A DNA stretch of 64,000 nucleotides, from contig CAVSGO010000007.1 of the NCBI GenBank assembly GCA_963727525.1, positions 1,632,001 to 1,696,000 of the forward strand, in the 5' to 3' direction. Shown in pieces: positions 1-64,000 of this stretch. Within the stretch, counting starts at the first letter, position 1. Each line of letters starts with the position of its first letter. Source of the DNA: an uncultured bacterium (GTDB lineage Bacteria; Krumholzibacteriota; Krumholzibacteriia; LZORAL124-64-63). The position numbers were made by a program, and so were the translations under genes. Under the pieces are notes generated by a model. It worked only from the letters and a program-made list of their open reading frames with translations, searched no databases and was not told the origin of the DNA.

Positions 1-931
1 GGCAGCGCACGCCGCGCCGCTGGCGGCTCCACAGCATGCCGGCGCGTACACGGTCGACGAGCAGGAGCACGCCGGCCGCGGCCCCGAGGTCGTCCGCGGC
101 GGCATCAACCAGACGGTTCAGCGCGAGCAGGATGCGCGTCTCCTCGGCACCGATCTCCAGGCGCAGCTCCGCCAGCTCGTTGGCCAGGTGCACCACGCCG
201 GCGGGCTCGACGAAGATCGTGGCACCGGTGGACGAGCGGTCGTGCACGATGCCGTTGATCTTGCGGCGCTCGCCCGAGCGCACGGGCAGGCAGAATCTGT
301 CGCCGCGTAGCGTGACCTCGTCGCCGGTGAGCAGACCGCGGCTGCGCGCGCCGTCCATGGCGTCGCCCACGGCCTGGCGCACGTGGCGTTCCTGACTTGC
401 GGCCGCCCGCCGCAGGCGCGCGAGCACGGGACTGGCGCGGTCGGCGAGGCGGCCATCGCGATCGAGGCAGCGGCGGATCTCGGCCACCAGCGCGTCGAAG
501 GGCGCCATCGCCTGCGCCGCGGCAGCCCACTGCGGCATGGCCGCGATCGCGCGCGCGAGGTGCACGCGCAGCGCGTCGAGGTCGGCCGCGAGGGCCGCCA
601 CCTGCACGAGGTCGCTGCCCTCGAGGCGCCGCGGCGACGGGCGCGCGAGCTGGGCGAGGGCTGCGTCGACCTCGGAGACAGGCGGCCAGTGGTTTGCTTC
701 GCCGGCGGGGCGCAACTCGTCGGCCAAGGTGCGCAGGAGCTCGATCGCATGGGCGTCGGCGAAGGGCAGCGTGCCGCGCACGGCAGCGGCAGCGCGGGGA
801 TTCACGCAGTATCTGGCCACCTGCGCGGTGACGCGCTCCCAGCCCAGCAGGGCCAGGGCGCGCGGCGTGGCGACGGGCGCCGCCGCAGCGGCGTGCGCGG
901 CGGCGTCCAGGGTGATGAGCAGCGGAATCAT
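1..931 (-). CDS. mutS2: Endonuclease MutS2, N-terminal part (runs off window start)
   Basis: Manual translation from ATG at 931: LALLGWERV...DRASPVLARLRR...TLRGDRFCLPV...GIVHDRSSTGATIFVEP...NELAEL, a MutS2 signature; follows cvpA. Confidence 0.88.
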   Translation of the reverse strand, partial: MIPLLITLDAAAHAAAAAPVATPRALALLGWERVTAQVARYCVNPRAAAAVRGTLPFADAHAIELLRTLADELRPAGEANHWPPVSEVDAALAQLARPSPRRLEGSDLVQVAALAADLDALRVHLARAIAAMPQWAAAAQAMAPFDALVAEIRRCLDRDGRLADRASPVLARLRRAAASQERHVRQAVGDAMDGARSRGLLTGDEVTLRGDRFCLPVRSGERRKINGIVHDRSSTGATIFVEPAGVVHLANELAELRLEIGAEETRILLALNRLVDAAADDLGAAAGVLLLVDRVRAGMLWSRQRRGVRC

Positions 932-939
932 GGGTTCGA

Positions 940-1530
940 CTACTTGCTGATGTCCTTCTTCACCTTGCCGGCCTTCTCGGCGGCCGTATCCCCGGCCTTG
1001 TCGACGGCCTCGCGGCCTTGCTCGACGACCTTCTCCCACAGGTCCTCGCCCTTGCCGCCCAGGAGCTTGCGAACGCCGATGTAGAGATTCGGCGCCGCTT
1101 CGTAAACGACACGGCCCACCGGCTGCCGCAAGAACGTCTCGCGTACGCCGTCGCCGCCGGGAGCCTGGCTCACGGCGATGAGGCCCACGCTGATGACGAG
1201 CGCGCCGATGACCACGCCGCACACGGCGCCACCGATCTCGTCGACCATGCCGAGCGCCGTGTGGCGCACCGCCTTCTTCACCGCCAGCGCCGCGAACCAG
1301 GTGATGACCAGTCCCACGACGAAGACGAGGACGTAGCTGACGAAGAGCGACGTCGACGTGTTCAGCGCCGTGTGCGCGGCCAGCCACGGCGCCACGCTCG
1401 CGGCGAACCGCGCCGACGCGAGCAGACTGAACACGAGGCCGGCCAGTTCCACCACGCGGCGCACCACGCCGGCCCGCCAGCCGAAGAGCCCGCAAACGGC
1501 GATCATGGCGACGACCATGACGACGGCCAT
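940..1530 (-). CDS. CvpA (colicin V production) family membrane protein
   Basis: Four hydrophobic segments, GWRAGVVR and DEIGGAVCG motifs; usual neighbour of mutS2. Confidence 0.8.
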   Translation of the reverse strand: MAVVMVVAMIAVCGLFGWRAGVVRRVVELAGLVFSLLASARFAASVAPWLAAHTALNTSTSLFVSYVLVFVVGLVITWFAALAVKKAVRHTALGMVDEIGGAVCGVVIGALVISVGLIAVSQAPGGDGVRETFLRQPVGRVVYEAAPNLYIGVRKLLGGKGEDLWEKVVEQGREAVDKAGDTAAEKAGKVKKDISK

Positions 1531-1553
1531 GAGGATGCTCCTATTCTCGTGGG

Positions 1554-2006
1554 TCAGCTCTGGAGCAGCTTCTTGACGATGCCGCTCACGCGGCCGCCCT
1601 CGGCGCGGCCCATGACCTTCGCCATCGCGACGGGCATGACCTTGCCCATATCCTTCGGGCTGGTCGCACCCACCTCGGCGATGGCCTCGCGCACCACCGA
1701 CTCCAGCGCATCATCGTCGAGCGCCGCCGGCAGGTACGTCTGCACGATCGCCAGTTCCTTCTCGTTCTCGGCGACGAGATCGTCGCGGTGCGCGTCGCGC
1801 GCGCCCTGCATGGCGTCCTTCACCTTCTTCGCGTACGACTGCAGGATCTTGAGCACATCCTCGTCCTGCAGTTCCTTGCGCTGGTCGACCTCGACCTGCT
1901 TGAGCGCCGCCTGCAGCATGCGCAGCACACCGAGCTTATTCTTCTCCTTAGCCTTCATCGCGGCGATGACGTCGGCCTTGATGCGGGCTGCGATCTCGCT
2001 GGCCAT
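1554..2006 (-). CDS. GatB/YqeY domain protein
   Basis: AMKAKEKNKLGVLRML...YLPAAL...DMGKVM...GRAEG; AGGAGG RBS before ATG 2006. Confidence 0.9.
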   Translation of the reverse strand: MASEIAARIKADVIAAMKAKEKNKLGVLRMLQAALKQVEVDQRKELQDEDVLKILQSYAKKVKDAMQGARDAHRDDLVAENEKELAIVQTYLPAALDDDALESVVREAIAEVGATSPKDMGKVMPVAMAKVMGRAEGGRVSGIVKKLLQS

Positions 2007-2061
2007 GTTTGCCTCCTGGCGCGCCGCGTCGTGGGCGGCTGCGGTGGAATCGTGTGCAGCC

Positions 2062-2090
2062 AGTTTAGGCGGCAGGCAAGCAGGGGTCAA
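2062..2090 (-). promoter_or_regulatory. Putative sigma70 promoter for yqeY-cvpA-mutS2
   Basis: TTGACC-N17-TAAACT on minus strand. Confidence 0.55.
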
Positions 2091-2117
2091 GCGGGTGGGG
2101 GGGCAAGCAAGCGAGCG

Positions 2118-2912
2118 TCACGCCGACGCCGGCAGCCGCCAGGCCTGGCGCACGGCTTGCAACGTCACGAGGCCCGCCGCGGCGGCGGTCTCGGCCCGCA
2201 GCAGGTGCGGCCCCAGGGTGACAGGTACGGCCCGCGCCCGCAGGAGCAGTGCCAGCTCGGCGTCGGTCCATCCGCCTTCGGGTCCCACAAAGAAGGTGAG
2301 CGACGCGGGAGGCGCATCGCCGTGCGCGCGCCGAGCAGCCGCCTCGATCGCCAGCTCCACGCCGGAACGCACCAGTTGCCCGACCACGTCGCCGGGGGCC
2401 GCCCCGAAGAAACTCGGGCCGTCGGCCATGCCGAGCGTGGCGCCCAGGCCGGCCAGGGTGGTGAGCTCGGGCAACCAGCAGCGTTGCGATTGCTTGAGGG
2501 CCGCCACCAGGAGCGTGCGCCATCGCTCCTGCTTGCCTGCGCGCGGATCGATCACACCATGCTCGCAACGCAGGGGCACGATGCGGTGTGCACCCAGCTC
2601 CACCGCCTTCTCCAGCGCGAACTCGTAGCGTTTGCCCTTGACCACGGCACAGGCCAGATTCAGCAGGGGCGCCGCCATCTCGCCTGGCGGTGTGGCGACG
2701 TCCACGACCTCCAGGCGCGCGTGCCCCCGCAACTGATCGACCAGCTTGCCCTGCAGCACACGGCCGCGGCCGTCGGTGAGCTCGACCAGCCGCCCCGCGT
2801 CGGCGCGCAACACGTGCGTGAGATGGTGGCTCTCGTCGGCGGTCAGCGTGACGACATCGCCCAGTCGCGGCGACGGAGCTGAAGGCGCGAGGTCGATGAA
2901 GAAGCGACGCAC
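2118..2912 (-). CDS. rsmE: 16S rRNA m3U1498 methyltransferase
   Basis: HHLTHVLR, EKAVELG, ALKQSQR, VGPEGGW, LGPHLLRAETA motifs. Confidence 0.93.
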   Translation of the reverse strand: MRRFFIDLAPSAPSPRLGDVVTLTADESHHLTHVLRADAGRLVELTDGRGRVLQGKLVDQLRGHARLEVVDVATPPGEMAAPLLNLACAVVKGKRYEFALEKAVELGAHRIVPLRCEHGVIDPRAGKQERWRTLLVAALKQSQRCWLPELTTLAGLGATLGMADGPSFFGAAPGDVVGQLVRSGVELAIEAAARRAHGDAPPASLTFFVGPEGGWTDAELALLLRARAVPVTLGPHLLRAETAAAAGLVTLQAVRQAWRLPASA

Positions 2913-2921
2913 GGCGCGACC

Positions 2922-4073
2922 TCAGTCGTAGATGTGCCGGCCCGGCGGCGGCACCTGGGTGCTCAACTCGTCCTGCAGTGCCCGCAGGCGCTCGATCTGC
3001 GAGGTCGAGAGATCGGTGGGTGTCCACGCGATGACGCGCACGAGCTGGTCGCCGATGCCGCTGCCGTTGAGATGGGCGATGCCCTTGCCGCGCATGCGGA
3101 AGATCTTGTGGCTCTGCGTGCCGGCCGGGATCTTCAGCGCCACCTTCGACTCCAGGGTGGGTACGGTGATCTTGGTGCCGAGCATGAGATCGAGGGGCGA
3201 CACGGGCAGGTCGATGAGCACGTCGTCGCCGTGGCGCTCGAAGGCGTCATCCTCGGCCACGTCCATCACCACGCGCAGATTGCCGGCGGGACCACCCTGG
3301 CCGCCGGCGTCGCCCTTGCCGGGAATCTCCATGTAGTTGCCTGTGGTCACACCTGCGGGCACGGTGATCTCGAGCGTCTCCTCGCCCCGCACAGTGCCGG
3401 TGCCATTGCAGTCGTGGCAGGGGTCGGCAATCACGCGGCCCGTGCCGCTGCACTGCGGACACACGGTCTCGGTGACCATGCGGCCGAGCAGCGTCTGGCG
3501 CACCTGGCGCACACGCCCATGGCCGTGGCAGGTGCCGCAGGTCTGGGATTGGCTGCCGGGCGCGGCGCCACTGCCGGAGCACGTGCCGCACTGCACCTGC
3601 TTCTGCACCTTGAGCTTCTTCTTCACGCCGCGCGCGGCCTCGCGCAGCGTGAGCTTGAGCACGATCTGGAGGCTGCGCCCGCCGCGACGTCCCGCCTCGC
3701 CGCCGCCGCCGGCGCCGCCGAAGATGTCGCCCATGCCGAAGTCGCGCATGAAGGAGCGCAGGGCCTCGTTGAGGTCCATGTCGAAGCCGCCGAAGCCGCC
3801 CTGGAAACCGCCACCGCCGAAACCGCCGGCTCCGCCGGCCATGCCGGCCGGACCGGCGTGGCCGAAGTGGTCGTACGAGGCGCGCTTGTCGGCGTCCTTG
3901 AGCACCTCGTAGGCCTCGGTGGCCTCGCGAAATTTCTCCGGCGCCGCAGGATTGTCCGGATTCCGGTCGGGATGGTACTTCACCGCGAGCTTGCGGTACG
4001 CCTTCTTGAGGTCGTCCGTGCTCGCGTCCTTGTCCACGCCGAGGATCTCGTAGTAGTCGCGCTTCGTCGCCAT
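2922..4073 (-). CDS. dnaJ: Chaperone DnaJ
   Basis: J domain with HPD, G/F-rich region, four CxxCxGxG repeats. Confidence 0.97.
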
Positions 4074-4121
4074 CGACCGTTCCCTTACTGGACTGACGTT
4101 CCTGTCATCACGGGGCCAGAA

Positions 4122-4742
4122 TCACTGGGCGAGGATCACACGGCTGGGCCGGAGCACCAGTCCGTCGAGGGTGAACCCCTTCTGGACCACCTGCAACACG
4201 GTCCCCGTCTCCACCGCCTCGGGGCCGGGGATCTGGCCCAGGGCCTCGTGCAAGGCGGGATCGAAGGGCTGCCCCTCGGCGGCGATCTCCTGGACGCCGC
4301 GGTCCTGCAGCACCTGCTTGAAGCTCTGCGCGATCAGCTCCACACCCTGGCGCAGGGCGGCGAGGCTGGCGTCCGCGTCGTCGCTGCCGGCGGCCTGGCC
4401 GGTGGCGTGGAGGGCGCGATCGAAATTGTCCTGCACCTCCAGGAGCGACCGCAGCAGATCGGCGGCCGTGAAACGCCGTGCGTCGTCCACCTCGCGCCGG
4501 GTGCGCTTGCGCAGATTGTCCATCTCCGCGAGCAAGCGCAGCCAGCGGTCGTGCAGTTCGTCGCGTTCACGGCGCAGCAACGCCTCGGGCGAGGTGTCGG
4601 ATTCGCTCGGCGTCGCGGGCGTGGCGACGGCCTCTAAGTCGATCCCATCAGGGAGTTCCGCCGCCTCGGCCATCGCCTCGTCGGCCGTCGTTTCCTCGCG
4701 CGGAGATTCGTTGCGCGGCTCGTCGTCGCGGCGTTCGGTCAT
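4122..4742 (-). CDS. grpE: Nucleotide exchange factor GrpE
   Basis: LAEMDNLRKR, FDPALHEA, QKGF...VLRPSRV. Confidence 0.95.
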   Translation of the reverse strand: MTERRDDEPRNESPREETTADEAMAEAAELPDGIDLEAVATPATPSESDTSPEALLRRERDELHDRWLRLLAEMDNLRKRTRREVDDARRFTAADLLRSLLEVQDNFDRALHATGQAAGSDDADASLAALRQGVELIAQSFKQVLQDRGVQEIAAEGQPFDPALHEALGQIPGPEAVETGTVLQVVQKGFTLDGLVLRPSRVILAQ

Positions 4743-4767
4743 CGTCGGTAAGTCCTTTCCGCCGCCG

Positions 4768-5805
4768 TCAACTCACGGAGGCAAGATTGGTCCGCAGCAG
4801 GTCGATCCCGGCGAGCGCGCGGTCGTACGGCATCCGCCGGGGACCGAGCACGGCGAGGATCCCCTCGCGCCCCCCTAGCGGGAAGCGGTGGGACACCACG
4901 GTGAACTCGCGCAGGTCGCCCACGGGATTCTCGCGCCCGATCCACACGCCGAGTCCGCCATTGGCCGCCAGGTCGAGGCGGCGCAGGGCATCGCGAATGG
5001 TCCGCGGCGACTCGAGAAAACGGATGAGGGTCTTGAGCGTCCCGGGCTCGGCGAATTCCGGCGCATCGAGCACGGCGCCCACGCCGCCCAGTTCCAGTTC
5101 GCCCGCCTCGATCTCCGCGAACAGGTCGCCGCTGCGCCGCGCCAGATCCGTGGCACAGCGCCCGGCCGCACCGTCGCCGGGCTGGATGGACGGGAGCACG
5201 CCCGCCCGGACGGCCGCCACGGTGCGCCCGCAGATGCGCTCGGAAAGGAGCTGCGCGGCGGCATCGACCATCGCCGGCGCGTAGTCGTCGTTCATTGGCA
5301 CCACCGTGGTGCGCACCATCGCGTTCTCGAGCACGAGCACCATGAGGATGCGCCGGTTTCCCTTGGGATACAGCTCGAGCCGCAGGGCACGCACCTGGTC
5401 CCAGCACGGGCCGAGGATGATGCCGATGTTCGCGGTGAGCCGGCTCAGCAGCCCGGCCAGCGCCTTCACCATGGCCTGGCTCCCCTGGTGACGCTGGATG
5501 CCCTCCTCGACCTCGCGGGCGAGCGGTCGCGGCGTCTCCCAGCGCGAGAGCGGCCAGCCGGCGAGCACGCGGTCGACGAAGACGCGGAAACCCGCATCCG
5601 TGGGTCGGCGGCCGGCGGCGGAGTGCGGCTTCGCGAGGAGGCCGTCGTCCTCGAGCCCCTTCATGACGATCCGGATGGTGGCCGACGAGTAGACGCCGCG
5701 CAGGTAGCGCTCCACCAGGCCAGAGCTCACCGGCCGCCCCGTCTCCACGTGGAGGCGCACCACGGCATCGAGGATCTCCCAGGATCGCTGCGGGTTGGTC
5801 GTCAC
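4768..5805 (-). CDS. hrcA: Heat-inducible transcription repressor HrcA
   Basis: GRPVSSG, SSATIR, KPHSAAGRRPTDAGFR, LGPRRMPY; GTG start at 5805 after GGAGG. Confidence 0.92.
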   Translation of the reverse strand: MTTNPQRSWEILDAVVRLHVETGRPVSSGLVERYLRGVYSSATIRIVMKGLEDDGLLAKPHSAAGRRPTDAGFRVFVDRVLAGWPLSRWETPRPLAREVEEGIQRHQGSQAMVKALAGLLSRLTANIGIILGPCWDQVRALRLELYPKGNRRILMVLVLENAMVRTTVVPMNDDYAPAMVDAAAQLLSERICGRTVAAVRAGVLPSIQPGDGAAGRCATDLARRSGDLFAEIEAGELELGGVGAVLDAPEFAEPGTLKTLIRFLESPRTIRDALRRLDLAANGGLGVWIGRENPVGDLREFTVVSHRFPLGGREGILAVLGPRRMPYDRALAGIDLLRTNLASVS

Positions 5806-5894
5806 GGTCGTCGCCTCCGGGCGATGCGTGTCGTGGCCGAAAAAACGGGGGCCACGCCCCCGGCACCGGCACACGCGGGCTGTCGCCCGGCGCC

Positions 5895-5924
5895 AAGGTA
5901 ACTCCGGTGTTTCCGGGGTGTCAA
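5895..5924 (-). promoter_or_regulatory. Putative sigma70 promoter for hrcA-grpE-dnaJ
   Basis: TTGACA-N18-TACCTT. Confidence 0.45.
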
Positions 5925-7072
5925 CCGGCGCTGGTCGCCGCGATGCGTTCCTCGATGGTGTCGAGGTGCAGGAATCCCCGCGGCGTCAGACGCAGGCGGT
6001 CGTCGGCCACGGTCCACAGGCCCTCCCGCTCGCCGCGCGGCAGATCCAGCTCCCTGGACGGCACGCGCGCCAGTGGCACGCCCTCGGCCGTGCGCAGCGG
6101 CAAGATCACCGCCTCGAGCCGCCGAGCCTCGAGGTCGAGAGGGTCGACGCTCGCCTCGGGTACCTCGCCGGCTTCCACCCGCGCCACGTAACGCGTGGGA
6201 TTGGCCTCGTTGGCGTAGCGGCGGCGGCCCCAGAAGCCGTGGGCCGACGGCCCCAGCCCCAGGTAAGGGTAACCTTGCCAGTATGCGCGGTTGTGCCGCG
6301 ATTCGGCGCCGGGGCGCGCGAAGTTGCTCATCTCGTACTGCCGCAGACCGCGCCGCTCCAGATGGTCCACCACTGCCAGATAGATGGCCTCGGTCACCGC
6401 CGATGGCGCGCGCCGTACGCGGCCGGCGGCCACGGCCGCGGCGAGGGGCGTGCCGGCGTGCAGCTCCAGGATGTAGAGCGAGATATGCTCCACGCCGAGA
6501 TCGATGGCCTCATCCAGCTCGGCGCACAGCCCGTCGCGGGTGACGCCCGGCGCGAGGATCCAGTCGGCCGACACGCGCGCAAACCCGGCCCGCGCCAGCC
6601 GGAGCCCCCCCCGCGCGGTGGCGGGATCGCAATGCCGTCCCAGCAGCGCGAGCACGCCGGCGTCGAGACTCTGTACGCCGAGGCTGATACGATTGATCCC
6701 CGCGTCGCGCCACGCGGCGACGATCTCCGCGTCGAGCGACTCGGGATTGGCCTCGGCCGTCAGCTCGAACTCGGCCGTGTGAGGCAGCCGCCCCACGGTG
6801 CCGGCGAGCAGCTCCTGCATGAGCGGCGGATCGAGCAGCGAGGGCGTGCCGCCGCCGACGTAGGCCGTGGCCAGCGGTCGCGTTCCCGCGCCAAGCACCT
6901 GGCAATGCTCGGCGCGCAGGACGAACTCGCGCACGATGGCGCGCGCCACGCGGGCGCGCAGGTCGGCGTCGTGGCGCGCCGTGCGTGCGAAGTGGCAATA
7001 GCTGCAAAGGGAGGCGCAGAACGGTATGTGGAGATACAGCCCGCCGCCCCGCATGTCGCCGCGCGCCGTCAT
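5921..7072 (-). CDS. hemW: Radical SAM heme chaperone HemW (HemN-like)
   Basis: LYLHIPFCASLCSYCHF, GGGTPS, EANPES, RISLGVQS, YEMSNFA, HNRAYW. Confidence 0.9.
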   Translation of the reverse strand: MTARGDMRGGGLYLHIPFCASLCSYCHFARTARHDADLRARVARAIVREFVLRAEHCQVLGAGTRPLATAYVGGGTPSLLDPPLMQELLAGTVGRLPHTAEFELTAEANPESLDAEIVAAWRDAGINRISLGVQSLDAGVLALLGRHCDPATARGGLRLARAGFARVSADWILAPGVTRDGLCAELDEAIDLGVEHISLYILELHAGTPLAAAVAAGRVRRAPSAVTEAIYLAVVDHLERRGLRQYEMSNFARPGAESRHNRAYWQGYPYLGLGPSAHGFWGRRRYANEANPTRYVARVEAGEVPEASVDPLDLEARRLEAVILPLRTAEGVPLARVPSRELDLPRGEREGLWTVADDRLRLTPRGFLHLDTIEERIAATSAG

Positions 7073-7074
7073 GG

Positions 7075-8103
7075 CTACTTGATGAGGTGGAACAGTCGTC
7101 CCAGCCGTGGACGCAGGCTGTCCTTGTCCCACGACCAGTAGAGGATCTCCGCCTTGCCCTTGATCAATTTCAACGACAGCGGACCCCAGTAGCGACTGTC
7201 CTGACTATTGAAGCGATTGTCGCCCATCATGAACAGATGACCGTTGGGCACCACGAACGGCGCATCGTGACGCACGGATTCCTGGATGATGGCGTCCTGG
7301 TGCTGCACCACGGCGCCCGCGGGCAGGTCGTGCTTGGCGAGGCTCTGCTGCAAGGCGGCGAGATGCGGACGCACGGCGGCCGTGTCGAGCACGCCGGCGC
7401 GCACGGCCGCGGCCGCGGTGGCCACGAAGGTAGCGTTGTCGTGGCCGCGCATCTCGGCCAGGCCGAGCGCGAGGTTGTAGGTCTCCTTGAGATTCGGCTG
7501 GCGCATGCCTTGCCGGTAGGCGACGGGATCGTGGAGAGTGCGCGGATTCGGGCAGACGTCGGGATCGCGCCAGTCGGGCACACAACTGTGGTCGCCGTCG
7601 CGGTCGCCGAAGTTGGACTCGTAGATCTCGCCGTTGACGTAGGTGACGCCGTCGCGCACGGCCACGCGGTCGCCAGCCACGGCCACGCAGCGCTTGATGT
7701 AATCGAGGTCGCGGTCCTTGGGGTATTCGAAGACGATGATGTCGCCCTGACGCGGCTGCCGCAGCGCAGGCAGCTTCAGGACCGGCAGCCCGTCGACGAG
7801 CGTCCAGTGGAAGATGCGGATACGTTCCGGCGTCTTGGCGCCGTAAAGGAACTTGTCGACGAAGAGGAAATCGCCCACGAGCAACGTGTTCTTCATCGAG
7901 CCGGTCGGAATGCGGAAGGCCTGGAAGAGGAACTGCTTGATCAGCAGCGCGATGGCCAGCGCCCAGACGATGGCCTTGAAGTACTCCCAGACCGTCTGCT
8001 TGAAGCCGCGCTCCACCTTGACGGAACCGCGCGCCGTCACCGCGGCGGCGGGGCCCGACTCCGGCCGGGCCATTGTCTCGTCTCTGTGTCCAAACCAGCG
8101 CAT
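7075..8103 (-). CDS. lepB: Signal peptidase I
   Basis: IPTGSMKNTL (catalytic Ser), YIKRC (Lys), MGDNRFNSQDSRYWG; follows lepA. Confidence 0.93.
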   Translation of the reverse strand: MRWFGHRDETMARPESGPAAAVTARGSVKVERGFKQTVWEYFKAIVWALAIALLIKQFLFQAFRIPTGSMKNTLLVGDFLFVDKFLYGAKTPERIRIFHWTLVDGLPVLKLPALRQPRQGDIIVFEYPKDRDLDYIKRCVAVAGDRVAVRDGVTYVNGEIYESNFGDRDGDHSCVPDWRDPDVCPNPRTLHDPVAYRQGMRQPNLKETYNLALGLAEMRGHDNATFVATAAAAVRAGVLDTAAVRPHLAALQQSLAKHDLPAGAVVQHQDAIIQESVRHDAPFVVPNGHLFMMGDNRFNSQDSRYWGPLSLKLIKGKAEILYWSWDKDSLRPRLGRLFHLIK

Positions 8104-8118
8104 CGACCGGTCACCTTC

Positions 8119-9912
<1,794 letters not shown>

Positions 9913-9927
9913 GCTTGTCGTCTGTTC

Positions 9928-10560
9928 CTAGAAGTTCACGCACCAGCACCAGAGCGTCACCGTGGGCATGTGATGCGAGCCCACGGGTTCCGGCAGCTCT
10001 GGCGCCGGGTGCTTGTCCCACTGGTCGGGCATGGGCAGCGCCTCGTGGTCGAACCCGAAGAGCTTGGCGCCCACGTACGCGTCCAGGGCCATGATCAGCA
10101 TGGCGCCGCCCGACCACCAGGCGTAGTCGCGCGCGATCTGGTATTCCTCGGCCGCGGTCGCCGCGAAGAAGTCGCGGTTGCCGCCCGGCTCCAGCGTGCG
10201 CGAGTACTCGCCCACGCGCGATGCCTGCCGGTCATGCGCCAGCAGGTTGCTCCAGTAGTACCACTCGAGTCCGAACGCCAGCGCCGCGCGCCAGCCGTTG
10301 CCTGCGTAGAGCTGCCCCCAGCCAGGCATCACGGGCGTCATGAGCACCGCGGTCGTGCCGCTGATGCCGGTATCGAAGAAGTCGGGAACCGGAGGGCGCA
10401 GTACTGCGAGGGAATCGCCGGGCGCCACCGTCGCCGTGTCGGCCGCGGCCGGAACCGGCTCCTCGGCGGCCCCGGCGGCCGGCGCCCCGAGGCCGGCGAA
10501 CGACATCGCCACGACCAGGGCCAGCAGCAGCTTCACCACGGCACCGTATCCGTCTCTCAC
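9928..10560 (-). CDS. Hypothetical exported/membrane protein (DUF5683-like)
   Basis: Signal-like N-terminus, PGWGQLY motif, DAYVGAKLFGFD; GTG at 10560 after AAGGAG. Confidence 0.65.
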   Translation of the reverse strand: MRDGYGAVVKLLLALVVAMSFAGLGAPAAGAAEEPVPAAADTATVAPGDSLAVLRPPVPDFFDTGISGTTAVLMTPVMPGWGQLYAGNGWRAALAFGLEWYYWSNLLAHDRQASRVGEYSRTLEPGGNRDFFAATAAEEYQIARDYAWWSGGAMLIMALDAYVGAKLFGFDHEALPMPDQWDKHPAPELPEPVGSHHMPTVTLWCWCVNF

Positions 10561-10601
10561 CGGCGGCTCCTTCGCCCGCTGCGCGCATTCACCGGGGAGC
10601 G

Positions 10602-10699
10602 TGGCGGGAATGTGTGGGAATCGAACCCACCTCGGACGGTAAACGCGCCCGACAAAGGGATTTGAAGTCCCCGGGGCCCACCAGGACCCATTCATTCCC
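10602..10699 (-). tRNA. selC: tRNA-Sec (UCA)
   Basis: 98 nt; 6-bp D stem with 4-nt loop, CT-TCA-AA anticodon loop, long variable arm, TTCGATT T-loop, G73-CCA. Confidence 0.93.
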
Positions 10700-10822
10700 G
10701 CAATGCCTGCCTTCCCGCGAATCCTCGCGCGATTCCTCGCGCCGCGGACCGGCGCCGCCGGCGACCGGCCCGCCAAGGGTAAATCCCCGGCGGCGCCGGC
10801 ACCAGGGGATTTCGCCGCGGCG

Positions 10823-12643
10823 TCATTCCACCGTGACCGCCTTGGCCAGGTTGCGCGGCTGATCCACGTCCTCGCCGCGCAGCACGGCGATGTGATACGC
10901 CAGCAGTTGCAGCGGGATCACCGACAGCAAGGGTGTCAACATATTGAGAGTGGGCGGAATGGTGATCACGTGATCGCTAAGGGCGGCGATCTCGGTGTCA
11001 CCCTCCGTCACGATGCTGATGATCTTGCCGTGCCGCGCCCGCACCTCCTGCACGTTGCCGCGGATCTTCTCGTAGCTGCCGTCGCGCGTGCAGATCACGA
11101 CCACGGGCATCGCCGGATCGATGAGCGCGATCGGTCCGTGCTTCATCTCCGCCGCCGGATACCCCTCGGCGTGGATGTAGCTGATCTCCTTCAGCTTGAG
11201 CGCACCCTCGAGCGCGATGGGGAAGTTCACGCCTCGGCCGAGGTAGAGGCAGTTGTGGTGATCGGCGTAGACCTGTGCAATGGCCTTGATCTTGTCCGAC
11301 TGAGCCAGCACGGTGCGGATCTTGTCGGGGATGCACTGCAGTTCCTCGAGGATCTGCACGCCCATCTCGGCGCTGATGTGGTTGCGCCGGCCGAGCAGCA
11401 ACGTCAGCAGCGTGAGAATGGTCACCTGGCTCGTGAACGCTTTGGTCGACGCCACGCCGATCTCGGGGCCGGCGTGGCTGTACACGCCGCACTCGCTCTC
11501 GCGCGCGATGGTGGATCCCACGACATTGGTGATGCCCACGACCTTGGCGCCCCGCCGCTTCGCCTCACGCATGGCCTCGAGCGTGTCGATGGTCTCGCCG
11601 CTCTGGCTGATCGTCAGGCACACCGTGCCGGGATCGATGATGGGCGAGCGATAGCGGAACTCGCTCGCATATTCCACCTCCACCGGGATGCGCGCATATT
11701 CCTCGATGAGGTACTCGCCCACGAGGCCGGCGTGGTAGCTGGTGCCGCAAGCCAGGATGATGATGCGCTGGATGTTGCGCAGCTCCCAGTCGGTGAACTG
11801 CAGGCCACCCAGCTTCACGTCGCCCGCGGCCGGCAGGATGCGGCCGCGGAACGCGTCCTGCACCGTGTCCGGCTGCTCCATGATCTCCTTGAGCATGTAA
11901 TGGGCGTAGCCGCTCTTCTGGATCTGGCTGATGTCCCAGGTGATCTCCTCGACCTCCTTGGTGACCTCCTGGTTGTCGATGTTCATCGTGGTCACGCCCT
12001 CGGGCGTCAGCACGGCCATCTCCCAGTCGTCCAGATAGATCACCTGGCGCGTGTGGCCGAGGATCGCCGCCACGTCGCTGGCCACGTAGTTGGCGTGGTC
12101 TCCGACCCCCACCACCAGCGGACTGCCGCGGCGCGCGCCGACGATCTTCTGCGGCTCATCGGCGTGCACCACCGCGATGCCGAAGGTGCCCTCCACGAGC
12201 TTCAGCGCCCACTGCACCGCTTCCTCGAGGTTGCCGCGATACTGATCGGTGATCAGATGGGCCAGCACCTCGGTGTCGGTCTCGCTCTGGAACACGTAGC
12301 CTTTGCCGATGAGGGCGCGACGCAGGGCGCCGTGATTCTCGATGATGCCGTTGTGCACCACCGCCACCTTGCCCGACAGGTGCGGGTGCGCATTCAGGCG
12401 ATTCGGCTGCCCGTGCGTCGCCCAGCGCGTGTGCGCGATGCCGCAGGTTCCGGCCAGATCATCGAGGTCGAGGATCTTCTCGAGCTCGCGGATCTTCCCC
12501 TTCTCCTTGTAGCAGCAAATGCCATCGTCCTGGATGACGGCGATCCCGGCGCTGTCGTAGCCGCGGTACTCGAGACGCCGCAGGCCCTCGAGCAGATGAC
12601 TGGCGACGCCGGGGATACCGGTGATGCCGACGATTCCACACAT
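10823..12643 (-). CDS. glmS: Glutamine--fructose-6-phosphate transaminase
   Basis: MCGIVG, EYRGYDSAG, HTRWATHG, SQSGET, PRNLAKAVTVE. Confidence 0.98.
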   Translation of the reverse strand: MCGIVGITGIPGVASHLLEGLRRLEYRGYDSAGIAVIQDDGICCYKEKGKIRELEKILDLDDLAGTCGIAHTRWATHGQPNRLNAHPHLSGKVAVVHNGIIENHGALRRALIGKGYVFQSETDTEVLAHLITDQYRGNLEEAVQWALKLVEGTFGIAVVHADEPQKIVGARRGSPLVVGVGDHANYVASDVAAILGHTRQVIYLDDWEMAVLTPEGVTTMNIDNQEVTKEVEEITWDISQIQKSGYAHYMLKEIMEQPDTVQDAFRGRILPAAGDVKLGGLQFTDWELRNIQRIIILACGTSYHAGLVGEYLIEEYARIPVEVEYASEFRYRSPIIDPGTVCLTISQSGETIDTLEAMREAKRRGAKVVGITNVVGSTIARESECGVYSHAGPEIGVASTKAFTSQVTILTLLTLLLGRRNHISAEMGVQILEELQCIPDKIRTVLAQSDKIKAIAQVYADHHNCLYLGRGVNFPIALEGALKLKEISYIHAEGYPAAEMKHGPIALIDPAMPVVVICTRDGSYEKIRGNVQEVRARHGKIISIVTEGDTEIAALSDHVITIPPTLNMLTPLLSVIPLQLLAYHIAVLRGEDVDQPRNLAKAVTVE

Positions 12644-12667
12644 GGTTCGCTCCTTCGGACTCCTGGA

Positions 12668-14011
12668 TCAGGATTCGAGACCGCCCTTGCGGACCCGATC
12701 GATCAGCTCCCGGGCCTGCGCGGCCGTCGTGGCCTCGGCGATGATACGCACCACGGGTTCGGTATTCGATGCGCGCACGTGGACCCAGGCGCCGTCGCCC
12801 GTCCACTTGTAGCCGTCACGATCGTCGATGGTGCCCGGGCCAAGGCCACGCAACACCTGCGCCAGTTCCTCGCCCTGCGGCAGGGATTCTGCTGCGAACT
12901 TGTCCTTCACCATGACCACCGGCGACAGTTCGCCCACGATCTCGGCCAGCGAACGGCCACTGTCGGCGAGGAGCTGCAGGATCATGGCGATGCCGATCAG
13001 GCCGTCACGGCCCGGATGCAGAGTGGGGTAGATCACGCCACCGTTGCCCTCGCCCCCGATCACGCACCGCTGCCCCAGCAGGGTTTCCACGACATTGGCC
13101 TCGCCCACCGGAGTGCGCCAGACGCGCGCCCCGTGGCGGGCGGCCACCTCATCGATCAGCCGCGTCGTGGAGAGGTTCACGGCGACATCGCCGCGCTGGC
13201 GGCCCAGCACGAAATCGACGGCCAGCGCGAGCGTGACCTCCTCGCTCAGCGGTTCGCCGCCCGGCGCCACCAGGGCGAGACGGTCGCCGTCGGGATCCAG
13301 GGCGAAACCGACATCGGCCCCGTGTCGGCGCACCGCGGCCGCCAGCTCCGTGAGGTGGGCCGGCGTGGGTTCGGGATCGTGCGGGAAATGGCCGGTGCAC
13401 CCGCAGTGCAACGGGGTGCAGGCCACGCCCAGCCCCTCCAGCAGACGCGGGGCGATGGCCCCGGCCGCGCCCTCCACCGCGTCGACGACGGCGTGCAGCC
13501 GCCGACTCGCGATCCGCTCGGGTGCGAGCCACGGCAGGGCGCGGATCTTCGCCAGATGCAGCTCGTCGGCCCCCTCCCATGTCCGGGCGGCGCCGAGCCG
13601 GTCCCAGGCCACGTGACCATTGCCGGCATCGTATCGCTCGCGCAGCTCCGCGTTCTGGGCCTGGGTGAGGAAGAGTCCCCGTCCCTCGATAAACTTCAGG
13701 GCGTTCCACTGCTGGGGGTTGTGGCTGGCGGTGATGATCACGCCGCCCACGGCGTCGTTCTCCTGGACGACCATCTCGGTGGTGGGCGTCGTGGCGATGC
13801 CGATGTCCCACACATCGTGCCCGGTGGAGGACAGGGCCGCCACCACCGCGTCGCGCACCATGGGTCCGCTCGGACGGCTGTCGCGCCCCACGACCACCGG
13901 TCCCGGCGGCAGCCAGGCGCCGAGCGCCGCGCCCCAGCGCGACACGACGGTGGCATCGAGGCTCTCGCCCACGATGCCGCGGATACCCGAGACACTCACG
14001 CATAAACTCAA
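12668..14011 (-). CDS. glmM: Phosphoglucosamine mutase / phosphohexomutase
   Basis: SVSGIRG, TASHNP phospho-Ser loop, DPDGDR metal loop, GGEGNGG, RASNTEP; TTG start after AAGGAG; upstream of glmS. Confidence 0.88.
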   Translation of the reverse strand: MSLCVSVSGIRGIVGESLDATVVSRWGAALGAWLPPGPVVVGRDSRPSGPMVRDAVVAALSSTGHDVWDIGIATTPTTEMVVQENDAVGGVIITASHNPQQWNALKFIEGRGLFLTQAQNAELRERYDAGNGHVAWDRLGAARTWEGADELHLAKIRALPWLAPERIASRRLHAVVDAVEGAAGAIAPRLLEGLGVACTPLHCGCTGHFPHDPEPTPAHLTELAAAVRRHGADVGFALDPDGDRLALVAPGGEPLSEEVTLALAVDFVLGRQRGDVAVNLSTTRLIDEVAARHGARVWRTPVGEANVVETLLGQRCVIGGEGNGGVIYPTLHPGRDGLIGIAMILQLLADSGRSLAEIVGELSPVVMVKDKFAAESLPQGEELAQVLRGLGPGTIDDRDGYKWTGDGAWVHVRASNTEPVVRIIAEATTAAQARELIDRVRKGGLES

Positions 14012-14224
14012 GCGGAAGCTCCTTTTCGAGGCACCGGGGCCGAGCAAGAGACGCACCGCCCTGAGCATAGTAGCAAGGATCGCTGACGGCACAAGGGGTT
14101 ACGGGACGTCACAGAACCGCTATCTCGTCCGTACCATCACGTGGAAGGCGTGCTGGCGATAGAGGTTCCCGCGCTGATACCTCGTCGTCCCCTTCCGGAT
14201 TCTCCCCGACGAAAGGAGTCTTCC

Positions 14225-16486
14225 GTGCTCTCTCGCAACCACGCTCGACCGCGGTTCCGCACGCGAGGCGTGCTCTCGATCTTCCTGACAGCGGGCCTCG
14301 CGGTCATCCTCATGGGCGCGGCCCCCCCGCCGTCCGCCCCTGATCTGGTCGGCGTCACCGTCGTCGTCGAGAACCTCGCCCCGCAAAACGGCACCTGGCT
14401 CACGCCCGTCTGGGTGGGGTTCCACGCCGGCACCTATGACCTCCACGACCCGGGCAGCGCCGCGAGCCAGGAGCTGGAGCGCCTGGCCGAGGACGGCAAC
14501 ACGTCGCCCCTCTCCTCCGCATTCGCCGCAGCGGCCCGCACCGGCGCCGAGGCCACGCTGGCCGCCGCCGGGGATACGCCGCAGATCCCGCCCGGCGGCG
14601 AGGCCCGCCACACGTTCCTGCTCGACCCCAACGACGAGAACAACGCTTTCGTGAGCTGGGCCGCGATGGTCATCCCCAGCAACGACGCCTTCGTCGCCAA
14701 TGACGATCCGCAGGCCCGGCGCATCTTCGATGCCAACGGGAACTTCCTGGGCGCATTCGTCACGCTCGCAGGCTCCGCGGTGCTGGACGCCGGCACCGAG
14801 GTGAATGACGAGGTGCCGGCACACACGGCCTTCTTCGGCCAGACCACCCCCAACACCGGCGTGGACGAAAACGGCGTCGTCCACTTGCACCCGGGATACC
14901 TGCCTCCGGGCAGCGGCGGCATCCTCGACGATCCCATGTTCGCCGATGCCGACTTCACGGCGCCGGGATATCAAGTGGCCCGCATCACGATCTACCGCTC
15001 CGACACCGTCGTTCCCGCCGGCAACGTGTCCGGCCACTGGACCGTGGCTGGGTCGCCCTACCTGGTGCAGGGCGACGTCACCGTGCCCGACGGCGCCACG
15101 CTCACGATCGATCCCGGCGTGACCGTATTCTCGAGCGAGGACCACGGCATCACCGTCGCCGGCGCCCTCGACGCCGTGGGCACCGCGGACGTGCCGATCC
15201 TGTTCACGGGTACGCAACAGCAGTTCCCGAACAACGACGGCTGGTCGGGCCTGCGCTTCATCGGCCAGACGCTGCCCAGCCATCTCGCCTACTGCACCAT
15301 CGAGTATGGCGACCGCCAGGCCAACTACGAATCCGGCGGCGGCATCGCCTGCATCGGCGGCCAGATCGAGTTGCGGCACTGCACGGTGCGCTCGTGTCTG
15401 GCCTACCTCGACGGCGCGGGCCTCTACGCCAGCGACGCCACACTACTGCTCGACGACTGCGAGGTCCGCTACTGCGAGATCTCCGGCGAGAACAGCGGCC
15501 GCGGCGGCGGGATCTTCGCCGAGAATTCCGATGTCACGATCACGAACAGCCACATCCACCACAATCGCGTGGCCACGTTCACATACTTCGGCGCGACGAA
15601 CTCGCGCGGCGGCGGCATTGCACTCGTGGGCTGCACCGGGAGCGTGGAAGGCTGCGTCATCAACCGTAACTACTGCAACCACAGCGGGACCGAGGCCGAG
15701 TCGACCGGCGGCGGCGTGCACGTGGAGAACGGCACGATCCTGCTGCGCGGCGACACCGTCGTGGCCAACGAGGTGCACTACAACAACGCCCACGGCGGCG
15801 GGATCTACCTGCGCGGCTATGGACACGAGGTCGTTGACACCATCGTCAGCGGCAATACCGGCGCCGGCATCTGGTTCGATCCGGGCGCGGAAACCGCCAC
15901 GATCGACTACAACGACGCCTTCGGCAACAGCGGCGGATCCTACGCAGGACCGTACGTGCCGTCGGGCCTGGGCATCGCCAGCCAGATCAATCACAACGGC
16001 GACCCTTGCGACTTCGCGTACAACATCGACCTGTCGCCGCAGTTCGTGGCGCCGACCAACCTGAACTATCACCTGCAGGCCACATCGCCGTGCATCGACG
16101 CGGGCGATCCCGCCTCGCCGCCGGATCCGGACGGCACGATCGCCGACATCGGCGCGCTCCCCTACGACCAGGGCGCCACGGCGGTGCCCGGCCCGAGCGA
16201 GGACGGCAGCCGCGCCTTCCTGCTGGCGAGCCGACCCGCCCCGATGGACGCGGCCACGACCATCGCCTACCGCTTGCCCAACGCGGGCCCGGTGAAGCTG
16301 CGTGTGGTGGACATCCGCGGCCGGGTGGTGCGCACCCTCGTCGACGAGGTGCAGCCGGCGGGTCCACAGTCCGTACGTTTCGACGGCAGGGACGACGGCG
16401 GCCAGCGACTGGCGTCGGGGCTGTACTTCGAGGTGCTGCGGGCGGCAGGACGGCAGGACAGCCGGAAGATCACGGTACTGCACTGA
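14225..16486 (+). CDS. Secreted protein: Spondin_N domain + parallel beta-helix repeats + C-terminal FlgD-Ig (T9SS-like) sorting domain
   Basis: Signal peptide; LERLAEDGN, MVIPSNDAF, DAGTEVNDE (spondin); GGGI repeats; SPCIDAGDP..DIGA; DIRGRVVRTL..FDGRDDGG..LASGLYF tail. Confidence 0.8.
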   Translation: MLSRNHARPRFRTRGVLSIFLTAGLAVILMGAAPPPSAPDLVGVTVVVENLAPQNGTWLTPVWVGFHAGTYDLHDPGSAASQELERLAEDGNTSPLSSAFAAAARTGAEATLAAAGDTPQIPPGGEARHTFLLDPNDENNAFVSWAAMVIPSNDAFVANDDPQARRIFDANGNFLGAFVTLAGSAVLDAGTEVNDEVPAHTAFFGQTTPNTGVDENGVVHLHPGYLPPGSGGILDDPMFADADFTAPGYQVARITIYRSDTVVPAGNVSGHWTVAGSPYLVQGDVTVPDGATLTIDPGVTVFSSEDHGITVAGALDAVGTADVPILFTGTQQQFPNNDGWSGLRFIGQTLPSHLAYCTIEYGDRQANYESGGGIACIGGQIELRHCTVRSCLAYLDGAGLYASDATLLLDDCEVRYCEISGENSGRGGGIFAENSDVTITNSHIHHNRVATFTYFGATNSRGGGIALVGCTGSVEGCVINRNYCNHSGTEAESTGGGVHVENGTILLRGDTVVANEVHYNNAHGGGIYLRGYGHEVVDTIVSGNTGAGIWFDPGAETATIDYNDAFGNSGGSYAGPYVPSGLGIASQINHNGDPCDFAYNIDLSPQFVAPTNLNYHLQATSPCIDAGDPASPPDPDGTIADIGALPYDQGATAVPGPSEDGSRAFLLASRPAPMDAATTIAYRLPNAGPVKLRVVDIRGRVVRTLVDEVQPAGPQSVRFDGRDDGGQRLASGLYFEVLRAAGRQDSRKITVLH

Positions 16487-16576
16487 GCCAGGGTGCGGCG
16501 ATGAACATCGTTCCGGAAGCGGAACATCGGGCAGTAGCCGGGCGTCGATGGAGAAAAGGGGGTTCCGCCGTCTTGC

Positions 16577-16652
16577 TGGAGCTGGTGCGCGGACTCGAAC
16601 CGCGGACCTGCTCATTACGAGTGAGCTGCTCTACCAGCTGAGCTACACCAGC
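16577..16652 (-). tRNA. tRNA-Thr (CGU)
   Basis: Cloverleaf, GCTCA-CT-CGT-AA-TGAGC, CCA encoded. Confidence 0.95.
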
Positions 16653-16668
16653 TCCATGCAATCACGGA

Positions 16669-16744
16669 TGGTGCCTAGGGGCGGAGTCGAACCACCGACA
16701 CCTGCATTTTCAGTGCAGTGCTCTACCAGCTGAGCTACCTAGGC
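16669..16744 (-). tRNA. tRNA-Phe (GAA)
   Basis: Cloverleaf, CTGCA-CT-GAA-AA-TGCAG, CCA encoded. Confidence 0.95.
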
Positions 16745-16777
16745 ACCCGATCGGCCGGTCGCCGGCCGGGGAGGGCA

Positions 16778-16806
16778 ATTAAACACACCGTTTGCGGCCT
16801 TGTCAA
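16778..16806 (-). promoter_or_regulatory. Sigma70 promoter for tRNA-Phe/Thr
   Basis: TTGACA-N17-TTTAAT followed by a GC-rich discriminator-like stretch. Confidence 0.7.
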
Positions 16807-16822
16807 GGCGGCCCCGAACGCG

Positions 16823-17230
16823 TCAGAGAGCCGTGGGCAATGCCGACAGCTCCTCGATCTTGGCGATCAGAGTATCCATGTCGAAGGGCTTGTACATGCA
16901 GGCGTCGGCCCGGGACCAGGTGGCGATGAACTTCTCGCGATCGGCCGAATCCACCTTGCGCGCCGTCAGCAGCATGATCGCGAACTCGCGCGTGTCGGGG
17001 TCGTGGTCCATCCACTCCTTGAGCAGCCGGCTGACCTCGTACCCGTTGCACCCTGGCAGCATGACGTCCAGCAACATCACGTCGGGACGATGCTGCTTGG
17101 CCTTGTCGAGCGCCTCGAGCCCATCGACGGCGGTGATCACCTCGAATCCGCGCAGCGCCAGGCTGTAGTCGAGGGTCTCCAGGATGTCCTGCTCGTCGTC
17201 CACGACCAGGATCTTCAGCGCGTGAGGCAT
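16823..17230 (-). CDS. Single-domain response regulator
   Basis: ILVVDDE, LLDVMLP (phospho-Asp), LLTAR, KPFD. Confidence 0.9.
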   Translation of the reverse strand: MPHALKILVVDDEQDILETLDYSLALRGFEVITAVDGLEALDKAKQHRPDVMLLDVMLPGCNGYEVSRLLKEWMDHDPDTREFAIMLLTARKVDSADREKFIATWSRADACMYKPFDMDTLIAKIEELSALPTAL

Positions 17231-19347
17231 CGCTCGTCCTCCGGTTTGCGGTTCGTCCCGCACCATGCTGGGCTGGTCTCGACGACCTCCAGCAGGGAAT
17301 GATCGTCATCCATCGCCTCGGCGTTCCGAGGATCCGCGGGTATGACGTCCCATTGCGTACCCGCGAGGATCGCGGCACACTCGGGAGCGCAGGTGGCAAC
17401 CTGCCAGGCGGCATGCAGCCGCGAGAAGTCCAGCACCAATCCGACGCCAAGTCCGGGTGCCACGACGTGGAACGTGTTTTCGCCCAGGGGGAGCGCATCG
17501 CCGAGAGACACGGCGTCGCCGATGCGCCGCTCCTCCGCGTCGCGCGCCAACCCCAGGAGGAAGCTGCGCGCCTGGGTCAGCGCCACGTCGGCTTCCCATG
17601 TCGGACGCGTCGACGCCAGGCGCCGCAGGTCCAGCGTCACCAGGCGGGGCTCGTACCCCATGTGCGTGGCCATCGCGAGCAAGGCCTCGAGCTCGCGTCC
17701 CGCGACGAGCACGGGGCTGCTCGCCGGCGCGCTCGGCAGCTCGATCCGGACCGTCGTGCCCTCCCCGGGCCGGCTTGCCAGCCGCACGATACCGTCGTGC
17801 GCCTCCACCAGACCCTTCGTGATGTGCAGTCCGAGGCCGGCGCCCGGCAGGCGCCTCGTCTCGACCTCTGCGTCCCGGCTGAAGGGCGTGAAGAGTTGCG
17901 CGAGGAACTGTGGGTTCATGCCCATGCCGCTGTCGGTCACTGTCAGCCTGCAAACCCGCACGGCGAGGCCCAGGTGACGCGTCAGGGTGCCCGCGACACC
18001 GGGCACCGCGTCGCCCAGGTCGCTCAGCACCACCTCCACGCGGCCGCCGCGCGGCGTGTACTTGAGCGCATTGCTGATGACGTTGTGGAACATCTGCAGG
18101 ACCTTGTCGGCATCGACCTCGACGGTGAACGTCGCCGGGACGCCGGCGTCGTCCAGCACGATGTCCTTCTCCCGACATGTGAGCTGCACCATGGTGAGGT
18201 TTTCGCGCAGCAACGCACCGAGATCCACCGGCGCCCGCGTGAAGCGAAGCTGGCCGGCTCGGGCGCGCCGCGCATCGAGCAGGTCGTCGACGAGGCGGGT
18301 CAGGCGGTCGAGGTTGCGCCGGCACATCGTCAGGAAGCGCTCCTGCTCCGGTGCCACCGGTCCGGTATCTCCACTCAGGACGATGTCGAGGGTCGACTTG
18401 ATCGTCGTCAACGGCGTGCGAAGCTCATGGCCGATGGCGTGGGCCTCGGCGTCGACACGAGCCTCGTCACGCGCGCGTACGGTGGCATCGTTCAGCGCCA
18501 CGAGCTGGCCCCGGCCATTGGCGAGCGGCGGGCCGAGCTGCAGCTCCAGGCTCCGCCCACGAACCTGCGACGCCGGCACCACCTGGCGAGTCTGCCCGCT
18601 CGCGGAAAGCTTGCGCACCGCCCCTACGAGCCAGGGCTGCCAGTTCACTCCGTCCCGGCCGACACTCCCCTGCAGCAACGCCAGGGCAAGGTCGTTCACG
18701 GCGACGACCTCGTCCTGCGCCACGAGGGCCAGCGCCGCGGGCGCGGCCCGCCAGGCGTCCGATCCCGGCCAAAAAGCGTCGTCGGCCCGCGTGCCGCCAC
18801 CATGTGCCCCCGGCAACGTATGGTGCAGCGTCCGCCACACGAGTTCCATCTCGCGGATCAGGGGATGGCGCCGCTGCATGCTCTCGTCCCGTCCCGCCGC
18901 CACGAACACCAGCGGCGTGGCGCCGTCGCCGAGGTCGGCGTGGAACGGGAGCATGAAGCTCCAATTCAACTCGAAGCGGCGCAAGAACATGGCGCTGGGA
19001 CGGAAGGGATCGTCTGCACGCTGGACCCAGAAGGGTACGTCGCCGAGTTCGTACATCGGACCGTGGGTCGCGCCGAGCACCTCGGCCAGGCGCGCCTTCG
19101 GGCACACCCGCGAGCTGCCGACAACCACGCGCACCGGGACGGCCCCGAGCGGCGGGGAACACACCACAGCCAGGTCGCAGCCCACGCGCATGAGCAGCCG
19201 GCACGCCGCTTCCAGGACGGTTGCAGACGCCTCGTCCGCGGCGAGCCGGGCCGCGAGGCGCAGTCCCCAGGCGGGGTGGGCACGACCGGGACGTCCCGCA
19301 CGCCCGAGGAGCCTGGGACCGAAGAGTTTGTTCCACCCGACCGGCAT
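17215..19347 (-). CDS. Sensor histidine kinase (HisKA + HATPase) with long N- and C-terminal extensions
   Basis: HELRTPLT H-box, NVISNALKYT N-box, DSGMGM G1, GAGLGL G2. Confidence 0.88.
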   Translation of the reverse strand: MPVGWNKLFGPRLLGRAGRPGRAHPAWGLRLAARLAADEASATVLEAACRLLMRVGCDLAVVCSPPLGAVPVRVVVGSSRVCPKARLAEVLGATHGPMYELGDVPFWVQRADDPFRPSAMFLRRFELNWSFMLPFHADLGDGATPLVFVAAGRDESMQRRHPLIREMELVWRTLHHTLPGAHGGGTRADDAFWPGSDAWRAAPAALALVAQDEVVAVNDLALALLQGSVGRDGVNWQPWLVGAVRKLSASGQTRQVVPASQVRGRSLELQLGPPLANGRGQLVALNDATVRARDEARVDAEAHAIGHELRTPLTTIKSTLDIVLSGDTGPVAPEQERFLTMCRRNLDRLTRLVDDLLDARRARAGQLRFTRAPVDLGALLRENLTMVQLTCREKDIVLDDAGVPATFTVEVDADKVLQMFHNVISNALKYTPRGGRVEVVLSDLGDAVPGVAGTLTRHLGLAVRVCRLTVTDSGMGMNPQFLAQLFTPFSRDAEVETRRLPGAGLGLHITKGLVEAHDGIVRLASRPGEGTTVRIELPSAPASSPVLVAGRELEALLAMATHMGYEPRLVTLDLRRLASTRPTWEADVALTQARSFLLGLARDAEERRIGDAVSLGDALPLGENTFHVVAPGLGVGLVLDFSRLHAAWQVATCAPECAAILAGTQWDVIPADPRNAEAMDDDHSLLEVVETSPAWCGTNRKPEDERCLTR

Positions 19348-19468
19348 CTTTTTCTCCCCACCGCCGCGCCGAGTCCGGTAACCAGCGGTTTGGCAGCAGC
19401 TTGGCACCCGTGGTGTGCGAGATCGCACGCGCCACGGGTGAAAACTGCAATCGACATGCCAGGCGGGG

Positions 19469-20458
19469 TCAGGTCTTGGGTCGGTCGTCGTAGCCGCGAG
19501 GATGGGCCTGGTGCCAGGCCCAGGCGTCCGTGATGAGCGTGGTCACGCCGCTGCGTGCCGGTTGCCAGCCCAGGACCGCGCGGGCGCGCGCGTTCGAGGC
19601 GACGAGTCGCGGCGGGTCGCCCGGACGGCGCGGATGCACGGAGGGCGTGAGCGTGAGTCCCGTGACGCCGGCCGCCGCGTCCACGATCTCGCGAACCGAA
19701 TGGCCCGTGCCCGTACCCAGATTCAGGGCCGTGAAACCAGGGGTGGAGGCCCATTCCACGGCCAGCGCATGGGCTTGCGCCAGATCGAGCACGTGGATGT
19801 AGTCGCGCACGCAGGTGCCGTCCGCGGTGGGGTAGTCGTCGCCGAATACGGCGAAGCTCGTCCCATCGCCCAGGAGCGAACGCAGCAGGCGCGGAATGAG
19901 GTGCGTCTCCGGATCATGGTCTTCTCCCAGCTCCGACGCCGCGCCGGCGGCGTTGAAGTAGCGCAGGGCGACGGCCGAGAGGTCGGTGCTGCGCACGAGA
20001 TCCGACAGCGCATACTCCATGGTGAGCTTGGTGTGGCCATAGGGATTCACCGGAGCCAGCGCCGACGATTCCGTGATCGGGAAGGCATCAGGCTCGCCGT
20101 ACACGGCCGCCGACGACGAGAACACGAAGCGCCGCGTACCGCCTCGCGCGACCTGTTCCAGCAGCGCGAGCGTGCCGCCGACGTTGTTGCGGTAGTAACG
20201 CAGCGGATCGCGCACCGACTCGCCCACGAGGCTGAATGCGGCCAGGTGCACGATGGCGTCGAACGGCCGGACGAACACGCGCGCGAGGCCGTCGGCATCG
20301 TGCAGACTGACCTCGTGGAGCAAGGCGTCGGCGGGAATCGCGTTCCGGTGCCCCGTGGACAGGTCGTCCAGGATCTCCACGGTGTGGCCTCGGGCCAGCA
20401 GATGCGCCGCCGTCACGCTGCCGATGTAGCCGGCACCACCGGTCACGAGAATGCGCAT
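19469..20458 (-). CDS. galE: UDP-glucose 4-epimerase
   Basis: GGAGYIGS, SSSAAVYG, YGHTK, LRYFNAAGA, DGTCVRDYIHV. Confidence 0.95.
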   Translation of the reverse strand: MRILVTGGAGYIGSVTAAHLLARGHTVEILDDLSTGHRNAIPADALLHEVSLHDADGLARVFVRPFDAIVHLAAFSLVGESVRDPLRYYRNNVGGTLALLEQVARGGTRRFVFSSSAAVYGEPDAFPITESSALAPVNPYGHTKLTMEYALSDLVRSTDLSAVALRYFNAAGAASELGEDHDPETHLIPRLLRSLLGDGTSFAVFGDDYPTADGTCVRDYIHVLDLAQAHALAVEWASTPGFTALNLGTGTGHSVREIVDAAAGVTGLTLTPSVHPRRPGDPPRLVASNARARAVLGWQPARSGVTTLITDAWAWHQAHPRGYDDRPKT

Positions 20459-20475
20459 GATCGTCCTTTCCGTCC

Positions 20476-29716: not shown

Positions 29717-31147
29717 TCAGCGCACGAGCATTGCTCGCCTCGTGACGACGACTCCGTCCGCCCGCATCCGCACCAGGTAAACGCCCCCCGGCAACGCGCG
29801 CCCGCCAGCATCCGTCCCATCCCAGCGCAGCGTGTGCCGCCCCGCCGCTTCCACCCTCCCCGCGGCGAGCGTGCGCACGAGCCGTCCCGCGACGTCGTAT
29901 ACGGCGACCGTCAGAGCAGCCTCGCGCGGCAGATCGCACGCGACATCGGTCTGCGGGTTGAACGGGTTAGGCCAGGGCCCATCGAGCCGCGGCAGCGCCG
30001 GCGTCGCGGGCACCGACACGGAGTCGTCGCGCTGCTGCACAACCCTGACCAGGACAAACTCGGCCGGTGCGATTGGCGCGAAGCCCATGAGGATGATCGT
30101 GCGTCCCTCGAGAATGTCCTGCTGGGTCATCGTCTCCAGGCCGCACTGCACGAAGTAGGCCTGCGACGGCGTCGCCCCCTGGAACCAGCCGGCGACGAAG
30201 AGGGCGTAAAGAAAGTCCTCGACATCGCTGCGCAGGTGCAGCCACAGGGCTGCATCGTTCGGTTCCTGCAAGCACCACGCGGTGCCCGCCAGAACCGAGT
30301 GTCCGATGGTCAGGGCCGTACGTCGCACCGACACGTAACGCCATTCGGGATCGCTGGCGAGCGTGCGCGCACCCCACACGCGGATCCCCTGCCCCGGGAT
30401 GTCGCGGATCGTGTTGATCCCCAGCGGCGTGAGCTGCTCCAGCTCGAGGGTCGACACGTCGTAGCTCACGGCGGTGGCCGAGGTGACCGCGCCCACCGGT
30501 GCCTCGGGCGGCGCCGTGCGCGCCATCACGCCGGCGACGAAGCCGCTCGGCGGCAACAGCAGCGACGAGCCCGCCGGCACGGCCAGCACCCACGGAAAGT
30601 AGAGCGTCGCAAACCCGGTGTCCGTGACGAGCCCGGCACGCTGCGCGACCACGGCTGACGGATCCGTGGTCGATGCCGGATCGAGAATGGCCAGGCGATC
30701 GCCCATTTCGGTGCACAGGGCGACCATCGCGGCTTGCACCGCCGCCGAGGTGACGCCGGGCACGGCCACGAACGCCGCGGCATCCCCGTCGCGCAACGCT
30801 TGCAGCCCTGTGCGCTGTCCGGGCCCGCCATCGCTGCCGATGACGGAGGCGTCGTCGTCCCCGGCCACGCGCACGACGACGGCATGCGTACCGCCGTTGA
30901 CGAAGAACGCGGCCACGGACGGGGCAAGATACGGATTGGCGAGGCCGTCGGTCCCGGCGCCGAAGATCGCGGCGAATCCGGCATAACTGGCCACGGAAAC
31001 CGGCGCGTCGAGCGGGCCCTGCTGCGCCTCGCCCACGAAGGCGGCTGCGCGACCGTCCACGAGTGCGATCGGGGTCGCGCCCACCGCGCTCGCCAGGAGC
31101 GCGAGCGTCACCGCCAGAACGCCACCGCGCCCGGCCCAGTGCACCAT
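29717..31147 (-). CDS. Contractile phage tail sheath-family protein with N-terminal signal peptide and C-terminal FlgD-Ig (T9SS-like) sorting domain
   Basis: AAFVG..QGP, FFVNGG..VVRV, RLAILD, LYFPW, PPSGFVAG, GINTIR, VWGARTL, WRYVSVRR, EPND..LW, AYFVQCG, APIAPAEFV; tail PWPNPFNP..VYDVAGRLVRTL..WDG..GVY. Confidence 0.85.
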   Translation of the reverse strand: MVHWAGRGGVLAVTLALLASAVGATPIALVDGRAAAFVGEAQQGPLDAPVSVASYAGFAAIFGAGTDGLANPYLAPSVAAFFVNGGTHAVVVRVAGDDDASVIGSDGGPGQRTGLQALRDGDAAAFVAVPGVTSAAVQAAMVALCTEMGDRLAILDPASTTDPSAVVAQRAGLVTDTGFATLYFPWVLAVPAGSSLLLPPSGFVAGVMARTAPPEAPVGAVTSATAVSYDVSTLELEQLTPLGINTIRDIPGQGIRVWGARTLASDPEWRYVSVRRTALTIGHSVLAGTAWCLQEPNDAALWLHLRSDVEDFLYALFVAGWFQGATPSQAYFVQCGLETMTQQDILEGRTIILMGFAPIAPAEFVLVRVVQQRDDSVSVPATPALPRLDGPWPNPFNPQTDVACDLPREAALTVAVYDVAGRLVRTLAAGRVEAAGRHTLRWDGTDAGGRALPGGVYLVRMRADGVVVTRRAMLVR

Positions 31148-31742
31148 GAGAAACCTCCCGCCATCCGCCGCCTTACCAGCATTTCGGGCCCATCCGCGCC
31201 CGGAGAGCCTAGCACATTCCTCCGCTTTCGACCATCCGCAGGCGGAACCGGGGGACACGACGACGGACGACAGCCTGGATCTTCGGCAAGCGCAGTATCC
31301 CCTCCTGGCCCAACTCGCCGACCAGAATACTTGCCAGCTCCTGGAGCTGTTCGGCGGACTGCCCGACAGCACCTTCACCGCGTTGCAGCGCGCCGGGTAC
31401 GTGAAGTGGCAGGTCTGCGATCTCGACGCCCGCCGACGCCACATGCTCGAAGATCTCAACCGCGTCAACATCGACATGGCCACGCAGCAGGGCGTGCCGG
31501 AGAATCCGGCGTATTCGATCGAGGCGTTCTCGCGCGCGGAGACGGGCTTCGCGATCGTCTCCATTCCCGAGACTCAGCAGAAGGTGGCGAGCTGGTTCGT
31601 GCTGGGGCCCGAGTTGCCCGACCCGACGTGGGTGACGGTGGTCAACACGCGCGCCACCGCCACGCCGGAATACTTCCGCGCGCATCTGCGGGAGCTGCCA
31701 TCGCTGCGGGCCTTGCCCGCGAGCGGTGTGCCCGCCGGCTAG
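31146..31742 (+). CDS. Hypothetical protein (true start uncertain, probably downstream of 31146)
   Basis: Open frame with coding-like GC3 bias from about 31260; no recognised motif. Confidence 0.45.
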   Translation: MRNLPPSAALPAFRAHPRPESLAHSSAFDHPQAEPGDTTTDDSLDLRQAQYPLLAQLADQNTCQLLELFGGLPDSTFTALQRAGYVKWQVCDLDARRRHMLEDLNRVNIDMATQQGVPENPAYSIEAFSRAETGFAIVSIPETQQKVASWFVLGPELPDPTWVTVVNTRATATPEYFRAHLRELPSLRALPASGVPAG

Positions 31743-33244
31743 CTTCCGCTCGACCCGCCCGATTGCGGTGTCGTCCCTGGCGGTGTCGTCCCTGGCGGCG
31801 GGTCGGGACACCCGTCACTGTCTTGATCGCCGTCGTAGTCCTCCGGCTCGTTCGGACACTGGTCGTTGACGTCGTCGATGCCGTCGAGGTCGTTGTCGGG
31901 ATCGGGACAGCCATCGCCATCCTCGAAACCGTCGATGTCTTCCGGGCGGTCCGGGCAGAGATCGTCCTCGTCGGCGATCCCGTCGCCATCGCTGTCGACG
32001 AAGGTGTCGGGGCAGCCATCAGTGTCCTTGTAGCCGTCGAAATCCTCGGGCTCGTCGGGACACTGGTCGAGCCGGTCCACGATGCCGTCGCCGTCGTTGT
32101 CGGGATCGGGACAGCCGTCGGCGTCCTGGTAGCCATCGATGTCCTCGGCCTCGTCGGGACACTGATCGAAGGTGTCGAACACGCCGTCCTGATCGTTGTC
32201 GACGTCCGGACAACCGTCGTCGTCCCGGAAACCGTCGCGATCCTCGGGCAGGCCGGGGCAAGCGTCTCTGCGGTCGGGAATGCCGTCGTGATCGCCGTCG
32301 TGCCCGCCAAGTGAGAACTGGCGACTGATCGCGAGGCTGGAGACGAGTTTGGGGATCTCGGGATCATAGTCGGTGGCGTAGTCGTTTTTCTGCAAGGGCA
32401 CCAGGTAGTTCAGCTCGACGCCCCACCCCTCGGCCAGCCCCCACCGCACGCCGGCGCCGACGGCCGTGTCATTCTCGATGACATCCACGAACCGCGTGTC
32501 CACGAACTGCGCGGCCGTGTATTCCACCCACAGGATCGTCGACGCCTTGCGGAACTCGAAACCGCCGCCCCACAGCTTGTAGTCGTTGCCACCGTCGCCG
32601 CCCACGCTCGCGGCGGCCGGATAGCGAGGCCACCAGGGCTGGGGCCAGAACGTCGGGTTCACACCGTAACCCTCGTCCTCGTTGCGATTCCACCGGTGCC
32701 CGTAGCTGGCGAAGATCCGCATCTGCGGCAACTTCGACTCCGTCCACACGCGCACGCCGAGGCTCACGCCGGCATGGGGCGACACGACGCCCTCGCCCAG
32801 TTCCCGCGCGGCCAGCGGCAGGCTGACGCCGCCGAAGAGCGTGGCCCCCAACCAGGACGGCAGGCCGGGCAGCGAATACGTCACCTCGGAGCGTCCGTCG
32901 CCGAGGCCGCTGCCGGACGGCTCGGCAGGCGACGGCCAGCGGCTCCATTGGCGGTAAGGTTGCGCATAGCGCACCGTCAAGCCGGGCCAGGGGCCGTACT
33001 CGGCGCTCAGGACCCACTCCCACACCGTCGGTTCGTAGATCCCCTCGCTGCCCTTGATCACCTCCGGCTTGTAGAGACTCGGACCGAGGCTGACGGTCAG
33101 CAGGCCATCGGGAATCGCGAACGCCGACACGAGCCGGGTGCGCTGCATCGAATCCTGCGGCACGCCGGGCAACCCGCGCCCGAAGGCCACCCCCGCAGCG
33201 AGCGCGAACACGCTTGCGATCGCAATGCCCGGTCTGCGCGTCAA
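31739..33244 (-). CDS. Exported beta-barrel-like protein with thrombospondin type-3 (Ca-binding) repeats
   Basis: Signal-like N-terminus, aromatic-rich beta strands, ~5 DxDxDGxxDxxDxCP..PEDxDG..DxDGCP repeats; TTGA overlap with upstream gene. Confidence 0.75.
   Translation of the reverse strand: MTRRPGIAIASVFALAAGVAFGRGLPGVPQDSMQRTRLVSAFAIPDGLLTVSLGPSLYKPEVIKGSEGIYEPTVWEWVLSAEYGPWPGLTVRYAQPYRQWSRWPSPAEPSGSGLGDGRSEVTYSLPGLPSWLGATLFGGVSLPLAARELGEGVVSPHAGVSLGVRVWTESKLPQMRIFASYGHRWNRNEDEGYGVNPTFWPQPWWPRYPAAASVGGDGGNDYKLWGGGFEFRKASTILWVEYTAAQFVDTRFVDVIENDTAVGAGVRWGLAEGWGVELNYLVPLQKNDYATDYDPEIPKLVSSLAISRQFSLGGHDGDHDGIPDRRDACPGLPEDRDGFRDDDGCPDVDNDQDGVFDTFDQCPDEAEDIDGYQDADGCPDPDNDGDGIVDRLDQCPDEPEDFDGYKDTDGCPDTFVDSDGDGIADEDDLCPDRPEDIDGFEDGDGCPDPDNDLDGIDDVNDQCPNEPEDYDGDQDSDGCPDPPPGTTPPGTTPQSGGSSGS
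31795..32305 (-). repeat. Intragenic TSP3-type repeats (~100 bp units)
   Basis: Recurrent tcgggaca/gccgtcg..tcgttgtc units encoding DGCPDPDND. Confidence 0.75.
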
Positions 33245-33582
33245 GCAGAGGCCTCGCCGCCGGCGGCATCGGGTGTATCCGTTGTCGCCGCGGATGGCGG
33301 CGGCGGCGCCTGGTCCTTCTTCACCTCGTCGAGGTAGTTCATCTGCAGGTCCATGACCGCGGTGTCGAGGATGCGCAGCACGCCCGCGGGCGTGTCTGTC
33401 CGGCATTTCACCTTGAGCATCTCGAGCATGTCGATCGTGGCGCGCGCCGTCGTCAGGTCGCGCTCTATCTCGCCCGACATCTCGTTCTTGATCTTGCCGA
33501 GCTGCTGCATCGCGGCCATCTGCAGGCTCATGACCAGGCCGAGCAGGATATGGTCGTGCTTGCTCAGGGTTTCATCGTTCAT
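33241..33582 (-). CDS. DUF1844 family protein
   Basis: AAMQQLGKIKN, ARATIDMLEMLKVKC, LQMNY; GGAGG RBS. Confidence 0.8.
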   Translation of the reverse strand: MNDETLSKHDHILLGLVMSLQMAAMQQLGKIKNEMSGEIERDLTTARATIDMLEMLKVKCRTDTPAGVLRILDTAVMDLQMNYLDEVKKDQAPPPPSAATTDTPDAAGGEASA

Positions 33583-34643
33583 GGTGCCTCCTTGCCGTCC
33601 TGCCGGACGGCGGCTGCCTGAGGGTCGAACTCGTCGCTGATCGATCCGGTGACCTTCTCGATGAGGTCCTCCAGGGTGAGCAGGCCACGGCTGCGGCCTG
33701 CGCGGTCCACCACGATGGCGAGCTGATGCTGCTGGTGGTGCAACTCCTCGAAAAGTTCGTACGGCGAGAGGTTCCCGTCCACCAGCAGGATCGTGCGCAC
33801 CAGGGCTTCGGGTACCGGCTCGGCGAGGTCCTGCCCGGGTTCCTCCGCCTGGAAGAGCAGATCGCGCACCAGGAGGTAGCCGTTCAGCTCGGCGGACGCG
33901 TCGCCACGCAGGGGCAGGCGGCTGAATCCGCTGCGCTGCGCCACGTTCAGAGCGTCGCCCAGGCTGATCCCCGCCGGCACCGACACGATCTGGTCCAGCG
34001 GTCGCGCCATCTCGGCGATGGTCGTGCCGCTCAGGTGCAGGAACCGCTCGAGGGCGATCTGGAAGCGCCGGTCCTGCGTCCCTGGCGCCCCCTGGCCCAC
34101 GAGCAGAGCCACGAGCCCCGTGCGGTCGAGGGCGTCGCCCACGCGGCCGTCGCCCCCGGTGATCCGCTGCAGGAGCCGCGTGTAGCCGCCGAGGAGCCAG
34201 CGTACGGGCGCCACGACGACCATGAACGCGCGCAGCCCCGGCACCGACGCGATCGTCAGGCGCTCCGGATACTCGCGGTAGAGGATCTTCGGGATGATCT
34301 CGCCGAAGATGACCATCACGGTGGCCGTGATCGCCACCGCCAGCCACCCGCCCTGGTGGCCGAACCGCGCGACGAGGGCGGCCGTCACGAGGGAGCTGGC
34401 GAGGATCGTGAAGAGATTCGTGCCCACGAGACAGGTGAGGATAGCGTCCTCGAGGTGGGTCAGCAGCCGCAGCAACGCCGCCACGCCGCGCTGGCCACCG
34501 CCGGCCATCCGGCGCAGTCGTAGCCGGCTCACCGTGAGGAACCCGGTCTCGGTGCCCGAGAAGAACGCCGCAAACACCACGCACACCACGACGACGAGCA
34601 CCAGCTCGCCCGTCGGCAACACCAGGGAGCCGCCCACGTGCAT
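33579..34643 (-). CDS. CNNM/DUF21-CBS (hemolysin/TlyC-like) membrane protein
   Basis: FFSGTETGF, LVGTNL, FGEIIPK, GFSRLP, TLEDLIE..G.I.DEFD. Confidence 0.88.
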   Translation of the reverse strand: MHVGGSLVLPTGELVLVVVVCVVFAAFFSGTETGFLTVSRLRLRRMAGGGQRGVAALLRLLTHLEDAILTCLVGTNLFTILASSLVTAALVARFGHQGGWLAVAITATVMVIFGEIIPKILYREYPERLTIASVPGLRAFMVVVAPVRWLLGGYTRLLQRITGGDGRVGDALDRTGLVALLVGQGAPGTQDRRFQIALERFLHLSGTTIAEMARPLDQIVSVPAGISLGDALNVAQRSGFSRLPLRGDASAELNGYLLVRDLLFQAEEPGQDLAEPVPEALVRTILLVDGNLSPYELFEELHHQQHQLAIVVDRAGRSRGLLTLEDLIEKVTGSISDEFDPQAAAVRQDGKEAP

Positions 34644-35893
34644 CAGGCCCGCACCTCCTCGCCTGGCGCGTCGCCCTGGCGTACGACCTCCACGCTCTCG
34701 ATCCGGTGCCCCTGCATCGCCAGCACCCGCATCTGGGCCACCCCCACGTGTAGGTCGTCGCCGGGGCTGGGAATGCGCCCGAGCGTCGCCATTACGTACC
34801 CGGCCAGCGTGACGTAATCGCGGGACGGCGGCAGGTCGATACCCGTGGCCTCGGCGAACGCCCGCAGGTCGATGCGCCCACCCACGATCCAGCGCTGCTC
34901 GCCGGTGGGTACGACCAGGGGTTGACGCCGCGCGACGTCGCCCACGCGGCCGATCAGCGCCTGCAGGCAATCGGCCAGCGTGACGATGCCGACGAAGTCA
35001 CCGTGCTCGTCCACGACCGCCGCCATGTGCCCGCGCCCGGTGCGCATCTCCGCCAGCAATGACGCCACGTCCTTGCTTTCGGGCACCACCGGCAGGGGGC
35101 GCAGCTCGCCGCGCAGCGGCTGACGGTCGTGGCGCCGACGCAGCAGGTCCTTCACGTGGAACAGGCCCTCGGGATACGCCCCCTCTGCCGGCACCACGGG
35201 GTAGCGGTTGAATCCCGCGCGCCGCACCTCGGCAAGGATGCGCCCGCGATCCCACGCACGATCGAGGGTGATCACGTCCGGCCGCGGCACCATGATCTGC
35301 CGGACCTCGAGGTCCCGCAGGGTGAGCAGGCGAGCCAGACTACGCCCCTCCGTCTGCGAGAGCGTGGCTTCCTCCACCGCGAGGTCGCACGCCGTCTGCA
35401 GCTCGGCCGCCGCCAGGGGCCGGCTCCCCGTGCGCTCGGCCGGCACGAGGCGCAGGACCCGCTCCAGACCCGACGTGATGACGCGCACCAGCGGCGACGT
35501 GATCGCCACCCAGACCCGCAGCGGTGCCTGCATCGTCAGCACGATGCCGTCGCGCCGGTTCAGCGCCAGCAGCTTCGGCGTGATCTCCCCCACCAGCAGC
35601 AGTAGCAGGGTCGCCACCGGCACGGCCACCACGACGCCCCGGGGGCCAAAAAGGCCCAGGCACATGGAGGTGGCGACGACACCGGTCGCCGTGTTGACAA
35701 GGAGGTTTCCGATGAGCAGAGCCGCGAGCAGATCGTTGGGGCGCCGCGCCAGCGACGACGCGCCACGCCCGGCGTTCCCGCGCTCGCGCAACTGGGCGAG
35801 GTCGGCGGGCCCCAGGGAAAAGAACGCCGTCTCCGAGCCGGAAAAGACCGCGGAGAGCAGCAGGAGGACCCCCAGCAAGACGATCGAATCCAA
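34643..35893 (-). CDS. CNNM/DUF21-CBS-CorC (hemolysin/GldE-like) membrane protein
   Basis: FSGSETAFFSL, LIGNLLVN, GEITPK, MVPRPD, VVDEHG, TLAGYV..LGRIP; TTG start after GAGGAG. Confidence 0.88.
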   Translation of the reverse strand: MDSIVLLGVLLLLSAVFSGSETAFFSLGPADLAQLRERGNAGRGASSLARRPNDLLAALLIGNLLVNTATGVVATSMCLGLFGPRGVVVAVPVATLLLLLVGEITPKLLALNRRDGIVLTMQAPLRVWVAITSPLVRVITSGLERVLRLVPAERTGSRPLAAAELQTACDLAVEEATLSQTEGRSLARLLTLRDLEVRQIMVPRPDVITLDRAWDRGRILAEVRRAGFNRYPVVPAEGAYPEGLFHVKDLLRRRHDRQPLRGELRPLPVVPESKDVASLLAEMRTGRGHMAAVVDEHGDFVGIVTLADCLQALIGRVGDVARRQPLVVPTGEQRWIVGGRIDLRAFAEATGIDLPPSRDYVTLAGYVMATLGRIPSPGDDLHVGVAQMRVLAMQGHRIESVEVVRQGDAPGEEVRA

Positions 35894-36040
35894 CGTCTCC
35901 TCTTCCGATGTGTCGATGCTGTCGCAGGATAGCCGGTTCCTTGACACCATGCAAGGCTCTCACTAAGATGCGGCGACCGCGCCCCGGGACCGCGGCTGTA
36001 GCCGCTGCCCACCCTGGGGCGCTCTCTCGATGAGGTGAGG

Positions 36041-37054
36041 ATGAGTGCCCCGCGCGAGATCCTGATCATCCGGTTCGGGTCGCTGGGCGACCTCTGCCTG
36101 CTCGGCTGGAGCTTGAGCCGGCTCGCGCGCCCGCCCGCATCGACGGCGTGCCGCGTCACGCTGGTCACCAAGGCCGCCTATGCCGATCTGGCCTCGCGCT
36201 TCACCGGCGTCGACGCTGTCGCCGCTCTGCGCCCCGGCCAGCCGGCCCACCTCGTCGCCCTCGCCAATGATCTGCGCGGTACGAACTGGGATACCGTGTT
36301 CGACGCCCACGGCGTGCTACGCAGCGACATCCTCACCATGCTCCTGGGTCGCCGCCCGCGAGCACGCATCGCCAAGGACACCGCGGCGCGCCTGCGGCTC
36401 CTGCGCGGGGCGCCGGCGGGCGCCGCCCTGGCCCGCACGATGCGCGACCGCTTCGATGCGGTGCTCGCGCCGCTCGGCCCCGTCCTGTCCCGCCCCCCGT
36501 CGCCGCCACTGGCCACGCTGGCCGGGGCGCCACGCGAGGCGCTAGGCATCGCCCCCGGCGCGCAGTGGGACACCAAACGGTGGCCGGCCGAGCATTTCGC
36601 GTCGTGCATCCAGGCGTTCCGGCAGCACAGCGATGCCCCCGTGCGGGTCTTTCTCGGCCCGCGCGAGGCCGACTGGTTCGCACGCAGCCCCCTCGCCGCA
36701 CTCCCGGGCCTCGAGATCTGGCGCGACCGCGCGCTCGTCGACGTGGCCGGCGGTCTGGCCGGCTGCCGCCTCGTCGTCTGCAACGACAGCGGTCTCATGC
36801 ACCTCGCCGAGGCCGTCGGCACGCCGGTGGTGGCGCTCTTCGGCCCCACGGTGCGCGCGTTCGGCTACTTTCCCCAGTTGCCCACGAGCCGCGTGATCGA
36901 GATCACGGATCTCGACTGCCGCCCCTGCTCGCGCAACGGGAAGCGGCCGTGCTGGCGCGGCGATCACGCCTGTCTGGTACGCATCGGGCCCGAACGCGTG
37001 ATCGCGGCCATGAGCGTCGGCCGCGGTGGACGCACCGCGGGAGACGCGCGATGA
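36041..37054 (+). CDS. Glycosyltransferase family 9 (LPS heptosyltransferase-like)
   Basis: RFGSLGD, PGAQWDTKRWP, NDSGLMHLA, LFGPT, CRPC. Confidence 0.9.
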   Translation: MSAPREILIIRFGSLGDLCLLGWSLSRLARPPASTACRVTLVTKAAYADLASRFTGVDAVAALRPGQPAHLVALANDLRGTNWDTVFDAHGVLRSDILTMLLGRRPRARIAKDTAARLRLLRGAPAGAALARTMRDRFDAVLAPLGPVLSRPPSPPLATLAGAPREALGIAPGAQWDTKRWPAEHFASCIQAFRQHSDAPVRVFLGPREADWFARSPLAALPGLEIWRDRALVDVAGGLAGCRLVVCNDSGLMHLAEAVGTPVVALFGPTVRAFGYFPQLPTSRVIEITDLDCRPCSRNGKRPCWRGDHACLVRIGPERVIAAMSVGRGGRTAGDAR

Positions 37055-38340
37055 GAAAACCCGGACTCCTGCTGCGTCTCTACGGCCTCGTCGCGCCGGC
37101 GCTGATCGGCGGCCTGCCCGCGCTGACCCCGTTCTCGGCGAAGCTGCGCGAGGGTCTGGCCGGACGCGCCGGCATCATGGATCGCCTCCTCGCCGCGGCG
37201 CCCTGGGTGCGCGGCGGCGTGTGGGTGCATGCCACGAGTGTCGGCGAATACGAGCAGGCGCGCCCGGTCATCGCCGCCCTGCGCGAGCGTCCCGAGGCCG
37301 CGCGGCCGCCGATCGTCGTCACGCACTTCTCGCCCTCGGGCTATGAATTCGCGCGTAAGCGACCGGCTGGCGACGTGCACGACTACCTGCCGTTCGACGA
37401 TCCCGCGGCCATGCGCCGGCTCGTCGCCGTCTGGCAGCCACGTCTGCTGCTCTTCGTGAAGTTCGATTGCTGGCCCAATCTCGTGGTGGCGGCCGACGCG
37501 GCGCACGTCCCCGTGGTGCTGCTCGCGGGATCGCTGCAACCACGTTCGGCGCGGCTGCGGCCTGGCGGCAAGCAGCTCTTCCGCGACGTCTTCGACCGCT
37601 TCGCCCATATCGGCGTGAGCACCGAGGAGGACCGGCGGCGCTTCGTCGAGGACCTGGGCGTACGCGCGCCTGTGACGGTGACGGGCGATACGCGCATCGA
37701 TCAGGTGGTGCGGCGTTACGAGGCCGCCCACGATGGCCCGGTAGCCGCGCGCCTGCGGGCACGCGGTGGCCGGCGCCTCGTGCTGGGTAGCACGTGGCCG
37801 CCCGACGAGAAGCTCTGGTTGCCCGTGCTACCGGACCTGCTCGCGCGATTCCCGGACCTGCACGTCGTCCTCGTGCCGCACGAACCGCTGCCCGCGCGCC
37901 TCGTCGCCCTGGAGGCCGGCCTCGCCGCGCGCGGCATCGCCACGGCCCGGCTGAGCGCGGTCATGGCCGACGCGAAGGCCACCCCTCGCTGCGTGCTGGT
38001 CGACTCCATTGGCGTGCTCGCGGAGATCTACCGCGCCGGGGCGCTGGCCTACGTCGGCGGCAGCTTCACCACCGGCGTGCACAACACCATGGAGCCGGCT
38101 GTCGCCGGCTTGCCGGTGCTCTTCGGCCCGGTGATCGAGAATGCCGAGGAAGCCGGCGAACTCGTCCGCCGCGAGGCTGGCTGGGTGGTCGCCCGTCCCG
38201 AGGACGCACGCGACCGCGCGGCAGCGTTGCTCGGCGACGCGGACGCCCTCGCCGCCGCGGGCGCGGCGGCACGCAGCGTGGTACTCGCCCAGCGCGGCGC
38301 CACGGCCCGGAGTCTGGCCGTCCTGGCCCCGTTTGTATAG
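37051..38340 (+). CDS. waaA: 3-deoxy-D-manno-octulosonic acid transferase
   Basis: WVHATSVGE, YLPFD, TGDTRID, GSTW, DSIGVLAEIY, VGGSF..HNTMEPA. Confidence 0.88.
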   Translation: MRKPGLLLRLYGLVAPALIGGLPALTPFSAKLREGLAGRAGIMDRLLAAAPWVRGGVWVHATSVGEYEQARPVIAALRERPEAARPPIVVTHFSPSGYEFARKRPAGDVHDYLPFDDPAAMRRLVAVWQPRLLLFVKFDCWPNLVVAADAAHVPVVLLAGSLQPRSARLRPGGKQLFRDVFDRFAHIGVSTEEDRRRFVEDLGVRAPVTVTGDTRIDQVVRRYEAAHDGPVAARLRARGGRRLVLGSTWPPDEKLWLPVLPDLLARFPDLHVVLVPHEPLPARLVALEAGLAARGIATARLSAVMADAKATPRCVLVDSIGVLAEIYRAGALAYVGGSFTTGVHNTMEPAVAGLPVLFGPVIENAEEAGELVRREAGWVVARPEDARDRAAALLGDADALAAAGAAARSVVLAQRGATARSLAVLAPFV

Positions 38341-38390
38341 CTTGCGAGGAATTGCCGATGATGACGACCCACTCCACCGAAAGGACCACC

Positions 38391-39338
38391 ATGCGCCCCG
38401 CGCAGGCAGATCGGATCGCTCTCACCGCCGCCACGCCGGCGCCGGCCGACGCCGCGACGCGCTGGCGCATGCCCTACGCGGAGCGTCCACGCTACATCCA
38501 GCTCGAGACCGTCACCAAGTGCAATGCGCGCTGCCCCTTCTGTCCGCAGCACGAGATCGACCGCGGCGTGCCCAAGATGAGCGAGGAGACCTGGAAGCGC
38601 GTGGTCGACCAGACCCGGGGCTGGGGCGTGACGTACCGCCCGTTCCTGACCAATGAACCTTTCGTGGACGTGCGCCAGCCCGAGATCTGCCGGTACATCA
38701 AGGACAACGATCCTACGGCGCGCGTGGAGTACAACACGAACGGCGAGTTGATGACCGAGAAGACGGCGCGCGCCATCCTCGCCGCCGGCGTCGACATCGT
38801 CCGCTTCTCGGTCGACGGCCTCAGCCGCGAGACCTACGAGCCCTCGCGCGTGGGCGTGAATTTCGACCACGTGTACGAGCGCGTGCCCCGCTTCCTCGAG
38901 ATCTGGCGAGAGGAGGGCTACGAGGAGAAGGGCGTGTTCACCGAGGTGCGCATGATCGAGGTGCCTGAGAATCGGCACGAGATCGACGACTACCGCGCGT
39001 TCTGGAGCCCGCGCTGCAGCGACGTCGTGGTCACCCAGCTCTACCAGTGGCCGTGGACCGGCCAGACGCGCGCCGACACCGTGCGCAAGCCGTGCCTGAA
39101 GATCCTCGACGAGCTTTTCTTCTACGCCAATGGCAATGCCACGATCTGCTGCTGGGACGTGCATGAACGCGCCGTGATCGGCAATGTGCACGAGATCACG
39201 GTGGAAGAGATCTGGCGCAGCAACGCGGCGCGGCACCTGCGCGCCATGCTCGACGACGGACGGCGTGACCTCATCCATCTCTGCAGCCATTGCAACGCGT
39301 ACAAGGGCTACGACTTCGACCGCTTCGCGCGTCGCTAG
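38391..39338 (+). CDS. Radical SAM/SPASM(twitch) protein (alternative start 38358)
   Basis: CNARCPFC, NEPF, NTNG, FSVDG; C-terminal PC...ICCWD..IGNV..IW..CSHC. Confidence 0.85.
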   Translation: MRPAQADRIALTAATPAPADAATRWRMPYAERPRYIQLETVTKCNARCPFCPQHEIDRGVPKMSEETWKRVVDQTRGWGVTYRPFLTNEPFVDVRQPEICRYIKDNDPTARVEYNTNGELMTEKTARAILAAGVDIVRFSVDGLSRETYEPSRVGVNFDHVYERVPRFLEIWREEGYEEKGVFTEVRMIEVPENRHEIDDYRAFWSPRCSDVVVTQLYQWPWTGQTRADTVRKPCLKILDELFFYANGNATICCWDVHERAVIGNVHEITVEEIWRSNAARHLRAMLDDGRRDLIHLCSHCNAYKGYDFDRFARR

Positions 39339-39362
39339 CAGTTCCGCGAGGGGAGATACGCC

Positions 39363-39647
39363 ATGGGCCTCTTCGACTGGTTGATCCTGTTGCTCGTGGC
39401 CGGCGTATGCGGGTCGCTCGGACAGGCGATCGGCGGCTTCGACAGGGGTGGCTGCCTCGTGTCCGTGGCGCTCGGATTCATCGGGGCGCTGCTGGGCATG
39501 TATATCGCCCGCGCCCTCTCCCTGCCCGAGCTCCTCACCTTCAGGGTCGGCGAGGCGAACTTTCCGATCGTATGGTCGATCATCGGTGCGGCGCTCTTCG
39601 TCGCCGTGCTTGGCTTCTTCTCACGCTCCCGGCCGCACAATCGCTAG
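39363..39647 (+). CDS. GlsB/YeaQ/YmgE (transglycosylase-associated) membrane protein
   Basis: Small, three TM, LGFIGALLG and SIIGAALF motifs. Confidence 0.8.
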   Translation: MGLFDWLILLLVAGVCGSLGQAIGGFDRGGCLVSVALGFIGALLGMYIARALSLPELLTFRVGEANFPIVWSIIGAALFVAVLGFFSRSRPHNR

Positions 39648-39713
39648 CGTGCGCAGCCATTGCGATCGATTGGCAGCGATCGAATATTCGTCCGGTAGTA
39701 CCTCTGGTCGTAT

Positions 39714-41093
39714 CTAGTGGCAGAGCATCTCGCTCAGGCCTCGCGACACCTGCGATAGACCACTGCCCATATCGCGCAGATGCACGCTCGCGTCCTCGCT
39801 CTGGCTGGCGATCGCAGCGTTGCTCTGGCTCACATGATCGATCAACCGCACCGCCTCCTTGATCTGCGTGATCCCGTCCGCTTGCTGGGCACTGGCCGTG
39901 ACGACGGCCGCCATCAGGGCGACCGTCTCGTCGACGTTGGACGCCATGACGCCGAGGAGCTCTTCCACACGACCCGACGCCTGCACTCCGTCCGTCGCGC
40001 TCAACTGAGACGTCTCGATCAGGGTAGCCGTTTCCTGGGCAGCCTTGGCGCTGCGCCGAGCCAGGTTGCGCACCTCCTCGGCCACCACCGCGAAGCCCTT
40101 GCCGGCGTCGCCGGCGCGCGCGGCCTCGACGGCAGCATTCAGGGCCAGGAGGTTGGTCTGGAAGGCGATCTCGTCGATGGTCTGCAGGATGCGCACGGTC
40201 TGATCCGAAGCCGACTTGATACCCTCGATCGCCGACATGAGCCCGGTCATGGCCTCGCGGCCCTCTCGTGCGCGCGCCAGCGCTTCCTGGGCGCGTTCCT
40301 GTGCGCGGTTCGCGCTCGTGACGTTTGCGGACGTCTGCGCCGCCATCGTCTCCAGCGACGCCGATGTCTCCTCGAGGCTCGCCGCCTGGTTGGTCGCCCC
40401 CTCCACCATCTGAGCGCTCGTCTGCGCGAGATCCCCGGCGGCCTCCGTCAGGCCCACGACGTCGTGTTGCAGACGACTAGCCGCCGAGCCGACGGGGCCC
40501 ATGACGAAGCGGTTGATGAAGAACGCAAGCGCCAGGCTCGAGACGATCACCGCCACGAGGCCGCTCAGCGGTGTGGCCCAGGACACTCGGACCAGCGCGC
40601 GATCGGTTGCCGCCGTGTCGAGGGTCACGCTCGCCACGCCGAGCACGTCGCCCTCCCGCGTATTGGCATGGCATTCGAGACAGCTCGCAACGGCGAGCAC
40701 GGGCTGCACACATCGAAAGGAATGCTCCTTCCGATCCACGAGCACCTGCGGCTGTCCGCTCGCGAGCACGGCTCTGTCGATCTCGTCATGCGCCTCGGCG
40801 CCCGCGCGCTTCCCGAACTCCGTTTCCACACCCGGCGCGCGGACAGCGCGCACCTCCTCCAGGCCTGGCTGATCGGCGACTGCATCGAGAAAATGGCGCA
40901 GCCCATCCATGTCTCCGATCACGCCGAAGGCCATCATGGCGTCCGTGAGACTGCTGGCCAGAAGTTGCGTCGACTCCTTCTCCTGCGCCCGGGCCAGATT
41001 GTACGTCCACGTGGAATTCACGAAGACGGCGCCGCCAAGAACCACGACGAGGCATGCCGACACCAACACGATCAGTTTTTCCCGGATATTCAT
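39714..41093 (-). CDS. Methyl-accepting chemotaxis protein with periplasmic c-heme (CxxCH) sensor
   Basis: Two TM helices, [42 protein letters not shown]. Confidence 0.92.
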
Positions 41094-41201
41094 GGCTGCT
41101 TCCCCCGATTGGCCAGAACTGTTAAAATTTTACCGTATGGTGTTTCATTAGTCGGGAGAAAACACGCCGCCTTGAGCCTGAATTTTCGCAAATATGGAGG
41201 T

Positions 41202-41888
41202 TCAGGCGTACGGGATGGGATCAGCGGTTCCGACGAGGTCGAATCCGCGCCGGCGCAGAAGGCAGCTCTCACATCGCCCACACGCCACGTCCTCGCGCAC
41301 GTAGCAGGACCAGGTGAGGTGCAGCGGGGCGCCGAGCGCCAGCCCGCGGCGTACGATATCGGTCTTCTGCAGGTGGATGAGCGGCGTGTGGATGGCGACG
41401 CGCGTCTCGGGGCGGGTGCCCTCGTCGATCGCTGCCTGGAACGCTCGATAGAACACCTCGCGGCAATCGGGGTAGCCGCTACTGTCTTCCTGGACGGCAC
41501 CGATGAACAGCGCCCGGGCCCCCGTCACCTCGGCCCAGCTCGTGGCGATGCAGAGCAGGTGCGCGTTGCGAAACGGCACGTAAGTCGAGGGAATACCGGC
41601 ACCGTCTGCGGGCAAGCCCTCCTCCACGGCCTGCGACCCATCCAGCAGGCTCGAGCCGCCGATGGCCGCGAGATGGGCGATGTCCACGACGAGTCGATGC
41701 GCGGCCGGCACGGCATAGTGGCCGGCGATGTCGTGGAACGCGCGCAGTTCCCGTTCCTGCGTCCGCTGGCCGTAGTTCACGTGCAACAGCGCGAGGTCGT
41801 GCGCCACCGCAGCCTCGGCGACGCACACGCAGGAATCGAGGCCGCCACTGGCGAGCACCACGGCCAGCGGGCGAGGCGACGCCGCCAT
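41202..41888 (-). CDS. queC: 7-cyano-7-deazaguanine synthase
   Basis: SGGLDS, YGQRT, TYVPFRN, GYPDCR, TWSCY, CGRCESC. Confidence 0.96.
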
Positions 41889-42541
41889 CACACGCCTCCT
41901 TCGGCTTCGGGCCAGACGACCTTGTGAAGCTGGATCTGAAAACGCACAGGGAGACGGTCGGCCAGGATCCATTCGGCCAGATCTCGCGGCGCCAGCGCAC
42001 CGTATCCAGGCGAGAACGTGACGGGCACGCCACGGGGCAGGCGGTTCTCCCGCTGCAGGCCCCGCGCCCATTCGTAGTCGGCACGATCGCTGAGCACGAG
42101 CTTCAGCTCGTCGTCGGCTCCCAGGGTCGCGATACCGTCCCAGTCGATCACCTCGGGCGCGAGGCCGCTGCCAGGCGTCTTGATGTCCACGACGCGGCAC
42201 ACCCCGACAGGAACCTCCGCGAGCGCCACCGCGCATCCCAAGGTCCCGCTGGTCTCCAGCACCACGCGGTAGCCATCGCCCACGAGCTGGGCCATGAGCG
42301 TGGCACATTCCTTCTGAAGGAGGGGCTCGCCACCGGTCACCAGCACCGTCCCGAAGCCGATGGCCGCCACCCGCGCCCGGATCGTCGCGAGATCCAGGCG
42401 CTCACCGCCCTGGAACGCGTATGCCGTGTCGCAGTATACGCAGCGGCGGTGGCAACCGGTCAGGCGCACGATGGCGCACGTGTCGCCACCATGGCGTGAC
42501 TCCCCGAGGATTGCCGCGTATATTTCGCGGACGAGCAGCAT
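41888..42541 (-). CDS. queE: 7-carboxy-7-deazaguanine synthase (radical SAM)
   Basis: [45 protein letters not shown]. Confidence 0.92.
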
Positions 42542-42659
42542 CAAGATTCCATTCGGCGGGGCGGGCCGGATTCGTCCGGGCGCCGCGTTTCCGGTCAGGA
42601 GTGCCAAGAACGTGCGAAAGATAGTCGAAGGCCTCGCCTCTCACAATCATCGTGGATCC

Positions 42660-43832
42660 ATGATGCTCCTGGTGGGCCTCGGAGCCCTCGTCATCGCGAC
42701 CGGGGGATGCGGCGGCTCGGGGTCGGAGGTCCCGAGCCAGACTGGCGTGCACACCGCGAGTGGTTGTCCCGCCAACGTCACGACCACCGGCAGCGACGCC
42801 TTCGTCGCCGCAGCCGACCGCGCGGCGGCCGGGGACGTCATGTCGCCGGACGACCTGCAGGCGCTCGTCGAGCGGCCGGTGTGGACGCTGTGGCGCCGCA
42901 GCTACGAGCCGGAGATCGCTTCGCCCGAGGCCGCGGCTCTGACGGTCTTCGCCGGCCTGCGCGGCCTGCAAGCCCTGTCGCCCGCACAAACCGTGAAGGT
43001 AACCCGGCGCGACCTGATGTCGTGCTATGCGTTCGACATGCAGAAACGGGTGGCGATCACGAAATTCCTCACCGCCTACGTCCGCGACGACGCGAGCTGC
43101 GCCGTCTGGTCGCTGATGCGGCAATGGATCCAGCCGACCAATCTGCCGGACACCCTGCGCATCGACTTCTTGCCGATGAAGGCCGAGATCCGCCGCTACG
43201 AGGGGCACTTCCTCGTCGACCCCGGTCTGGCTATCGTCAGCGGCCGCGATCAACTCACCCACATGCTCACCTCGGTACTCTACCGCGCCGTCGAGGCTGT
43301 CCCCGGTCCTCGCGGCGACGCCGTCGAAGGCCCCGACGCCGTGGCTCAGACATTCCGTGTGCTACGCAACGAGGGCGTGGCCGCTTACATCGACGATCTG
43401 CCCCACCTCTTCTTCGGACGCGAGCATCCCTTGCTTCGCAACGCCGCGCCCGTGCCCGAGGACATCTGTGATCAGGCCACCCGGTCGCTCGTCTATGTCG
43501 ACGACGCCCTCGCGCACATCCTCGCCGCGGACGAGCCGGCGCCGGACTATCGGCCCGTATTCCGCTACTTCATCGGGGCCCAGAGCTGGCAGCCGACAGG
43601 GTGGTTCATGGCGGCAGTGATCCGTGACCGCCAGAACGAGGCTCGGCTCCAGCAGGCAAGCCGGACGGTGGCGGATTTCGTGGACGCGTACCAGACCGCG
43701 GCCCTGGCGGAGTCGCCGAGCCCTCCGGCTCCGCACGGCACGGCCGCGTACACCGTGCAGCACGCCCCGGCGTTCGCTCCCGACGTCTACGTCTTCATCC
43801 GGAGCACGCTCCGCGCCGATTTGCCGAACTGA
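42660..43832 (+). CDS. Hypothetical lipoprotein, weakly resembling DUF5700-type zincin peptidases
   Basis: Lipobox TGGC; NEGVAAYID and GWFMA motifs; no HExxH. Confidence 0.55.
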   Translation: MMLLVGLGALVIATGGCGGSGSEVPSQTGVHTASGCPANVTTTGSDAFVAAADRAAAGDVMSPDDLQALVERPVWTLWRRSYEPEIASPEAAALTVFAGLRGLQALSPAQTVKVTRRDLMSCYAFDMQKRVAITKFLTAYVRDDASCAVWSLMRQWIQPTNLPDTLRIDFLPMKAEIRRYEGHFLVDPGLAIVSGRDQLTHMLTSVLYRAVEAVPGPRGDAVEGPDAVAQTFRVLRNEGVAAYIDDLPHLFFGREHPLLRNAAPVPEDICDQATRSLVYVDDALAHILAADEPAPDYRPVFRYFIGAQSWQPTGWFMAAVIRDRQNEARLQQASRTVADFVDAYQTAALAESPSPPAPHGTAAYTVQHAPAFAPDVYVFIRSTLRADLPN

Positions 43833-44012
43833 GGCCACCTTATTCATGCTATCGCGTAGCGAGGCGAGTGGAACGGTCTCTGTGAGCGGGATCTCGCAGG
43901 GTTTGTGAGGGAGCCGTACCCGCTGGGGTACGGTGACCGAAGCAAACTCGAGAAAGCCCGCTCACAGAGACTGTTACGCCGCCGCAGTCGCGATAGCATG
44001 AATAAGGTGGGC
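43833..44012. mobile_element. MITE-like long palindromic element between convergent genes
   Basis: Perfect 22-bp IR 43835-43856/43989-44010, nested 19-bp IR 43872-43890/43957-43975, apical 8-bp stem; flanking TGA (or CTGAGG) direct repeat. Confidence 0.65.
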
Positions 44013-44035
44013 TGAGGCGGAATGCGACAGGCTCG

Positions 44036-44974
44036 TCAGTCAGCGCCCTCGTCCACGGTGAGGCGGTTGCGCCCAGCTTCCTTGCTCGCGTAGAGGTAGC
44101 GATCGGCGCGATCGACCACGCTTCCGCGCGTGTCGCCCTGACGCATGAACGTGGCGCCTATCGAGATCGTCACGGAAAGCCGCGATCGCTCCGTGTCCAG
44201 GAACGACGATGCCACGAGCGATCGGATCCGGTCGGCGATCGCCACCACCTCCGCGCGAGAAACGTGGCGCAGCGCCGCGATGAACTCGTCGCCACCCCAG
44301 CGTCCCACGAGGTCGAATGGACGCAGATTGTGGCCGAGCGTGCCCGCCACCATCGTGAGAACGCGGTCGCCGACCTCGTGCCCCCAGGCGTCGTTGATGC
44401 ACTTGAAAGCGTCGATATCCACCAGCAGCACGGCGAAGCCGGTCTGGTAGCGCTGGGCCTCGTCGAGCAGGCGATCGAGCGTGGATTGCGCGTGACGCCG
44501 GTTTGCCAGTCCGGTGAGCGGGTCCACGAGGGCCATCTCCTCCAGCTCGGTGATGCGCGCCTGCATGTCCGAGACGCCGTCGAGAGCCTCGAAGACCTCC
44601 AGACCGCCCACCACATCGCCATCCCGATTGCGCAACGGCGAGCAGCGCACGCGCACCGGAAGACGGTGGCCATCGCGGTGGTGGAGAAAGATCTCGTCCT
44701 GGCGCGAATTCCCCTCGATCATCGTGAACGAGAGGGGACACTGCCCCTGGCAGAGGTCCTGGCCGCACGCGCTCACGTGGCAGAGCAAGCCGTCGAAGCA
44801 CGGGCGCCCGACCACCTCAGCGCTGGCATATCCGGTCAATCGTTCCGCTGCCGGATTCCAGTAGAGGATGCGGCGATCCCGGTCGACGATATACACCGCA
44901 TCGAACATCTGATCGAGTAACGGCGCGTAAACCGCGAAATCGAATTCTTCCTCGGGTTTCATAGAAGTTTCCAT
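44036..44974 (-). CDS. PAS-GGDEF diguanylate cyclase
   Basis: WNPAAERLTGY PAS, DPLTGLANRR, DIDAFKCIND..GHEVGD, RWGGDEF. Confidence 0.93.
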   Translation of the reverse strand: METSMKPEEEFDFAVYAPLLDQMFDAVYIVDRDRRILYWNPAAERLTGYASAEVVGRPCFDGLLCHVSACGQDLCQGQCPLSFTMIEGNSRQDEIFLHHRDGHRLPVRVRCSPLRNRDGDVVGGLEVFEALDGVSDMQARITELEEMALVDPLTGLANRRHAQSTLDRLLDEAQRYQTGFAVLLVDIDAFKCINDAWGHEVGDRVLTMVAGTLGHNLRPFDLVGRWGGDEFIAALRHVSRAEVVAIADRIRSLVASSFLDTERSRLSVTISIGATFMRQGDTRGSVVDRADRYLYASKEAGRNRLTVDEGAD

Positions 44975-45027
44975 TTCGCCTACCTGTGCGCGGCGCGGCA
45001 GGCGCCGCGCACAGGCTGGACCGCGGA

Positions 45028-46773
<1,746 letters not shown>

Positions 46774-46968
46774 GGTCTCGTCTCCCGGCGGGTTGGGGGC
46801 ACATGATTCGCTCCAATGTGATGCAGGCCGACGCGGGCGTCAACGGCTTGTGCCCATGAATACCCCTTTCAACGCACCTGGAGCGCAGACTTCGGGACAT
46901 CGCTGGGACCGTGGGAGCCGCGCTCGAACGTCGGTGATGATCGGGAAAAGATAGTCCGGCCAGGCAGA

Positions 46969-47045
46969 TGGCGGGAGCGACGAGATTCGAACTCGCGACC
47001 TCCGGCTTGACAGGCCGGCGTTCTAACCAGCTGAACTACGCCCCC
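46969..47045 (-). tRNA. tRNA-Asp (GUC)
   Basis: Cloverleaf, CCGGC-CT-GTC-AA-GCCGG, CCA encoded. Confidence 0.95.
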
Positions 47046-47067
47046 GCCAGGTTCGTAGCGAGCGGAG

Positions 47068-47096
47068 AATATAGCCCGGGGCCCCGATCCTGTCAA
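47068..47096 (-). promoter_or_regulatory. Sigma70 promoter for tRNA-Asp
   Basis: TTGACA-N17-TATATT. Confidence 0.7.
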
Positions 47097-48508
47097 ACGC
47101 CCTCGCGGGGTGCAGTCATCCCCGGAATCGCCGCGAAATCCTCCCTGGCGACGTCTGCGAGGGCCTGGAGCGTCCAGCCCCGGCCCAGATGGTGCGATAG
47201 CGCCGGCGCCAGGCTGGGATGTCCGGCCGCCAGAGCCACGCCCGTGCGGTCGGCCCCCCGTGCCAGCCAGGCCGGCACCGTGGCGGCCAGGGGACGGTGC
47301 GAGGTGACCAGCAGCCGCGAGATCGACGGCGGCTCGACCGGGAGCGCGCCGATCTCGAGGCGGGTGACGCTGGCGAATCGCCCGCCCAACCACTCGGCGG
47401 CCGCGGCGGCCGCGCCCCAGCGATCGCCTTCGGTCCCGTCGAGCCAGAGTACCGGGGTGTCGAGCGCCGCGAAGTCGATGCCGGCCGCGGCCCGGCGCCG
47501 GACCTCGCCATAGGCCTCGGCACCTGCCACCGCCGTCGGCGGCGGCATCACGGCGGGCAGACCCGGGCCCCGCTCCCCGTCAACCAACGGGAGCGCGCCC
47601 CAGGGAATGCCGCGCACGAGCAGGCGGTCGCAGTCCGCAGCGGCCACCGCCGCGAGCCACGCCCGCGAAAGATCTCCCGGATCCACGAGTCCCGACGCAC
47701 GGCCGTCGGGCGAGGGAACACCCTGCCGCGCAAGTGCGCCGCGCAGTCCCCCCATCGTGATGTCGTCGGCGAACAGCAGCAGGCCGGGCCGGTCGGTGAA
47801 CTCCCGGCGCAGATCCGCGAGCGCCGCGCCATCGAGCGTGAGCGGATCGCCGCCCCCGACGCCGGCGAGGTGACCGATCATGAGAGCGTCGGCGCCGGCG
47901 TCGAGGCCGGCGCGGAAAGGTCGCGACGGCGCCTCGCGTCCCACCAACGTGGCCGCCTCGTGAGAATCGGTCGCGCTGCCGCCGTGGCCCGGCCAGTGCT
48001 TGAGGCAACAGGCCGCACCGCCCTCGCGCAGTCCTACGACGGCGGCCTGCACGTGGGCGGCCACGCGCTGCGGGTCCGCACCGAAGGCGCGGCTGCCGAT
48101 CACCAGGTTGTTCGGCTCCAGCAGCACGTCGGCGCAGGGTGCGAGCACGCGATCCACGCCGACGCCGCGCAGACGCTGGCCCGTCGCGGCATGCACGCGC
48201 CGGGTGAGCGCGAGATCATCGAGATCGCCGAGCGTGCGCGCGGCGGGAGGCCGCCCCACGGCCGCGGCGAGCACGCTCACTGGACCGCCCTCGTGATCGG
48301 CCATGATCTCGCCATCCACGCCGAGGCACGCGTGGACCTCGCGACACAGGTCAGCAAGCTGACCGGGATCGACGCAGTTGCGGGAGAAGAGGATGACGCC
48401 GGCCGGCTCATAGACGCGCAACCAGCGCGCCTCGGCCGGGTGGAGTCGCGGTCCCGCGAGGCCGACGACGAGGCGCCCGACCCAGGCCGGCGCGCCGCTC
48501 GCGGTCAC
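47093..48508 (-). CDS. GH3 beta-N-acetylhexosaminidase (NagZ-like)
   Basis: GVILFSRN, DHEGG, IGSRAFG, KHWPGHG..DSH, ADDITMG. Confidence 0.85.
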   Translation of the reverse strand: MTASGAPAWVGRLVVGLAGPRLHPAEARWLRVYEPAGVILFSRNCVDPGQLADLCREVHACLGVDGEIMADHEGGPVSVLAAAVGRPPAARTLGDLDDLALTRRVHAATGQRLRGVGVDRVLAPCADVLLEPNNLVIGSRAFGADPQRVAAHVQAAVVGLREGGAACCLKHWPGHGGSATDSHEAATLVGREAPSRPFRAGLDAGADALMIGHLAGVGGGDPLTLDGAALADLRREFTDRPGLLLFADDITMGGLRGALARQGVPSPDGRASGLVDPGDLSRAWLAAVAAADCDRLLVRGIPWGALPLVDGERGPGLPAVMPPPTAVAGAEAYGEVRRRAAAGIDFAALDTPVLWLDGTEGDRWGAAAAAAEWLGGRFASVTRLEIGALPVEPPSISRLLVTSHRPLAATVPAWLARGADRTGVALAAGHPSLAPALSHHLGRGWTLQALADVAREDFAAIPGMTAPREGV

Positions 48509-49887
48509 GGCAAGGCCTCCGACGAGAATCGTTGCAGCGTGGCACCGGGATAGTAGTGGGCGAGGATCGCGCGCATGTCCTGGCCGGCCGCCGCTCGGGC
48601 CAGCGCTCCGTTCTGGCACATGCCCACGCCGTGGCCGTACCCGCGCCCGTGCACCGCGACCGCGCGCGGCAAACCGGCCGCGTCGCGCGTCACCTCGAGA
48701 TCGAAGAGGGCGCTGCGCAGGATCGTCGGATGGCCGGACGCCGGCGTCAGCACCCAGCGCACGCGGTCGCCACGCACATGGTAGGTGCCCGCCGTGGTGA
48801 CGATGTCGAGGCAGGCGATGCGGCCGCTCGCCGTCCTCTCCACGATGCGCAGGTCACGCAGAGAACCCGGTGACTGGGCGCCGGGACTTCGGGGCACGGG
48901 CGTGAACACGTTGCCTGCCCAGGTCGCGCGATCTGGGCGTTCCATATACGCCACGTAGTCGGGCAGGGTGGACTGCAGGATCCGATCGAGCTGGACGGCC
49001 GTCCAGGACTCGGTCCATGCGGCGTGCGCCCCCGTGGCGCAGAACGGACGCCCATCGGGCCCCGGGCCATCGTCGCTCACCGCGAAGCAGGCATCGCCAG
49101 GCCGTGACCACACGCCATCGGGCACCGCGCTGCGCCCCCCGCAAGAAGCGTGGAAGTAGGCCGGGATCGGCGCGTCGTCCTCCATCAGGACCAGGCCGGC
49201 CGAGCGCGCCACGGCCACGGTGGCGAGGGAATCCTCCCCCGCGACACCCTGGTACACCTGATCGCGCACATCGCCATAGAGATCGAAGCCGCGCGTCACG
49301 CGCGTCCCCAGGTGGGATACGGCGTAGGTGCGGGCAGCCACGGCCTGCGCTTCCACGGCCGCGAGCCGGCTGCGATCAGGCCGGCCGATCTCCGCGGGCA
49401 CCACGCCCAGCAGATACGCCTCCAGGTCCACCTCGTCTACCAGGGTCACGCCATCGGCGCCTGGTGTGGGCAACGCGGCGAATGTGCCGCGCCAGGCGCG
49501 GCCGTTCCAGCGCAACGGTGGCGATGATGAGATCGGCACGAGCACGAGCAGCATGGTCTGCCCACCGTTCCTGCCGCAGGCCCAGCGGACGTTGAGGCCG
49601 CTACGCCGGACGGTGACGTCTTGCCCCGCCGCGACCGTGAGTACGAGCTTGCGGGTCGCGCCGGTGCGCAGCTCGCACGGGGCGGGGGCGGTTACGGTCA
49701 CGAGGTCGCTGCCCTCGACGAGCCCCACGCGTACGATGACGCCCGCGGCTGTGACGGCCGCGGGCGTCGCATCGGTCTCCACCGCCGGCGCGGTCACGCG
49801 CTTCGGCGCACACCCGGCCAGCGTGCCGGCGAGCGCCAGCATGACGCCACCCGCAAAGCCCAGCATGCGCCGGCGGGCACGCCTCAC
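48505..49887 (-). CDS. SpoIID/LytB domain lipoprotein (peptidoglycan lytic enzyme)
   Basis: Lipobox LAGC; EAYLLGVVPAE, AQAVAARTYA, QVYQG, GRGYGHGVGMCQNGA, ILAHYYPG. Confidence 0.9.
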   Translation of the reverse strand: MRRARRRMLGFAGGVMLALAGTLAGCAPKRVTAPAVETDATPAAVTAAGVIVRVGLVEGSDLVTVTAPAPCELRTGATRKLVLTVAAGQDVTVRRSGLNVRWACGRNGGQTMLLVLVPISSSPPLRWNGRAWRGTFAALPTPGADGVTLVDEVDLEAYLLGVVPAEIGRPDRSRLAAVEAQAVAARTYAVSHLGTRVTRGFDLYGDVRDQVYQGVAGEDSLATVAVARSAGLVLMEDDAPIPAYFHASCGGRSAVPDGVWSRPGDACFAVSDDGPGPDGRPFCATGAHAAWTESWTAVQLDRILQSTLPDYVAYMERPDRATWAGNVFTPVPRSPGAQSPGSLRDLRIVERTASGRIACLDIVTTAGTYHVRGDRVRWVLTPASGHPTILRSALFDLEVTRDAAGLPRAVAVHGRGYGHGVGMCQNGALARAAAGQDMRAILAHYYPGATLQRFSSEALP

Positions 49888-52800
49888 CGCATGACCACCA
49901 GCCGCTGCATGTCGCTGCGGGCGTTGCCGGCCGCACCATCCACCTGCACCCGGTACAGATATACGCCATTGGCCAGTCGATCACCCTCGCTGTCGCGCCC
50001 ATCCCACGGCACCACGACCTCGGCCCCCGCGCCCACCGGGAACGCCAAATCCACGATCTGGCGGCCGGCCACGGTGTACACCAGCAGCCGACCCTGGCCG
50101 CCACCCAGGTTGGTGCGGAACAGGATACTGGTCGTATCGCGCATCGGATTCGGATAGTTGATCAGCTCCCCGATCGTGACCTCGCCGCCGGTGCCCTCGC
50201 CGGCCTCGAGTACATAGCTCGTGGCGTAGCCATCGATCGTCACGACCACGCTGCGGGGCGGCGCATGCCCCGCGATCGCGTCGGCCGTGAACGACAGGTT
50301 CACGTCCGTACTCTTGGCGATCTGCACCTGCACGTCGCTGAGCACGAGTCCGTCGCCCGTCACCGAGATCTGGCTCTGGTCCGTGAGGTTGGCCGCCGTC
50401 GTCAGCGTGGCATTGATGGCGACGGGCGTCAGAGGCGCAAAGATGAACGTCGCCGGATCGATCACGTCGCCGCTCGCCACGCTCATGAACTCCGCCGTCT
50501 GCGGCACGTGGAAGGTGTAGATCACGTGATCGTCGGTGGGCAGCCGATCGGCCGTGTCGCGCACGTGCACGAAGATGTCGTGCTCGAACGGCCGCACGGG
50601 CAGCGTCAGCTCGTATTGCACGATCTGCCGGTTCGGCACGTCGGGGCTCGTCTGCTGCACCACCGAGCCGGTGAGATCGGCGCCCGTGGAGTCGAGCACC
50701 TGCACACCCGCGATGCCTGCCTCGTCCCGCGCCTCGAGTGTCACGGTGCGGGTGTTCGAGGCATCGGTGGCCACCAGCTCGGTCTCCAGTTCGAGGTGCT
50801 CGCCGCCCAGCGTCGCCTCCACGTACGGCGCCCCGCAGTCGAGCACCATGAGCGGATCACCCAGCAGCGTGTACTGCGAGACCATGGCGCGATATGTGAA
50901 GCTGTTCACGCTCGCCAGCGCATCGGCCTCCGACGCCCACATCAGCTCGCCCAGCACCCAGCGAGACGCCGCCGGCTCGCCATGCACGCTCACCGTCGGC
51001 GGCCGGATCATCCACCGGTTGAGCGTCCACTCGCTGAACTCCTCGTTCGGCCCCAGGTACTCGTAACCCGAGCTCCCGTAGGCGGCATAGGCCCCCGCCG
51101 CCGTGAAACCGAGGAACTTCTCGCAAAGGGAACCCTGAATCGGCGTGTCCGACACTTCCTCATCGACGGCCTGGGCGAAGTCCGCGAGGTGGCAGCCCAT
51201 CCCGAAGTACATCCACGGCTTGCCGAAATTGGTGAGATCGCCCACGTCCGTACGCGAGGCATCGCCGCGGCGATCGTCCTTGAACCAGTTCTCGTGCGCC
51301 ATGAGGAACATGTTGCCGTGGCCCTGGTAGTGCGCGATCAGGCCGCCCGCGCTGAGCGACGTCTTCAGCGGCACGACCGCGGACTGTTCGCAGTGACGAA
51401 TCCCTGCCGACCACAAGTAGTCACCGTTGTCCCAGGGCACCGGGTAGAGGTCTTGCATGAACGCACGCAGCATGAGCGTGTCGGCGACGAGCGGTACCAT
51501 ACCGCCGTTGTTGCGCCAGTAATTCGCCAGGCTGTCGCGCTCGCTGATCTCGAACTGCAGCTCGTTGGGCTGGTAAGACTCCCGGAACCCCGAGTCGCCG
51601 TAGTTGCCGAGCGAGAAGCAGTCGTCGGCGAAGAACAGCGCCCGCTTCTTCCACGTCTCGCCGGCCACGTTCGCTTCGGCCTGGAAGGTCTTGTCGATCA
51701 TGGTGTTGAGCTGCGTGACCGAGTCGCAGGGGAACCGGCCCACATAGAGCTCGAACGGCGTCGTCACACCCGACGGGAAGTTGGCATCGGTGGCGTTCGG
51801 GTAGGCGTACCATTTATCGGACGCGAGCACCTCCGGCTTGTAGAGAACGCCGGCGTCCTGCACGTGATGATGGGTCGGCACGTAGTCGGTCGCATAGGGA
51901 CGCCCAGCCGCGGTCACGCCCAGCTCCCGGGCATTCTCGTTGGCGTCGCCGATCAGCATCATCGCGTACGTGAGCCAGCGCGGACTTTCCAGAGCGTGGT
52001 TCGCCAGCCGCTTGATCGCCCACGCGTTCTTGAGGCCGCCGCTGTACCAGTCGTAGACGTCCTGCGGTGCAACGACCTGGATGGTCAGCCCCTCGACGCC
52101 GGCCCGTTCTTCCCGGTGATCGATCCAGCGCTGGGCTGCCTCGCGGAACTTCGGATGGACGACCACCACGAGGCCGGCCGTGCTCTCCGCGAGCTGGGTG
52201 GGGATCACCGGGTCGGTCACCGCCACCGCCGTGCTATAGCTGATGTCCGCGACACCGCCGGCGTCGGTGCCGGTCACGGCGTAATATTTACGCCGGCCGC
52301 TAGTCTGATCGATCTGTATTGACAGCCGCGTCTGACTTCCATCGGCCACGAGATTGCTGCGGGTGAGGCTGATCTCCGCGGGCTGGCGGGGTTCGGTCAC
52401 GTCCAGGAGCGTGATGGCATCGGTCGCAAATCCGGTCACCTCCACATCATTCACGGCCGCCGGTTCGCCACCATCGAAGAGCAGACGACCACCGGGTGCG
52501 ACGTAGGCCGCATCGTATGCGAGTTCCACATATGCCAGGTACGCCGACAGGGATCCCGATGGATTCCGGGTGATGCGCAGCTTGAGCGACGTCTCGCTCA
52601 GGGCAGCCGGCGGTATCGCCATCGTCACGGGCGTCACGTAGTTGGACGTCGCCGTGTAGCTGGGCAAAGCGTAGTCCGTGGACGCGCCTCGCAGCATGAA
52701 ATCCAGTACCCGATCCGACGTCGCGTACGTGGCCACGCCGGACGTGAGCGTGGCGCCGGTCTGCCCCGCGATCGGAGACCACAGATTCATCGTCACGTCG

Positions 52801-54260
52801 ACCAGATCGGCGACGTTCGTGTTGTAGTAGCCACGCACGGTCGTGATGGACGGAACGAATTCGCGATAGGCCTGTGCTTCCTGGAGATGATCCGTGCGGC
52901 GGTACGAGGCCAGGGGATTGCCGCCCGACGGCGGCAGGCTGGTCGTCGCCATGCGGGCCCAGGATCCGCCCGCATCCGGATCGGCGAGCTGGAGCCAGTA
53001 GACGTTGAAGTTGTTGCTCGCCTCGAGAGGGTCGCCGCAGTCGGCGAGCGGGTAGGTCGTGCCGCCGACGGTGTAGTTGAAGGCGCCGTCGTCGCGCAAG
53101 CGCAGCCCCCAGAACAGGAAGTAGTCGTCGTTCTCGAAAGCGCCGCCGTCGCCCACCATGAGGATGGGCACCTCCACCTCCACGTAGGGCGCCGCCGTGT
53201 CGCTGGCCGGGTCGTCGAGGTCGGCCACGTAGCGGCGCTGGTACAGCCGGACCTGGCTCTCCTGGATCGGGTCGCTGGGCAACAGGCCACTGCTGCGCAT
53301 GTCGCTCGCCCGCACGCGGTAGAGCTGCGTGCGCGGCACCGGCAGGCGCACCTCGGGATAGCCCAGGGGCGTGCCCTTCGCGCCGCCGCGCAGGGCCTTC
53401 AGGCCGCTCGGCACGTCGCCGGCCCTCGCCCCGGCGCCGCGAGCCGCCGCTTCCGTGGGCCACGACGCGAGTTGCCCGCCGTTGAGGAACATGTAGGAAA
53501 ACCGGTCGTCGCCGCGCGTGGTGAGCTTGCGCTTCGCCGCGTCGGGCAACGCGGCCTTTGCCACAGCGGGATCGGGCTCGAAGCGGACGCGCCAGGTGCC
53601 ACCGGTCAACACGCGCGTGGCGTGCCCGGACGCGTCCACCTGGACCGGCTGGATCACGTAGGACACCACGCGATGGCCGCGCCACCAGCCGATCTCGCCG
53701 AGACTCACGGCGGCGCCGCTGGCGGGCGCGGTCTTGGCGGCCGCCTCCAGATCCGCGCGCACCGTCGCCGGCAGTGTGTCCACATCGATCGCCTTGCCCG
53801 GGCCGGGCAGCTCCTCGCTCGCGAAAACGTCCTCGGAGTCGGGATCGCCCTCGAGCCGCGGGATCGGTTCCAGCGCCAGTGCGTGGGCCGGAGCCGGCGT
53901 CCACGATTCCTGCACCGCCTCGAGCCGGGGCGTCGTACCAGGCGGCAGCACGAGCCAACCCCCGCGCCGGGGCGTCTTCTCCTCGCCCGGCAAGCCCGCG
54001 TCCATGAAGCCCGCCAGGCCGGCCGCCCAGCCGGGCTGGCCATCCCGCGCGGGTCCGGCCGGATGCCAGATCGCCGCGGGAAGCGTCAGGCTGAACTGCA
54101 CGGCGTCACGCGTGCTCACACCCACCGCGGGATCACCCGTGGGGCCGGCGATGGCAACAGCAGCGGCGACGGCGATGAGGGTCAGAAAGGCGCTGCGGAA
54201 AGCTAGACCGATCCACAGCCGCGTCGGGTTGGGGCGGACGGGCATGATCGCGTGCTCCAT
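49884..54260 (-). CDS. Large C25-family cysteine peptidase (PorU/gingipain-like) with C-terminal FlgD-Ig sorting domain
   Basis: Signal peptide; VYDWYSGG, LIGDA, SDKWY, VGRFPC, YQGHG (His), MGC (Cys), YTLLGDP; NYPNP..VYTVAGR..WDGRD..LANGVYLY tail. Confidence 0.85.
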   Translation of the reverse strand: MEHAIMPVRPNPTRLWIGLAFRSAFLTLIAVAAAVAIAGPTGDPAVGVSTRDAVQFSLTLPAAIWHPAGPARDGQPGWAAGLAGFMDAGLPGEEKTPRRGGWLVLPPGTTPRLEAVQESWTPAPAHALALEPIPRLEGDPDSEDVFASEELPGPGKAIDVDTLPATVRADLEAAAKTAPASGAAVSLGEIGWWRGHRVVSYVIQPVQVDASGHATRVLTGGTWRVRFEPDPAVAKAALPDAAKRKLTTRGDDRFSYMFLNGGQLASWPTEAAARGAGARAGDVPSGLKALRGGAKGTPLGYPEVRLPVPRTQLYRVRASDMRSSGLLPSDPIQESQVRLYQRRYVADLDDPASDTAAPYVEVEVPILMVGDGGAFENDDYFLFWGLRLRDDGAFNYTVGGTTYPLADCGDPLEASNNFNVYWLQLADPDAGGSWARMATTSLPPSGGNPLASYRRTDHLQEAQAYREFVPSITTVRGYYNTNVADLVDVTMNLWSPIAGQTGATLTSGVATYATSDRVLDFMLRGASTDYALPSYTATSNYVTPVTMAIPPAALSETSLKLRITRNPSGSLSAYLAYVELAYDAAYVAPGGRLLFDGGEPAAVNDVEVTGFATDAITLLDVTEPRQPAEISLTRSNLVADGSQTRLSIQIDQTSGRRKYYAVTGTDAGGVADISYSTAVAVTDPVIPTQLAESTAGLVVVVHPKFREAAQRWIDHREERAGVEGLTIQVVAPQDVYDWYSGGLKNAWAIKRLANHALESPRWLTYAMMLIGDANENARELGVTAAGRPYATDYVPTHHHVQDAGVLYKPEVLASDKWYAYPNATDANFPSGVTTPFELYVGRFPCDSVTQLNTMIDKTFQAEANVAGETWKKRALFFADDCFSLGNYGDSGFRESYQPNELQFEISERDSLANYWRNNGGMVPLVADTLMLRAFMQDLYPVPWDNGDYLWSAGIRHCEQSAVVPLKTSLSAGGLIAHYQGHGNMFLMAHENWFKDDRRGDASRTDVGDLTNFGKPWMYFGMGCHLADFAQAVDEEVSDTPIQGSLCEKFLGFTAAGAYAAYGSSGYEYLGPNEEFSEWTLNRWMIRPPTVSVHGEPAASRWVLGELMWASEADALASVNSFTYRAMVSQYTLLGDPLMVLDCGAPYVEATLGGEHLELETELVATDASNTRTVTLEARDEAGIAGVQVLDSTGADLTGSVVQQTSPDVPNRQIVQYELTLPVRPFEHDIFVHVRDTADRLPTDDHVIYTFHVPQTAEFMSVASGDVIDPATFIFAPLTPVAINATLTTAANLTDQSQISVTGDGLVLSDVQVQIAKSTDVNLSFTADAIAGHAPPRSVVVTIDGYATSYVLEAGEGTGGEVTIGELINYPNPMRDTTSILFRTNLGGGQGRLLVYTVAGRQIVDLAFPVGAGAEVVVPWDGRDSEGDRLANGVYLYRVQVDGAAGNARSDMQRLVVMR

Positions 54261-54313
54261 TCCAGGGGCGGTACGGTCGACCAGGGGTGGGAACGAGTCG
54301 TAACCTGGCCTTC

Positions 54314-54342
54314 ATTATACCCATGGCCCGGCCCGTGGTCAA
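54314..54342 (-). promoter_or_regulatory. Sigma70 promoter for C25-spoIID-nagZ operon
   Basis: TTGACC-N17-TATAAT. Confidence 0.7.
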
Positions 54343-54366
54343 ATTCCCGCGACGGGCACCAGAGGC

Positions 54367-54397
54367 AAAAAAAAGGCGGGGCCGTGGCCCCGCCTTC
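54367..54397 (-). terminator. Rho-independent terminator
   Basis: AAGGCGGGGCC/GGCCCCGCCTT hairpin running into a U8 tract on minus strand. Confidence 0.85.
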
Positions 54398-54413
54398 ATC
54401 CGTAACGCAGAAA

Positions 54414-55055
54414 CTACTGGAAGAGCGCCTTCACGGAGCCCCAGGTCGCCGGCTCGGTGGCCACTTCCTCGTTGAAGCCGAACACCGGATTCGCCAGGAG
54501 CCCGTCCACGCTGTTCGGACGCATCGGACGGATGTCGCCCGGATTGGCGCGGTCGTTGTATGCAATCTCGCCGGGGAGGGAGGCCGGGGTCGCCGGGCCC
54601 AGGAAGATCTCGGTGACGCCCGGATCCGCTGAGAAGAGCAGCTGGAACGTCACGATCGTCTTGTGATCCTCGCCGTTGAACGGCAGGCCGTTTCCAAAAC
54701 CGACGATCTGATTGTAGTTGTCGCCGATGTTCAGCGCACCAGTCCCGGCAGGATAGGTCGCGCCAAGCACGAACGGAGCCACGGCCGGGGCCGGCGCGAA
54801 GGACCAGCTGAACTCGAAGCCGCCGATGATTCCGGACGAGACGCGCGGGTAGTAGAGGACGAAGTAGATGGTCTGTGGCGCGTTGAGAGGCAGCGGGTTG
54901 ATCACGTTATTCGCGGAAGGAATATCCTCGGACGAGAAGATACATAAGACCGCGTCGGTCCCGTTGTCGACGGGAGGCTCGATCGCCAGCCCCACGGACG
55001 GAATGATGAGGGCCAGGACGGCGAGCGAGGCGAGTGCTGTTAACAACCTACGCAT
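54414..55055 (-). CDS. Secreted beta-rich protein with C-terminal TWGSVKALF motif
   Basis: Signal peptide MRRLLTALASLAVLALIIPSVGLA; paralog of 55474-56094. Confidence 0.8.
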   Translation of the reverse strand: MRRLLTALASLAVLALIIPSVGLAIEPPVDNGTDAVLCIFSSEDIPSANNVINPLPLNAPQTIYFVLYYPRVSSGIIGGFEFSWSFAPAPAVAPFVLGATYPAGTGALNIGDNYNQIVGFGNGLPFNGEDHKTIVTFQLLFSADPGVTEIFLGPATPASLPGEIAYNDRANPGDIRPMRPNSVDGLLANPVFGFNEEVATEPATWGSVKALFQ

Positions 55056-55278
55056 TGGTTCTTCCCCTTTCCCAAAGGCTAGATGGACTGCCCAGGATCG
55101 CATACCCAAGCGCCGACTCTCGATGTTTGGGTCCTTAGCCGCAGGCCAGGTCAGGCCACTCTTCGTCTATGCTGCTTGGAGGCACGGGCCTCGATCGCTC
55201 CGTCGTACAAGCAGCCGTATCCTGGGCTGAGGTCTAGCCGACCGGAGTGCGACGCAACCTACCGGTCATCTCGCGATG

Positions 55279-55307
55279 AATATCTCTGTAAAGAACAGGC
55301 GTGTCAA
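55279..55307 (-). promoter_or_regulatory. Putative sigma70 promoter giving a ~215-nt leader
   Basis: TTGACA-N17-GATATT. Confidence 0.55.
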
Positions 55308-55404
55308 GGGGACATCCCCCTATCAGGCGGAATTAAACATGGCCGTAACTCGATGTCGGCGCCCTGATTTCGGCCGCCACTCCATGGTCGCCGATCGCGA
55401 CCAG

Positions 55405-55442
55405 GAAAAGAGAAGCCCCGGACATCGGTGATGTCCGGGGCC
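55405..55442 (-). terminator. Rho-independent terminator
   Basis: CCCCGGACATC/GATGTCCGGGG hairpin followed by pyrimidine/U-rich tract on minus strand. Confidence 0.7.
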
Positions 55443-55473
55443 TGGCCCGAAGGCCCGAAGCAGGAGCGAAGAC

Positions 55474-56094
55474 CTAGTTGAACAGAGCCTTCACGGTGCT
55501 CCAGTTGGTCGGCTCGGAGGCCACGGGGCCCGGGCAGCCGATACGGCCGAGGGAGGAGACCCAGCCGTTGGGATCGATCGTGACGTCGGTACCGTCGAGC
55601 GTCGCGAAATTCATCGGCTGAATGTCGCCAGGATCCGCGCCGTCGTTGAACGCGCAGTGGTTCGGGATCGACGCCGGCTGGGCCGGGCCGACCGTGATGT
55701 CCGTGTTGTCGAACACGGAGGTCGGGAGCATGTTCAGGGTCACCAGGACGCAAGCCTCGCCCGTGCTATACGGGGTGCCGAGACCGACGATGAACATGTG
55801 GCTGTCGCCAAGATTCAGCGCCTGGGGCGGCAACGTGGTCGTCAGAATGAACGGAGCGGTCGCGGGCTCGGGATTGAAGCGCCACTGGAACTCGAAGCCA
55901 CCGATCGTGGCAAACTGGCAGTTCGCGAGCACGAAGTACATGTTGAACGGCGTGTTTGCCACCAGGTCGACACAGGTCCCCTCGTAGGCCTGGTCGAAGT
56001 AGCAACCAAGGCTGTCGTCTCCATCGTCCACGATCGCGAAGGCCGAGGTCGCCATCAGGCTAGCCACGGCGAGTAGGATAACAAACTTCTTCAT
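55474..56094 (-). CDS. Secreted beta-rich protein with C-terminal NWSTVKALF motif
   Basis: Signal peptide MKKFVILLAVASLMATSAFA, GGAGG RBS; paralog of 54414-55055. Confidence 0.82.
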   Translation of the reverse strand: MKKFVILLAVASLMATSAFAIVDDGDDSLGCYFDQAYEGTCVDLVANTPFNMYFVLANCQFATIGGFEFQWRFNPEPATAPFILTTTLPPQALNLGDSHMFIVGLGTPYSTGEACVLVTLNMLPTSVFDNTDITVGPAQPASIPNHCAFNDGADPGDIQPMNFATLDGTDVTIDPNGWVSSLGRIGCPGPVASEPTNWSTVKALFN

Positions 56095-56300
56095 GCGAGA
56101 TACCTCCAATAGGTGCAGACCCAAACTTCGCGCGGCATCGTCGTGCTCTGCTCATCCGGGCCCTGATCTCGCCAGCACGCTACCTAACTATAGCGTTCTG
56201 GCCTCTCGGTCACTCCTGGAACCGCCCGTGGGAAATCCCTCGTGCGCTGGAAAAGGGTACCGTCCCTGAAAGGGCTGGACGAGTCCCAGTGCGTGCATTG

Positions 56301-56329
56301 ATTGTACACCATTTTTTTGTGGATTTGAA
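56301..56329 (-). promoter_or_regulatory. Putative sigma70 promoter in AT-rich patch
   Basis: TTCAAA-N17-TACAAT. Confidence 0.45.
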
Positions 56330-56599
56330 GCCCTTTTCTTTGAGAAAAATACAGGCTTCCGACCGGACCTCGAAAAGGATAAGCGATTCCAAGGAAATAG
56401 CCCGCCAGCACACGAATATTTTACGTGACCGCACCCGGAGCCGACCGCGCGGCAGGGTTCGCATTGAGCCAGTCTCTCCGGAACACCCATCTTGGCCTCA
56501 CGTGGAGCTCTGGCGCTCGAGAATTGTCAGAGTCAATCATGATCATTCCCGATCGATTCCATCCCCCACGACGCCCGCCGTACGCGAGTTCCGGCCCTG

Positions 56600-56636
56600 A
56601 AAAAACGCTGCCCCGCCGATGTTCATCGGCGGGGCA
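56600..56636 (-). terminator. Rho-independent terminator
   Basis: TGCCCCGCCGAT/ATCGGCGGGGCA hairpin followed by U6 on minus strand. Confidence 0.8.
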
Positions 56637-56706
56637 ACTTTCCAGCGCACTCGAAGATCGTCAAGCCCTGTCGTGACGGCACATCACGCCGGGCTTGCCT
56701 TTCTCC

Positions 56707-57336
56707 TTACGGGCACATCGTACCGTTGCCGAACGCCATCAGGGTGATGTCACCCAGGTTGATGACGCCGTCGTAGTAGAAGTCGCCGTCGAAAGCATTC
56801 GGGCTGTTGTTGTACAGATCGGCGAAAAGCGTGACGTCGCCAAGGTTGACGGTCAGGCTTCCGTCGATATCAGCGCTGTTGAAGAGGATGTTCATGCCCG
56901 GGTGGTTCAGCGGGGAACCAGCCACGTACACGTTCACCGTCTCGCCACCGCTGTTGCCGCCGGCGAACAGCGGGTTCTGCCACTGGGTCAAACCAGCAGC
57001 ATCCGTGCTCGCATCCGCGGCTGTCCCGTTGGCACAGGCGACCAGGCCGTTGGCACTGGTCTGCAGCCAGAGGTCCTCGAACGGGTACAGAGCGATCGGA
57101 TCGCCGTTGGAATCGAGCAGCGTCAGATGAATGGTCGCGTCGACGGTATTGCCACTGCCGTCCTTCGCCAGGTCGAAGCTGTTGCCCTGACCGTTGGGAA
57201 GGCAGAACACCGACGCGCCCGACGCGCCGGCCGTGGCCGACGAAAGCGTCAGGTCAGGAATGCCGGCCCAGGCCATGGACGCCATGCTGACAACAAGGAC
57301 GCCGAGCAAGAAACCCGTGAGTTTCTTAAGATGCAT
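56707..57336 (-). CDS. Secreted protein with Ig-like domain and C-terminal dockerin/EF-hand-like pair
   Basis: Signal peptide; DIDGSLTVNLGD and DFYYDGVINLGD duplicated Ca-loop-like motifs; GGAGG RBS. Confidence 0.75.
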   Translation of the reverse strand: MHLKKLTGFLLGVLVVSMASMAWAGIPDLTLSSATAGASGASVFCLPNGQGNSFDLAKDGSGNTVDATIHLTLLDSNGDPIALYPFEDLWLQTSANGLVACANGTAADASTDAAGLTQWQNPLFAGGNSGGETVNVYVAGSPLNHPGMNILFNSADIDGSLTVNLGDVTLFADLYNNSPNAFDGDFYYDGVINLGDITLMAFGNGTMCP

Positions 57337-57451
57337 TAGGACACCTCCAAAAAAGTACCGATCAAGCGAGGGTGGCTAACCCAGGCGTAGCACGTGTGAG
57401 AAATGCTTTGAGCCCTCCTTCCCACTCGTATGTCCATCACTTGACGCCATC

Positions 57452-57480
57452 AGATTACCATGTACGGCGCTGGAAGGCAA
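57452..57480 (-). promoter_or_regulatory. Putative extended -10 sigma70 promoter
   Basis: TTGCCT-N17-TAATCT with TG at the extended position. Confidence 0.5.
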
Positions 57481-57597
57481 TATCAAATTTTCCCCGCTGA
57501 CTAATTATTTGCAAATGGTTACACCATCTTGACACTTGATACGTCATGATCGCAAAATATCGATATCTGGTTTCAAAATCGAATCGCCGAGGCGGTG

Positions 57598-57674
57598 TGG
57601 TGGGCGAAGACGGACTCGAACCGCCGACCCCCTGCTTGTAAGGCAGGTGCTCTAACCAGCTGAGCTATTCGCCC
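57598..57674 (-). tRNA. tRNA-Val (UAC)
   Basis: Cloverleaf, CCTGC-CT-TAC-AA-GCAGG, CCA encoded. Confidence 0.95.
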
Positions 57675-57841
57675 ACCTTTTCTCGCGCATTGAGCCAGAG
57701 GAAGATCGGCAGTGCCAGGCAGTATCCCGCCACGAGCAAGATCGGCCCCCAGGACAGCCGTCCGGCGGCCAGCAGCAGGAATCCCAGGACGATCGCCGCC
57801 ACGCCGGCCCAGAGGAGCCAGGTCTTGCGCCAGAAATTCAT
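57665..57841 (-). CDS. Small 58-aa two-TM membrane protein (DUF3098-like); not in the ORF track
   Basis: MNFWRKTWLLWAGVAAIVLGFLLLAAGRLSWGPILLVAGYCLALPIFLWLNAREKVGE; GGAGG RBS. Confidence 0.7.
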   Translation of the reverse strand: MNFWRKTWLLWAGVAAIVLGFLLLAAGRLSWGPILLVAGYCLALPIFLWLNAREKVGE

Positions 57842-57905
57842 CGCGGTCCTCCTGTGCCCGGTAAGTCACTATACGGTGGCATGATAGCCGCCGGATCGTC
57901 GGACG

Positions 57906-59042
57906 TCAACGTTGCTGTCGGCGAAGTGCGCGGTACCGGGCCACGGCGTGACGGTGCCCTTCCAGGGTCCGGGAGAACACGTGGCCCCCGGCGCCGTCGG
58001 CCACGAAATAGAGGGCGCGGCACGTGGTATCGGGGCGAGCTGCGGCCCGGATGGACGCCCAGCCGGGGTTATCGATCGGCCCCGGCGGCAGCCCGGGCCG
58101 CAGATACGTGTTGTAGCGAGACGCGACCCGCAGATCCGAATAGAGCAGACGCTCACCGCGTTTGCCCACGCCGAAGGCCACCGTGGGATCAGCCTCCAGG
58201 CGCATGCCGCGCGCGAGGCGATTGACGTAGACGGCCGCCACCTGCGACCGTTCGCCGCTCCGGCCGGTCTCGGCCTCCACGATCGAAGCCAGCGTGAGCA
58301 GAGCATGCGCAGAGAGCGCCGCCGTCACCGGCGATGTCGGCACGAGCGCCGCAGCCGAATCGAGGCGGGCGAGTTGCAGGGAGACGACGGCGCGAGCCGC
58401 CGTCTGCGCCGCGATACCCTCGGCGAAGTGATACGTATCGGGCGCCAGGTAGCCCTCGCACCAGTGCAGAGCGGAGCCGTCGGGCAGCCGTGTCGTGTCG
58501 ATGAGCGCGGCATAGGCGCTCTCCAGTGCGCCACCGCCGGCCAGGCCGCGCGACGTCACGGCGTGCTGCACGAGATCGTCGGCCTCGGCGAGGAAGTCCG
58601 TGGCCGGAAAACCGAGGGCGTCGCCGACGAGTTGCGCCACGTCCGTCGCCACCAGGCCTTCCGGGACGGTGACGACGATCGGCATCGGCGCGGTCTCCAC
58701 GAGCGCGCGCAGCACCGCGCGTGCGGGCGCGCCGACCGGCACGAGGAAGAGCCCGGGATGGAGGTCGCGATCGCGTCCCGCCAGCCGGGCGCCCAGGCGG
58801 AACACGCGCGGATCACGGATCAGCCCCCGCGTCGCAAGAGTGTCGGCAGCACGGTGAAGAGTCATGCCGGGCAGGATGCGCACCGTGTCGATGACCGCGC
58901 CCGGCGGCGCCGGTGGCTTGGCGAGGGTCCACGCCCACCAGGCCCATGCGGCCACCACCAGTACGCCGCCGACCATGCCCCCCAGCAGTGCGGTGCCGAG
59001 GCGCCGGCCCGGGCGGCGGGGCGCAGGTGCGGCCGTCGTCAT
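57906..59042 (-). CDS. mltG: Endolytic transglycosylase MltG (YceG)
   Basis: TVPEG, EGYLAPDTY, LASIVEAET, NRL..MRLEADPT, YNTY..GLPPGPI, LYFVA. Confidence 0.93.
   Translation of the reverse strand: MTTAAPAPRRPGRRLGTALLGGMVGGVLVVAAWAWWAWTLAKPPAPPGAVIDTVRILPGMTLHRAADTLATRGLIRDPRVFRLGARLAGRDRDLHPGLFLVPVGAPARAVLRALVETAPMPIVVTVPEGLVATDVAQLVGDALGFPATDFLAEADDLVQHAVTSRGLAGGGALESAYAALIDTTRLPDGSALHWCEGYLAPDTYHFAEGIAAQTAARAVVSLQLARLDSAAALVPTSPVTAALSAHALLTLASIVEAETGRSGERSQVAAVYVNRLARGMRLEADPTVAFGVGKRGERLLYSDLRVASRYNTYLRPGLPPGPIDNPGWASIRAAARPDTTCRALYFVADGAGGHVFSRTLEGHRHAVARYRALRRQQR

Positions 59043-64000: not shown

Follow-up and report, generated by a model that had tools for sequence, protein, structure and literature searches.

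Sheath core and self-association model

The gene lies on the (-) strand at positions 29717-31147 of the window, the 64,000-nucleotide stretch of DNA analysed here, which derives from an uncultured soil/sediment lineage, and encodes a protein of 476 amino acids. The open reading frame runs from a proposed ATG start at 31147 to position 29717. An in-frame upstream extension to 31564 was rejected as coding sequence, being not protein-like and without counterpart in homologues. The following features could be assigned:

31154..31159, (-) strand: GGGAGG motif resembling a Shine-Dalgarno sequence, located 6 nt ahead of the ATG (inspection of the sequence)
31076..31147, (-) strand: residues 1-24, Sec-type signal peptide by heuristic, MVHWAGRGGVLAVTLALLASAVGA, with putative cleavage before TPI
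30023..31075, (-) strand: residues 25-375, contractile-sheath core consisting of domains I/II only (PF04984, PF17482, PHROG_23, AF2, Foldseek, phmmer)
30032..30058, (-) strand: residues 364-372, last core β-strand (C-terminal handshake-type), conserved, PAEFVVLRIVQQR (AF2, alignment A1)
29975..30022, (-) strand: residues 376-391, linker, variable and of low confidence (pLDDT, alignment A1)
29720..29974, (-) strand: residues 392-476, FlgD_ig-type β-sandwich, the C-terminal sorting domain of the lineage (PF13860, CTD profile)

The gene product is a genuine sheath-fold protein. The first-pass annotation had recognized a contractile sheath at about residues 25-375, and this assignment holds. Of the two Pfam sheath models it had named, PF04984 is matched above its cut-off (43.8 vs 31.4 bits), placing the protein within the sheath family, while PF17482 falls marginally short (25.9 vs 26.9 bits) and is precomputed as present in most homologues; PF22671 gives a weak match only. 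The PHROG_23 'tail sheath' profile covers residues 22-374 (E 3.4e-44) and a phmmer search against the PDB retrieves the contractile injection system (CIS) sheath of Streptomyces coelicolor (E 2.8e-64). The AF2 model (pLDDT 87.5, with residues 25-375 mostly above 90) displays the domain I/II sheath fold, and all top Foldseek matches are CIS or phage sheaths, led by the S. coelicolor CIS sheath 9gts_2A (E 1.2e-29, TM to target 0.83, 39% identity). An ESM Atlas search returned no usable match.

Alignment A1 contains 43 invariant columns over 22 sequences. The signal peptide-bearing group and canonical sheaths share 65 conserved positions, whereas 27 positions conserved to at least 85% in 57 canonical rows are not kept by the signal peptide group. 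In the 212-219 loop of A1, rows with an FlgD_ig tail lack four residues that are present in the relative P0121. The core ends in a strand modelled at residues 365-372, in a region that is conserved in A1 and carries clade-specific conserved residues (T350 and R373), not relaxed ones. It is followed by a linker of variable sequence whose residues 376-382 have pLDDT values below 50. According to excerpts from two papers, sheath assembly depends on conserved β-strand 'handshakes' and sheaths contact the tube via an attachment helix in domain I (PMC12546770, PMC8894135).

A homodimer model of residues 25-385, computed with an alignment of our own as input, gave an ipSAE of 0.44, only just reaching the mark of 0.42, with 0.00 for the best of three controls. 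Among proteins of solved structure, 20 of 30 pairs and 1 of 23 single chains attain this mark. Three runs agree in at least 91% of contacts, with a partner pLDDT of 87 or higher. In the model, a reciprocal closed dimer and not a chain, the copies are joined by pairing between strand 364-373 of one and strand 348-358 of the other. The score may stem from solved sheath assemblies already familiar to the predictor, and self-assembly of the exported protein is put forward tentatively on the basis of this model, with the odds somewhat against it.

Signal peptide, C-terminal domain and sorting machinery

All characterized contractile sheaths known to us, including those of phage tails, tailocins, extracellular CIS (eCIS), cytoplasmic CIS and type VI secretion systems (T6SS), assemble in the cytoplasm around a tube. 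The N-terminus found here departs from this pattern. It combines a basic n-region with a hydrophobic core and V-G-A at positions -3 to -1, a layout that recurs in 21 of 21 aligned relatives possessing an N-terminus. The signal-peptide call was made with a heuristic of our own (Kyte-Doolittle 10-mer, charge and -1 residue) on 21 family N-termini, all of which contain a hydrophobic 10-mer with a mean Kyte-Doolittle value of at least 1.81 and none of which has an acidic residue ahead of it; Ala occupies position -1 in 17. By locus, hydrophobicity peaks at 2.1-3.5 in 13 scorable loci of the signal peptide clade versus at most 1.8 in 63 other loci. Judged by this heuristic, the family thus carries the Sec signal peptide expected of type IX secretion system (T9SS) cargo and not the signal-free N-terminus of a sheath assembled in the cytoplasm, in line with the initial reading. 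Mature proteins would begin with the conserved 'TPI.L.D..AGFVG'. The N-terminal strand-exchange arm of canonical sheaths, PGVY(V/I)EE, is absent and the signal peptide stands in its place: PGVY occurs in 0/17 clade loci versus 51/63 other sheath loci, and in the PDB alignment residue 21 of the query falls opposite residue 15 of its S. coelicolor counterpart. The first-pass suspicion that the arm had been replaced is borne out. Export of the protein, as predicted from these features, is very probable.

The C-terminal domain (CTD) was assigned to PF13860, FlgD_ig (45.9 vs 27 bits, residues 403-464), while both Por_Secre_tail models remain below threshold (PF18962, 17 vs 27 bits; TIGR04183, 21.1 vs 23 bits). 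The domain can also be aligned to the C-terminal portion of the PorU model. Identity as an FlgD hook-capping protein was rejected: the Ig-like part alone matches, NCBIfam FlgD equivalogs score at most 36 bits against cut-offs of 230-383, and no FlgD N-terminal family is among the protein's Pfam matches. The domain is a terminal tag on many proteins of this organism. A profile built from the CTD matches 225 ORFs of the genome, and in 220 of these no more than 12 aa separate the end of the match from the stop. PF13860 itself gives at least 150 matches above its cut-off. Two components of the corresponding sorting machinery were found above cut-off, namely PorU (436.5 bits, cut-off 420) and SprA (its pieces add up to 480 bits, cut-off 200), and a PorV-like gene directly follows PorU, at 91 bits against a cut-off of 250. 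GldK yields sub-threshold matches only. GldL and GldM models match neither this genome nor any control genome, so their absence is weak evidence either way. The proposed FlgD-Ig assignment of the tail is upheld, its T9SS-type label only in part: PorU, SprA and the genome-wide use of the domain agree with it, whereas Por_Secre_tail is under its cut-off and GldL/GldM were not found.

Family distribution and genomic context

PF13860 and sheath domains occur together in 106 of the 120 best database clusters, at 47-62% identity. The fusion is therefore not an assembly chimera, as had been considered at the outset, but the architecture of a conserved family. Relatives are labelled Candidatus Eisenbacteria and Krumholzibacteriia. 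In the tree, all 19 rows with a signal peptide form one group (SH-aLRT 94), which sits in a 99-supported set together with sheaths from Mycobacterium and Rhodococcus. An enlarged tree contains a 98-supported set made up of 12 proteins with FlgD_ig tails, four with dockerin-like tails (read by eye), one with a C-terminal hydrophobic anchor and two with a signal peptide plus an arm-like segment. Planctomycetota relatives group with these proteins and carry a different C-terminal module. Dockerin_1 exceeds its cut-off in one of two tested relatives (L028, 30.4 vs 22.9 bits); the C-terminus of the other, L027, has no Pfam match at E <= 5, and P0121 shows nothing besides sheath domains in Pfam at E <= 0.001, such that 'dockerin-like' for L027 and P0121 denotes a reading by eye of DxNxDGxxDxSD repeats. 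By sequence, the family is one clade with exchangeable, putatively extracellular C-terminal modules. Among signal peptide-bearing database homologues, P0175 (source label Armatimonadota) and P0185 keep PGVY, and P0158 and P0167 keep an arm-like segment. A metagenome scan for signal peptide-bearing sheaths that keep the arm (alignment A2) returned 80 loci, all of them canonical, with frames beginning approximately 6-9 residues ahead of PGVY where the N-terminus is present. Within the phylum, a full-length orthologue was found in 8 of 121 sampled genomes, the present one included, and this patchy occurrence argues against a core envelope component.

The initial impression that CIS genes are missing from the window is confirmed by a whole-genome search with PF04984, PF04965 and PF06841, in which this gene is the sole match within the window. 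It is thus not encoded with a tube, baseplate or spike, and PF06841 and PF04965 matches of the genome lie elsewhere. The term orphan is apt in so far as no tube or baseplate genes are linked, and does not extend to the genome as a whole, which encodes a complete T6SS about 150 kb away (C7:1473961-1495104; TssB, TssC, Hcp, TssE, ClpV, VgrG and TssM, read by eye) and also, between ispD and radA on a different contig, a lone gp19-like tube. PF06841 tubes are present in 3/8 genomes with the gene versus 6/113 without it, a comparison of related genomes and small numbers. A partnership with the lone tube was rejected, as that tube has no signal peptide and lies on another contig, and 5/8 carrier genomes have no such tube. 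In tblastn searches with the gp19-like tube, 0/17 clade loci versus 41/63 other sheath loci have a gp19-type tube nearby. Apart from the sheath itself, all-against-all BLAST clustering of our own ORF calls found no gene family common to at least 3 of 17 loci plus the window, and the neighbouring genes offer no functional hint. PADLOC defence models match neither the protein nor two of its neighbours, leaving the earlier idea of a phage decoy, or a defence function in general, without support. The other functions suggested at the outset (polysheath fibres, a surface lattice or a scaffold) are likewise conjectural.

Interpretation and comparison with known systems

We favour, with a probability of roughly 0.6, an exported, non-contractile sheath-fold protein located at the cell surface or in the extracellular space, a reading that leaves self-assembly open. 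A sheath-fold protein would have been removed from its contractile-injection context and made into an exported protein. Its signal peptide would target it to the Sec pathway, the core would fold in the periplasm, and the FlgD_ig-type CTD, found on about 220 other ORFs, would then guide it into a T9SS-type outer-membrane route comprising the SprA translocon, the PorU sortase and a PorV-like shuttle, with the cell surface or the medium as destination. We infer removal of the CTD and the surface location, as well as any biological role. The protein would be unable to act as a canonical sheath, given that the arm is gone, many canonical residues are replaced and there is no cognate tube or baseplate, and the canonical contractile role has probably been lost. 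It would most likely have a structural or binding role in the envelope that involves no contraction. Because the gene is accessory (8/121 genomes), this role is likely ecological, such as adhesion, protection, or cell or phage interaction, and not housekeeping. The retained C-terminal β-strand could be donated to a neighbouring subunit and thereby allow self-association.

Self-association is the sole point on which the strongest rival differs, export being common to both. Here the protein would be a monomeric surface or secreted protein that never polymerizes and whose sheath core serves as a stable scaffold for binding a polysaccharide, another cell or a phage. The missing arm, which is required for the canonical interwoven mesh, the replacement of many residues conserved in canonical sheaths and the patchy, accessory distribution are all consistent with such a monomer, as are the alternative C-terminal modules (Pfam dockerin and by-eye Ca-binding-type repeats), which are typical of secreted binding proteins and enzymes. 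However, the 65 positions conserved with canonical sheaths, the clade-specific T350 and R373 in the C-terminal strand region and the dimer model that passes its mark point in the other direction, and a Pfam/NCBIfam model search detected no ligand-binding or catalytic family in the protein. We consider a pure monomer unlikely.

A more far-reaching version of the favoured reading, in which an exported, non-contractile and tube-less 'exo-sheath' is assembled at the cell surface, appears less likely still. The CTD, positioned directly behind the C-terminal handshake strand, would keep periplasmic monomers assembly-incompetent; T9SS-type export followed by PorU-type removal of the CTD would free the strand. 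On the outer membrane, strand donation would then join subunits to give rings, filaments or a lattice. The relatives with dockerin-like or hydrophobic-anchor tails would then represent the same invention with other anchors. Protease-triggered strand exchange in type V pili follows a comparable logic.

It is improbable that the protein belongs to an unrecognized contractile or tubular device, extracellular or periplasmic, with further components too divergent or too dispersed in the genome to be detected. The signal peptide-bearing homologues that keep PGVY or an arm-like segment, the lone gp19-like tube and the larger share of carriers with a PF06841 tube, with the small numbers of related genomes noted above, would fit such a device. 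Against it, the arm is absent in the clade, the lone tube, located between ispD and radA on another contig, is without a signal peptide, 5/8 carrier genomes show no PF06841 tube, and no neighbour family recurs in three or more of the loci compared. Finally, an ordinary cytoplasmic sheath or decaying CIS remnant whose apparent signal peptide reflects a wrongly chosen start or fortuitous hydrophobicity, which the solitary gene and the PF17482 score just under the cut-off might suggest, is hardly credible, as the signal peptide-like segment, 'TPI.L.D..AGFVG' and the CTD are conserved over at least 100 clusters at 47-62% identity with intact frames, 43 columns are invariant in 22 aligned sequences, a Shine-Dalgarno sequence precedes the ATG and no alternative start yields a PGVY arm.

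This clade has kept the sheath core, apparently exchanged the arm for a Sec signal and carries lineage-specific, putatively extracellular sorting or anchoring tails, with no tube gene linked to it. If correct, this would be the first case known to us of a sheath module exapted for an extracellular job: the literature listings and abstracts searched contained no exported or CTD-bearing sheath. The T9SS-like sorting systems of uncultured FCB-group phyla would gain an unexpected type of cargo, and should the exo-sheath exist, it would constitute a new class of envelope polymer originating from a phage-tail part. The protein is a tractable system in which to distinguish the elements of the sheath fold needed for polymerization from those needed for contraction. 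In practical terms, an annotation as 'phage tail sheath protein FI' in these phyla should not be equated with a prophage or an injection system.

With regard to export, the closest parallel is T9SS cargo with a type A CTD (TIGR04183/PF18962), which combines a Sec signal peptide with a C-terminal β-sandwich of about 80 aa, as seen here; PorU, SprA and hundreds of ORFs with the same domain in the genome add to this likeness. By score, however, the CTD is FlgD_ig and not Por_Secre_tail, the organism is not a member of Bacteroidota, and searches for GldL and GldM gave no match. In Tannerella forsythia, S-layer proteins that self-assemble are likewise exported by the T9SS, and no T9SS cargo with a sheath core was found in the published literature searched.

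The T6SS sheath is built from two proteins, TssB and TssC, whose inner-domain fold is homologous to that of contractile sheaths. The organism possesses its own TssB/TssC, whereas the gene described here encodes a single-chain phage/CIS-type protein that is predicted to be exported and is located about 150 kb away. Pvc2, Afp2 and the R-pyocin sheath PA0622 have the same fold and a similarly minimal core of about 350 aa, share only 22-27% identity with the protein and are put together on a baseplate, around a tube, within the cytoplasm; the exported protein instead carries a signal peptide where their N-terminal handshake strand would be. The closest solved relatives are the S. coelicolor CIS sheath (PDB IDs: 8bky, 8bl4, 9gts and 9gtp) and related actinobacterial sheaths, at 35-40% identity. 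Sheaths of this type possess the PGVY arm and a large outer insertion (chain residues ~110-278) and have neither a signal peptide nor a C-terminal extension. In contrast, the protein described here has gained a predicted signal peptide and a sorting domain and is without arm, insertion and linked tube, while the domain I/II core is common to both.

Domain content and family of the sheath-like protein

The 476-aa sheath-like protein (P0001; 29717-31147, minus strand) comprises a predicted signal peptide (SP, residues 1-24), a sheath core (25-375), a linker (376-391) and a FlgD_ig-type C-terminal domain (CTD, 392-476). Its open frame, ending at 29717, continues upstream to 31564. A GGGAGG Shine-Dalgarno sequence is located 6 nt before the ATG at 31147, the extension above this ATG is not protein-like and homologue starts all fall at the equivalent position; the extension was thus rejected and the originally assigned start is credible. 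Phage_sheath_1 (PF04984) matches the protein with 43.8 bits (cut-off 31.4) and PHROG_23 (tail sheath) covers residues 22-374 (E 3.4e-44), in agreement with the first-pass annotation, while PF17482 scores 25.9 bits, under its cut-off of 26.9. Of the FlgD_ig/T9SS-type sorting tail proposed there, the FlgD_ig part held (PF13860, residues 403-464, 45.9 bits, cut-off 27) and Por_Secre_tail models gave sub-threshold matches only. An AlphaFold2 model based on a 22-row alignment reached a mean pLDDT of 87.5, with low confidence confined to the signal peptide and linker residues 376-382. Its top Foldseek matches in the PDB are exclusively sheaths, led by Streptomyces coelicolor contractile injection system (CIS) sheath chains (E 1.2e-29, 35-40% identity, TM to target 0.83) and followed by Halogeometricum, Anabaena, Algoriphagus, PVC, AFP and R-pyocin sheaths. 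Based on domain scores, model and structural matches, the observation of an SP-sheath-FlgD_ig protein is real.

The architecture belongs to a conserved family. A word-indexed search recovered 2415 relatives among 8000 scored candidates, and 106 of the 120 best clusters carry both FlgD_ig and sheath domains (precomputed Pfam; 47-62% identity); the few source-named clusters among these 120 are assigned to Candidatus Eisenbacteria or Krumholzibacteriia. An assembly chimera is ruled out by this recurrence across homologues. In an alignment of 22 relatives, picked for spread and long contigs, the hydrophobic N-terminus and the mature start 'A|TPI.L.D..TAGFVG' are conserved and 43 columns are invariant. 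By a heuristic test, all 21 rows possessing an N-terminus contain a hydrophobic 10-mer with a mean Kyte-Doolittle value of at least 1.81 and no acidic residue ahead of it, and 17 of the 21 have Ala at -1; four start right inside the hydrophobic core, probably reflecting a late gene-start call. An N-terminal signal peptide is thereby strongly suggested as a family feature.

Genomic surroundings and proposed sorting route

The sheath-like gene is convergent with a Ser/Thr kinase-TPR gene, which comes after an ECF sigma factor gene, and divergent from an ORF without a family match. Features of the surroundings and of the wider genome are:

26090-26653, plus strand: ECF sigma factor (PF07638, E 3.6e-54), 4-nt overlap with the kinase gene
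26650-29712, plus strand: 1020-aa Ser/Thr kinase with long TPR arrays, stop 4 nt from that of the sheath-like gene
31739-33406, minus strand: 555-aa ORF containing numerous acidic repeats of the 'DxDGxxDxxDxCP' type (thrombospondin-type-3-like by eye)
C7:1473961-1495104: T6SS cluster, about 150 kb upstream of the sheath-like gene, outside the window
C5:636166-636609, minus strand: lone gp19-like tail-tube gene (PF06841, E 1.5e-43), the genome's single PF06841 tube

The 555-aa ORF has no Pfam match at E ≤ 0.001 and no PADLOC match. The sigma factor/kinase pair is not conserved beside orthologues, and all-against-all clustering of ORFs from 17 loci of the SP-bearing clade and the window found no family besides the sheath common to at least three loci. 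A 544-aa ORF (24351-25985, plus strand) matches Pfam Thiol_cytolysin over residues 97-400 (E 1.7e-25, 90 bits), a cholesterol-dependent-cytolysin family unusual in an uncultured FCB-group bacterium.

Across the genome (4.66 Mb, 8 contigs, 96.7% complete), PF04984 matches the sheath-like gene alone and the gp25-like PF04965 match is TssE, located inside the T6SS cluster together with, by eye, TssA, TssB, TssC, Hcp, TssF, ClpV, VgrG, TssM, TssL and TssK. The lone tube lacks a signal peptide and lies between presumed ispD and radA genes; a 134-aa ORF without assigned function comes next, and no sheath or baseplate is nearby. The earlier label of an orphan sheath stands for phage- and CIS-type parts and is qualified by the T6SS and the lone tube elsewhere in the genome. 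Using this tube as tblastn query, a gp19-type tube was found in the flanks of none of the 17 clade loci, four of which are shorter than 5 kb, and in those of 41 of 63 other sheath loci.

Components of a T9SS-type route are encoded in the genome, including PorU (436.5 bits, cut-off 420), a PorV-like barrel directly after it (91 bits, below cut-off) and SprA (2280-aa ORF, 480 bits summed over pieces, cut-off 200). GldK gave sub-threshold matches only; GldL and GldM found no match, their Bacteroidota-trained models being silent in every control genome too. The family CTD profile matched 225 stop-to-stop ORFs, ending at most 12 residues from the stop in 220, which identifies the domain as the organism's general C-terminal sorting tag; PF13860 has at least 150 matches over cut-off. 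The sheath-like protein would thus be one cargo among a couple of hundred, delivered via Sec and then a T9SS-type route. A 1458-aa ORF (49884-54260, minus strand) combines a PorU-like, C25-peptidase-type region (94 bits to NF033707 positions 187-538) with the same C-terminal sorting domain, suggestive of either a PorU paralogue or a cargo protease.

Distribution and evolution of probably exported sheaths

A maximum-likelihood tree was built from 76 rows after the exclusion of ten that were cut or short. In it, the 19 SP-bearing rows (16 with FlgD_ig, three whose tail is dockerin-like by eye) all group together (SH-aLRT 94), nested in a set (support 99) that also contains CIS sheaths of Mycobacterium and Rhodococcus and a single Acidobacteriota sheath. 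Planctomycetota relatives combine signal peptide and sheath core with another C-terminal tail, scoring over the Dockerin_1 cut-off at one locus (L028) and without a Pfam match at a second (L027). An all-against-all profile search yielded additional homologues, among them P0122, with a C-terminal hydrophobic anchor, and P0124, with thrombospondin-type-3-like repeats and no visible signal peptide. Judging by its predicted tails, the SP clade exchanges its extracellular anchor by lineage.

The profile search also gave SP or lipobox forms from other sources that retain the PGVY-type N-terminal strand-exchange arm of canonical sheaths, or an arm-like segment, namely P0158, P0167, P0175, P0185 and P0255; the PGVY arm is kept in P0175 (source name Armatimonadota) and P0185, an arm-like segment in P0158 and P0167. 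A second tree unites FlgD_ig forms, dockerin-like forms, P0122, P0158 and P0167 in a set of 19 rows (support 98). Since P0175, P0255 and P0185 fall outside this set, export of sheath-fold proteins seems to have arisen more than once.

Eight of 121 sampled genomes of the phylum, own genome counted, encode a full-length orthologue; the remaining matches are the C-terminal domain alone or other sheaths. PF06841 tubes occur in nine of these genomes, including three of the eight carriers; the other five carriers lack one. The sheath-like gene is an accessory one that does not depend on a gp19-type tube. In two genomes of the same class, sheath-like matches at 41% identity (G001, C19:42053-42646; G004, C5:98825-99421) each contain one in-frame TAG and have a gp19-like tube directly downstream; gene breakage, a pair of genes or recoding could account for this. 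No published description of exported sheath-like proteins was found in the literature at title and abstract level.

Altered sheath features and possible self-association

Among 80 fetched loci, a PGVY-type arm just upstream of AGFVG is found in none of 17 clade loci versus 51 of 63 others, five of the 12 exceptions being truncated by contig ends. Upstream of this motif, hydrophobicity peaks at 2.1-3.5 in the 13 clade loci that could be scored and does not exceed 1.8 in other loci. A further four of the 12 exceptions, from Acidimicrobiia/Actinomycetota (L031, L033, L036 and L037), encode short homologues of the sheath that begin right at MATSTAGFVG and thus lack both arm and signal peptide; tblastn detected no gp19-type tube in their flanks. 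Comparing 32 SP-group rows with 57 canonical rows, 65 positions are conserved in both, and 27 positions that reach at least 85% conservation in canonical sheaths have been given up by the SP group. Conserved residues specific to the latter include G219, T350 and R373, and the FlgD_ig-tailed rows of the 22-sequence alignment lack four residues present in the 212-219 loop of the homologue P0121.

According to passages in two papers, sheath assembly depends on conserved β-strand intercalations (handshakes) of N- and C-terminal regions that last through contraction, and a domain I attachment helix touches the tube (PMC12546770, PMC8894135). The missing N-terminal strand thus speaks against an interwoven sheath of the canonical kind. 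Modelled as two copies, residues 25-385 scored an ipSAE of 0.44 (best of three controls 0.00), barely over a mark reached by 20 of 30 proteins with solved pair structures and by one of 23 with solved single-chain structures; the alignment was self-made and the model may remember solved sheaths. Three runs agreed in at least 91% of contacts, with partner pLDDT of at least 87. In this model, strand 364-373 pairs reciprocally with strand 348-358 of the other copy, in the same register as the intramolecular hairpin of the monomer model, a hint of the look expected for a retained C-terminal handshake strand. Self-assembly through C-terminal strand donation is an attractive possibility.

The conserved SP-like N-terminus, arm loss and lack of a linked tube support well the first-pass proposal of a domesticated sheath that is probably exported. 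Its favoured, inferred role is that of a structural or binding protein, non-contractile and located at the surface or outside the cell. In phmmer searches against the PDB, P0001 residues 21-114 align with residues 15-109 and residues 134-371 with residues 279-524 (of 534) of the S. coelicolor CIS sheath. Based on these boundaries, the signal peptide of P0001 takes the place of the first ~14 residues of the S. coelicolor protein, and the large outer insertion of the latter has no counterpart.
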